Shown: one piece after another, positions 1-39,305 of the stretch
Layout: the number at the start of each line of letters is the position of its first letter
How positions within the stretch are numbered: the stretch's first letter is position 1
Sequence record: MT682707.1
Source of the DNA: Escherichia phage vB_EcoP_SP7
DNA: 39,305 bases
Reading direction: 5' to 3' (one strand)
Notes under the pieces: model-generated
Seen by the model: only the letters and a program-made list of their open reading frames with translations
What the model was told of the DNA's origin: nothing
Databases searched by the model: none
Position numbers and translations under genes: made by a program

Positions 1-155
1 TGGTAACTTATGGTCTCTGCCAGCATCACGTCACCAACGCCCGGCTTATGGTCAAGACAGGGCAGTTAAACCATGATGCGACTATGCGTCACCTGAAAGC
101 GGTCTATGAGGGGCGCAAGCGCATACACGACAGCTTACACTCTGAGGACAAGTAA
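1..155 (+). CDS. Early ORF in the gene 0.4 position, 5' end wraps around the window junction (ATG = base 39305 + bases 1-2); about 51 aa
   Basis: Frame is open from base 3 to TAA at 153-155; the start codon is reconstituted across the junction and overlaps the gene 0.3 stop (TAG TGA|TGG). Same length as T7 gp0.4 but no clear sequence similarity. Confidence 0.4.
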   Translation, partial: VTYGLCQHHVTNARLMVKTGQLNHDATMRHLKAVYEGRKRIHDSLHSEDK

Positions 156-157
156 AC

Positions 158-283
158 ATGTATCAGATAACTTATAGCAGCGAACAGGCGTTCTATGATG
201 GGTGCTACGAGATGATGAAACGCGGGGCTTGCTACGTAGCTGATCACCATAACCTGACTATAACGCTGAAAGGCGGTTACTAA
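158..283 (+). CDS. Small early ORF (41 aa), hypothetical
   Basis: ATG at 158 immediately after the previous stop; tightly packed early-gene arrangement. Below the ORF-track length cutoff; no recognisable motif. Confidence 0.3.
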   Translation: MYQITYSSEQAFYDGCYEMMKRGACYVADHHNLTITLKGGY

Positions 284-289
284 CTGCGA

Positions 290-646
290 GTGATAGACGA
301 GAGGTCATCGACCGATAGGTGGCCTCAAAGATTACCACTTACATTGATAGGAGTTAACTATGAACATAGGTTACTGGGTATGCTTATCTCCGGTCATCTT
401 TCTGATAGCTTGGGGCCTTCTGGACGCAATAAAGCGAGGGTCATTCTAATGAGCTGGATACTTCTGGTTATCTTCGGCTATGGACTTATCGCCTACGTGC
501 TGATGAGAGACATCAATAAAGCGCGCAAAGTCTATAAATTCAACTATGTAAGTCTGGGGCGCTGGACTGTACGCCAACCTAATGGACGATTCACGCGTAA
601 CTTAGCGAACGTCTGGGATATAGCAACACTTGGGAGCAAACTGTAA
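290..646 (+). CDS. Early hypothetical protein with a hydrophobic segment (start uncertain; internal ATG at 449 gives a 65-aa membrane peptide)
   Basis: Track ORF starting at a GTG; internal ATG at 449 is preceded by GAGGG and encodes a transmembrane-like stretch (SWILLVIFGYGLIAYVLM). A separate 29-aa hydrophobic ORF (360..449) lies upstream in another frame. Confidence 0.35.
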   Translation: MIDERSSTDRWPQRLPLTLIGVNYEHRLLGMLISGHLSDSLGPSGRNKARVILMSWILLVIFGYGLIAYVLMRDINKARKVYKFNYVSLGRWTVRQPNGRFTRNLANVWDIATLGSKL

Positions 647-1038
647 TGAATATGTCAAATCTGGTACACGCAATGGGCTCAATCATATCGCTTCGCACAT
701 TCACTGATAAGAACGGCGTAGAGTGGAAGTACGTTGGCACGGACTCTCGAGGTCGCAACTACTGGGAGAAGACAGGGAGCAAGACCGCTTATGTACATCG
801 CCACTCGTCACACACCGCACGTCAACAGCAGGAGCGGGACAGTGTACTACAGGCACGACTCCGGGCAGAGGGCCATAAGTCTGAGCTGATGTATCTAGCG
901 TATGGTGGACGGCCAATCACCGACGATGGTAAACTTCTGGTCTCAGGCTGGAAGGCGATAGACCAACGGTCAACCATCAAGCACACTACCCATGGTGACT
1001 TCAGCCATCTACACGCTAACCCTCTGATATGCAAGTAA
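646..1038 (+). CDS. Early hypothetical protein (130 aa)
   Basis: ATG overlaps the upstream stop (TAATGA); sits where T7 has gene 0.6/0.7 but has no kinase motifs. Confidence 0.5.
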   Translation: MNMSNLVHAMGSIISLRTFTDKNGVEWKYVGTDSRGRNYWEKTGSKTAYVHRHSSHTARQQQERDSVLQARLRAEGHKSELMYLAYGGRPITDDGKLLVSGWKAIDQRSTIKHTTHGDFSHLHANPLICK

Positions 1039-1043
1039 TTATG

Positions 1044-1066
1044 ACTTAACTATCACTATAGGACTC
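1044..1066 (+). promoter_or_regulatory. Phage-RNAP promoter immediately upstream of the RNAP gene
   Basis: ACTTAACTATCACTATAGGACTC matches the consensus of the other ten promoters; predicted +1 G at 1061. Confidence 0.7.
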
Positions 1067-1135
1067 AAGGTCTAAGACTACAAGTGAAATACCAAAGAGA
1101 CTTTAAGTGAAAGACTAATAACAAGGACTTTAAGT

Positions 1136-3817
1136 ATGAGCGTCATCTCTATTGACAAACACGACTTCTCTGATGTGTCGAACGCCATTGAGCCGTTTAA
1201 CCTGCTGGCTGACCATTACGGGCAAGACCTTGCAGTTAAACAGCTTCAGCTTGAGCATGAGGCATACACTGAAGGCGAGCGACGTTTCATCAAAAACCTT
1301 GAGCGCCAGACTGAGCGCGGGGAATTGGCAGACAATCAGGTAGCCAAGCCTCTCATGCAGACTCTGGTCCCTAAGATTGCGCAAGCCGTCAAGGAGTGGC
1401 ACGAAGGCGCGGACGGGAAGCTGTCAACTTCTCGCCCTAGCGTAGCGTTCACCATGTTGAGCACTGAAGAGAAGGCCGTCAAGGACCGCTCTCTACGCAT
1501 ATCCTGTGAGTCTGCTGCGGTTATCATACTGAAGGTCATCCTCTCCAAGCTGGTCAAGCCTGAAGGGATACCGATTACACCGATGGCCTCCGCGATAGGT
1601 CGCACACTTGAGGATGAAATCCGCTTCGGTCGCATCCGTGACAAGGAGCAGGAGCACTTCAAGAAGGCGATAGCTGAGAACCTGAACAAGCGCGCCGGGG
1701 CATCCTACAAAAAAGCCTACATGCAAGCGGTTGAGACATCCATGCTGGAGCAAGGACAGCTTGAAGATGCGTGGGGGACTTGGAGTCCGACCGAGGCGGT
1801 ACACGTTGGCATCAAGATGCTTGAGATTGTCATCCAGTCTACGCAACTGGTCGAGCTTAAGCGTTATGGTGCTGGCAATGCAGCGGCTGACGTTGAGATG
1901 GTCCACCTGTCAGACTTCTGGGTCAAGAAGATGGCACAACGTGGATTCAGCCTTGCGGGTATCGCACCAGTCTATCAGCCTTGCGTAGTTCCACCTAAGC
2001 CGTGGACGGGTGTCGTAGGCGGTGGTTACTGGGCTAAAGGTCGCAGACCGTTACCATTGATTCGCTTAGGGTCTAAGTCTGCGGTAGCACGTTACGAAGA
2101 CGTGTACATGCCTGAAGTCTATGACGCTGTGAACATCATCCAGAATACACCTTGGAAAGTTAACAAGAAGGTACTGGACGTGGTGAACATGGTCGAGAAG
2201 CTGAACAACACGCCTATTGATGACATCCCTCAGATGGAACCACTGAAGCCTGAGGACTACGCGGGTGAGACCGAAGAGGACCTCAAGGCATGGAAGAAGG
2301 CTGCTGCTGGTATCTACCGCCGAGAGAAGGCCCGGCAGTCACGCAGATTGTCACTGAGCTTTATCGTTAACCAAGCGAACAAGTTCTCTCAGTTCAAGGC
2401 CATCTGGTTCCCGTACAACATGGACTGGCGCGGTCGCGTCTACGCTGTGCCGATGTTCAACCCTCAGGGTAACGACATGCAGAAGGGTCTCCTGACTCTG
2501 GCAGTCGGCAAGCCCATTGGTGCTGATGGTTTCAAATGGCTGAAGGTCCACGGTGCAAACTGTGCTGGTGTCGATAAAGTCACCTTCGAGGAGCGCATCA
2601 AGTGGGTGGAAGACAACCACGACAACATCATGGCTGCTGCTAAGGCACCGATGGATAGCATTGAGTGGTGGGGCAAGTTAGACTCTCCGTTCTGCTTCCT
2701 TGCGTTCTGCTTCGAGTATGCTGGCGTAATGCACCACGGCCTGTCTTACTCCTGCTCTCTGCCCATAGCGTTCGATGGGTCCTGCTCCGGTATTCAGCAC
2801 TTTAGTGCTATGCTTCGTGACCACATCGGCGGACATGCAGTAAACCTGACGCCTTCCGGTAAGGTCCAAGACATCTACCGCATCGTGTCTGACCGCATTG
2901 AGGAGGAGCTTAAAGTCCTGCTGGTTAATGGCACGGACAACGAGGTGGTCACTCACGAGGACAAGAAAACTGGTGAGATTACCGAACGTCTCAAGCTGGG
3001 TACACGAGAGTTGGCCCGTCAGTGGCTGACTTACGGTATGTCACGCAAGGTCACTAAGCGTTCAGTCATGACTCTGGCCTATGGGTCGAAAGAGTACGGC
3101 TTCGCAGACCAAGTTTACGAGGACATCGTAATGCCTGCGATTGACTCAGGGTCTGGCGCTATGTTCACCGAACCAAGCCAAGCGTCCCGCTTCATGGCTA
3201 AGATGATTTGGGAAGCCGTGAGTGTGACCGTGGTTGCTGCTGTTGACGCGATGAAGTGGCTTCAAGGTGCTGCCAAGCTGCTGGCTGCTGAAGTGAAGGA
3301 CAAAAAGACTGGAGAAATCCTGAAGCCTTGCCTTCCGGTACACTGGGTCACACCTGATGGTTTCCCGGTCTGGCAGGAATACCGCAAGAAGGATACCACT
3401 CGTCTGAATCTGATGTTCTTAGGGTCATTCAACCTTCAGCCTACCGTCAACAAAGGCACGAAGAAGGAGTTGGATAAGCACAAGCAGGAGTCAGGTATTA
3501 GCCCGAACTTCGTCCACTCACAAGATGGTAGCCACCTACGCAAGACTGTAGTCCACACTCACCGCAAGTATGGCGTGATGTCATTCGCAGTGATTCACGA
3601 TAGCTTCGGGACCATCCCGGCTGACGCTGAGTATCTGTTCCGTGGTGTCCGTGAGACGATGGTCGAGACCTACCGAGACAACGATGTGCTGCTTGACTTC
3701 TACGAGCAGTTTGAATACCAACTTCATGAGAGCCAACGCGACAAGCTGCCTGAGCTTCCGAAGAAAGGTAAACTGAATATCGAAGACATCTTGTCTTCAG
3801 ACTTTGCATTCGCTTAA
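1136..3817 (+). CDS. DNA-directed RNA polymerase, single-subunit T7 type (gene 1), 893 aa
   Basis: Collinear with recalled T7 RNAP along its length (e.g. FNLLADHYG, CVVPPKPWTG, FPYNMDWRGRVYAV, HGANCAGVDK, SPFCFLAFCFEYAGV, LPIAFDGSCSGIQHFSAMLRD, SFAVIHDSFGT, C-terminal SDFAFA). Confidence 0.98.
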   Translation: MSVISIDKHDFSDVSNAIEPFNLLADHYGQDLAVKQLQLEHEAYTEGERRFIKNLERQTERGELADNQVAKPLMQTLVPKIAQAVKEWHEGADGKLSTSRPSVAFTMLSTEEKAVKDRSLRISCESAAVIILKVILSKLVKPEGIPITPMASAIGRTLEDEIRFGRIRDKEQEHFKKAIAENLNKRAGASYKKAYMQAVETSMLEQGQLEDAWGTWSPTEAVHVGIKMLEIVIQSTQLVELKRYGAGNAAADVEMVHLSDFWVKKMAQRGFSLAGIAPVYQPCVVPPKPWTGVVGGGYWAKGRRPLPLIRLGSKSAVARYEDVYMPEVYDAVNIIQNTPWKVNKKVLDVVNMVEKLNNTPIDDIPQMEPLKPEDYAGETEEDLKAWKKAAAGIYRREKARQSRRLSLSFIVNQANKFSQFKAIWFPYNMDWRGRVYAVPMFNPQGNDMQKGLLTLAVGKPIGADGFKWLKVHGANCAGVDKVTFEERIKWVEDNHDNIMAAAKAPMDSIEWWGKLDSPFCFLAFCFEYAGVMHHGLSYSCSLPIAFDGSCSGIQHFSAMLRDHIGGHAVNLTPSGKVQDIYRIVSDRIEEELKVLLVNGTDNEVVTHEDKKTGEITERLKLGTRELARQWLTYGMSRKVTKRSVMTLAYGSKEYGFADQVYEDIVMPAIDSGSGAMFTEPSQASRFMAKMIWEAVSVTVVAAVDAMKWLQGAAKLLAAEVKDKKTGEILKPCLPVHWVTPDGFPVWQEYRKKDTTRLNLMFLGSFNLQPTVNKGTKKELDKHKQESGISPNFVHSQDGSHLRKTVVHTHRKYGVMSFAVIHDSFGTIPADAEYLFRGVRETMVETYRDNDVLLDFYEQFEYQLHESQRDKLPELPKKGKLNIEDILSSDFAFA

Positions 3818-3829
3818 CAGGAGAGAGTT

Positions 3830-4045
3830 ATGAAATTCGCACACAAGCAGACTGGCGTTAAGGGTGGGACTCAAATCGTGACCGTAACAGAACACAACGG
3901 CAAGGGTCTGGTGAAGACCACTGTCATTCCAACTAAGATGTCCAAGCAGCTTAACATCCCGTTCAAGACCCTTGTATATCTGGTCGAGTCCAGCCATGAG
4001 AAGTACCTGAAGGACGCAGTGTCTAAACTGGAGCAGACCAAATGA
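3830..4045 (+). CDS. Hypothetical protein (71 aa), no T7 counterpart at this position
   Basis: ORF with RBS directly after gene 1; lies upstream of the promoter/RNase III pair that marks the gene 1.1 start in T7. Confidence 0.5.
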   Translation: MKFAHKQTGVKGGTQIVTVTEHNGKGLVKTTVIPTKMSKQLNIPFKTLVYLVESSHEKYLKDAVSKLEQTK

Positions 4046-4123
4046 CAGACCTACAGTTACTGGCCTTGTGGCTGGGAGCACTCGCAGTATTCACTTTAAT
4101 CCAACGCAGAAGAGGTTAACCCT

Positions 4124-4591
4124 ATGTTCGGTAAGTCAAAACTTAGAGCACAAATCAAAGAGTTGAGCATGAAGGTGGCATACTTGGAGCGAGCCGTAAT
4201 GGTCAGGGATAAAGACAACGAGAGACTGAAGGTTAAACTTGCTGAATCAGAGCGTAAGCGCCTAACGACACCAGCGGCTGTAACTGTCAAGCGTATGGTA
4301 GGCATCAAGTTCAAGGCACTTTTCAACGGTCTATACCAACCGACTGAGTTCAAGACCGGGCCGGGTAGCTGTGGGAAGAACGTTAAGCACTTCACCACAT
4401 CGAAGACTGAACGCACCATTACCATCCACCAACACCACGTAGACGGGTCTCAGAAAGACTTTGAGTACCGACTGAGCGACATAGACGGTCGCATCCAGTA
4501 TGACTACGAGCTGGTTCGGCTCTACGGCGAGGAGGAAGAGCAGGAACGTATAGTCCAAGCCTTCCGCAACATACCACGATTCATGCCCTAA
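4124..4591 (+). CDS. Hypothetical protein (155 aa) with predicted N-terminal coiled coil
   Basis: ORF with GAGG RBS; N-terminal heptad-like charged region (KELSMKVAYLERAVMVRDKDNERLKVKLAESERKRL). No recognised homolog. Confidence 0.55.
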   Translation: MFGKSKLRAQIKELSMKVAYLERAVMVRDKDNERLKVKLAESERKRLTTPAAVTVKRMVGIKFKALFNGLYQPTEFKTGPGSCGKNVKHFTTSKTERTITIHQHHVDGSQKDFEYRLSDIDGRIQYDYELVRLYGEEEEQERIVQAFRNIPRFMP

Positions 4592-4609
4592 ACTATCACT
4601 ATAGGATTA
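4587..4609 (+). promoter_or_regulatory. Phage-RNAP promoter (phi1.1 position)
   Basis: CTAAACTATCACTATAGGATTAG; +1 at 4604. Confidence 0.8.
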
Positions 4610-4650
4610 GACTCAAGGTCATGACTCAAAGTCGTGGCCTTCATGATTAA
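4609..4650 (+). promoter_or_regulatory. RNase III processing site (R1.1-like)
   Basis: AGACTCAAGGTCA...GTGGCCTTCATGATTAA; the same conserved element recurs at 11899 and 34856 and resembles the recalled T7 R0.5 site GACTCAAGGTCGC..GAGTGGCCTTTATGATT. Confidence 0.7.
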
Positions 4651-4679
4651 CCCTAACTCATTCAATCAGGAGCTACACC

Positions 4680-4859
4680 ATGTATCAGAACACTATCAAC
4701 TTCGAGCGCATCCGTGAACGTCAGCAGACTGAAGGTTACATTCCTAAGGGTCGCAAGCTGAACAAGACCAAACGTGGCGGTGGTGTCAAGGGTGCTTTCC
4801 GTAATGCTGAAGGTAAAGACTCTCTGGTTAACCAAGAGAAGTATTTCGTAGGAGCATAA
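4680..4859 (+). CDS. gp1.1-like small basic protein (59 aa)
   Basis: Contains KGRKLNKTKR, matching the recalled T7 gp1.1 motif; sits directly after promoter plus RNase III site as in T7. Confidence 0.6.
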   Translation: MYQNTINFERIRERQQTEGYIPKGRKLNKTKRGGGVKGAFRNAEGKDSLVNQEKYFVGA

Positions 4860-4863
4860 CCAA

Positions 4864-5127
4864 ATGGGCCGACTTTATAGTGGCAACCTCAACGCTTTCA
4901 AAGCAGCGTGTAACAGGCTCTATCAGTTAGACTTCGCTGTCATATCTCAAGAGTTTCAAGACCATGTGTCACGCCAAGAGTGCATGAAACTCAGGGTGGA
5001 GGACCGAGCTGGTAACATCTTCGCGCTTGAGACCTTCGCACACCACGATGAAGACGTACTGTACAACACTGCAACAGACTTCCTTAATGGTCTCGCTGAC
5101 CACCTCGACACATGGAGCAAATCATAA
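4864..5127 (+). CDS. gp1.2-like inhibitor of host dGTP triphosphohydrolase
   Basis: MGRLYSGNLNAFKAA..QLDFAVI..RVEDRAGN..HHDEDVLYN closely matches recalled T7 gp1.2. Confidence 0.85.
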   Translation: MGRLYSGNLNAFKAACNRLYQLDFAVISQEFQDHVSRQECMKLRVEDRAGNIFALETFAHHDEDVLYNTATDFLNGLADHLDTWSKS

Positions 5128-6233
5128 TGACTACGACTATTAAAACTAACCCGCACCGCGCTGTAGATTACTCTGAGTCCGGCGTTAAGAAAGCACTGGA
5201 AGCTGCCGGGTCACTGGAAGCTGAGGTGAAGTATGACGGTGTGCGCCTGAATCTCCCGGTCTTCCCGACAGGCGAGACCCAGTGGTTGAGCCGAGAGTCC
5301 AAGCCGCTTCCAGCCCTTGAATGGCTATCTGTCCTGACCAGCCTCGACAATATCGTGGAAGACCAGCAGCGCGCTAGCGACTGGCGGTGGTTCCTGAAGC
5401 AAGCTGGCTATGAGGGGACTGGCCTGATGGTTGATGGCGAGGTCATGGTGAAAGGGGTAGACTTCAACACATCCTCAGGTCTCATCCGAACGAAGTGGGT
5501 AAAGCAAAAGAACTTTGAGTTTTCAACTGGTGAGCACTGGGGTAAGAACTGGAAGAAAGAGAATCTACCGTTCTGTCTTGACAGGAAGCACATCAAGGTG
5601 GTCGTCTATGGTATCATCGACCTTAACGTCATCCTCGACCCGAAAGCCGAAGGTCCTATCCATAGCGTCACACGCCTGAAGGCCGAAGCTATCGTCCCTC
5701 TACTTCAGAAATACTTCCCGGAAATCGACTGGGTTCTGTCTGAGTCACACACGGTCTATGACCTTGAGTCGCTCAACTCCCTGTACGAAGAGAAGCGTCT
5801 GGAAGGACACGAGGGTCTGGTAGTCAAAGACCCACTTGGTAAATACAAGCGTGGTAAGAAGTCAGGCATGTGGAAAATGAAGCCTGAGGAGACAATTGAC
5901 GGGACCGTGTGTGGACTCGTGTGGGGGACTCAGGGTAAGGCCAACGAAGGCAAGGTCATTGGTTTTGAGGTTCTCTTGGAGGATGGCATGGTGGTTAACG
6001 CCTGTGGCCTGACTGAGGATCAGAAGGACGAGTTCACGGCAGAAGTATTTAACCGCAATGGGATTGACTCCCAGCGCGAGTACGAGGAATTGCTTTGTAT
6101 TGAGACTTTCAACCCTTACGGCGGGTGGCAGTGCGAGGTCCTCTTCATGGAGCGCTTCCCAGATGGTTCCTTACGTCACCCTAGCTTCAAGTGCTGGCGC
6201 GGGACGGAAGACAACCCTACCATTAAGAGCTAA
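5127..6233 (+). CDS. ATP-dependent DNA ligase (gene 1.3)
   Basis: IKTNP N-terminus, adenylation motif EVKYDGVR, and LMVDGEVMVKGVDFNTSSGLIRTKW match recalled T7 ligase. ATG at 5127 overlaps the gene 1.2 stop (track start 5112 is less likely). Confidence 0.95.
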   Translation: MTTTIKTNPHRAVDYSESGVKKALEAAGSLEAEVKYDGVRLNLPVFPTGETQWLSRESKPLPALEWLSVLTSLDNIVEDQQRASDWRWFLKQAGYEGTGLMVDGEVMVKGVDFNTSSGLIRTKWVKQKNFEFSTGEHWGKNWKKENLPFCLDRKHIKVVVYGIIDLNVILDPKAEGPIHSVTRLKAEAIVPLLQKYFPEIDWVLSESHTVYDLESLNSLYEEKRLEGHEGLVVKDPLGKYKRGKKSGMWKMKPEETIDGTVCGLVWGTQGKANEGKVIGFEVLLEDGMVVNACGLTEDQKDEFTAEVFNRNGIDSQREYEELLCIETFNPYGGWQCEVLFMERFPDGSLRHPSFKCWRGTEDNPTIKS

Positions 6234-6243
6234 CTAAATGTCA

Positions 6244-6276
6244 ACCCAGTGGTCTTAGGACTGCTGGGTCTTTTCA
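6244..6276 (+). terminator. Rho-independent terminator, probable early terminator TE
   Basis: CCCAGTGGTC-TTAG-GACTGCTGGG stem-loop (10 bp including G-U pairs) followed by TCTTTTC; same position after ligase as T7 TE. Confidence 0.6.
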
Positions 6277-6294
6277 CATCTGGAGGTTTACCAA

Positions 6295-6507
6295 ATGTCT
6301 AAGACCAAATTGTTTATCGGACAGTGGGACGTATGGGCGGTGACTGATGGCGTCGTTAGAGTCTGCCCTAAGTATCGCTTTATACTTGGCTACTATGAGT
6401 GGCGTGACGCCTACAGGACTGTATCGTCCCTTGAGGCAGACGAAGGGGTGAAGACCTTAGAGGTCAACAACTTCACTGAGAAGTCCGACCCTAAACTATC
6501 ACTGTAG
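6295..6507 (+). CDS. Hypothetical protein (70 aa), gene 1.4-1.6 region
   Basis: ORF with RBS (GGAGG) after the terminator. Confidence 0.5.
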   Translation: MSKTKLFIGQWDVWAVTDGVVRVCPKYRFILGYYEWRDAYRTVSSLEADEGVKTLEVNNFTEKSDPKLSL

Positions 6508-6512
6508 GACCA
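6490..6512 (+). promoter_or_regulatory. Phage-RNAP promoter, variant core CACTGTAGG
   Basis: CCTAAACTATCACTGTAGGACCA; A to G at -3 relative to consensus. Confidence 0.6.
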
Positions 6513-6546
6513 ACGTCGAGTTCATCAACTCAAAGGAGTAAACACT

Positions 6547-6807
6547 ATGTCTAAGAACTTAATGTTCAACCGTTATTCCAATACCTTCCACCTGTCCCAC
6601 AACCCGTTCGCTTGCATTAAGCGTAACGAGAAGCTGGGATACTTCGGGAAGGCCGTTAAGCTGTCACCTACAGTCTACGCGCTGATTACTCCGGGCAAAG
6701 CTGAAGAGGCTCGCCAGAAGCGTGAGACCAACGTACCTGTGGTCTACACTAAGTGGCCTCGCGTCCGTCTGTTCGTTGAGTTCGTGAAGGAGGTGGTAAA
6801 TGATTAA
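6547..6807 (+). CDS. Hypothetical protein (86 aa)
   Basis: ORF with AAAGGAG RBS. Confidence 0.5.
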   Translation: MSKNLMFNRYSNTFHLSHNPFACIKRNEKLGYFGKAVKLSPTVYALITPGKAEEARQKRETNVPVVYTKWPRVRLFVEFVKEVVND

Positions 6808-7249
6808 CCATAAACCAACTGCTGCCCAAGAACTTCTGGCACTTAACTTTAACGTAAGAGACGAAGCTAGCTGCGGTAAGGGGATAATCTGCAAGGGACT
6901 ATCATGTGATCGATGTCCAATGGTAGGTCAGTTGTCAGGTGATGGAGAGTACAAGACCCTTCGTGACTTACGGGCCTCTGTTGGAACAGTGGGAACGTGC
7001 AGCGAAGACGATGGTGTACGCAAGCCTCCCCACTATCAGGTCTTTGACGGTGTGGAATCCATTGAGGTTATCGCTAGGTCTATGACTGTCAGCGAGTTCC
7101 GTGGTTTCTGCATGGGTAACGTCCTGAAGTATCGACTACGAGCTGGTAAGAAGTCAGAGCTGGCGACTATGGAGAAGGACCTGAACAAAGCAGCCTTCTA
7201 TCAGGAGCTGTTCGACCTACATAAAGGTAAGTGCTATGCTGCCGAGTGA
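6800..7249 (+). CDS. Hypothetical Cys-rich protein (149 aa), possibly DUF3310-like C-terminus
   Basis: Cys cluster CGKGIICKGLSCDRCP; C-terminal GNVLKYRLRAGKK resembles the recalled DUF3310 signature (low certainty). Confidence 0.5.
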   Translation: MINHKPTAAQELLALNFNVRDEASCGKGIICKGLSCDRCPMVGQLSGDGEYKTLRDLRASVGTVGTCSEDDGVRKPPHYQVFDGVESIEVIARSMTVSEFRGFCMGNVLKYRLRAGKKSELATMEKDLNKAAFYQELFDLHKGKCYAAE

Positions 7250-7326
7250 GTGGTGCCGGGAGATGTACGAGAAGACTCTCAACCCGGACTACATTACGCT
7301 ATACAACCAATGGAAGGAGCGCGGTT

Positions 7327-7486
7327 TATGACTGAGGTTGAGAAGAAATACATCGTGGAGCTTGAGGGTCGCGTTCAGTCCTTCGAGGTTCCGGTGTACG
7401 CAAAGTCTCTTGAAGAGGCTACCATGAAGTCCCAAGAGTATGAGGACGCTGGGTTTGTGGTCGGACGGATTCGTCCTGAGACCTAA
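7327..7486 (+). CDS. gp2-like inhibitor of host RNA polymerase
   Basis: [14 protein letters not shown]...[10 protein letters not shown] matches recalled T7 gp2 (SFEVPIYAETLDEA...AGFEVTRVRP). AAGGAG sits 8 nt upstream of ATG 7327; the track's 7250 start is a GTG with no RBS. Confidence 0.75.
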
Positions 7487-7504
7487 ACTATCACTGTAGG
7501 ACAG
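7482..7504 (+). promoter_or_regulatory. Phage-RNAP promoter (phi2.5 position), variant core CACTGTAGG
   Basis: CCTAAACTATCACTGTAGGACAG. Confidence 0.6.
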
Positions 7505-7543
7505 ACGTCCAGTTCGTAACTTTAAAATAGGAGATTTACACCA

Positions 7544-8242
7544 ATGGCTAAAGAGCAACTGAAGACTTTCACCACTCCGGTAGCTGGTATCGTTGAGCCT
7601 TACGCATGGCTAAACAAAGCAGACACCAAGTTCAACGAGCGTGGTGAACACAAAGTCAACCTGACATTCGACCTGAACAACACGAAGGTCCGTAAGATGA
7701 TTGATGTCTTACAGAAGATTCATGACGATGCCTATGCGAAAGCACTCGCAGACCACGAGAAGAACCCACCTCAGGTTCAGCGTGGTAAGAAGCCTATTGA
7801 ACCACGAGAAGGCGACATGCCGTGGATTGAGAATGGTGACGGTACTGTTACCCTGAAGTTTAAGTGCTTCGCGTCTTACCTGAAGGATGGTAAGTCAGAG
7901 CCTATCGTATTACGGTTCTACGACACCGATGCTAAACTCATCCGTGACGTCCCGAATATTGGCGCTGGGTCTAAGCTGAAGGTCAAGTTCAAAGTCCTGC
8001 CGTTCAAGTGGAACGCTGCGACTGGTGCAAGCGTTAAGCTCCAGCTTGAGTCCTGCCTTCTGGTAGAACTGAAGGAGTGGAAAGGTGATGGTGCTGGTGG
8101 TGATGGTGGCTGGGGTGATGATGAAGACCTTGGTACTGGCTACAAAGCGTCAACAGATGGTGACTTCGGGTCTGATGACTTCGGTGATGATGGCTCCGAA
8201 GGTGGTGATGACTCCAGCTCTGGTGGCGATTACGACTTCTAA
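7544..8242 (+). CDS. Single-stranded DNA-binding protein (gene 2.5), 232 aa
   Basis: Same length as T7 gp2.5; conserved NPP..RGKKP, GDMP, ENGDGT, KLKVKFKV..KWNAATGASVKLQLES and the acidic C-terminal tail ending in F. Confidence 0.95.
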   Translation: MAKEQLKTFTTPVAGIVEPYAWLNKADTKFNERGEHKVNLTFDLNNTKVRKMIDVLQKIHDDAYAKALADHEKNPPQVQRGKKPIEPREGDMPWIENGDGTVTLKFKCFASYLKDGKSEPIVLRFYDTDAKLIRDVPNIGAGSKLKVKFKVLPFKWNAATGASVKLQLESCLLVELKEWKGDGAGGDGGWGDDEDLGTGYKASTDGDFGSDDFGDDGSEGGDDSSSGGDYDF

Positions 8243-8694
8243 TGGCCCAATGGTCTGCAAAACGGGGGCACTCTGTGGGTGCCTACCGCTCTGGACTTGA
8301 AGCCAAGAACCAGCAGTGGCTGGAACAGAACGGCGTCAAAGCGGAGTACGAAAGCCATTATATCAACTATGTGATTCCGGCTTCCGACCACAAGTACACA
8401 CCAGACTTTATCCTTCCAAACGGGATCATCGTGGAGACCAAAGGTATCTTCGATAGTGATGACCGTAAGAAGCACCTTCTGGTACGAGAACAGCACCCAG
8501 AGTTAGACATCCGGTTCGTGTTCTCAAGTTCCCGCTCCAAGCTATACAAAGGGTCTCCGACCACGTATGGCGCATGGTGCGAAAAGAACGGCTATAAGTA
8601 TGCCGATAAATTCATCCCGGTTGAGTGGCTTCGAGAGGCGACTGTACGTCTGCCTTCAGGTATACTCATCCCTAAGAAGAAAGGAGTTAAGTGA
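8242..8694 (+). CDS. Endonuclease I, Holliday-junction resolvase (gene 3)
   Basis: YRSGLE, YTPDFILPNGIIVETKG, DDRKKHLLVREQHPELDIRFVFSSSRSKLYKGSPTTYG match recalled T7 endonuclease I. Confidence 0.95.
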   Translation: MAQWSAKRGHSVGAYRSGLEAKNQQWLEQNGVKAEYESHYINYVIPASDHKYTPDFILPNGIIVETKGIFDSDDRKKHLLVREQHPELDIRFVFSSSRSKLYKGSPTTYGAWCEKNGYKYADKFIPVEWLREATVRLPSGILIPKKKGVK

Positions 8695-9185
8695 TGGGCA
8701 AGAAGTTTAAACTGTTAGAAGATAAGTGTGGCTGGTCTCGTGGGACTATCGTTACCAAGTGTGAGAATGATCCCGAACCCGATTCAGGAATGACCCTAGT
8801 TGAGTGCCAGACTCCAGGAGCATACAAACATGGGTCTAACGGCCGCAATACTCAGCCTGAGGGTATGTGGGGAGCATGGGTCCCTAATTACGAACTTGAG
8901 GAAATCAAACCAGAAGGGGAACTCACTGGAGTGCAGACCACTCAAGTCCTGCCAGCTTCTAGCGTACCACCTTTGACTGTGAAGCGTGAAGTCCTGACCA
9001 TCGACAAGATTGGTGTAGGCCAGACGTTCATCGTCCACGGCAAGCCTGACGAAGTTTACGTGAAGATTAGCAACTCACACGTCTTCAACCATAAGCGTCT
9101 CCAGATGCACACCACGGACGCACAACGCTTCACCCAGCACCTGAATCTAGTGGTCGTAGAATTGGTGGTGTACAATGGTAAGTAA
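8694..9185 (+). CDS. Hypothetical protein (163 aa) inserted between endonuclease I and lysozyme
   Basis: ATG overlaps the gene 3 stop, with AAGGAG RBS; no T7 counterpart (genes 3 and 3.5 are adjacent in T7). Confidence 0.55.
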   Translation: MGKKFKLLEDKCGWSRGTIVTKCENDPEPDSGMTLVECQTPGAYKHGSNGRNTQPEGMWGAWVPNYELEEIKPEGELTGVQTTQVLPASSVPPLTVKREVLTIDKIGVGQTFIVHGKPDEVYVKISNSHVFNHKRLQMHTTDAQRFTQHLNLVVVELVVYNGK

Positions 9186-9633
9186 GGTGCAATTCAACCA
9201 ACGGTCCCGGACTGACGCTATCTTCGTTCACTGTTCGGCTACCAAGCCAGAGATGGACATCGGGGTAGAGACCATCCGTATGTGGCACAAGCAGCAAGGC
9301 TGGCTGGACGTAGGCTACCACTTTATCATCAAGCGAGACGGTACTGTGGAAGAGGGTCGACCGGTCAATGTCGTAGGGTCACATGTTAAGGACTGGAACT
9401 CACGGTCTGTAGGCGTCTGCCTTGTAGGTGGAATCAACGCTAAGGGTCAGTTTGAAGCTAACTTCACTCCAGCCCAGATGAACTCCCTGCGCAACAAGCT
9501 GGCTGACCTGAAGTCCATGTATCCTCAGGCAGAAATCAAAGCACACCATGACGTAGCACCTAAGGCGTGTCCAAGTTTCGACTTGCAACGCTGGCTGTCT
9601 ACCAATGAACTGGTCACTTCCGACCGTGGATAA
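9175..9633 (+). CDS. Lysozyme, N-acetylmuramoyl-L-alanine amidase and RNAP inhibitor (gene 3.5)
   Basis: VQFNQRSRTDAIFVHCSATKP...WLDVGYHFIIKRDGTVEEGR...APKACPSFDL...NELVTSDRG is nearly collinear with recalled T7 lysozyme. Confidence 0.95.
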   Translation: MVSKVQFNQRSRTDAIFVHCSATKPEMDIGVETIRMWHKQQGWLDVGYHFIIKRDGTVEEGRPVNVVGSHVKDWNSRSVGVCLVGGINAKGQFEANFTPAQMNSLRNKLADLKSMYPQAEIKAHHDVAPKACPSFDLQRWLSTNELVTSDRG

Positions 9634-9733
9634 GATAGACTTTCTGCTTATCCTTCTGTTATCAGGAGCAATCACCTTCGTAGGATGGTGGTTCTTCCCT
9701 GAACACTTTGAACTCTAAAGGAGAACAACCCCA

Positions 9734-9949
9734 ATGATTAAACTTATTGAATTTCTTGGTCGTCTGGTGGTGCGTGGCTATCGTCGTGCTGCGGTTATGG
9801 AACGAAAGGTAGCAGAGAAGACCGCTGACGGTGCGGCTGATGCTGCTGCTCTAGCTGACAAGCTGACAATCCAGTCACTGGAAGCTGGCATGAAGGCTCG
9901 TCAGGCTGATACCAAAGCTGACCAGTTGGCGCATTTCTTCAAAGCCTAA
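9734..9949 (+). CDS. Hypothetical protein (71 aa), Ala-rich
   Basis: ORF with AAAGGAG RBS between lysozyme and the gene 4 promoter. Confidence 0.45.
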   Translation: MIKLIEFLGRLVVRGYRRAAVMERKVAEKTADGAADAAALADKLTIQSLEAGMKARQADTKADQLAHFFKA

Positions 9950-9967
9950 ACTATCACCTTAGGGATG
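9945..9967 (+). promoter_or_regulatory. Divergent phage-RNAP promoter-like site upstream of gene 4
   Basis: CCTAAACTATCACCTTAGGGATG; the upstream specificity region is intact, with two substitutions at -4 and -3. Confidence 0.45.
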
Positions 9968-10014
9968 GGACCGTGAGTCCTGTCCCTTTGTCCGCGTTTG
10001 TGATTAAGGAGTGA

Positions 10015-11894
<1,880 letters not shown>

Positions 11895-11898
11895 GTCT

Positions 11899-11940
11899 AG
11901 ACTCAAGGTCATTCACAGCGAGTGGCCTTTATGATTAGAC
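11899..11940 (+). promoter_or_regulatory. RNase III processing site upstream of the DNA polymerase gene
   Basis: AGACTCAAGGTCATTCACAGCGAGTGGCCTTTATGATTAGAC; same conserved element as at 4609 and 34856. Confidence 0.7.
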
Positions 11941-11957
11941 TAAACGGAGGATTAACC

Positions 11958-14129
11958 ATGTTTGACCTTAAGAGTATCTGGGGTTCTGACATCGAGACAA
12001 ACGGTCTCCTTGATACAGTCTCCCAGTTTCACTGTGGGGTACTGATTAACGCCGAGTCGAATGAGACCCTTAAGTATGGGGTAGCTCCGATGGTCGGTAT
12101 CATCGGTGGCTTCAAAGAGTATGTTCATAAAGTGGAAGAGATTGCCGCATCACCTGATGGTATGCTGGTATTCCACAACGGTATCAACTATGACGTCCCT
12201 GCTATTGACAAGCTGAAACGTCTGTACCTTGGGAAACGCTTTAACTTCCCGAAACACAAGATGATTGATACATTGGTGTTGGGACGCTTGATGTATCCCA
12301 ACATTAAGTTCTCAGACATGGGCGCGGTGAAAGCGGGTCGTCTACCACCTAAGATGATGGGACGTCAGTCTCTTGAGGCTTGGGGCTATCGTCTTGGTGA
12401 GATGAAAGGTGAGTACAAACACGATTACGTTGCCAAGTGCAAGGCTGAAGGTATCGAATATAAGGCTGGGGACGAATGGTTGTTCCCATCTCAGGAGATG
12501 CTGGACTATAACGTTCAAGACGTTGTGGTCACACTGGAGTTGTTCAAGAAGTTCCTGACTGACAAGTATTACTTCCAGTCTGAACAGTTCGCTTTCGACC
12601 AGATTTATGCGTTGCGTCTGGAACATGATGCTGCGTGGACCTGTGCGAAGATGGAACGTAATGGCTATCCAATGAACACCGAGATGGTCGAAGGCTTATA
12701 TCGTGAACTCACCGTCAAACGTGCAGAGCTGCTGGACAAGCTGCGCTCGACTTTCGGTAGCTGGTACGCACCAAAGGGAGGCAAAGAGTTCTTCAAGCAC
12801 CCCAGGACAGGCAAGGACCTTCCGAAGTATCCGCGAGTCGTGTATCCTAAAATAGGTGGCATCTTTAAGAAGCCGAAGAACAAAGCTCAACGCTTAGGTC
12901 TTGAACCTTGTGAGCGCGATACGCGAGACACGATGGAGGGAGCACCGTTCACGCCTATAACTTACGTTGAGTTTAATCCGGGAAGCGGAGACCACTTAGC
13001 GAAAGTCCTGATGGAGCGTGGATGGGAGCCTGTAGACTTCACTGACACCGGGAAACCTGTAGTCGATGACGAGACGTTAGAACACGTTAAGTTACAAGAT
13101 GAAGAGGCTCAGGCTTGCGTAGAGCTGGTCCGCGAGTATCTGGTAGTCCAGAAGCGCATCGGTCAGGCGGCTGAAGGTAAGAACGCATGGTTGAAACTTG
13201 TAGGTCCAGACGGACGTATGCACGGTTCAATCAACCCATGTGGTGCAGTAACCGGACGTGCGACCCATAGTACACCAAATATGGCTCAGGTCCCGGCTAA
13301 CGGTGCCCCATACGGTGAGACTTGCCGTGGTGCTTTCGGTGCAGCGTGGAACAAGACTAACGGTGAGCCAGACCCTTGGCTTCAGGTTGGTGTGGATGCT
13401 TCAGGTCTTGAGCTTCGCTGTCTGGGGAACAGAGCGGCTCCGTTTGACGGTGGTGAATACGCCAAGACTGTGGTCGAAGGTGACATCCACTGGGCCAACG
13501 CAGTAAACGCTGGGTTAGCACCTAACGTCCAACGCGATAAGTCTAACCACGACCATGATGCTTTCCGTAATAACGCTAAGACGTTCATCTATGCGTTCCT
13601 GTATGGTGCCGGGGCCGCGAAGATTGGACTGATAGTTGGAGGTGGTAAGAAGGAAGGTTCAGCTCTCATGAAGAAATTCATTGAGGGTACACCAGCCATA
13701 AAGGACCTCAGGGAAGCTGTGCAGAACACGCTCATCTCAGAGTCGAAGTGGGTAGATGGTGAGAACATCGTGAAGTGGAAACGTCGCTGGCTGAAAGGTC
13801 TGGATGGTCGCCGCATTCACATCCGGTCGCCACACTCAGCACTTAACGCATTACTTCAGGGCGATGGTGCGGTAGTCTGCAAGCACTGGATGGTACTTAC
13901 TGAGAAGAAACTTGAAGAGGCTGGTTACGGTAACGGATGGGACGGTGATTTTGCGCTAATGGCTTGGATTCACGATGAATTGCAGATAGCGTGTCGTACT
14001 CAGGAGATAGCAGAAGATGTCGTCCGTATTGCTCAAGAGGCGATGCGTGAGGTCGGACGCTTCTATAACTTCAAGTGTGAACTTGATACGGAGGGTAAGA
14101 TTGGACCAACGTGGAAAGAGTGTCATTGA
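11958..14129 (+). CDS. DNA polymerase (gene 5), family A
   Basis: 3'-5' exonuclease motif DIETNGL and polymerase motifs (VTGRATHS, RDKSNHDHDAFRNNAKTFIYAFLYGAG, WIHDELQ) match recalled T7 DNAP. ATG 11958 has a GGAGG RBS; the track's 11922 start overlaps the RNase III site. Confidence 0.97.
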   Translation: MFDLKSIWGSDIETNGLLDTVSQFHCGVLINAESNETLKYGVAPMVGIIGGFKEYVHKVEEIAASPDGMLVFHNGINYDVPAIDKLKRLYLGKRFNFPKHKMIDTLVLGRLMYPNIKFSDMGAVKAGRLPPKMMGRQSLEAWGYRLGEMKGEYKHDYVAKCKAEGIEYKAGDEWLFPSQEMLDYNVQDVVVTLELFKKFLTDKYYFQSEQFAFDQIYALRLEHDAAWTCAKMERNGYPMNTEMVEGLYRELTVKRAELLDKLRSTFGSWYAPKGGKEFFKHPRTGKDLPKYPRVVYPKIGGIFKKPKNKAQRLGLEPCERDTRDTMEGAPFTPITYVEFNPGSGDHLAKVLMERGWEPVDFTDTGKPVVDDETLEHVKLQDEEAQACVELVREYLVVQKRIGQAAEGKNAWLKLVGPDGRMHGSINPCGAVTGRATHSTPNMAQVPANGAPYGETCRGAFGAAWNKTNGEPDPWLQVGVDASGLELRCLGNRAAPFDGGEYAKTVVEGDIHWANAVNAGLAPNVQRDKSNHDHDAFRNNAKTFIYAFLYGAGAAKIGLIVGGGKKEGSALMKKFIEGTPAIKDLREAVQNTLISESKWVDGENIVKWKRRWLKGLDGRRIHIRSPHSALNALLQGDGAVVCKHWMVLTEKKLEEAGYGNGWDGDFALMAWIHDELQIACRTQEIAEDVVRIAQEAMREVGRFYNFKCELDTEGKIGPTWKECH

Positions 14130-14171
14130 CCCTCGAACCCAGACCCTACGCTTCCACACCATGCCTACCGG

Positions 14172-14441
14172 ATGTATCGTCTGCGTGTCCACAAGAGGAA
14201 CCAAGATGGGTACTTCCGGTACTCCATGGGAAGCTACAGGAAGGGTAACAAGTTCGCCTTCATGTTCCACCGATGGGTGTGGGAGCAGAAGCGTGGACCT
14301 ATACCAGATGGCTATGAGATAGACCATTTGTGCTTGAACCGTGGGTGCTGCAACATAGAGCACCTACAGTGTATTCCAAAGCGCGAACACGTCATTAAGA
14401 CGAACCGCGAGCGCAAACTTGTTAAGAAGGAGTGTCACTAA
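14172..14441 (+). CDS. HNH homing endonuclease
   Basis: HNH motif region GYEIDHLCLNRGCCNIEHLQCIPKREH; located immediately after gene 5, where T7 has no such gene. Confidence 0.8.
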   Translation: MYRLRVHKRNQDGYFRYSMGSYRKGNKFAFMFHRWVWEQKRGPIPDGYEIDHLCLNRGCCNIEHLQCIPKREHVIKTNRERKLVKKECH

Positions 14442-14629
14442 TGGGTCATTATGACAGCGCATACGAAGAGTTAGCTGAAGAAACACGCAGGCGTGAAGAG
14501 CTACGTCAGTCGCGGTGCGAACATCCAGATTGGGTACTTGTCTACTGCACGCAGGATGGCAAGCCCAAAGTAACTCAGTGCAGACTGTGTGGAAAGACCA
14601 ATCACATTGAATCCCAAGGAGAAATCTAA
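14441..14629 (+). CDS. Hypothetical small Cys-containing protein (62 aa), possible zinc ribbon
   Basis: AAGGAG RBS then ATG 14441; cysteines CEH...YC...CRLCGK. Confidence 0.45.
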   Translation: MGHYDSAYEELAEETRRREELRQSRCEHPDWVLVYCTQDGKPKVTQCRLCGKTNHIESQGEI

Positions 14630-14901
14630 TGGCTATTACTAAACGCCTTACCTGTAAGTTTGACATGAAGATTATCTTTACGTCTGAGGACGTGGAGTCA
14701 TACGCTCTTAATATGGTGGAGCTTACCAAGGGTTATGTCTCCGGTGAGAAACAGGATGGCATGACACGGAAGCTGGTAGAGACTGCTATAGAGCATGGGG
14801 TCGAAGCTGCCATTGAGCTGCACCTGAAGTCTATTCTGTCGTCCAATCTGAAAGACGCGCTGCAAGAGGTCTACAACATCAGCACGAGGTTCAAGCAATG
14901 A
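14629..14901 (+). CDS. gp5.5-like protein (candidate H-NS-binding host takeover factor)
   Basis: N-terminus MAITKR... and position resemble recalled T7 gp5.5; similarity is weak. Confidence 0.45.
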   Translation: MAITKRLTCKFDMKIIFTSEDVESYALNMVELTKGYVSGEKQDGMTRKLVETAIEHGVEAAIELHLKSILSSNLKDALQEVYNISTRFKQ

Positions 14902-15107
14902 GTGAATACTTACGGGTCCTTGCGGCCCTTAAGTCCTGCCCGAAGACCTTCCAGTCCAACTATGTGCGCAACAACGCTGCACTTGTGGCTGAGGCTGCGA
15001 GTCGTGGACATCTAAGCTGCCTGTCTATGGATGGGCGTAACAACGGTGCGTGGGAAATTACTGCTGCTGGCACCAAGTTCCTAAATCAACATGGAGGCTG
15101 TCTATGA
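14898..15107 (+). CDS. gp5.7-like protein (candidate host sigma-S/RNAP inhibitor)
   Basis: MSEYLRVLAALKSCPKTFQSNYVRNNAALVAEAASRGH...GAWEITAAGTKFL strongly resembles my recollection of T7 gp5.7. Confidence 0.6.
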   Translation: MSEYLRVLAALKSCPKTFQSNYVRNNAALVAEAASRGHLSCLSMDGRNNGAWEITAAGTKFLNQHGGCL

Positions 15108-15382
15108 ATCAAGACGTATCAGGACGCGAACTTAAGGTAGGACAGAAGGTTGCTTTCTGTCTGGCTGGAAAATCCTACGCAATGCGTATAGGCGAAGTCG
15201 TCCGGGTAATGCCTAAGACGGTAGCCATCAAGCATAAGACATATATTCGCTGGAAAGGAGCTGCCGAGGAAGTCGAGACGGTACGTGCATTCTCTTCAGT
15301 GTGTATCGTTGAGGAACCGAAAGCTTCATTGATGCCAGCTACGGTCGCTATGGCTACGGGAGGTCTGGACGATGGGTTCTGA
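15104..15382 (+). CDS. Hypothetical protein (92 aa), gene 5.9 position but not gp5.9-like
   Basis: GGAGG RBS then ATG 15104; no similarity to recalled T7 gp5.9. Confidence 0.45.
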   Translation: MNQDVSGRELKVGQKVAFCLAGKSYAMRIGEVVRVMPKTVAIKHKTYIRWKGAAEEVETVRAFSSVCIVEEPKASLMPATVAMATGGLDDGF

Positions 15383-16241
15383 GAAGAAGATAGCTCTGGT
15401 GTTGGATGGTGACTATCTGGTCTTCTCTTCTATGGCTGCTGCCGAGGACGAGACAGACTGGGGTGATGACATCTGGACCATTATCTGCGACCATGAGAAG
15501 GCTCGTCGTATCCTTGAGAACACCATCGCTGAAATCGTTAAGAAGCGTAAGGCGTGGAAAGACGCTAAGATTGTGATGTGCTTTACTGACGATAACAACT
15601 GGCGTAAGGATGTTCTGCCTACTTATAAGGCCAACCGTAAAGGTTCTCGCAAGCCTGTAGGTTACAAGAAGTTCGTAGCCGAGGTGATGGCTGACCCACG
15701 GTTCAACAGTTTCCTGCGTCCTACGCTTGAGGGTGATGACTGTATGGGTATCATCGGGACCCGACCTCAGATTGTAGGATGTGACCATGCGGTGCTGGTG
15801 TCCTGTGACAAGGACTTCAAGACAATCCCGAACTGTGAGTTCTTCTGGTTAACAACTGGTGAAATCCTGAGTCATACGACTGCCGAGGCAGACTACTGGC
15901 ACATGGAGCAGACCATCAAGGGTGACACTACAGATGGCTACGGTGGTATTCCGGGGATGGGTGAGGACACAACTCGTGCGTTCCTTGACGAGCCGTACTA
16001 CTTCGTGCAGGAGAGCCGTGAGCTTAAGACTGGTAAGAATAAAGGCCAGATTAAGACTGAGTGGAAGAAGTATCCGAAGCGTGAAGACATGACGCTGTGG
16101 GACTGCATGGTGACTCTGGCTGCTAAAGCTGGGATGACCGAGGAGGAACTTCTGGTCCAAGCTCAGGTAGCTCGCATTTGTCGAGCCTCCGACTATGACC
16201 CTAAGTCCAAGGAGGTCATCCTGTGGACACCATCCATGTAA
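15372..16241 (+). CDS. 5'-3' exonuclease (gene 6)
   Basis: LVLDGDYLVF, CDHEKARRILE, YKANRK..KPVGY, SCDKDFKTIPNC, TIKGDTTDGYGGIPG, KAGMTEEEL match recalled T7 gp6. Confidence 0.95.
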   Translation: MGSEKKIALVLDGDYLVFSSMAAAEDETDWGDDIWTIICDHEKARRILENTIAEIVKKRKAWKDAKIVMCFTDDNNWRKDVLPTYKANRKGSRKPVGYKKFVAEVMADPRFNSFLRPTLEGDDCMGIIGTRPQIVGCDHAVLVSCDKDFKTIPNCEFFWLTTGEILSHTTAEADYWHMEQTIKGDTTDGYGGIPGMGEDTTRAFLDEPYYFVQESRELKTGKNKGQIKTEWKKYPKREDMTLWDCMVTLAAKAGMTEEELLVQAQVARICRASDYDPKSKEVILWTPSM

Positions 16242-16367
16242 TTTACTGGGCCGGACTTCTGGCCATTTACTGCATGTACAAGTGGTTTGGGTCAAACAAC
16301 CGTCCTAAACACTGAGTCTAACCGATAGTCATATCCTATCAATCCAACAGTCATCCATAGGTGAAAC

Positions 16368-16390
16368 ACTAAACTATCACTATAGGGACT
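16368..16390 (+). promoter_or_regulatory. Phage-RNAP promoter (phi6.5 position)
   Basis: CACTAAACTATCACTATAGGGACT; +1 at 16385. Confidence 0.85.
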
Positions 16391-16451
16391 TTAGGACCTA
16401 AGATATGACTATAAGATAGACTTTAGTCTTAACTTAAAGAGGAGATTCAAG

Positions 16452-16724
16452 ATGGCGATTAATGCTATTGAAAACGTTGTTAAGCAGTTACAGGAAGAAA
16501 GACTTGATGTCCCGAACATCTCCCAGTCTGCCATCCAGTTCCTGCACGTACTGTTCAACGCAAGCTACGCTGAGAAGATGGGAGCCATTAGTCTCCTCAA
16601 GCAGCAGGGCTACAGCGATGCGTTCATTGCCGGATTCATCAAGGGTCTCCAGTATTGCTCTGACACTCTCGACTCTGCGATTGCTATGCGTCGTGAGCTG
16701 AAAGATACCGTTCAGTTTGATTAA
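16452..16724 (+). CDS. Hypothetical protein (90 aa), gene 6.5 position
   Basis: ORF with AAAGAGGAG RBS downstream of the promoter. Confidence 0.5.
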   Translation: MAINAIENVVKQLQEERLDVPNISQSAIQFLHVLFNASYAEKMGAISLLKQQGYSDAFIAGFIKGLQYCSDTLDSAIAMRRELKDTVQFD

Positions 16725-16738
16725 CTGTAGGAGGGACT

Positions 16739-16963
16739 ATGTGTTTCAGTCCAAAGATTAGCACTCCGAAGCCTTCGGTCCAAGCGCCTGAACCAGCACC
16801 TCTGAGTGAGGAAGTTGCGTCAGTTGACATCGGGGCTGAATCGGATGTGGATACCAACGAGACCAAAGGTATCAAAGACCTGAAGGTCAAGAAGGAGTCT
16901 GCACCTAAAGACAAATCGTCAGTAAGTCGCGCTATGCGTAACTCTGGCGTCAACATGGGGTAA
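16739..16963 (+). CDS. gp6.7-like virion protein
   Basis: MCFSPKISTPK...APEPAPLSEEV resembles recalled T7 gp6.7 (MCFSPKIKTPK...AVEPAPLTQEV). Confidence 0.7.
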   Translation: MCFSPKISTPKPSVQAPEPAPLSEEVASVDIGAESDVDTNETKGIKDLKVKKESAPKDKSSVSRAMRNSGVNMG

Positions 16964-16967
16964 GGCA

Positions 16968-17372
16968 ATGCTACCATATCTCAACTCACGCGAGGGTCGC
17001 CACATGTGCGCTTGTCGCCTCTGGGAAGACGGGCAGTCTAACTTCAAGTCATTCGAGGACTTCAAGGCTCATACTTACCGTATGGCTGACGAGTTCGACG
17101 GTGAAGAGTACACAATCTACGATGTCTCAGGTCAACCAGTAGCGTATCTCTACATGCTGGCTACCGCATCTTGGCACCGACCGACTCCCGGTCTTGACCT
17201 TTCAATCGTCGCTATCCGTCGTGACTCGCAGTCCTCCCGCAAGGTTCTTGAGACTGTCAGACACATCATAGACGAAGAGTGCAAGCGTTGGGGTCTTGGC
17301 TGGTATTCTCGTGTCAAGCATGTTTCCGGGTCGGTAGACATCGTAACAACTAAGGAGATTAACCGTGGGTAA
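16968..17372 (+). CDS. gp7-like protein (virion/host-range associated)
   Basis: Position and size (134 aa versus 133 aa in T7); sequence similarity not verified. Confidence 0.5.
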   Translation: MLPYLNSREGRHMCACRLWEDGQSNFKSFEDFKAHTYRMADEFDGEEYTIYDVSGQPVAYLYMLATASWHRPTPGLDLSIVAIRRDSQSSRKVLETVRHIIDEECKRWGLGWYSRVKHVSGSVDIVTTKEINRG

Positions 17373-17616
17373 ATCAATCAGTAAGGCTTTCAAGAAAGTG
17401 GTTAAAAGTACGTTAGGGACCGTTGGTCTTGGCTCTGACGATGCGCCTAAGGTTGTTGAGGCTCCAACCCCAGCAGCAGCGCCAGTGGAAGTCCCGAACG
17501 ACAAAGTGGAAGATGTGGATACTGAAGTGACCGCATCCGACGAGAAGAAAGTTAAGCGTTCCGGTAAGCGTAGCCTTCAGGTCTCTCGCACCTCTGGTGG
17601 CGGTATTTCTATTTAA
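17365..17616 (+). CDS. gp7.3-like tail/virion protein
   Basis: Lys-rich N-terminus and C-terminal KRSLQVSRTSGGGISI match recalled T7 gp7.3 (KKSLSVARSSGGGINI). Confidence 0.75.
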   Translation: MGKSISKAFKKVVKSTLGTVGLGSDDAPKVVEAPTPAAAPVEVPNDKVEDVDTEVTASDEKKVKRSGKRSLQVSRTSGGGISI

Positions 17617-17627
17617 GGAGGTGACGA

Positions 17628-19196
17628 ATGGCTGAACGTGAAGGGTTCGCTGCTGAAGGAGCCAAAGCGGTCTATGACCGACTGAAGAACGGTAGACAGC
17701 CATATGAGACACGCGCTCAGAACTGTGCTGCTGTCACTATCCCGTCACTGTTTCCTAAGGAGTCCGACAACTCGTCCACTGAGTACACAACTCCGTGGCA
17801 AGCTGTAGGTGCTCGCTGCTTGAACAACTTGGCGGCAAAGCTGATGTTGGCGTTATTCCCTCAGTCACCGTGGATGCGACTAACAGTCTCAGAATATGAG
17901 GCCAAGACCTTGAGTCAGGACTCAGAGGCTGCTGCTCGTGTTGACGAGGGGCTTGCTATGGTCGAGCGTGTGTTGATGGCATACATGGAGACAAACAGTT
18001 TCCGTGTGCCATTGTTCGAAGCTCTGAAGCAGCTTATAGTCTCCGGTAACTGTCTGCTCTACATTCCAGAGCCTGAACAGGGAACCTACAGTCCTATGCG
18101 AATGTACCGCTTAGTGTCCTATGTTGTTCAACGTGATGCTTTCGGTAACATCTTACAGATTGTGACTCTCGACAAGGTAGCGTTTAGTGCTCTACCGGAA
18201 GACGTGAAGTCTCAACTAAACGCAGATGACTATGAGCCTGACACAGAGCTGGAAGTGTATACGCACATTTACCGTCAGGACGACGAGTATCTGCGCTACG
18301 AGGAAGTGGAAGGAATTGAGGTAGCAGGGACCGATGGTTCTTACCCACTGACTGCCTGTCCATACATCCCGGTACGAATGGTTCGACTGGACGGTGAAGA
18401 CTATGGTCGCTCTTATTGCGAGGAGTATCTGGGAGACCTGAACTCGCTGGAGACGATTACAGAAGCTATCACCAAAATGGCTAAGGTAGCCTCCAAGGTG
18501 GTTGGCCTCGTTAACCCGAACGGTATCACGCAACCTCGTCGTCTGAATAAGGCGGCTACAGGTGAGTTCGTGGCTGGTCGCGTCGAGGACATCAACTTCC
18601 TGCAACTGACGAAAGGTCAGGACTTTACGATTGCCAAGTCGGTGGCTGACGCTATCGAGCAACGTTTAGGATGGGCCTTCCTTCTTAATAGTGCCGTTCA
18701 GCGTAATGCCGAGCGAGTCACTGCTGAAGAGATTCGTTATGTTGCCGGCGAACTGGAGGCGACCTTAGGTGGTGTGTACTCAGTACAATCCCAAGAGCTT
18801 CAGTTACCTATCGTCCGTGTGCTGATGAACCAACTTCAGTCTGCTGGCATGATTCCTGACCTTCCGAAAGAAGCGGTAGAGCCTACTGTCTCCACTGGTC
18901 TGGAAGCGTTAGGTCGTGGTCAAGACTTGGAGAAGCTAACTCAGGCAGTCAACATGATGACCGGTCTTCAGCAGCTCTCTCAGGACCCAGACATTAACTT
19001 GCCGACCCTGAAGCTTCGACTGCTGAATGCATTAGGTATTGACACAGCTGGTTTGCTACTGACTCAGGATGAGAAGATTCAGCGCATGGCTGAGCAGTCG
19101 TCTCAACAGGCAGTTGTCCAAGGCGCTAGTGCTGCTGGTGCTAACATGGGTGCTGCTGTAGGTCAGGGAGCTGGTGAGGACATGGCTCAAGCCTAA
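17628..19196 (+). CDS. Portal (head-tail connector) protein (gene 8)
   Basis: Collinear with recalled T7 gp8 (GAKAVYDRLKNGRQPYETRAQNCA, PWQAVGARCLNNLAAKLMLALFP, YRLVSYVVQRDAFGN, VRMVRLDGEDYGRSY, VTAEEIRYVAGELEATLGGVYS). Confidence 0.97.
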   Translation: MAEREGFAAEGAKAVYDRLKNGRQPYETRAQNCAAVTIPSLFPKESDNSSTEYTTPWQAVGARCLNNLAAKLMLALFPQSPWMRLTVSEYEAKTLSQDSEAAARVDEGLAMVERVLMAYMETNSFRVPLFEALKQLIVSGNCLLYIPEPEQGTYSPMRMYRLVSYVVQRDAFGNILQIVTLDKVAFSALPEDVKSQLNADDYEPDTELEVYTHIYRQDDEYLRYEEVEGIEVAGTDGSYPLTACPYIPVRMVRLDGEDYGRSYCEEYLGDLNSLETITEAITKMAKVASKVVGLVNPNGITQPRRLNKAATGEFVAGRVEDINFLQLTKGQDFTIAKSVADAIEQRLGWAFLLNSAVQRNAERVTAEEIRYVAGELEATLGGVYSVQSQELQLPIVRVLMNQLQSAGMIPDLPKEAVEPTVSTGLEALGRGQDLEKLTQAVNMMTGLQQLSQDPDINLPTLKLRLLNALGIDTAGLLLTQDEKIQRMAEQSSQQAVVQGASAAGANMGAAVGQGAGEDMAQA

Positions 19197-19214
19197 ACTA
19201 TCACTATAGGAACA
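19192..19214 (+). promoter_or_regulatory. Phage-RNAP promoter (phi9 position)
   Basis: CCTAAACTATCACTATAGGAACA; +1 at 19209. Confidence 0.85.
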
Positions 19215-19304
19215 ACACAACTTGAGTGAGTGAACGCATGGCCAGCCGTAATGGGAGGGCAGGTTGTTGTGTTTCCCTATTAACTACCAAAGGAGAATGA
19301 CTCA

Positions 19305-20189
19305 ATGTCTCAATCAGTTTATGCCGAGTTCGGCGTTAGCTCTAATGCAATCACTGGTTCCGTTGAGGACCTGAACGAACACCAGAAGTCTATGCTTGAA
19401 CAGGACGTAGCTGTTCGTGATGGCGACGACGCTATTACCTTCAAGCAACTGGAAGACGAAAACGAAGAGGCGACCGAAGAAGACGAGAACGTCGAAGAGA
19501 CTGAAGGTGAAGAAGATCACGAGTCAGATGACGAAGAGTCTGAGACCGATGGTGAGCATCCTGAGTTCATCGAACTAGGTGATGCACCAAAAGAGCTGAC
19601 CGAAAGTGTAACCGCTCTGGATGAAAACGAAGCTGCATTCGACGACATGGTGTCTTCTGCTGTAGAAGCTGGCAAGGTCACTGCTGATGAAATTACCGCT
19701 ATCAAGGCTGAATACGCCAAGGACGGTAAGCTGTCTGACGCATCCTACGCTAAGTTGCAGGAAGCAGGCTACACCAAGCGTTTCGTAGATTCGTTTGTCC
19801 GTGGTCAGGAAGCTCTTGCTGAACAGTATGCTGCTGGTGTGGTTCGCTACGCTGGTGGTGCTGAACAGTTTAATCGCATCCTGTCACACCTTGAGTCCAA
19901 CGACCCGTCAACTCGTGAAGCACTGGAAGCTGCTATCGTTCGTAAGGACATTGCTACTACCAAAGCTCTGCTGAATCTGGCTGGCAAGACTCTGGGTAAA
20001 GCTGTTGGTGTTAAACCTCAGCGTACCATCACCACTCATGCTAAACCTGTGGTCGCACCTAAGGCTCCTCAGGCCGAAGCATTCAGCTCTAAGGCTGACA
20101 TGATTAAGGCTATGAGTGACCCGCGATACCTGCGTGACACTAAATACACGATGGAAGTTCGCGCTAAGGTAGCTGCCTCAAGCCTGTAG
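19305..20189 (+). CDS. Capsid assembly (scaffolding) protein (gene 9)
   Basis: Highly acidic; conserved SYAKL.E.GYTK.F.DS..RGQEAL.EQY and IKAMSDPRY as in recalled T7 gp9. Confidence 0.85.
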   Translation: MSQSVYAEFGVSSNAITGSVEDLNEHQKSMLEQDVAVRDGDDAITFKQLEDENEEATEEDENVEETEGEEDHESDDEESETDGEHPEFIELGDAPKELTESVTALDENEAAFDDMVSSAVEAGKVTADEITAIKAEYAKDGKLSDASYAKLQEAGYTKRFVDSFVRGQEALAEQYAAGVVRYAGGAEQFNRILSHLESNDPSTREALEAAIVRKDIATTKALLNLAGKTLGKAVGVKPQRTITTHAKPVVAPKAPQAEAFSSKADMIKAMSDPRYLRDTKYTMEVRAKVAASSL

Positions 20190-20212
20190 GACTAAACTAT
20201 CACTATAGGGAG
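20190..20212 (+). promoter_or_regulatory. Phage-RNAP promoter (phi10 position), strong class III type
   Basis: ACTAAACTATCACTATAGGGAGA; the transcript starts with a GGGAGACC...GGTTTCCC 5' stem-loop like the T7 gene 10 leader. Confidence 0.9.
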
Positions 20213-20315
20213 ACCAAGAGACAGACTCAAGGTTTCCCTATTACTTCAGTCCATACGGATTGGGCGTACAGTAAGTAATAAACTTTATCTTTCAATTGAA
20301 TAGGAGAATTATCAT

Positions 20316-21359
20316 ATGGCAAACGTTCCGGGTCAGAAAATTGGTACAGACCAAGGTAAAGGCAAATCCAGTTCCGACGCTCTGGCGTTGTTCCTGAAGG
20401 TATTTGCTGGTGAAGTCCTGACCGCATTCACTCGCCGCTCTGTAACTGCTGATAAGCATATTGTCCGTACCATTCAGAACGGTAAGTCTGCTCAGTTCCC
20501 GGTCATGGGTCGCACCTCTGGTGTGTATCTGGCTCCGGGTGAGCGACTGTCCGATAAACGTAAAGGTATCAAACATACCGAGAAAGTGATTACCATTGAT
20601 GGTCTGCTGACTGCCGATGTGATGATTTTCGACATTGAAGACGCGATGAACCACTATGACGTGGCTGGTGAGTATTCCAACCAGTTGGGTGAAGCTCTGG
20701 CTATCGCTGCCGATGGTGCGGTTCTGGCTGAAATGGCTATCCTGTGTAACCTCCCATCCGCATCCAACGAGAACATCGCTGGTCTGGGTACCGCGTCAGT
20801 ACTGGAAGTTGGTAAGAAAGCTGACCTCGACACCCCAGCTAAACTGGGTGAGGCAATCATCGGTCAACTGACCATTGCTCGTGCGAAGCTGACCTCCAAC
20901 TACGTTCCTGCTGGCGACCGTTACTTCTACACTACGCCGGACAACTACTCTGCAATCCTCGCGGCTCTGATGCCGAACGCTGCTAACTATGCTGCGCTGA
21001 TTGACCCAGAGACTGGTAACATCCGTAACGTTATGGGCTTCGTTGTTGTTGAAGTTCCGCATCTGGTTCAGGGTGGTGCTGGTGAGACTCGTGGTGAAGA
21101 TGGTATCTCTATCGCTTCCGGCCAGAAACACGCATTCCCGGCGACTGCTACTGGCGACGTTAAAGTTGCTATGGATAACGTTGTGGGTCTGTTCTCTCAC
21201 CGTTCTGCTGTGGGTACTGTGAAGCTGCGTGATTTGGCGCTGGAACGTGACCGTGACGTCGATGCTCAGGGTGACCTGATTGTTGGTAAGTACGCTATGG
21301 GTCACGGTGGTCTTCGTCCTGAAGCGGCTGGCGCACTGGTTTTCAGCTCAGCGATGTAA
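20316..21359 (+). CDS. Major capsid protein 10A
   Basis: Collinear with recalled T7 gp10A (LALFLKVF.GEVLTAF, KHTEKVITIDGLLTADV, DIEDAMNHYDV, ILAALMPNAANYAALIDPE, SAVGTVKLRDLALER, KYAMGHGGLRPEAAGA). Confidence 0.98.
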   Translation: MANVPGQKIGTDQGKGKSSSDALALFLKVFAGEVLTAFTRRSVTADKHIVRTIQNGKSAQFPVMGRTSGVYLAPGERLSDKRKGIKHTEKVITIDGLLTADVMIFDIEDAMNHYDVAGEYSNQLGEALAIAADGAVLAEMAILCNLPSASNENIAGLGTASVLEVGKKADLDTPAKLGEAIIGQLTIARAKLTSNYVPAGDRYFYTTPDNYSAILAALMPNAANYAALIDPETGNIRNVMGFVVVEVPHLVQGGAGETRGEDGISIASGQKHAFPATATGDVKVAMDNVVGLFSHRSAVGTVKLRDLALERDRDVDAQGDLIVGKYAMGHGGLRPEAAGALVFSSAM

Positions 21360-21490
21360 GCACCTTTAGCCAACCTAACGTCGCTACAGTAGCGGCCGCA
21401 CCTGAAGAGGAGACTCTAACTCCTCAACAGAAAGCTGCGCGTACTCGTGCTGCGAATAGGGCCGCTAAACTGGCTAAGTCCAACAACTAA
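20316..21490 (+). CDS. Minor capsid protein 10B, predicted product of a -1 ribosomal frameshift near the end of gene 10 (about 391 aa)
   Basis: Slippery heptamer G GTT TTC at 21338-21344 (same as I recall for T7); the -1 frame stays open to TAA at 21488-21490 and encodes ...EETLTPQQKAARTRAANRAAK, resembling the recalled T7 10B tail (EETLTPAQEAARTRAANKARK). Confidence 0.6.
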
Positions 21491-21493
21491 TTG

Positions 21494-21536
21494 AAACCCC
21501 TTGGGTGCCTTCGGGTGCTTGAGGGGTTTTTTGCTT
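21494..21536 (+). terminator. T-phi-like terminator for phage RNAP (also intrinsic-terminator-like)
   Basis: AACCCCTTGGGTGCCTTCGGGTGCTTGAGGGGTTTTTTG: GC-rich hairpin plus U-tract, very similar to recalled T7 T-phi and in the same position after gene 10. Confidence 0.85.
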
Positions 21537-21553
21537 AAAGTGAGAGGAGACTT

Positions 21554-22120
21554 ATGGCTCAATACATTCCACTGAATGCTAACGATGACTTAGATGCCAT
21601 CAACGATATGTTAGCCGCTATCGGTGAACCAGCAGTCCTACAGCTTGACGAGGGGAACGCTGACGTCTCGAACGCTCAACGTATCCTGCATCGTGTCAAT
21701 CGTCAGGTCCAAGCTAAAGGCTGGAACTTTAACATCAACGAAGCTGCTGTCCTGACACCTGACATCCAAGACAATAGGATTCGATTCTTGCCGTCATACC
21801 TTCGTGTAATGACCGCTGGGGCCACCAGCTACTACAGCAACATGGGTGGGTACCTGTACGACCTGTCCACCCAGTCAACCACTTTCACCGACCCTATCAC
21901 GGTAGAGCTTGTGGAGATGAAGCCATTCTCCGAGATGCCTGTGGTATTCAGGGACTACATCGTAACTAAAGCTAGCCGTGAGTTCAACGCTAAGTTCTTC
22001 GGGAGCCCAGAGTCAGAGATATACCTTCGTGAGCAGGAAGCAGAACTCTATCAGCAGGTTATGGAGTACGAGATGGACACTGGTCGCTACAACATGATGT
22101 CTGACATCGGGAGGGACTAA
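21554..22120 (+). CDS. Tail tubular protein A (gene 11)
   Basis: RILHRVNRQVQAKGWNFNINE, GGYLYD, YIVTKASREFNAKFFG..E.E, EYEMD.GRYNM match recalled T7 gp11. Confidence 0.95.
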   Translation: MAQYIPLNANDDLDAINDMLAAIGEPAVLQLDEGNADVSNAQRILHRVNRQVQAKGWNFNINEAAVLTPDIQDNRIRFLPSYLRVMTAGATSYYSNMGGYLYDLSTQSTTFTDPITVELVEMKPFSEMPVVFRDYIVTKASREFNAKFFGSPESEIYLREQEAELYQQVMEYEMDTGRYNMMSDIGRD

Positions 22121-22347
22121 TGGCTAGTCACAACCTGAAGATTCACCGCCAGCACTTTGGCCCGGTACAGCTAGGTCTAAAGACAGCAGAGCTGAGACTT
22201 AACGACCGGGACTTTAAGGTTGGCGATTGGCTTATCCTGAATGAATGGGACAACGGGTATACTGGACAACAGGTAGCACGTAAGGTTGTCCACATTGCTG
22301 ACGTTGGTGACATCGCTGAGGGATACGTTCTAATGAGTATGATTTAA
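22120..22347 (+). CDS. Small PUA/ASCH-like protein (DUF3850-like), 75 aa, inserted between tail tubular genes
   Basis: HNLKIHRQHFGPVQLGLKTAELRLNDRDFKVGDWLILNEW resembles the DUF3850 signature as I recall it; ATG overlaps the gene 11 stop (TAATG). No T7 counterpart. Confidence 0.5.
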   Translation: MASHNLKIHRQHFGPVQLGLKTAELRLNDRDFKVGDWLILNEWDNGYTGQQVARKVVHIADVGDIAEGYVLMSMI

Positions 22348-22356
22348 GGAGGGCCT

Positions 22357-24714
22357 ATGCCGCTTATCACACAAAGCATAAAAAATCTTAAAGGTGGCAT
22401 TAGCCAACAGCCTGATATACTGAGGTTCTCAGACCAAGGCGAGGCACAGGTTAACTGCTGGTCATCCGAGAGTGATGGCCTCCAGAAGCGCCCACCTACA
22501 GTCTTCAAGCGCCGACTTAACATCGACGTGGGGAGCAACCCTAAGTTCCACCTTATTAACCGTGACGAGCAGGAGCAGTATTATATCGTGTTCAATGGGT
22601 CCAACATTCAGGTAGTTGACTTGAGTGGTACTCAATACCCAGTGTCAGGTGCAGTAGACTACGTTAAGTCATCCAACCCACGGGATGACATCCGTGTCGT
22701 TACCGTGGCAGACTATACGTTCGTAGTTAACCGTAAGGTTGTCGTCAAAGGTGGAAGCGAGAAGTCACACTCTGGCTATAACCGCAAAGCACGAGCTTTA
22801 ATTAACCTTCGTGGTGGACAGTACGGTAGAACCCTTAAGGTTGGAATCAACGGAGGAGTCAAGGTCTCGCATAAGCTACCAGCAGGTAATGATGCCGAGA
22901 ATGACCCACCTAAGGTTGACGCTCAGGCCATAGGTTCAGCTCTGAGAGACCTTCTTGTTGCTGCCTATCCAGACTTCACGTTCGACCTTGGGTCTGGCTT
23001 CCTGTTAATCACGGCGCCTTCAGGGACTGACATTAACTCAGTAGAGACGGAGGATGGCTACGCTAACCAGCTAATCAGCCCAGTCCTAGACACAGTGCAG
23101 ACAATCTCTAAGTTGCCTCTTGCGGCCCCTAATGGATATATCATTAAGATTCAGGGTGAGACCAACAGTAGCGCTGATGAATATTACGTGATGTATGACT
23201 CCAACACTAAGACTTGGAAGGAGACAGTGGAGCCGGGAGTGGTCACTGGGTTCGATAATGCCACAATGCCACATGCTCTGGTGCGACAAGCTGATGGCTC
23301 CTTTGAGTTCAAGACGCTGGAATGGTCTAAGCGTGGTGCTGGTAATGATGACACAAACCCTATGCCTAGCTTCGTGGATGCTGCGATTAACGATGTGTTC
23401 TTCTACAGGAACAGACTTGGGTTCTTGTCAGGAGAGAACGTAATCATGAGTCGTTCAGCCAGCTACTTTGCGTTCTTCCCTAAGAGTGTGGCGACATTGA
23501 GTGATGATGATCCTATTGACGTAGCTGTAAGTCACCCTAGAATCTCAATCCTTAAGTATGCCGTTCCGTTTAGCGAGCAGCTACTACTTTGGTCAGATGA
23601 GGTGCAGTTCGTGATGACAAGCTCAGGGGTCCTTACCTCGAAGTCTATCCAGCTCGATGTAGGCTCAGAGTTTGCCTTAGGTGATAATGCCAGACCGTTC
23701 GCTGTGGGACGCTCAGTCTTCTTCTCAGCGCCTCGTGGGTCATTCACCAGCATTAAGCGATACTTCGCTGTAGCAGATGTGTCTGACGTGAAGGATTCTG
23801 ATGATACCACTGGCCACGTGCTGTCCTATATCCCTAACGGGGTGTTTGACATTCACGGAACAGGGACTGAGAACTACATCTGCGTCAACTCTACAGGTGC
23901 ATACAACCGAATCTACATCTACAAGTTCTTGTTTAAGGACGGCGTACAGCTTCAAGCCTCTTGGTCGCACTGGGAGTTCCCTAAAGCTGATAAGATTCTG
24001 GCGTCTGCGTCGATTGGCTCTACCATGTTCATTGTTCGTCAGCACCAAGGCGGCGTAGACCTTGAGCACCTTAAGTTCATCAAGGAGGCAACTGACTTTC
24101 CATTAGAGCCGTATAGACTCCACGTTGACTCCAAGGTGTCTATGGTAATCCCAATTGGCTCATATAACGCTGACACCTATAAGACTACGGTAGACATTGG
24201 TTCTGCTTATGGTGGAAACGCTCCGTCTCCCGGTCGTTACTATCTGATTGACAGTCAGGGTGCCTATGTGGACCTTGGTGAGCTTACCGGCATCTCAACT
24301 GTGGCTATGCTCAATGGCGATTGGTCGGGACGTACAGTGTTCATCGGACGGTCTTATCTGATGTCCTACAAGTTCTCACGGTTCCTGATTAAGATTGAAG
24401 ACGAGAGCGGCACTCAGTCTGAAGACACTGGACGTCTACAACTTCGTAGGGCTTGGGTCAACTACAAGGACACTGGCGCTCTTAGACTCATTGTCAGAAA
24501 CGGTGAGCGGGAGTTCGTGAACACCTTTAATGGGTACACCCTTGGTCAGCAAACCATCGGTACTACAAACATTGGTGACGGGCAGTATCGCTTCGCTATG
24601 AATGGTAACGCATTAACCACGAGTCTAACCTTAGAGTCAGACTATCCTACCCCAGTGTCCATCGTTGGGTGTGGCTGGGAGGCGTCATACGCTAAGAAAG
24701 CTCGTTCCGTCTAA
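22357..24714 (+). CDS. Tail tubular protein B (gene 12)
   Basis: ITQSIKNLKGGISQQPDILR, HLINRDEQEQYY, VTVADYTFVVNRKV, NDVFFYRNRLGFLSGEN, ILKYAVPFSEQLLLWSDE, RLQLRRAWVNYKDTG, IVGCGWEASY match recalled T7 gp12. Confidence 0.97.
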   Translation: MPLITQSIKNLKGGISQQPDILRFSDQGEAQVNCWSSESDGLQKRPPTVFKRRLNIDVGSNPKFHLINRDEQEQYYIVFNGSNIQVVDLSGTQYPVSGAVDYVKSSNPRDDIRVVTVADYTFVVNRKVVVKGGSEKSHSGYNRKARALINLRGGQYGRTLKVGINGGVKVSHKLPAGNDAENDPPKVDAQAIGSALRDLLVAAYPDFTFDLGSGFLLITAPSGTDINSVETEDGYANQLISPVLDTVQTISKLPLAAPNGYIIKIQGETNSSADEYYVMYDSNTKTWKETVEPGVVTGFDNATMPHALVRQADGSFEFKTLEWSKRGAGNDDTNPMPSFVDAAINDVFFYRNRLGFLSGENVIMSRSASYFAFFPKSVATLSDDDPIDVAVSHPRISILKYAVPFSEQLLLWSDEVQFVMTSSGVLTSKSIQLDVGSEFALGDNARPFAVGRSVFFSAPRGSFTSIKRYFAVADVSDVKDSDDTTGHVLSYIPNGVFDIHGTGTENYICVNSTGAYNRIYIYKFLFKDGVQLQASWSHWEFPKADKILASASIGSTMFIVRQHQGGVDLEHLKFIKEATDFPLEPYRLHVDSKVSMVIPIGSYNADTYKTTVDIGSAYGGNAPSPGRYYLIDSQGAYVDLGELTGISTVAMLNGDWSGRTVFIGRSYLMSYKFSRFLIKIEDESGTQSEDTGRLQLRRAWVNYKDTGALRLIVRNGEREFVNTFNGYTLGQQTIGTTNIGDGQYRFAMNGNALTTSLTLESDYPTPVSIVGCGWEASYAKKARSV

Positions 24715-24738
24715 CTTATTGAATGGCCTATAGATTTA

Positions 24739-24761
24739 CCTTAACTATCACTATAGGGACT
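24739..24761 (+). promoter_or_regulatory. Phage-RNAP promoter (phi13 position)
   Basis: CCTTAACTATCACTATAGGGACT; +1 at 24756. Confidence 0.85.
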
Positions 24762-24790
24762 ATAGGCCCTTAAGGTTATAAGGAGACTTT

Positions 24791-25273
24791 ATGTATATTC
24801 GCAAGGCTACGGAACCAGATGTCCAATACTTTCTGTGTCATCTTTCAGCAGATGATGTTAATGAGTGCAAAGCAAACTATGGGACAACAGTTGGTCTCTC
24901 TGAAAGACTGCTTAAGCACCTATCTCCGTCATCTGTGGTTTTAACGAACGGTGTAGGCGAAGTGTTCGCCTATGGTGGAAACCAAGGGGACAACGTATGG
25001 TTCTTGACTTCCGGTCTGGTCCACAAGCTGAGACCTAAAGAGAAGCGAGAGTTCATAAAGCGTATCTCTGAGTACAGGGACTTAATGTTAGACCAATACG
25101 GGACCATCTGGAACTACGTGTGGTCAGGCAATAAGTCTCACATTAAATTCTTGAAGTTGCTTGGGGCTAAGTTCCATGATGATTGGACTATCAGCCCGGT
25201 AACTGGTGAGCGTTTTCAATTATTCACTATCTCTAAGGAGGACGTATGTGTGAACCAGTATCCATCGGTCTAG
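24791..25273 (+). CDS. Internal virion protein A (gene 13)-like
   Basis: Position between the promoter and gene 14; ORF with AAGGAG RBS. Sequence homology not verified. Confidence 0.55.
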   Translation: MYIRKATEPDVQYFLCHLSADDVNECKANYGTTVGLSERLLKHLSPSSVVLTNGVGEVFAYGGNQGDNVWFLTSGLVHKLRPKEKREFIKRISEYRDLMLDQYGTIWNYVWSGNKSHIKFLKLLGAKFHDDWTISPVTGERFQLFTISKEDVCVNQYPSV

Positions 25274-25833
25274 GAGTACTGTCTGTAGCCGGGGCCACTA
25301 TGTCCGCATCCCAACAGGCCAAGGCCGAAGGTGCAGCAATTGACGCTCAGAACCGACAGGCTCAGGAAATGGTTAAGCAGATGAACTACTCTGACGCCAA
25401 CCTGAAGATGCAGGAGCGCTACCTGAAGGAGCAGCAGATGGCTGAACTGACAGAGACCACGCTTAACGGTATCCGCAATCAGGGTATGGTCCGAGCTGCG
25501 GTGGCTGAGTCCGGTCTGGAAGGTAACTCTATGGACAGGATTGAACGTCAGGTCGAAGGAGATACAGTCAAGGAGCGAGCAGGGATTACCGAAAGTTACA
25601 ACCGCGACTATGCGGCTATCTTCGGGAACCGTATAGCCAACATTGAGAACACAAAGTCTGCTATCCGTGGTCAAGGTAAAATCATCAAGACCAGCCCGCT
25701 GGCTCATGCACTTAATGTTGCTAACGCCGGGATGCAAGGCTACGTCGCTGGTAAGTCAATCTCTGGAGAGTCCAGCTCTGGTGGTTCTGCACCAATTAGT
25801 GCTGCTAAAGGCACACCTACAGGTCATAGCTAA
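25246..25833 (+). CDS. Internal virion protein B (gene 14)
   Basis: MC... N-terminus, GNSMDRIERQVEGD, RDYAAIFGN and C-terminal PISAAKGTPTG match recalled T7 gp14. Confidence 0.9.
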   Translation: MCEPVSIGLGVLSVAGATMSASQQAKAEGAAIDAQNRQAQEMVKQMNYSDANLKMQERYLKEQQMAELTETTLNGIRNQGMVRAAVAESGLEGNSMDRIERQVEGDTVKERAGITESYNRDYAAIFGNRIANIENTKSAIRGQGKIIKTSPLAHALNVANAGMQGYVAGKSISGESSSGGSAPISAAKGTPTGHS

Positions 25834-25844
25834 GAGGAGGACTA

Positions 25845-28127
25845 ATGGCTAGTAATATTGAATCAGCTCTGGCTAATCGGACTATGGGTCGTGGCAGAGC
25901 ACCGGGTAAAACTATCGCCGTCAACTATCAAGCAGCCAACGTTCAGGCTCCGACTGGTGACTCCGGTCTGGCTCGTGCATTAACCAACTTCGTTGAGTCT
26001 GGGACTGGATTATACAAGCAGTTCAAGGACGAGGAGAAGACCAGAGCTGACGAGCGGTCTAACGAGATTATCCGTAAGTTGACGCCTCAGCAGAGACGTG
26101 AGGCTATCCAGAACGGTACACTGCTGTATCAGGATGACCCTTACGCTATGGAAGCACTTCGAGTCAAGACTGGTCGCAATGCTGCCTTTGCTGTAGACGA
26201 CGAGATTAACGTTAAGATTCAGAATGGTGAGTTCCGCACACGTCAGGAAATGGAAGAATATCGCCACCAGCGACTTCAAGACGCAGCTAAGTCCTATGCT
26301 GAAGAGGCTGGTATCAATCCTACAGACGAGTTCTTCCAGCGTGGATTTAACGATAATATCACTGACCGAAACATCGCTATCTACGGGTCATTCAATAAAT
26401 ATTTCAGCAAGCAGTCTGAAGAGACGGCAATGTTGAATACTCGAATTGAGATGAACTCGTTCCTGAACGATGGGGACCTAATGCGTTCACCTGAAGCTGG
26501 TAAGACCTTCATGGCCTACCTTCGGGATGGACTGACTACTGCTTCTATCCCTTCGGACCAGCGAGCACGAGAGGTCATCACCCAGACTGTCCGTGACGCA
26601 ATCCAGAAGTCAGGAGGCTCAAACTTCCTACAGCAAGTCCGTGGTGAGCGTATCAACCTTAACGGTGTCGATGCTACCGTAGAAGAGATTGTAGGACCTG
26701 ACGTCTTCAATGCTGCTATGGTAGAGGCTCAAGGCACTGAGTACAAACTGGTGGCTAAATATCAGGAAGACTTAGCGCTTGGAGTTCAGTCTGCTATTCT
26801 TCAGGATGACCCAACCATCGGTCTGGCCCAGATTCAGAAGCTAAAGGAGCAGAACAACCTGCTTCAACCGGGTGAAGAACTCACACCTCAGCGTCAGATG
26901 CTTATTAATGCCGAAGCCAGCCTACTGGAAGCGGTCAAGCGTAAGTCTGCTGAACAGGCAAAGGAGAACACTAAGTTAATCCAGACCCAGAACAAGCAAC
27001 TGGTCATCGACCAAGTGTATCAGCGACGTCTGGCTGGGGACAACGTGTCAACCAACTATGAGGACCTTCCTGTCTCTGAGGCTACAGGAGAGTTCAAACG
27101 TTCAGACATGAACAACTATGCGTCTGCCAAGCTACAGCAGATTGACCAGATGGACATCCCTGAGGCCACTAAGGACGCTCAGAAGGTGGCATTGTTAAGG
27201 GCTGACACTAACAACGGTCCGTTCCGTAATGCCTTCCAGACGCTGACTCAGGACGCTGCTGGTGAGTGGCAAGCTGCTGTCATCCGTGGACAGTACGACC
27301 CAGACAAGATGAAACGCTTCGAGTCTCTTCGTCGTGCCTACACTCAGGACCCTTCAAGTTTCGCTGCTCTGTATCCTGACCAAGCTCAGTTGTTCTCTAC
27401 GTTCGACCAGATGGACAAGATGGGTCTTGACCCTCAGACGATGATTGAAGCTGATAAGCAAGCTGCAAGTCAAAGCCGTGAGATGCGCATGGAGTCAGAC
27501 AAGGCGTGGCAGGAGTTGAAGAACGACTCCAAGAACACCCAGTTGTCTCGTCTCCCAACGTCTCTTGACTCAAGTGCTCGTAAGGTCTGGGACTCATGGT
27601 ACTATCGTACAGGTAACGCTGACGCTGCAACTCAGCAGACTCAACGCTGGCTGAATGAGAACACCGTAACGTTCCAGTCTGAAGGTTCTGACGGTAAGTC
27701 CATCGGCATGGTGTCAAAGCACCAGCTTATGGTTGGGGATAACCCAGAGTCGTGGCAGGTTGGTCGAGACATTATCGACACAGCTCGTCAGCAGCTCATT
27801 AAGGCCAACCCTTGGGTAGTGAACTCTCAGTTGTCCGTTGTTGAACAGAACGGCTCTATCTTCCTCCAAGACGCTACGGGGACTATTCGTATTCGCTACG
27901 ATAAAGAACTTGTAGGTAAACTCTACCGAGAACAACAGCAGAAGGCACAAGATGCCGCATATGCTCAGGCAGAACGTGACGCTAACAAGCGAGCGCGTAT
28001 CGTCGGGACTAAAGCTGCTGGTGACAAACGTCGAGCTGACCGAGAGTCCAACATCGAGAAGCGCGGTGGGATGTACAATGACGTCTCACTGGAGGGTATC
28101 GCAAACGTACTAATCGGTAAGGAGTAA
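25845..28127 (+). CDS. Internal virion (core) protein C (gene 15)
   Basis: ADERSNEIIRKLTPQQRREAIQNGTLLYQDDPYAMEALRVKTGRNAAF, MEEYRH.RLQ, NENTGEFK.SDM.NYA, SNPW..N.QL and IRIRYDKEL match recalled T7 gp15. Confidence 0.95.
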   Translation: MASNIESALANRTMGRGRAPGKTIAVNYQAANVQAPTGDSGLARALTNFVESGTGLYKQFKDEEKTRADERSNEIIRKLTPQQRREAIQNGTLLYQDDPYAMEALRVKTGRNAAFAVDDEINVKIQNGEFRTRQEMEEYRHQRLQDAAKSYAEEAGINPTDEFFQRGFNDNITDRNIAIYGSFNKYFSKQSEETAMLNTRIEMNSFLNDGDLMRSPEAGKTFMAYLRDGLTTASIPSDQRAREVITQTVRDAIQKSGGSNFLQQVRGERINLNGVDATVEEIVGPDVFNAAMVEAQGTEYKLVAKYQEDLALGVQSAILQDDPTIGLAQIQKLKEQNNLLQPGEELTPQRQMLINAEASLLEAVKRKSAEQAKENTKLIQTQNKQLVIDQVYQRRLAGDNVSTNYEDLPVSEATGEFKRSDMNNYASAKLQQIDQMDIPEATKDAQKVALLRADTNNGPFRNAFQTLTQDAAGEWQAAVIRGQYDPDKMKRFESLRRAYTQDPSSFAALYPDQAQLFSTFDQMDKMGLDPQTMIEADKQAASQSREMRMESDKAWQELKNDSKNTQLSRLPTSLDSSARKVWDSWYYRTGNADAATQQTQRWLNENTVTFQSEGSDGKSIGMVSKHQLMVGDNPESWQVGRDIIDTARQQLIKANPWVVNSQLSVVEQNGSIFLQDATGTIRIRYDKELVGKLYREQQQKAQDAAYAQAERDANKRARIVGTKAAGDKRRADRESNIEKRGGMYNDVSLEGIANVLIGKE

Positions 28128-28131
28128 CATA

Positions 28132-31100
28132 ATGGCGACTCGTGGTATTCGCAATAACAATCCGGGTAACATCCGGGTAAGTAAGGACCAATGGGAAGGA
28201 ATGACTGGGGATGATGGTGCATTCGTCATCTTTGATAGTCCAGAGTCTGGCGTCCGAGCTTTAGGTAAAAACCTGCTGTCCTACGGTCGCCAAGGTTATG
28301 ACTCCATCGAGAAGATTATCAACAGATGGGCTCCTCCTAACGAGAACGACACTCAGGCTTATATTGACTCTGTGGTGGCTGCGACTGGTATTCCAGCTAC
28401 CCAGAGTCTCGACCTCTCGAACCCGGACACCCTGTCTTCTCTGGCTCAAGCTATCAGCTTCCATGAGACAGGCTCCCGGTACAATCCTGAAGTATATCAG
28501 AAGGGAGTCGCACGAGCACTAAACGGTATCAGCCCAAAGACTCCACCAGTAAGCGCTAACGTAGTTGACGCACTCACGGAAGGACTCAAGGCTAAACCTA
28601 AAGTAGCTCTGGGAGAGAACCTTCCGACCGCTGCTGGTCTGAACATTGAGGGTCAAGCACCTGAAGCTCCAAACGAATCGTTCGGTGAGATGTTCTATAA
28701 GGCTACTGGCGAGACAATGCAGGAACGAGATGACCGCTCTACGTGGTTCGGCTTCGGGGCGGCTACAGAAGCTGAAGTGAAGAACTCTATGGTCGGCGTG
28801 GCTATCCGCGCTGGTCAGACCGAGGACTCACTTGATGTAATTGGCGATGTGTTCAACCCGACCCGCTGGAACAACCATAAGTGGACTCGTGAGGAGCTGG
28901 ACCAGATTCGTAACGCTGGGGTTCTGCCTCAGTATTACGGAGTCATTACTGGTGGCTCTCCTCAGAACCTGACCGAGCTGATTAACTTGGCGCTTGAGAA
29001 CCAGAAGTTGGATCAAGAGAAGGCCAAGGCCGGTATTGGTGCTCAGTTAGCTGCTGGCGTGATTGGTGCTGGTGTAGACCCGCTGACCTACGTTCCTATC
29101 GCTGGACAGGTTGGTAAGGGTGGTAAGCTGGTCAACAAGATGTTCACCGTGGCTGCTCAATCTGGAGCGCTGGCTGGTGTGTCTGAGATGGCTCGTACCT
29201 CAGTGGCTGGTGGTGATGCTCATGTGGCTGAAGCTATCCTCGGAGGTGCTCTCTTCGGGGGCGGAATGACCGCTATCGCTGACGGCTTAGGAAGAGCCTT
29301 AGGTCGCAACACTAACGAGTTCGCTGGCCCGGCTACACGTCTGGAAGCCCGTGAGACTGCTCGTAACGTTGATGGTCAGGACCTGTCTCGTCTCCCTATT
29401 CAGGAAGGTGAGCAGACCTTTAGTCATCAAGGCGTTAAGTTCGCTGACGTTCAGAATGAGCCGGGTAGTGTACGACTGGAGGATGGTTCAATCCTGATTG
29501 GTGAGAACCCTCTGAACCCTAAGACACGTCAGGTCTTTGACGAAGTGATTGAGCCTGAACGCGCAGCCGCTGGTGTTAACCTTGGGGGGCTGACTGAGAT
29601 TGGCCTGAAGCTGCTTCGGTCAGAGAACCCTGAGATTCGTGGAGTCGCTGCTGACTTAGTGCGTTCACCGACTGGTATGCAGTCAGGAGCCTCAGGTAAA
29701 ATTGGGACCACTGCGTCAGACGTGTTCGAGAGACTTCGTGCTGTGGACCATCGGTTCTACAACGACATCGACGATGCTGTTACTGAGGCACTCAAGGACC
29801 CCTACTTCCAGACAGCATTCTGGCGAGACTCTGGCGCATTCCGTCAGGACATCTACCAGCGTGTGTCTATGGCTATTGAAGATGTAAGTGGGAACCTGAA
29901 GGCTGAACTGACTCCGGGAGAACTGAAAGTCTATGACCTGCTGAAGAATCAGTTTGACGCAAAGCGTGAGATGATGGAGAACCCAGCTATGTTTGGTCGT
30001 CCAGACGCTAAGTCTATCTTCCCCGGCAGTCGCTTCAAGGGAACCTACGTCCCGCATGTGTATAGCAATCAGATGAAGGAGCTGTACATCAAGGAGCTTG
30101 GAAGCCCAGAGGCACTACAGGAGGCCATCAAGAAGTCATGGTTGACCAGCTATGCGTCTCGACCTGAAGTCAAGAAACGTGTGGACGAGGCACTCTTAGA
30201 GGCTGACCCTACGTTGACTCCAGATGGACTTGCTGCTGCGGTCTATAAGTACGCTAACGATAAGGCTTACGGTATCTCTCACACCGAGCAGTTCGAGCGT
30301 TCATCCGTAATGGAAGAGAACATCAATGGTCTGGTGGGTTTGGAGAACAACAGCTTCCTTGAGGCTCGTAACCTGTTTGATAGCGATATGTCAATCGTTC
30401 TGCCGAACGGTCATACCTTCAGTGTCAACAATCTGCGTGAGTGGGACATGGATAAGATTGTCCCTGCTTATAACCGTCGAGTTAATGGTGACATTGCTAT
30501 CATGGCTGGTACAGGAAAGACTACGAAGGAAATGAAGGATTTAGTTGAGACCATGATGAATAAGGCTGGTGATGATGGAAAGTTGAAAGGTGAGGTATCT
30601 ACCTTACGTGACACCCTGAAGATTCTAACTGGTCGTGCTCGACGTGATGGCGCTGATGATGCGGCCTTCGCTACCGTGATGCGCACGATGACAGACCTAT
30701 CGTTCTTCGCTAAAAATGCCTACATGGGTGTGCAGAACTTAACGGAGATTGGTGGTATGCTGGCTCGTGGTAACGTTCGTGCATTGCTACATGGAGTTCC
30801 TATGTTCCGTGACCTAGCCTTCCGTAACAAGAAGGTAGGGGCCTCAGAGATTAAGGACCTGCACAATGTTATCTTCGGTAAGGAACTGGACGACTCAATC
30901 CGCCCGTCTAAACAGGATGTCATCGACCGTCTGCGGTCTTACAGTGACCTCGGTCGTGGTGCAGCCACAGCTCTGGGGACTGCCAAGTATTACACTGGTG
31001 AACTTGCAGTACGCTCGCCGTTCACTAAAGTCCTCAACGGTACGACAAACTACCTGTTAGATGCTGGACGTCAAGGCTTCCTGTCTGACATCGTGGAGCA

Positions 31101-32019
31101 TAGTCTGACTGGCAGTAAGCGTCGGTTCGATGACCGCTGGCTGAAGACCGCTGGTATCTCTGACGAGCAGTGGAAGGGCATTAAGTCCCTAATCCGTGAG
31201 TCAGTGACTCGTGGTCCAGACGGGAAGTACACCATCAAGGATAAGAAGGCGTTCAGTCAGGACCCAAGGGCTATGGACTTATGGCGTATGGGTGACACCA
31301 TCGCTGATGAAACGTTACTACGTCCTCATAAGCTGTCCAACATGGATGCAAAGGCTTATGGTCCTCTCGCTAAGACTGTCCTTCAGTTTAAGAACTTCGT
31401 CATCAAGTCCATCAATGGGCGTACCATGCGAACCTTCTATAACGCCACGAAGAACAACCGAGCGATGGATGCTGCTCTGTCCACTGTGATGTCTATGGGC
31501 CTTGCTGGTATCTACTACATGGCTCAGGCACACATCAAGGCTTACGCTATGCAGGATGGTCGTGACCGTGACTACCTCAAGCAAGCTCTTGACCCGACGA
31601 TGATTGGTTACGCGGCTCTGTCCCGTAGCTCACACTTGGGTGGGCCACTTGGGGTAGCTAACATTCTGGGTGGCATCGCTGGGTATGAGGACACCAAGAT
31701 GCTCCGTTCGTCTATACTACCTCGTTCGCCTACAGAGAAGCCTGAACGTGCCATCTCGTATGGTGCAGCTACAAGTGACCCTGTGATGAATGTCGTCGGT
31801 AACTTCTTGGAGCAGGTTCCAGCTTTCGGATATGCTGCTAACGTTGGCGCTTCGGCTTACAACTTGGCTGGCTACCTCAAGGCGGATACTCGGGTAAACG
31901 AGAGAGACTACATGACCGGGATGTATAACACCTTCCGTGAACTGGTTCCGAACGACCCACTTACTCAGAAGTTGCTACTGGGAACGTTTGAGGAGCAAGG
32001 TATCCACATCAAGGACTAA
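28132..32019 (+). CDS. Internal virion protein D (gene 16) with a non-T7 N-terminal domain
   Basis: Residues after about 250 are collinear with recalled T7 gp16 (RLEARETARN, DLVRSPTGMQSGASGK, FLEARNLFDSD, RRVNGDIAIM, FFAKNAYMG.QN.TEI.GM, WTK.LNGTTNYLLDA, DPTMI..AALSRSS, ELVPNDPLTQ). The first ~130 aa (GIRNNNPGNIR...) differ from the T7 SLT-type lytic transglycosylase module. Confidence 0.95.
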   Translation: MATRGIRNNNPGNIRVSKDQWEGMTGDDGAFVIFDSPESGVRALGKNLLSYGRQGYDSIEKIINRWAPPNENDTQAYIDSVVAATGIPATQSLDLSNPDTLSSLAQAISFHETGSRYNPEVYQKGVARALNGISPKTPPVSANVVDALTEGLKAKPKVALGENLPTAAGLNIEGQAPEAPNESFGEMFYKATGETMQERDDRSTWFGFGAATEAEVKNSMVGVAIRAGQTEDSLDVIGDVFNPTRWNNHKWTREELDQIRNAGVLPQYYGVITGGSPQNLTELINLALENQKLDQEKAKAGIGAQLAAGVIGAGVDPLTYVPIAGQVGKGGKLVNKMFTVAAQSGALAGVSEMARTSVAGGDAHVAEAILGGALFGGGMTAIADGLGRALGRNTNEFAGPATRLEARETARNVDGQDLSRLPIQEGEQTFSHQGVKFADVQNEPGSVRLEDGSILIGENPLNPKTRQVFDEVIEPERAAAGVNLGGLTEIGLKLLRSENPEIRGVAADLVRSPTGMQSGASGKIGTTASDVFERLRAVDHRFYNDIDDAVTEALKDPYFQTAFWRDSGAFRQDIYQRVSMAIEDVSGNLKAELTPGELKVYDLLKNQFDAKREMMENPAMFGRPDAKSIFPGSRFKGTYVPHVYSNQMKELYIKELGSPEALQEAIKKSWLTSYASRPEVKKRVDEALLEADPTLTPDGLAAAVYKYANDKAYGISHTEQFERSSVMEENINGLVGLENNSFLEARNLFDSDMSIVLPNGHTFSVNNLREWDMDKIVPAYNRRVNGDIAIMAGTGKTTKEMKDLVETMMNKAGDDGKLKGEVSTLRDTLKILTGRARRDGADDAAFATVMRTMTDLSFFAKNAYMGVQNLTEIGGMLARGNVRALLHGVPMFRDLAFRNKKVGASEIKDLHNVIFGKELDDSIRPSKQDVIDRLRSYSDLGRGAATALGTAKYYTGELAVRSPFTKVLNGTTNYLLDAGRQGFLSDIVEHSLTGSKRRFDDRWLKTAGISDEQWKGIKSLIRESVTRGPDGKYTIKDKKAFSQDPRAMDLWRMGDTIADETLLRPHKLSNMDAKAYGPLAKTVLQFKNFVIKSINGRTMRTFYNATKNNRAMDAALSTVMSMGLAGIYYMAQAHIKAYAMQDGRDRDYLKQALDPTMIGYAALSRSSHLGGPLGVANILGGIAGYEDTKMLRSSILPRSPTEKPERAISYGAATSDPVMNVVGNFLEQVPAFGYAANVGASAYNLAGYLKADTRVNERDYMTGMYNTFRELVPNDPLTQKLLLGTFEEQGIHIKD

Positions 32020-32037
32020 ACTATCACTATAGGAAAC
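32015..32037 (+). promoter_or_regulatory. Phage-RNAP promoter (phi17 position)
   Basis: ACTAAACTATCACTATAGGAAAC; +1 at 32032, followed by a GGAGAC/GTCTCC hairpin at 32038..32059. Confidence 0.85.
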
Positions 32038-32082
32038 GGAGACGCTACCATAGGTCTCCATTTAAATCACAAAGGAGGCATA

Positions 32083-34269
32083 ATGTCCACGATTACACAA
32101 TTCCCCACAGGAAACACTCAGTACAGGATTGAGTTCGACTACCTATCCAGAACGTTTGTTGTTGTTACGCTGGTGAATAGCTCTAACCCTACCCTGAACC
32201 GTGTACTGGAAGTTGGTCGAGATTACCGATTCCTTAATCCAACGATGATTGAGATGTTGGCTGACCAATCAGGTTTCGACATCGTTCGTATTCACCGTCA
32301 GACTGGAACTGACTTAGTGGTAGACTTCAGAAATGGCTCAGTGTTGACAGCCAGTGACCTGACCAATGCAGAGCTTCAGGCTATCCATATTGCAGAAGAG
32401 GGTAGGGACCAAACGGTTGACTTAGCGAAGGAATATGCTGATGCTGCTGGTACCTCTGCCGGTAACGCTAAGGATAGCGAGGACGAAGCACGACGAATCG
32501 CTGAGGATATCAAGGCATCTGGTCGAATTGGCTATATTACCCGTCGCTCCTTCGAGAAAGGCTTCAACGTTATAACATGGAACGAGGTACTGCTATGGGA
32601 AGAGGATGGTGAGTATTACCGTTGGGATGGTACGCTTCCAAAGAACGTTCCTGCTGGTTCAACTCCTGAAACTTCCGGTGGGATTGGAGTAGGTGCGTGG
32701 GTTCTCGTAGGTGATGCTTCACTTCGTAGCGCACTAGCTTCTGAAGCAGGGGCATCAATGGTGTCCCGGAACGGCTCACCCCTAGGCAGAATCATTCGTG
32801 CGTCACTCTTCGAATACCTTACCGAATCAGATCAGCAAGCATTACTTACTACTTCTGGAGCAGTAGTTGCAGCGGATTATGCGTTAAAAGCCGCTATAGC
32901 TGCTGGAGTTATGGTCCTTGATATACCACGGAACATGGGGATTATTGAACTTGGTAGAGATCCAGCGACGCTTCCATTGGGGTTCTCGCTTATAGGATGG
33001 GGCTGCCGTCGACCTTATACTGTATCAGATGACAGTAGCTTCCTTAATTGCGGGGTAGTTATCCGCGTAGCAGCTGGGGCAAGTTTTCCTTTTTATTCAA
33101 CTGGTCGTCATGTGTTCCGGGATATTGTTTTTGACGGGCGAGATAAAACAACGTATCTTTTTTATTCCACAGATAGGTATACTGAGTTCAACGGTACTCG
33201 ACTAGAGGGGTGCGGAATTTATCGTTTTGCTATTGGTATTGGTTGGAATATTGGAGGAGTATCAAGGTACATTGCAACAGTAAAAGCTCATTTCTGTTCA
33301 ATATCTGGAAACGGGGACGGAGTTAAGAATTTAATAGACTCTATGATGATTGGTTGCACAATCAATGCCAATGACCGAGGCGTAGCTCTTGTCGGCGGGG
33401 CAAATAGTAACTTTTTCGGAGGATGCCGGAACGAATGGAACGCTGGTGATAACTGGTATGCGTATGAATCAATAGAAAACCAGATTTCAGGTGAACTGTG
33501 CGACAGAGCTGGGCGAGGCGGGGTAGTTGCTGGCAAGGATTCGTCATGGATTGTAACCGGAGTTGTCGTCGCTCGCAGTGGTGCTAATCAACCAATGAAT
33601 GATAACTACTCAGCAAACTTTGTTATTATTGATAACGGTAAAATCGTAATCTCTGGGGTGAGAACCAGAAACGGAGCTAACGAGTGGGGTCAGGGTGGGA
33701 CAAATTCTCCATCGTTTAACGTATCGGTTCTTGGTTCTGGTAATGGGACACTCCTGGTATCTGGAAGTGATATGACCGGTTTTGTTACTTCGGCAATTAA
33801 CCAGAAGGCTCCTACATTAAATAAAGCTATAACCGGAAATCTCGGTATGGATGATGATGTAAATGTTGGAATGTCTCAGGTTATTAAAGGAAGACGGATT
33901 ATTGGTTCACAGTCATCAGGTAGATTGCAAGACGCTGTGGGAGCAACGTTATCATTCACTAAGCCCAATATTGCGCAAGATTTATATGGTACATACGTCA
34001 CCAGAGCCATATTGATTGAGTGTAGAATTGGCAATACTGCACAAGGTGATTATATAAAAATACCTATAGGGGTAAGGCACGAAAACAATTTCTATCTTGA
34101 TATCATCACCAGCGGAATTGTTGCAAGCTCTGGAAGGATTGGCCTTTCAGGAACGGGGGTTACTGTTAGCTTATCTATTGATAGCGCAACGGGTGCCATA
34201 TCAGTCGTGTTAACTAGCGTTGATGGGCTGGTGAGAGATGTTAATGTCTCTTTACTACCATCAATGTAA
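32083..34269 (+). CDS. Tail fiber/tailspike (gene 17): T7 gp17-like N-terminal adaptor domain fused to a non-T7 putative beta-helix depolymerase/receptor-binding module
   Basis: N-terminal ~150 aa match recalled T7 gp17 ([47 protein letters not shown]). The rest is unrelated, Gly/Asn/Ser-rich with beta-helix-like repeats, and its coding DNA (about 33000..34270) is visibly AT-rich relative to the genome. Confidence 0.9.
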
Positions 34270-34387
34270 GAGTGAGAACGGAAGTCGAAACAGAACTGGT
34301 GGTTGTGGAGGTAGAGGCTAACTATACGCTGACCAACGTATGTAATAACTTTGGGTCACGGACGACCCGCTTTAAACTGGAGGTTTT

Positions 34388-34582
34388 ATGATTGAGTTAG
34401 ACTTCAAGAATGAGGTCCTTAAAGCCTCTCCTATCGTCGGGACCGCTGCGGCTGATGGTGCCAGTCGGTTCTTCTTCGGGCTCACACTTAACGAATGGTT
34501 CTACGTTGCAGCTATCGCGTACACCGTTGTCCAGATTGGTGTGCTAGTCTATAAAACGATTAAAGGAGGTGGTAAAACATGA
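34388..34582 (+). CDS. Holin, class II (gene 17.5)
   Basis: DFKNEVLKASPIVGTAAADGASRFFFGLTLNEWFYVAAIAYTVVQIG matches recalled T7 gp17.5. Confidence 0.9.
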   Translation: MIELDFKNEVLKASPIVGTAAADGASRFFFGLTLNEWFYVAAIAYTVVQIGVLVYKTIKGGGKT

Positions 34583-34842
34583 CGCAGATGGACTTAGAGA
34601 AGTTCCTCTTAATGCTGGATACTGAACGTGCTCGACTCATGCTGCAAGACCTGCGGGATGACTCTAAGCGTTCACCTCAGCTCTACAACGCCATTGAGAA
34701 GCTGCTTGCTCGTCACAACTTTGTGTTAAGCAAGGTGTCTGTTGACGAGAAGACTCTGGCTGATATGGAGGCCCTGAACGCAGAGTACGATAAGGTGCTC
34801 TCAGCTACGGAAGATAATGACACTGGGTATGGAGTGCAGTAA
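34579..34842 (+). CDS. Terminase small subunit (gene 18)
   Basis: FLLMLDT..A..ML.DL.....RSPQLYNAI motif and position match recalled T7 gp18. Confidence 0.85.
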   Translation: MTQMDLEKFLLMLDTERARLMLQDLRDDSKRSPQLYNAIEKLLARHNFVLSKVSVDEKTLADMEALNAEYDKVLSATEDNDTGYGVQ

Positions 34843-34855
34843 ATCTCTTAAGTGT

Positions 34856-34900
34856 TAGACTCAAGGTCATTACTATATGTAGTGGCCTTTATGGTTAACA
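34856..34900 (+). promoter_or_regulatory. RNase III processing site (R18.5-like)
   Basis: TAGACTCAAGGTCATTACTATATGTAGTGGCCTTTATGGTTAACA; conserved element in the same position as T7 R18.5. Confidence 0.7.
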
Positions 34901-34952
34901 CTAACTAGTGGAGGCGACTCTACGTGAAATCTGATAAACCGGGAGGGCAACT

Positions 34953-35402
34953 ATGCTCGAATTTTTAAAGAGAGCGGCTCCGTGGTTACTTGCAGCAGTG
35001 ATGTTTGCTGGTGGCTACCACACCGCTAACAATAAGTGGGAGGCTAAGGTCAATGCAGAATACACCTCGAATCTTAAGGCATCGGAAGATACAAGGCTTG
35101 CTGTCCAAGCTGAAGTCAACAAGGTGTCCAAACGGTTTCAGGACGAAATGTCCTCGCTGGAAGGCAGCACTGATAGGATTATTGCTGACCTTCAGTCTGA
35201 CAATAAGCGGTTGCGCATCCGAGTCAAACCAACGAGTGGAACCACGCAAAGTGACGGTCGATGCGTCATTGATGGTTACGCCGAACTTGACGAACGAGAT
35301 GCTAAACGTCTTATCTCCATCGGACTGAAAGGGGACGCTTGGATTAAGACCCTTCAGGACACTGTGAGAGCCTTGCAGCAAGAGAGGGGGAGTAATGATT
35401 AG
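34953..35402 (+). CDS. Rz-like i-spanin (gene 18.5)
   Basis: MLEFL N-terminus with a transmembrane segment, then LEGSTDRIIADLQSDNKRLRIRVK and DERDAKRLI..KGDAWI..LQDT matching recalled T7 gp18.5. Confidence 0.85.
   Translation: MLEFLKRAAPWLLAAVMFAGGYHTANNKWEAKVNAEYTSNLKASEDTRLAVQAEVNKVSKRFQDEMSSLEGSTDRIIADLQSDNKRLRIRVKPTSGTTQSDGRCVIDGYAELDERDAKRLISIGLKGDAWIKTLQDTVRALQQERGSND
35053..35328 (+). CDS. Rz1-like o-spanin lipoprotein embedded in the +1 frame of Rz (start uncertain)
   Basis: +1 frame ORF inside Rz with a lipobox-like LTISGC followed by ASES...SLMV.PNLT.EMLNV; start chosen at the internal ATG 35053, but 35005 is also possible. Confidence 0.4.
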   Translation: MQNTPRILRHRKIQGLLSKLKSTRCPNGFRTKCPRWKAALIGLLLTFSLTISGCASESNQRVEPRKVTVDASLMVTPNLTNEMLNVLSPSD

Positions 35403-35565
35403 AGTTAAATGCTTAAAGACTGACTCAAATGGGATTCTTGAGGTGGGTTCAGTCTACTGGGTTGACTCGCTTGAAGACATTGACTCCTATGTGCATATTA
35501 GAGGAGGGCGATACATTGGTATGTTCCCATCTAAGTGGTTTGAGCCTAAGGAGGAGAACCATTGA
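35395..35565 (+). CDS. Small hypothetical ORF (56 aa) bridging the Rz stop and the terminase start
   Basis: ATG overlaps the Rz stop; ORF ends 1 nt after the TTG start of gene 19. No T7 counterpart known to me. Confidence 0.3.
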
Positions 35566-37325
35566 GTAAAGACTTAGTGGCGCGTCAGGCGCTAATGACA
35601 GCACGTATGAAGGCAGACTTCGTGTTCTTCCTGTTCGTCCTATGGAAAGCCTTGTCACTCCCAGTCCCGACTCGCTGTCAGATTGACATGGCGAAGAAAC
35701 TATCGGCTGGGGACAACAGGCGTTTCATCCTACAGGCGTTCCGTGGTATCGGGAAGTCCTTCATTACATGTGCCTTCGTGGTCTGGAAGCTATGGAACAA
35801 CCCAGACTTGAAGTTCATGATTGTGTCGGCCTCAAAGGAACGAGCCGATGCGAACTCCATCTTCATCAAGCGAATCATCGACCTCATGCCACAGCTTCAG
35901 GAACTCAAACCTAAGCAGGGACAGCGAGATGCGGTTATCAGCTTCGATGTTGGGCCAGCAAAGCCAGACCACTCACCTTCGGTTAAGTCCGTTGGTATCA
36001 CTGGTCAGTTGACTGGTAGTCGTGCTGACATCCTTATTGCAGATGACGTTGAGGTTCCAAACAACTCAGCGACTCAGGCTGCGCGAGACCGACTGTCAGA
36101 GCTTGTTAAAGAGTTCGACGCTATTCTGAAGCCTGGAGGTACAATCATCTATCTGGGTACTCCTCAGAACGAGATGACCCTGTATCGTGAGTTGGAAGGC
36201 CGCGGGTACACCACTACTATCTGGCCAGCTCGTTATCCACGCGATAAGAAGGACTGGCAGTCTTACGGAGACCGTCTGGCTCCTATGCTTCAGGCAGAGC
36301 TTGAAGAGGACCCTGAGTCCTTCTACTGGCGTCCAACAGATGAGGTACGATTCGATGATACGGACCTGAAGGAACGTGAGCTGTCATACGGTAAAGCTGG
36401 CTTCGCTCTACAGTTCATGCTTAACCCGAACCTGAGTGATGCTGAGAAGTACCCTCTGAAGCTCCGTGACCTTATCGTAGCCGACTTGGACCCAGAGTCA
36501 AGCCCAATGGTCTACCAATGGCTGCCGAACCCTCAGAACAAGCGTGAGGACGTTCCTAACGTTGGACTCATGGGTGACTCGTACCACACGTATCAGACTG
36601 TAGGTTCTGCGTTCAGCTCATACACCCAGAAGATTCTGGTCATTGACCCCAGTGGTCGGGGTAAGGATGAAACTGGTTATGCGGTACTGTACCAGCTCAA
36701 CGGCTACATCTTCGCTATGGAAGTTGGTGGTATGCGTGGTGGATATGAAGACTCTACGCTGGAAGCCTTGGCTAAGATTGGTCGTAAGTGGAAGGTCAAC
36801 GAATACGTCATTGAGGGTAACTTCGGTGATGGTATGTACCTTGAGTTATTCAAGCCTGTTGCGGCCCGTACCCATCCTGCTGCTGTAACTGAAGTGAAGA
36901 GTAAGGGTCAGAAGGAACTCCGAATCTGTGACGTTCTGGAGCCTATCATGGGGTCTCACCGACTTATCGTCAACGCTGCTGCTATCGTCCAAGACTACCA
37001 GACAGCCTCTGACAAGGACGGTGTGCGTAACCCTATCTACTCTCTCTTCTATCAGATGACCCGTATATCTCGTGAACGTGGAGCCTTGGCACACGATGAC
37101 CGACTTGATGCGCTGGCTATCGGTGTACAGTTCTTCGTTGAGTCTATGGCTAAGGATGCCAACAAAGGTGAACGTGAAGTCACTGAGGAGTGGCTGGAGG
37201 AACAGATGGAGAACCCACGGAAGGGCTTCGAGTCCATCCACACTGAGTTCTGGGACAATGGTGTCCGGGTAACTCACGATACGGACGACGAGCCGGGACT
37301 AGGGTCCTACGTTACGTTCCACTAG
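35562..37325 (+). CDS. Terminase large subunit (gene 19); TTG start
   Basis: [45 protein letters not shown] (Walker A), [83 protein letters not shown] match recalled T7 gp19; AAGGAGG RBS before TTG 35562. Confidence 0.97.
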
Positions 37326-37334
37326 CTGAATGAA

Positions 37335-37383
37335 TAACTATAGGTGAAAGCTGCATGAATACGCGGTTAGTAACCTATAGTTA
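37335..37383. repeat. Perfect 11-bp inverted repeat (TAACTATAGGT ... ACCTATAGTTA) between gene 19 and the rightmost promoter
   Basis: Arms at 37335..37345 and 37373..37383, separated by 27 nt; each arm contains the promoter-core-like CTATAGG; CTGTTTT follows at about 37399..37406. Confidence 0.6.
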
Positions 37384-37419
37384 CTACCAGTCTAACCTAC
37401 TGTTTTACAAGGAGTTTGG

Positions 37420-37442
37420 ACTTAACTATCACTATAGGGAAG
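37420..37442 (+). promoter_or_regulatory. Phage-RNAP promoter (phiOR position)
   Basis: ACTTAACTATCACTATAGGGAAG; +1 at 37437. Confidence 0.85.
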
Positions 37443-37621
37443 ACCCCCGGTTACTTATAGTATTACTGTAGTGAATATACATATGCAGACTTTATGCAAG
37501 ACCTTAGGAGGCAGACTCCGAGTTCTTACCTAAGGCTTGCACCGATGGAAGGTGGGTGATATTAATCATAATCCCTCCAATACAGATAGTAAAGACCATA
37601 GATACAGGAGGTATGTAGCAT

Positions 37622-37780
37622 ATGGCAAAGACCAAAGCTGTGCTTAAAGCTCTGGCGACCAACCGAGCTACATACAGGTTTCTTGCTGCTGTTCTACTTG
37701 CTGCTGGCGTTACTGCTGGAAGTCAGTGGGTCGGGTGGGTCGAGACTCTCGTATGTTCTCTGGTCTCTCAGTGCAATTAA
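37622..37780 (+). CDS. Small ORF in the gene 19.5 position (52 aa, hydrophobic core)
   Basis: AGGAGG RBS; downstream of the phiOR-like promoter as T7 gene 19.5; below the ORF-track cutoff. Confidence 0.45.
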   Translation: MAKTKAVLKALATNRATYRFLAAVLLAAGVTAGSQWVGWVETLVCSLVSQCN

Positions 37781-38019
37781 CGCAATCGTGGTAACGATTC
37801 ATGAGCGGAAGACCTAAGGTCAGTACGTGGATAAAGACTCACTCTACTGACCTTAGCTACTGTAGTCAAGGACTTTAGGTAACACCTTAAGAGAAGCTCA
37901 CTTAGGGTCATCCTACTTATTGGTCTATCCTAGTGTCGCCTGACCTACGGTCCTTGACCTACAGTGGCTGTGGCCTACAGTAGTGACGATGAGTTTTGGA
38001 CCAAAAGTTTGAGACCACA

Positions 38020-38217
38020 TCTCACAGTTCAAGAACCTCAAGTCTCCCCATAGGCCCTCTTTCAGTCCAGACCAAAGGCCCTACCCAGTCTATCATAAGG
38101 TTGGACCGATGGTCAATACTTCAGGTCAACGATAGGTATAGGCTATGGCTGGAGGTCAGGACGATAGGTAGGGACTATGGGTCTTCTCTGAGTCTCTATC
38201 TGTATCAGACCTTTGAG
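38020..38217. repeat. Putative terminal-repeat region with the genome left end near 38020 (one copy, as expected in a circularised or concatemer-derived assembly)
   Basis: TCTCACAGT...TCCCCATAGGCCC resembles the recalled first bases of the T7 genome (TCTCACAGTGTACGG...CCCCCATAGGGGG); TCTCTATCTGTA near the distal end resembles the T7 ATCTGTT element; flanked by CCTACAG-type short repeat arrays on both sides as in T7. Confidence 0.45.
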
Positions 38218-38218
38218 T

Positions 38219-38277
38219 CACTACCTACAGTCTAACTACCTACAGTCTAACTACCTACAGTCTAACTACCTACAGTC
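38219..38277. repeat. 15-bp tandem repeat array (CTACCTACAGTCTAA, about 3.7 copies), with further CCTACAG copies to about 38330
   Basis: Directly visible; analogous to the short repeat arrays flanking the T7 terminal repeat. Confidence 0.85.
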
Positions 38278-38436
38278 ATCGACCATCGGTAATGCCGCTA
38301 CCTACAGTCAGAGACCTACAGTTAATAGACACAAAGGATATAGACTTAATGTCTAAGACATGTTAGTCAAAGATTATATCCTCTTACACCATGGGGGGCC
38401 GATGCTAGCTCAATCAATATTATTTCAAATTACCTA

Positions 38437-38465
38437 TTGACTATAGGTATCGACTATGGCTTAAT
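38437..38465 (+). promoter_or_regulatory. Candidate sigma70 early promoter (A1-like)
   Basis: TTGACT, 17-nt spacer, CTTAAT; the spacer contains CTATAGG as the T7 A1 spacer does. Confidence 0.45.
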
Positions 38466-38577
38466 AGCTTCCGTCAACACGACACGGCAACAACCGGATA
38501 GTGAAGACGCCTGGTCATCCCGGTCAAGTAGACAGCCTGATAAGTCATACGAAAAACAGGCAGATGACAGAAAGCAG

Positions 38578-38606
38578 TTGACAAGAAGTAAGACTTAAAG
38601 TAGTAT
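38578..38606 (+). promoter_or_regulatory. Candidate sigma70 early promoter (A2-like)
   Basis: TTGACA, 17-nt spacer (AGAAGTAAGACTTAAAG), TAGTAT; the upstream GTAGACAGCCTGATAAGTC..CGAAAAACAGG closely matches the recalled T7 early promoter region. Confidence 0.6.
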
Positions 38607-38731
38607 GAGTCACCAAGCAGTACAGCGAGCCGGAACTGATAACTACATCGGCTATGCGGAGTGACCAGCGCGAATATCTGGTCTAATGAGTAAGGCGGTA
38701 GGTTACTACAGCAAGCGAGTTAAGAAAGTGA

Positions 38732-38760
38732 TTGACAAGCTGGTTTGACTGTAGTAACTT
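38732..38760 (+). promoter_or_regulatory. Candidate sigma70 early promoter (A3-like), weak -10
   Basis: TTGACA, 17-nt spacer, TAACTT. Confidence 0.35.
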
Positions 38761-38830
38761 ATACGACAAGCAAGATTAGTGAGTCCCAACACTGAAACGG
38801 GATAGCACGGCGACGACAGCCAATGCGAAT

Positions 38831-38843
38831 GCTCTTTAACAAT
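38831..38843 (+). promoter_or_regulatory. boxA-like element in the early leader
   Basis: GCTCTTTAACAAT matches the E. coli rrn boxA core and the equivalent T7 leader sequence (recalled). Confidence 0.6.
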
Positions 38844-38882
38844 CTGGACAAACTCTTAATGTGCGCCGATAGCGACTAACTA

Positions 38883-38914
38883 CAGGGTCTTTGAGTCTAC
38901 ATCTAAAGGCCCTG
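38883..38914 (+). promoter_or_regulatory. Stem-loop upstream of gene 0.3 (R0.3-like candidate RNase III site)
   Basis: CAGGGTCTTT...AAAGGCCCTG inverted repeat about 45 nt upstream of the ocr start. Confidence 0.45.
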
Positions 38915-38960
38915 ACTGATAGTCACTAACATACACAAACAACTTTGAGAGGATATAGCT

Positions 38961-39302
38961 ATGGAACGTAACGCTAACGCATACTATGAGCTGCTGGCTG
39001 CAACTGTTGAAGCATTTAACGAGAGCATTCAGCATGACGAAATAGCTGAAGGTGACGACTACAGCGATGCGCTGCACGAAGTCGTAGAAGGTATGGTTCC
39101 GCATTATTACCACGAGATTTTCACGGTGATGGCTGCTGATGGTATTGACCACGAGTTCGAAGACTCTGGGCTGATGCCTGAGACCAAGGACGTAACGCGT
39201 ATACTACAAGCCCGAATCTATGAGGCGCTTTATAACGACGTGTCTAATAGCTCGGATGTGGTCTGGTTTGAGGATGAAGAGAACGACGAAGAGGACTGCT
39301 AG
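38961..39302 (+). CDS. ocr: Ocr-like DNA mimic, anti-restriction protein (gene 0.3)
   Basis: [43 protein letters not shown] closely matches recalled T7 Ocr; acidic C-terminus; first early gene downstream of the host-type promoters. Confidence 0.9.
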
Positions 39303-39305
39303 TGA

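What the first reader, a model, noticed from the sequence alone, without database searches (positions are those of the whole stretch)
38831..38914. boxA-like element and hairpin in the early leader upstream of ocr
GCTCTTTAACAAT is identical to the rrn boxA core and to the corresponding T7 leader sequence as I recall it; it is followed by a CAGGGTCTTT/AAAGGCCCTG stem-loop. This implies conserved Nus-dependent antitermination or processing of the host-RNAP early transcript.
Basis: partly seen in the sequence, partly recalled or inferred. Interest (0 to 1): 0.35.

Follow-up and report, generated by a model that had tools for sequence, protein, structure and literature searches.

The report
T7-type boxA and RNase III site
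This is the ordinary early-leader control region of a T7-like phage: a copy of the host's ribosomal-RNA "boxA" signal, which in T7 makes the host RNA polymerase resist termination, followed by the RNA hairpin where host RNase III is expected to cut the leader off the first phage message. Both elements are already known from T7 and T3.

Summary
TGCTCTTTAACAAT (38830-38843, + strand) is unique in the window and identical over 14 nt to the E. coli rrn leader boxA and over 13 nt to T7 815-827. CAGGGTCTTT/AAAGGCCCTG forms a 10-bp stem with one G·U pair.

The window is a complete, circularly permuted Kayfunavirus genome, about 93% identical to EcoDS1 in this region. boxA lies downstream of three host promoters and upstream of ocr.

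Among 80 relatives anchored on the RNA polymerase gene (58-99% protein identity), the boxA 12-mer is exact in 61. It is always on the sense strand upstream of the polymerase gene, inside otherwise diverged sequence. gh-1 and SP6 also carry it. T7's boxA is cited in the literature as a functional anti-termination element.

The stem is the upper half of a larger hairpin (38868-38930) with the architecture of T7/T3 RNase III sites. It sits at the R0.3 position, is found by a model built only from annotated T3 sites, and shows compensatory changes across lineages. It is not a lambda-type boxB.

Verdict: already known, low interest. One side observation deserves mention: a second, strongly covarying hairpin with an invariant ACACUGAAA loop lies a fixed ~42 nt upstream of boxA. 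I found no description of it in the searches I ran.

The parts
38437..38473 (+). Host sigma-70 early promoter 1 (A1-like)
   Evidence: Aligns with the 'host RNAP promoter' annotated at EcoDS1 469-505. TTGACT is at 38437.
38578..38615 (+). Host sigma-70 early promoter 2 (A2-like)
   Evidence: TTGACA-17-TAGTAT, 10 of 12 consensus positions. Aligns with the EcoDS1 promoter annotated at 609-647.
38732..38768 (+). Host sigma-70 early promoter 3 (A3-like), the last promoter before boxA
   Evidence: Aligns with the EcoDS1 promoter annotated at 764-800.
38783..38803 (+). Upstream hairpin GUCCC/GGGAU with the loop AACACUGAAAC. The loop motif starts 42 nt before boxA. Function unknown; a boxB-like position is possible.
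   Evidence: The loop ACACTGAAA is unique in the window and in T7. Across 17 distinct sequences, 5 of 6 stem pairs show changes on both sides. The covariation score is 0.681 against 0.167 in shuffles (0 of 500 reach it) and at most 0.142 for slid controls. Spacing to boxA is 40-44 nt in all 28 segments that carry it.
38830..38848 (+). boxA (TGCTCTTTAACAAT, 38830-38843) plus a conserved 3' extension CTGGA
   Evidence: Searches show it is unique. Searches show identity to the E. coli rrn leader. One search shows the T7 match. Searches show it is an island of at least 90% conservation in 67-70 diverged leaders. One search shows no + strand ORF of at least 20 aa over it.
38868..38930 (+). R0.3-type RNase III processing hairpin. 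Cleavage is predicted after U38917 (GACU|GAUAG), by register with T7 R1.1 and R0.3.
   Evidence: Fold of -23.2 kcal/mol, z = -4.57. A model built from 7 annotated T3 RNase III sites hits it at 23.6 bits, E = 0.011, and the same search recovers 8 T7 sites with no other T7 hit. 7 of 14 core pairs have compensatory changes and 92.9% of cells are paired. The position matches the annotated R0.3 of T3 and phiYeO3-12.
38961..39302 (+). Gene 0.3 (ocr, DNA-mimic anti-restriction protein), the first early gene
   Evidence: Pfam PF08684 (ocr), E = 1.3e-30.
6244..6276 (+). TE-like intrinsic terminator just after the DNA ligase gene. It is the likely end of the host-polymerase early unit and the likely target of boxA-dependent read-through.
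   Evidence: An 11-bp stem followed by UCUUUUC, -18.6 kcal/mol, z = -2.89. TE is annotated at the same position, directly after the ligase gene, in T3 and T7. The simple terminator scan missed it.
7250..7486 (+). gp2-like inhibitor of host RNA polymerase, the genetic partner of boxA in T7
   Evidence: Pfam PF16857 (RNA_pol_inhib), E = 8.1e-20.
1136..3817 (+). Phage single-subunit RNA polymerase gene, an early gene and the anchor used to collect relatives
   Evidence: 893-aa ORF. 58-99% protein identity to 80 IMG/VR loci.

Best explanation
The finding covers two adjacent, separate, already-known elements of the T7-group early leader RNA.

1. **boxA (38830-38843).** It is transcribed by host RNA polymerase from three sigma-70 promoters. 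By orthology with T7 and sequence identity to the rrn leader, the nascent RNA is bound by NusB-NusE(S10). Together with NusG, NusA and SuhB, this converts the polymerase into a pause- and termination-resistant complex. That complex would protect the roughly 190-520 nt untranslated leader and the early operon (ocr through polymerase to ligase) from Rho, speed elongation, and allow some read-through of the TE-like terminator at 6244-6276. The gp2-like inhibitor (7250-7486) later shuts these promoters off.
2. **Hairpin (38868-38930).** This is the R0.3 RNase III site. RNase III would make a single cut on the 3' side of the internal loop, predicted after U38917. The cut releases the boxA-containing leader, which ends in the hairpin, and leaves an ocr mRNA with a 43-nt 5' leader.

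Shown here: sequence identity, position, orientation, family-wide conservation, hairpin architecture and covariation, and the presence of the promoter, TE and gp2 context. Inferred: Nus binding, antitermination, and the cleavage position.
For: **boxA**
- Unique 14-mer, 0 of 100 shuffles.
- Identical to the rrn leader of all 5426 E. coli genomes searched.
- Fits GYTCTTTAANA (PMC5725501).
- In 80 polymerase-anchored relatives the exact 12-mer occurs 62 times on the sense strand and 0 times on the antisense strand in about 1 Mb, against roughly 0.06 expected per strand. Every occurrence lies upstream of the polymerase gene.
- Flanking columns are only 30-50% conserved.
- It is also present between promoter A3 and the RNase III site in Pseudomonas phage gh-1, and three times in SP6.
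- For T7, boxA mutations downstream of the early promoters make Gp2 dispensable, and host polymerase transcription is described as boxA anti-terminated (PMC3709561; PMC3778932).

**Hairpin**. The R1.1 cleavage register (nt 5887) is confirmed in PMC8708148.

**Context**: promoters; ocr, ligase and gp2; TE-like hairpin.

Against: - There are no experimental data for this phage or for any Kayfunavirus.
- The primary T7 paper (Savalia 2010) could not be opened, so the genetics is cited second-hand.
- Predicted accessibility of boxA is not distinctive: mean unpaired probability is 0.52, against 0.49 and 0.38 in the flanks.
- The CM score of the hairpin is modest (23.6 bits, E = 0.011), although it is similar to the genuine T7 sites R1.3 and R6.5.
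- Two relatives, L031 and L040, lack boxA and are presumably viable, so the element is not essential. Both retain gp2.
Confidence: 0.85

Rival explanations
1. boxA does recruit Nus factors, but its main role is RNA chaperoning and processing rather than antitermination. By tethering the leader to the polymerase, it would promote correct folding and co-transcriptional RNase III cleavage of the hairpin that starts 26 nt downstream, as has been argued for rRNA.
For: - boxA is followed by the RNase III hairpin at a similar distance in essentially every lineage that has it, including gh-1.
Against: - The T7 genetics is described in terms of anti-terminated transcription running into late regions.
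- L031 keeps the R0.3 hairpin after losing boxA.
- The other RNase III-type hairpins in the window (287-342, 4600-4657, 11890-11944, 34848-34905) have no boxA of their own; the only exact boxA in the window is at 38831.
- This role is not exclusive of the main explanation.
Confidence: 0.1
2. boxA plus the downstream stem-loop form a lambda-type nut site (boxA-boxB) that needs a phage-encoded N-like antiterminator.
For: The order of boxA followed by a hairpin superficially resembles lambda nut. Lambdoid prophages carry the same GCTCTTTAACAATCTGG next to their repressor genes.
Against: - The hairpin starts 26 nt after boxA.
- It is about 60 nt long with an internal loop.
- It belongs to the same family as the intercistronic RNase III sites elsewhere in the genome.
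- Its apical loop varies freely in sequence and length between lineages.
- Its lower stem and internal-loop flanks (UAAC ... GAUANYCACU) are what is conserved.
- No search for an N-like gene was run.
Confidence: 0.02
3. The boxA match acts at the DNA level or is functionless. It could be a conserved protein-binding or recombination site, or simply a hitch-hiking block.
For: In many Kayfunavirus genomes, BLAST homology to the window begins at 38827 and ends near 38933, so boxA plus hairpin behave as a mosaic block. Orientation alone cannot separate DNA-level from RNA-level function.
Against: - The 14 of 14 identity is to a host RNA signal.
- The motif is retained across polymerase divergence down to 58% and across hosts, while neighbouring bases randomise.
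- The substitutions seen are mostly at the Y position of the published consensus (GTTCTTTAACAA in L011, L033 and L038).
- There is genetic evidence of function in T7.
Confidence: 0.03

Closest known systems
Bacteriophage T7 early-leader boxA (T7 nt 815-827, between promoter A3 and R0.3)
   Same: The 13-nt core plus CTGG is identical. The position is the same: after the last host promoter and before the R0.3 hairpin and gene 0.3. The genomic circuit is the same: TE after the ligase gene, and gp2.
   Different: The flanking leader sequence has diverged, and the base before the core is T here (as in rrn) but C in T7. Nothing has been tested in this phage. The T7 records searched do not annotate the element.
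E. coli rrn operon leader boxB-boxA-boxC (rrn antitermination complex signal)
   Same: TGCTCTTTAACAAT is identical over 14 nt. In both cases boxA is followed by an RNase III-processed helix. A hairpin also lies upstream of boxA in the phage, as boxB does in rrn.
   Different: The phage upstream hairpin ends 27 nt before boxA rather than about 2 nt, and it has a different loop. The 3' flank is CTGGA rather than TTATC. A boxC-like GU-rich element is only weakly suggested. The RNase III substrate is a local hairpin, not a long-range leader-trailer helix.
T7/T3 RNase III processing sites (R0.3; model substrate R1.1)
   Same: The architecture is the same: a two-part stem with an asymmetric internal loop. 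The conserved flanks UAAC ... GAUANYCACU and the intercistronic position are shared, and a single-strand cut on the 3' side of the loop is expected.
   Different: The upper-stem sequence is CAGGGUCUUU/AAAGGCCCUG, against AAGGGUAUC/GGUGCCCUU in T7 and AAGGUCGC/GUGGCCUU in T3. This lowers the CM score to 23.6 bits.
Lambda and lambdoid nut sites (boxA-boxB with N protein)
   Same: A boxA RNA signal on a phage early transcript recruits host Nus factors.
   Different: There is no boxB next to boxA, and no N-like protein is known in T7-like phages. Lambda's boxA is the weaker CGCUCUUA (my own knowledge), whereas this one is the full rrn form.
suhB-type 5'-UTR boxA (Nus-mediated translational repression)
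   Same: It matches the GYTCTTTAANA consensus in an mRNA leader.
   Different: [quoted passage not shown] Here boxA lies about 103 nt upstream of it, with an RNase III site in between, so occlusion of the ribosome-binding site is unlikely.

Membership tests
boxA (NusB-NusE binding RNA element) | Sequence matches the functional gamma-proteobacterial consensus GYTCTTTAANA or the rrn core GCUCUUUAACAA | tested here: met
   GCTCTTTAACA at 38831-38841 is the only match in the window. 14 of 14 nt are identical to the E. coli rrn leader. The consensus is taken from PMC5725501.
boxA (NusB-NusE binding RNA element) | Lies in sense orientation in an RNA made by host RNA polymerase, in a non-coding leader | tested here: met
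   It is downstream of three promoters homologous to the annotated host promoters of EcoDS1. No + strand ORF of at least 20 aa covers it. Transcription itself is inferred.
boxA (NusB-NusE binding RNA element) | Conserved among relatives against a diverging background | tested here: met
   61 of 80 polymerase-anchored loci have it exact, 5 have one mismatch, and 5 have a two-mismatch variant at the same place. There are no antisense copies. It is also present in gh-1 and SP6.
boxA (NusB-NusE binding RNA element) | Binds NusB-NusE and confers antitermination or Rho resistance | not testable with these tools
   Only second-hand genetic evidence exists, and only for the T7 ortholog.
T7-group RNase III processing site | Hairpin of about 20 bp in two stems separated by an asymmetric internal loop, significantly stable | tested here: met
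   -23.2 kcal/mol, z = -4.57. The dot-bracket pattern is the same as for T7 R0.3 and T3 R0.3.
T7-group RNase III processing site | Recognised by a profile of independently annotated sites | tested here: met
   A covariance model built from 7 annotated T3 sites hits 38868-38930 at 23.6 bits, E = 0.011. The same search finds T7 R0.3, R0.5, R1, R1.1, R1.3, R4.7, R6.5 and R18.5 and nothing else in T7. The score is weak but within the range of genuine sites.
T7-group RNase III processing site | Structure maintained by compensatory change | tested here: met
   In 15 lineage representatives, 92.9% of cells are paired and 7 of 14 pairs have changes on both sides. The score is 0.316 against 0.105 in shuffles (0 of 500 reach it) and at most 0.076 for slid controls. 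Only the 5 basal pairs of the upper stem could be aligned in register.
T7-group RNase III processing site | Cleaved by RNase III in vivo or in vitro | not testable with these tools
   The cleavage position after U38917 is inferred from the register of T7 R1.1 (nt 5887) and R0.3.
Lambda-type nut site | boxB hairpin with a short conserved purine-rich loop a few nt downstream of boxA | tested here: not met
   The hairpin starts 26 nt downstream. Its apical loop varies in sequence and length, with insertions of up to about 45 nt, between lineages.
rrn-type boxB-boxA-boxC signal | Hairpin just upstream of boxA and a GU-rich boxC downstream | tested here: inconclusive
   A covarying hairpin exists upstream, but it ends 27 nt before boxA and is absent from the Przondovirus-like group, which still has boxA. 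Downstream, UGUGCGCC, GAGUGCAUG and GGUGUGGACC resemble boxC only loosely.

The most novel reading that the evidence does not exclude
The early leader as a whole may be an extended mimic of the rrn leader whose parts beyond the boxA core are undescribed. Those parts are the covarying hairpin with the invariant ACACUGAAA loop held 40-44 nt upstream of boxA, and the conserved 3' extension N-UGG-A-(U/A) that the host rrn boxA lacks.

Together they could form a phage-specific, higher-affinity or faster-assembling signal for the host antitermination complex, or a factor-independent put-like element. Such a signal might be tuned to accelerate polymerase-driven genome entry and ocr expression. None of this is excluded by my evidence, and none of it is shown.
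Probability: 0.15. Interest if true: 0.5.

Novelty: already known. Interest (0 to 1): 0.15.

Why it matters
For this window it matters mainly as annotation. It fixes the start of the early transcription unit, explains the long non-coding stretch before ocr, and shows that the classical T7 circuit is intact in a Kayfunavirus: host promoters, boxA, R0.3, early genes, TE and gp2. None of the deposited records examined here annotates boxA.

More generally, boxA is nearly universal in T7-like early leaders across hosts from E. coli to Pseudomonas putida, and it is always followed by an RNase III hairpin. This supports the view that these phages borrow the host's ribosomal-RNA transcription machinery. 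That view is consistent with existing knowledge rather than a change to it.

Tried and rejected
- **Rfam.** A permissive scan of 38300-39305 found only chance-level hits (E of 4 or more), so no curated family covers either element.
- **T7 records.** NC_001604 and V01146 list neither boxA nor the RNase III sites. I used the T3 and phiYeO3-12 annotations instead.
- **Primary literature.** Pajunen 2001, Scholl 2005 and Savalia 2010 are not held. The T7 boxA genetics is therefore cited through two papers from the same groups. Searches for boxA with 'Autographiviridae' or 'gene 0.3' found nothing.
- **Accessibility.** boxA is not clearly more unpaired than its flanks in partition-function folds of 67 leaders. 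The result is uninformative.
- **Co-loss of gp2.** The natural boxA-less relatives L031 and L040 both keep gp2, so there is no evolutionary echo of the T7 suppressor genetics.
- **Column-based covariation of the whole upper stem.** MAFFT puts lineages out of register beyond the basal 5 bp and around apical insertions. The formal count was therefore restricted to 14 core pairs.
- **Simple terminator scan.** It missed the TE-like hairpin because the U-tract is interrupted. The hairpin was found by position and folding.
- **Rejected readings.** Chance match, coding sequence, and lambda-type boxB.
- **Viral-collection scan.** It cannot be used to judge enrichment of the TGG extension.

Full report
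**What the window is.** The last 900 bases match Kayfunavirus genomes; EcoDS1 is 93% identical over 96% of the query. The window also carries a T7-type RNA polymerase gene (1136-3817). Further genes are ocr (38961-39302, Pfam PF08684, E = 1.3e-30), DNA ligase, and a gp2-like inhibitor of host RNA polymerase (7250-7486, PF16857, E = 8.1e-20). The two ends of the window are contiguous in EcoDS1, and gene 0.35 runs across the junction. The window is therefore a circularly permuted complete genome. The region of the finding is the start of the early, host-transcribed operon, which continues at coordinate 1.

**Checking the observation.** GCTCTTTAACAAT is at 38831-38843 on the + strand.
- With the preceding T, the 14-mer is unique and occurs in none of 100 shuffles.
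- The published functional consensus GYTCTTTAANA (PMC5725501) matches only here.
- T7 has CGCTCTTTAACAATCTGG at 813-830.
- A 51-nt rrn leader sequence containing TGCTCTTTAACAAT is found at 100% identity in all 5426 complete E. coli genomes. It occurs at a median of seven places per genome, and in the example inspected it lies about 95 nt before a 16S rRNA gene.
- The stem CAGGGTCTTT (38883-38892) / AAAGGCCCTG (38905-38914) is 10 bp with one G·U.
- It is the upper part of a longer hairpin, 38868-38930, with lower stem GCGACUA/UAGUCAC and an asymmetric internal loop. That hairpin folds at -23.2 kcal/mol, z = -4.57.

**Context.** Three host-type promoters lie upstream, at 38437-38473, 38578-38615 and 38732-38768. 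They were placed by alignment to the promoters annotated in EcoDS1, and the second also scores 10 of 12 in the consensus scan. All early transcripts therefore contain boxA. No + strand ORF of at least 20 aa covers the region. Directly after the ligase gene, where T3 and T7 have their early terminator TE, the window has an 11-bp hairpin followed by UCUUUUC (6244-6276).

**Is boxA conserved beyond what shared ancestry gives?** I collected 80 loci from IMG/VR using only the RNA polymerase protein as anchor, at 58-99% identity.
- The 12-mer GCTCTTTAACAA occurs exactly 62 times on the sense strand and never on the antisense strand in about 1 Mb, where about 0.06 per strand is expected. Every copy lies 0.1-3.4 kb upstream of the polymerase gene.
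- 61 loci have it exact, and five have one mismatch, three of them at the Y position of the consensus.
- Five Przondovirus-like loci carry GTTCATTAACAAT at the same place.
- Most of the rest are truncated contigs.
- Two loci with about 3 kb of upstream sequence, L031 and L040, truly lack it. In L031 a deletion of about 100 nt appears to have removed boxA while keeping the downstream hairpin.
- In register-anchored and gapped alignments, boxA plus a short 3' extension (GCTCTTTAACAAT-N-TGG-A-T/A) is an island of at least 90% identity in flanks that are 30-50% conserved.
- Outside this sample, T3, phiYeO3-12 and K1F have it, and Pseudomonas phage gh-1 has it at 728, between its annotated A3 promoter and an annotated RNase III site. 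SP6 has three copies, each ahead of an early gene. phiKMV has none in its first 6 kb.

[quoted passage not shown] 2010). The antiterminated host polymerase is reported to run into regions normally read by T7 polymerase (PMC3778932). The primary paper is not held. [quoted passage not shown]

**What the hairpin is.** In T3 and phiYeO3-12 the hairpin at the equivalent place, between boxA and gene 0.3, is annotated as RNase III site R0.3.
- The window hairpin has the same dot-bracket pattern as T7 R0.3, T3 R0.3 and the other annotated T3 sites.
- I built a covariance model from seven annotated T3 sites only. In T7 it finds hits containing the known cleavage positions of R0.3, R0.5, R1, R1.1, R1.3, R4.7, R6.5 and R18.5, and nothing else. 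The R1.1 position at nt 5887 is confirmed in PMC8708148; the other positions are from my memory of Dunn and Studier 1983.
- In the window the model finds five + strand hits: 287-342, 4600-4657, 11890-11944, 34848-34905 and 38868-38930. The last scores 23.6 bits, E = 0.011, similar to genuine T7 R1.3 and R6.5.
- Across lineages the lower stem and loop flanks are conserved (UAAC ... GAUANYCACU). The upper stems are entirely different sequences, and some carry long apical insertions.
- On 15 representatives, 92.9% of cells pair and 7 of 14 core pairs have changes on both sides. The covariation score is 0.316, against 0.105 for shuffles (0 of 500 reach it) and at most 0.076 for slid controls.

The hairpin is therefore the R0.3 processing site, not a lambda-type boxB. 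By register with T7 (UUUAU|GAU), cleavage is predicted after U38917. That would leave a 43-nt leader on the ocr mRNA.

**Mechanism.**
- Shown: identity, position, orientation, conservation, structure and genomic circuit.
- Inferred: nascent boxA binds NusB-NusE and assembles the host antitermination complex on polymerases that started at the three promoters. This would protect the long untranslated leader and the early operon from Rho, speed elongation, and allow some read-through of the TE-like terminator. RNase III would then cut the leader off at R0.3.
- The same complex may also help the RNase III step. I list this as a non-exclusive rival.

**Negative or uninformative tests.**
- Rfam has no family for either element.
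- Predicted accessibility of boxA is not distinctive.
- The two boxA-less relatives keep gp2.

**Side observation.** A hairpin at 38783-38803 (GUCCC-AACACUGAAAC-GGGAU) has an invariant loop core and a covarying stem in T7-, T3- and K1F-like lineages.
- 5 of 6 pairs have double changes. The score is 0.681 against 0.167 for shuffles, with 0 of 500 reaching it.
- Its distance to boxA is fixed at 40-44 nt.
- The loop motif is unique in both the window and T7.
- It is absent from the Przondovirus-like group, which still has boxA. It is therefore not required for boxA to be present.
- I found no description of it in the searches I ran, and its role is open.

**Verdict.** The finding is real and correctly read, and it is already known biology: the T7-group early-leader boxA followed by the R0.3 RNase III site, here in a Kayfunavirus. 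Interest is low.

Noticed in passing
window 38783-38803 (T7 765-785): A second conserved hairpin lies upstream of boxA. Its loop (A)ACACUGAAA is invariant and its stem covaries: UCCC/GGGA, UCACC/GGUGA, GCGG/CCGC, GACC/GGUC, GCCU/AGGC, GCGC/GCGC, GGCU/AGCC and GUCAC/GUGAC. The loop motif starts 40-44 nt before boxA and about 20 nt after the last host promoter's start. The preceding CAGUG is complementary to CACUG in the loop, which allows an alternative pairing. The hairpin is absent from Przondovirus-like relatives.
   Followed up: partly
window 38844-38850; all boxA-bearing loci: The phage boxA has a conserved 3' extension that the host rrn boxA lacks: GCTCTTTAACAAT-N-TGG-A-(T/A)-N-A in phages, against AATTTATCAG in rrn. 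The window has CTGGACA where most relatives have CTGGATA.
   Followed up: partly
window ~38860-38867 (AATGTGCGCC); T7 GAGTGCATG; L023 GGTGTGGACC: A weakly conserved GU-rich element lies about 25-30 nt downstream of boxA and is loosely reminiscent of rrn boxC (UGUGUGGGC). It may be chance.
   Followed up: no
L031:760-860; L040: Two relatives lack boxA. In L031 (T3-like, SAMase as gene 0.3) the loop motif of the upstream hairpin is fused almost directly to the R0.3 hairpin, which looks like a deletion of about 100 nt that removed boxA. Both loci retain gp2.
   Followed up: yes
L005:4281 and 4536; L050:668 and 931; SP6 (L211) 656, 926, 1536: Some genomes carry two or three boxA copies, each ahead of a small early ORF. 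In L005 and L050 the first copy is followed by GATAGGCTTACT, a ribosome-binding site and an inserted gene. This suggests gene cassettes inserted by recombination at the boxA and hairpin modules.
   Followed up: partly
L047:626, L054:861, L060:4013, L074:3531, L079:3493: Five Przondovirus-like loci carry a variant boxA, GTTCATTAACAATATGGATT, with two changes from the core, one of them outside the published consensus. The variant sits at the orthologous place with the 3' extension intact.
   Followed up: no
L084 (K1F) ~1028-1090 versus 710-765: K1F has two R0.3-type hairpins flanking an extra ORF inserted between boxA and gene 0.3. In many Kayfunavirus genomes, BLAST homology to the window starts at 38827 and ends near 38933, so boxA plus hairpin travel as one mosaic block.
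   Followed up: partly
L210:3501-3585 (E. coli prophage); many of L090-L169: The same GCTCTTTAACAATCTGG occurs in many non-T7 prophage contigs. In the one group followed up it is preceded by an AAAAAAGCGCC...GGACGCTT hairpin; a match to this sequence is found in 789 of 5426 E. coli genomes, just downstream of an XRE/cI-like repressor gene in a lambdoid immunity region, presumably a nutL-type site.
   Followed up: partly
window 287-342, 4600-4657, 11890-11944, 34848-34905 (+): Four further hairpins match the T3-derived RNase III site model at 26-48 bits. From gene order they would correspond to the R0.5-, R1.1-, R4.7- and R18.5-type sites.
   Followed up: partly
window 6244-6276 (+): A TE-like intrinsic terminator (11-bp stem plus UCUUUUC) lies directly after the ligase gene. 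The simple terminator scan missed it.
   Followed up: partly
window 38220-38277: A perfect tandem array of a 15-nt unit, ACTACCTACAGTCTA, is present in 3.9 copies. It lies between the presumed genome left end (about 37970 by alignment offset to EcoDS1) and the early promoters. T7-group genomes have repeat arrays near their ends.
   Followed up: no
window 39302-39305 joined to 1-155: Gene 0.35 runs across the window junction. The window is therefore a circularly permuted complete genome, with the terminal repeat collapsed to one copy.
   Followed up: yes
window 290-1038: Only about 1.1 kb separates ocr from the polymerase gene. The two ORFs there (118 and 130 aa) have no Pfam match, so a gp0.7-type protein kinase appears to be absent.
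   Followed up: no
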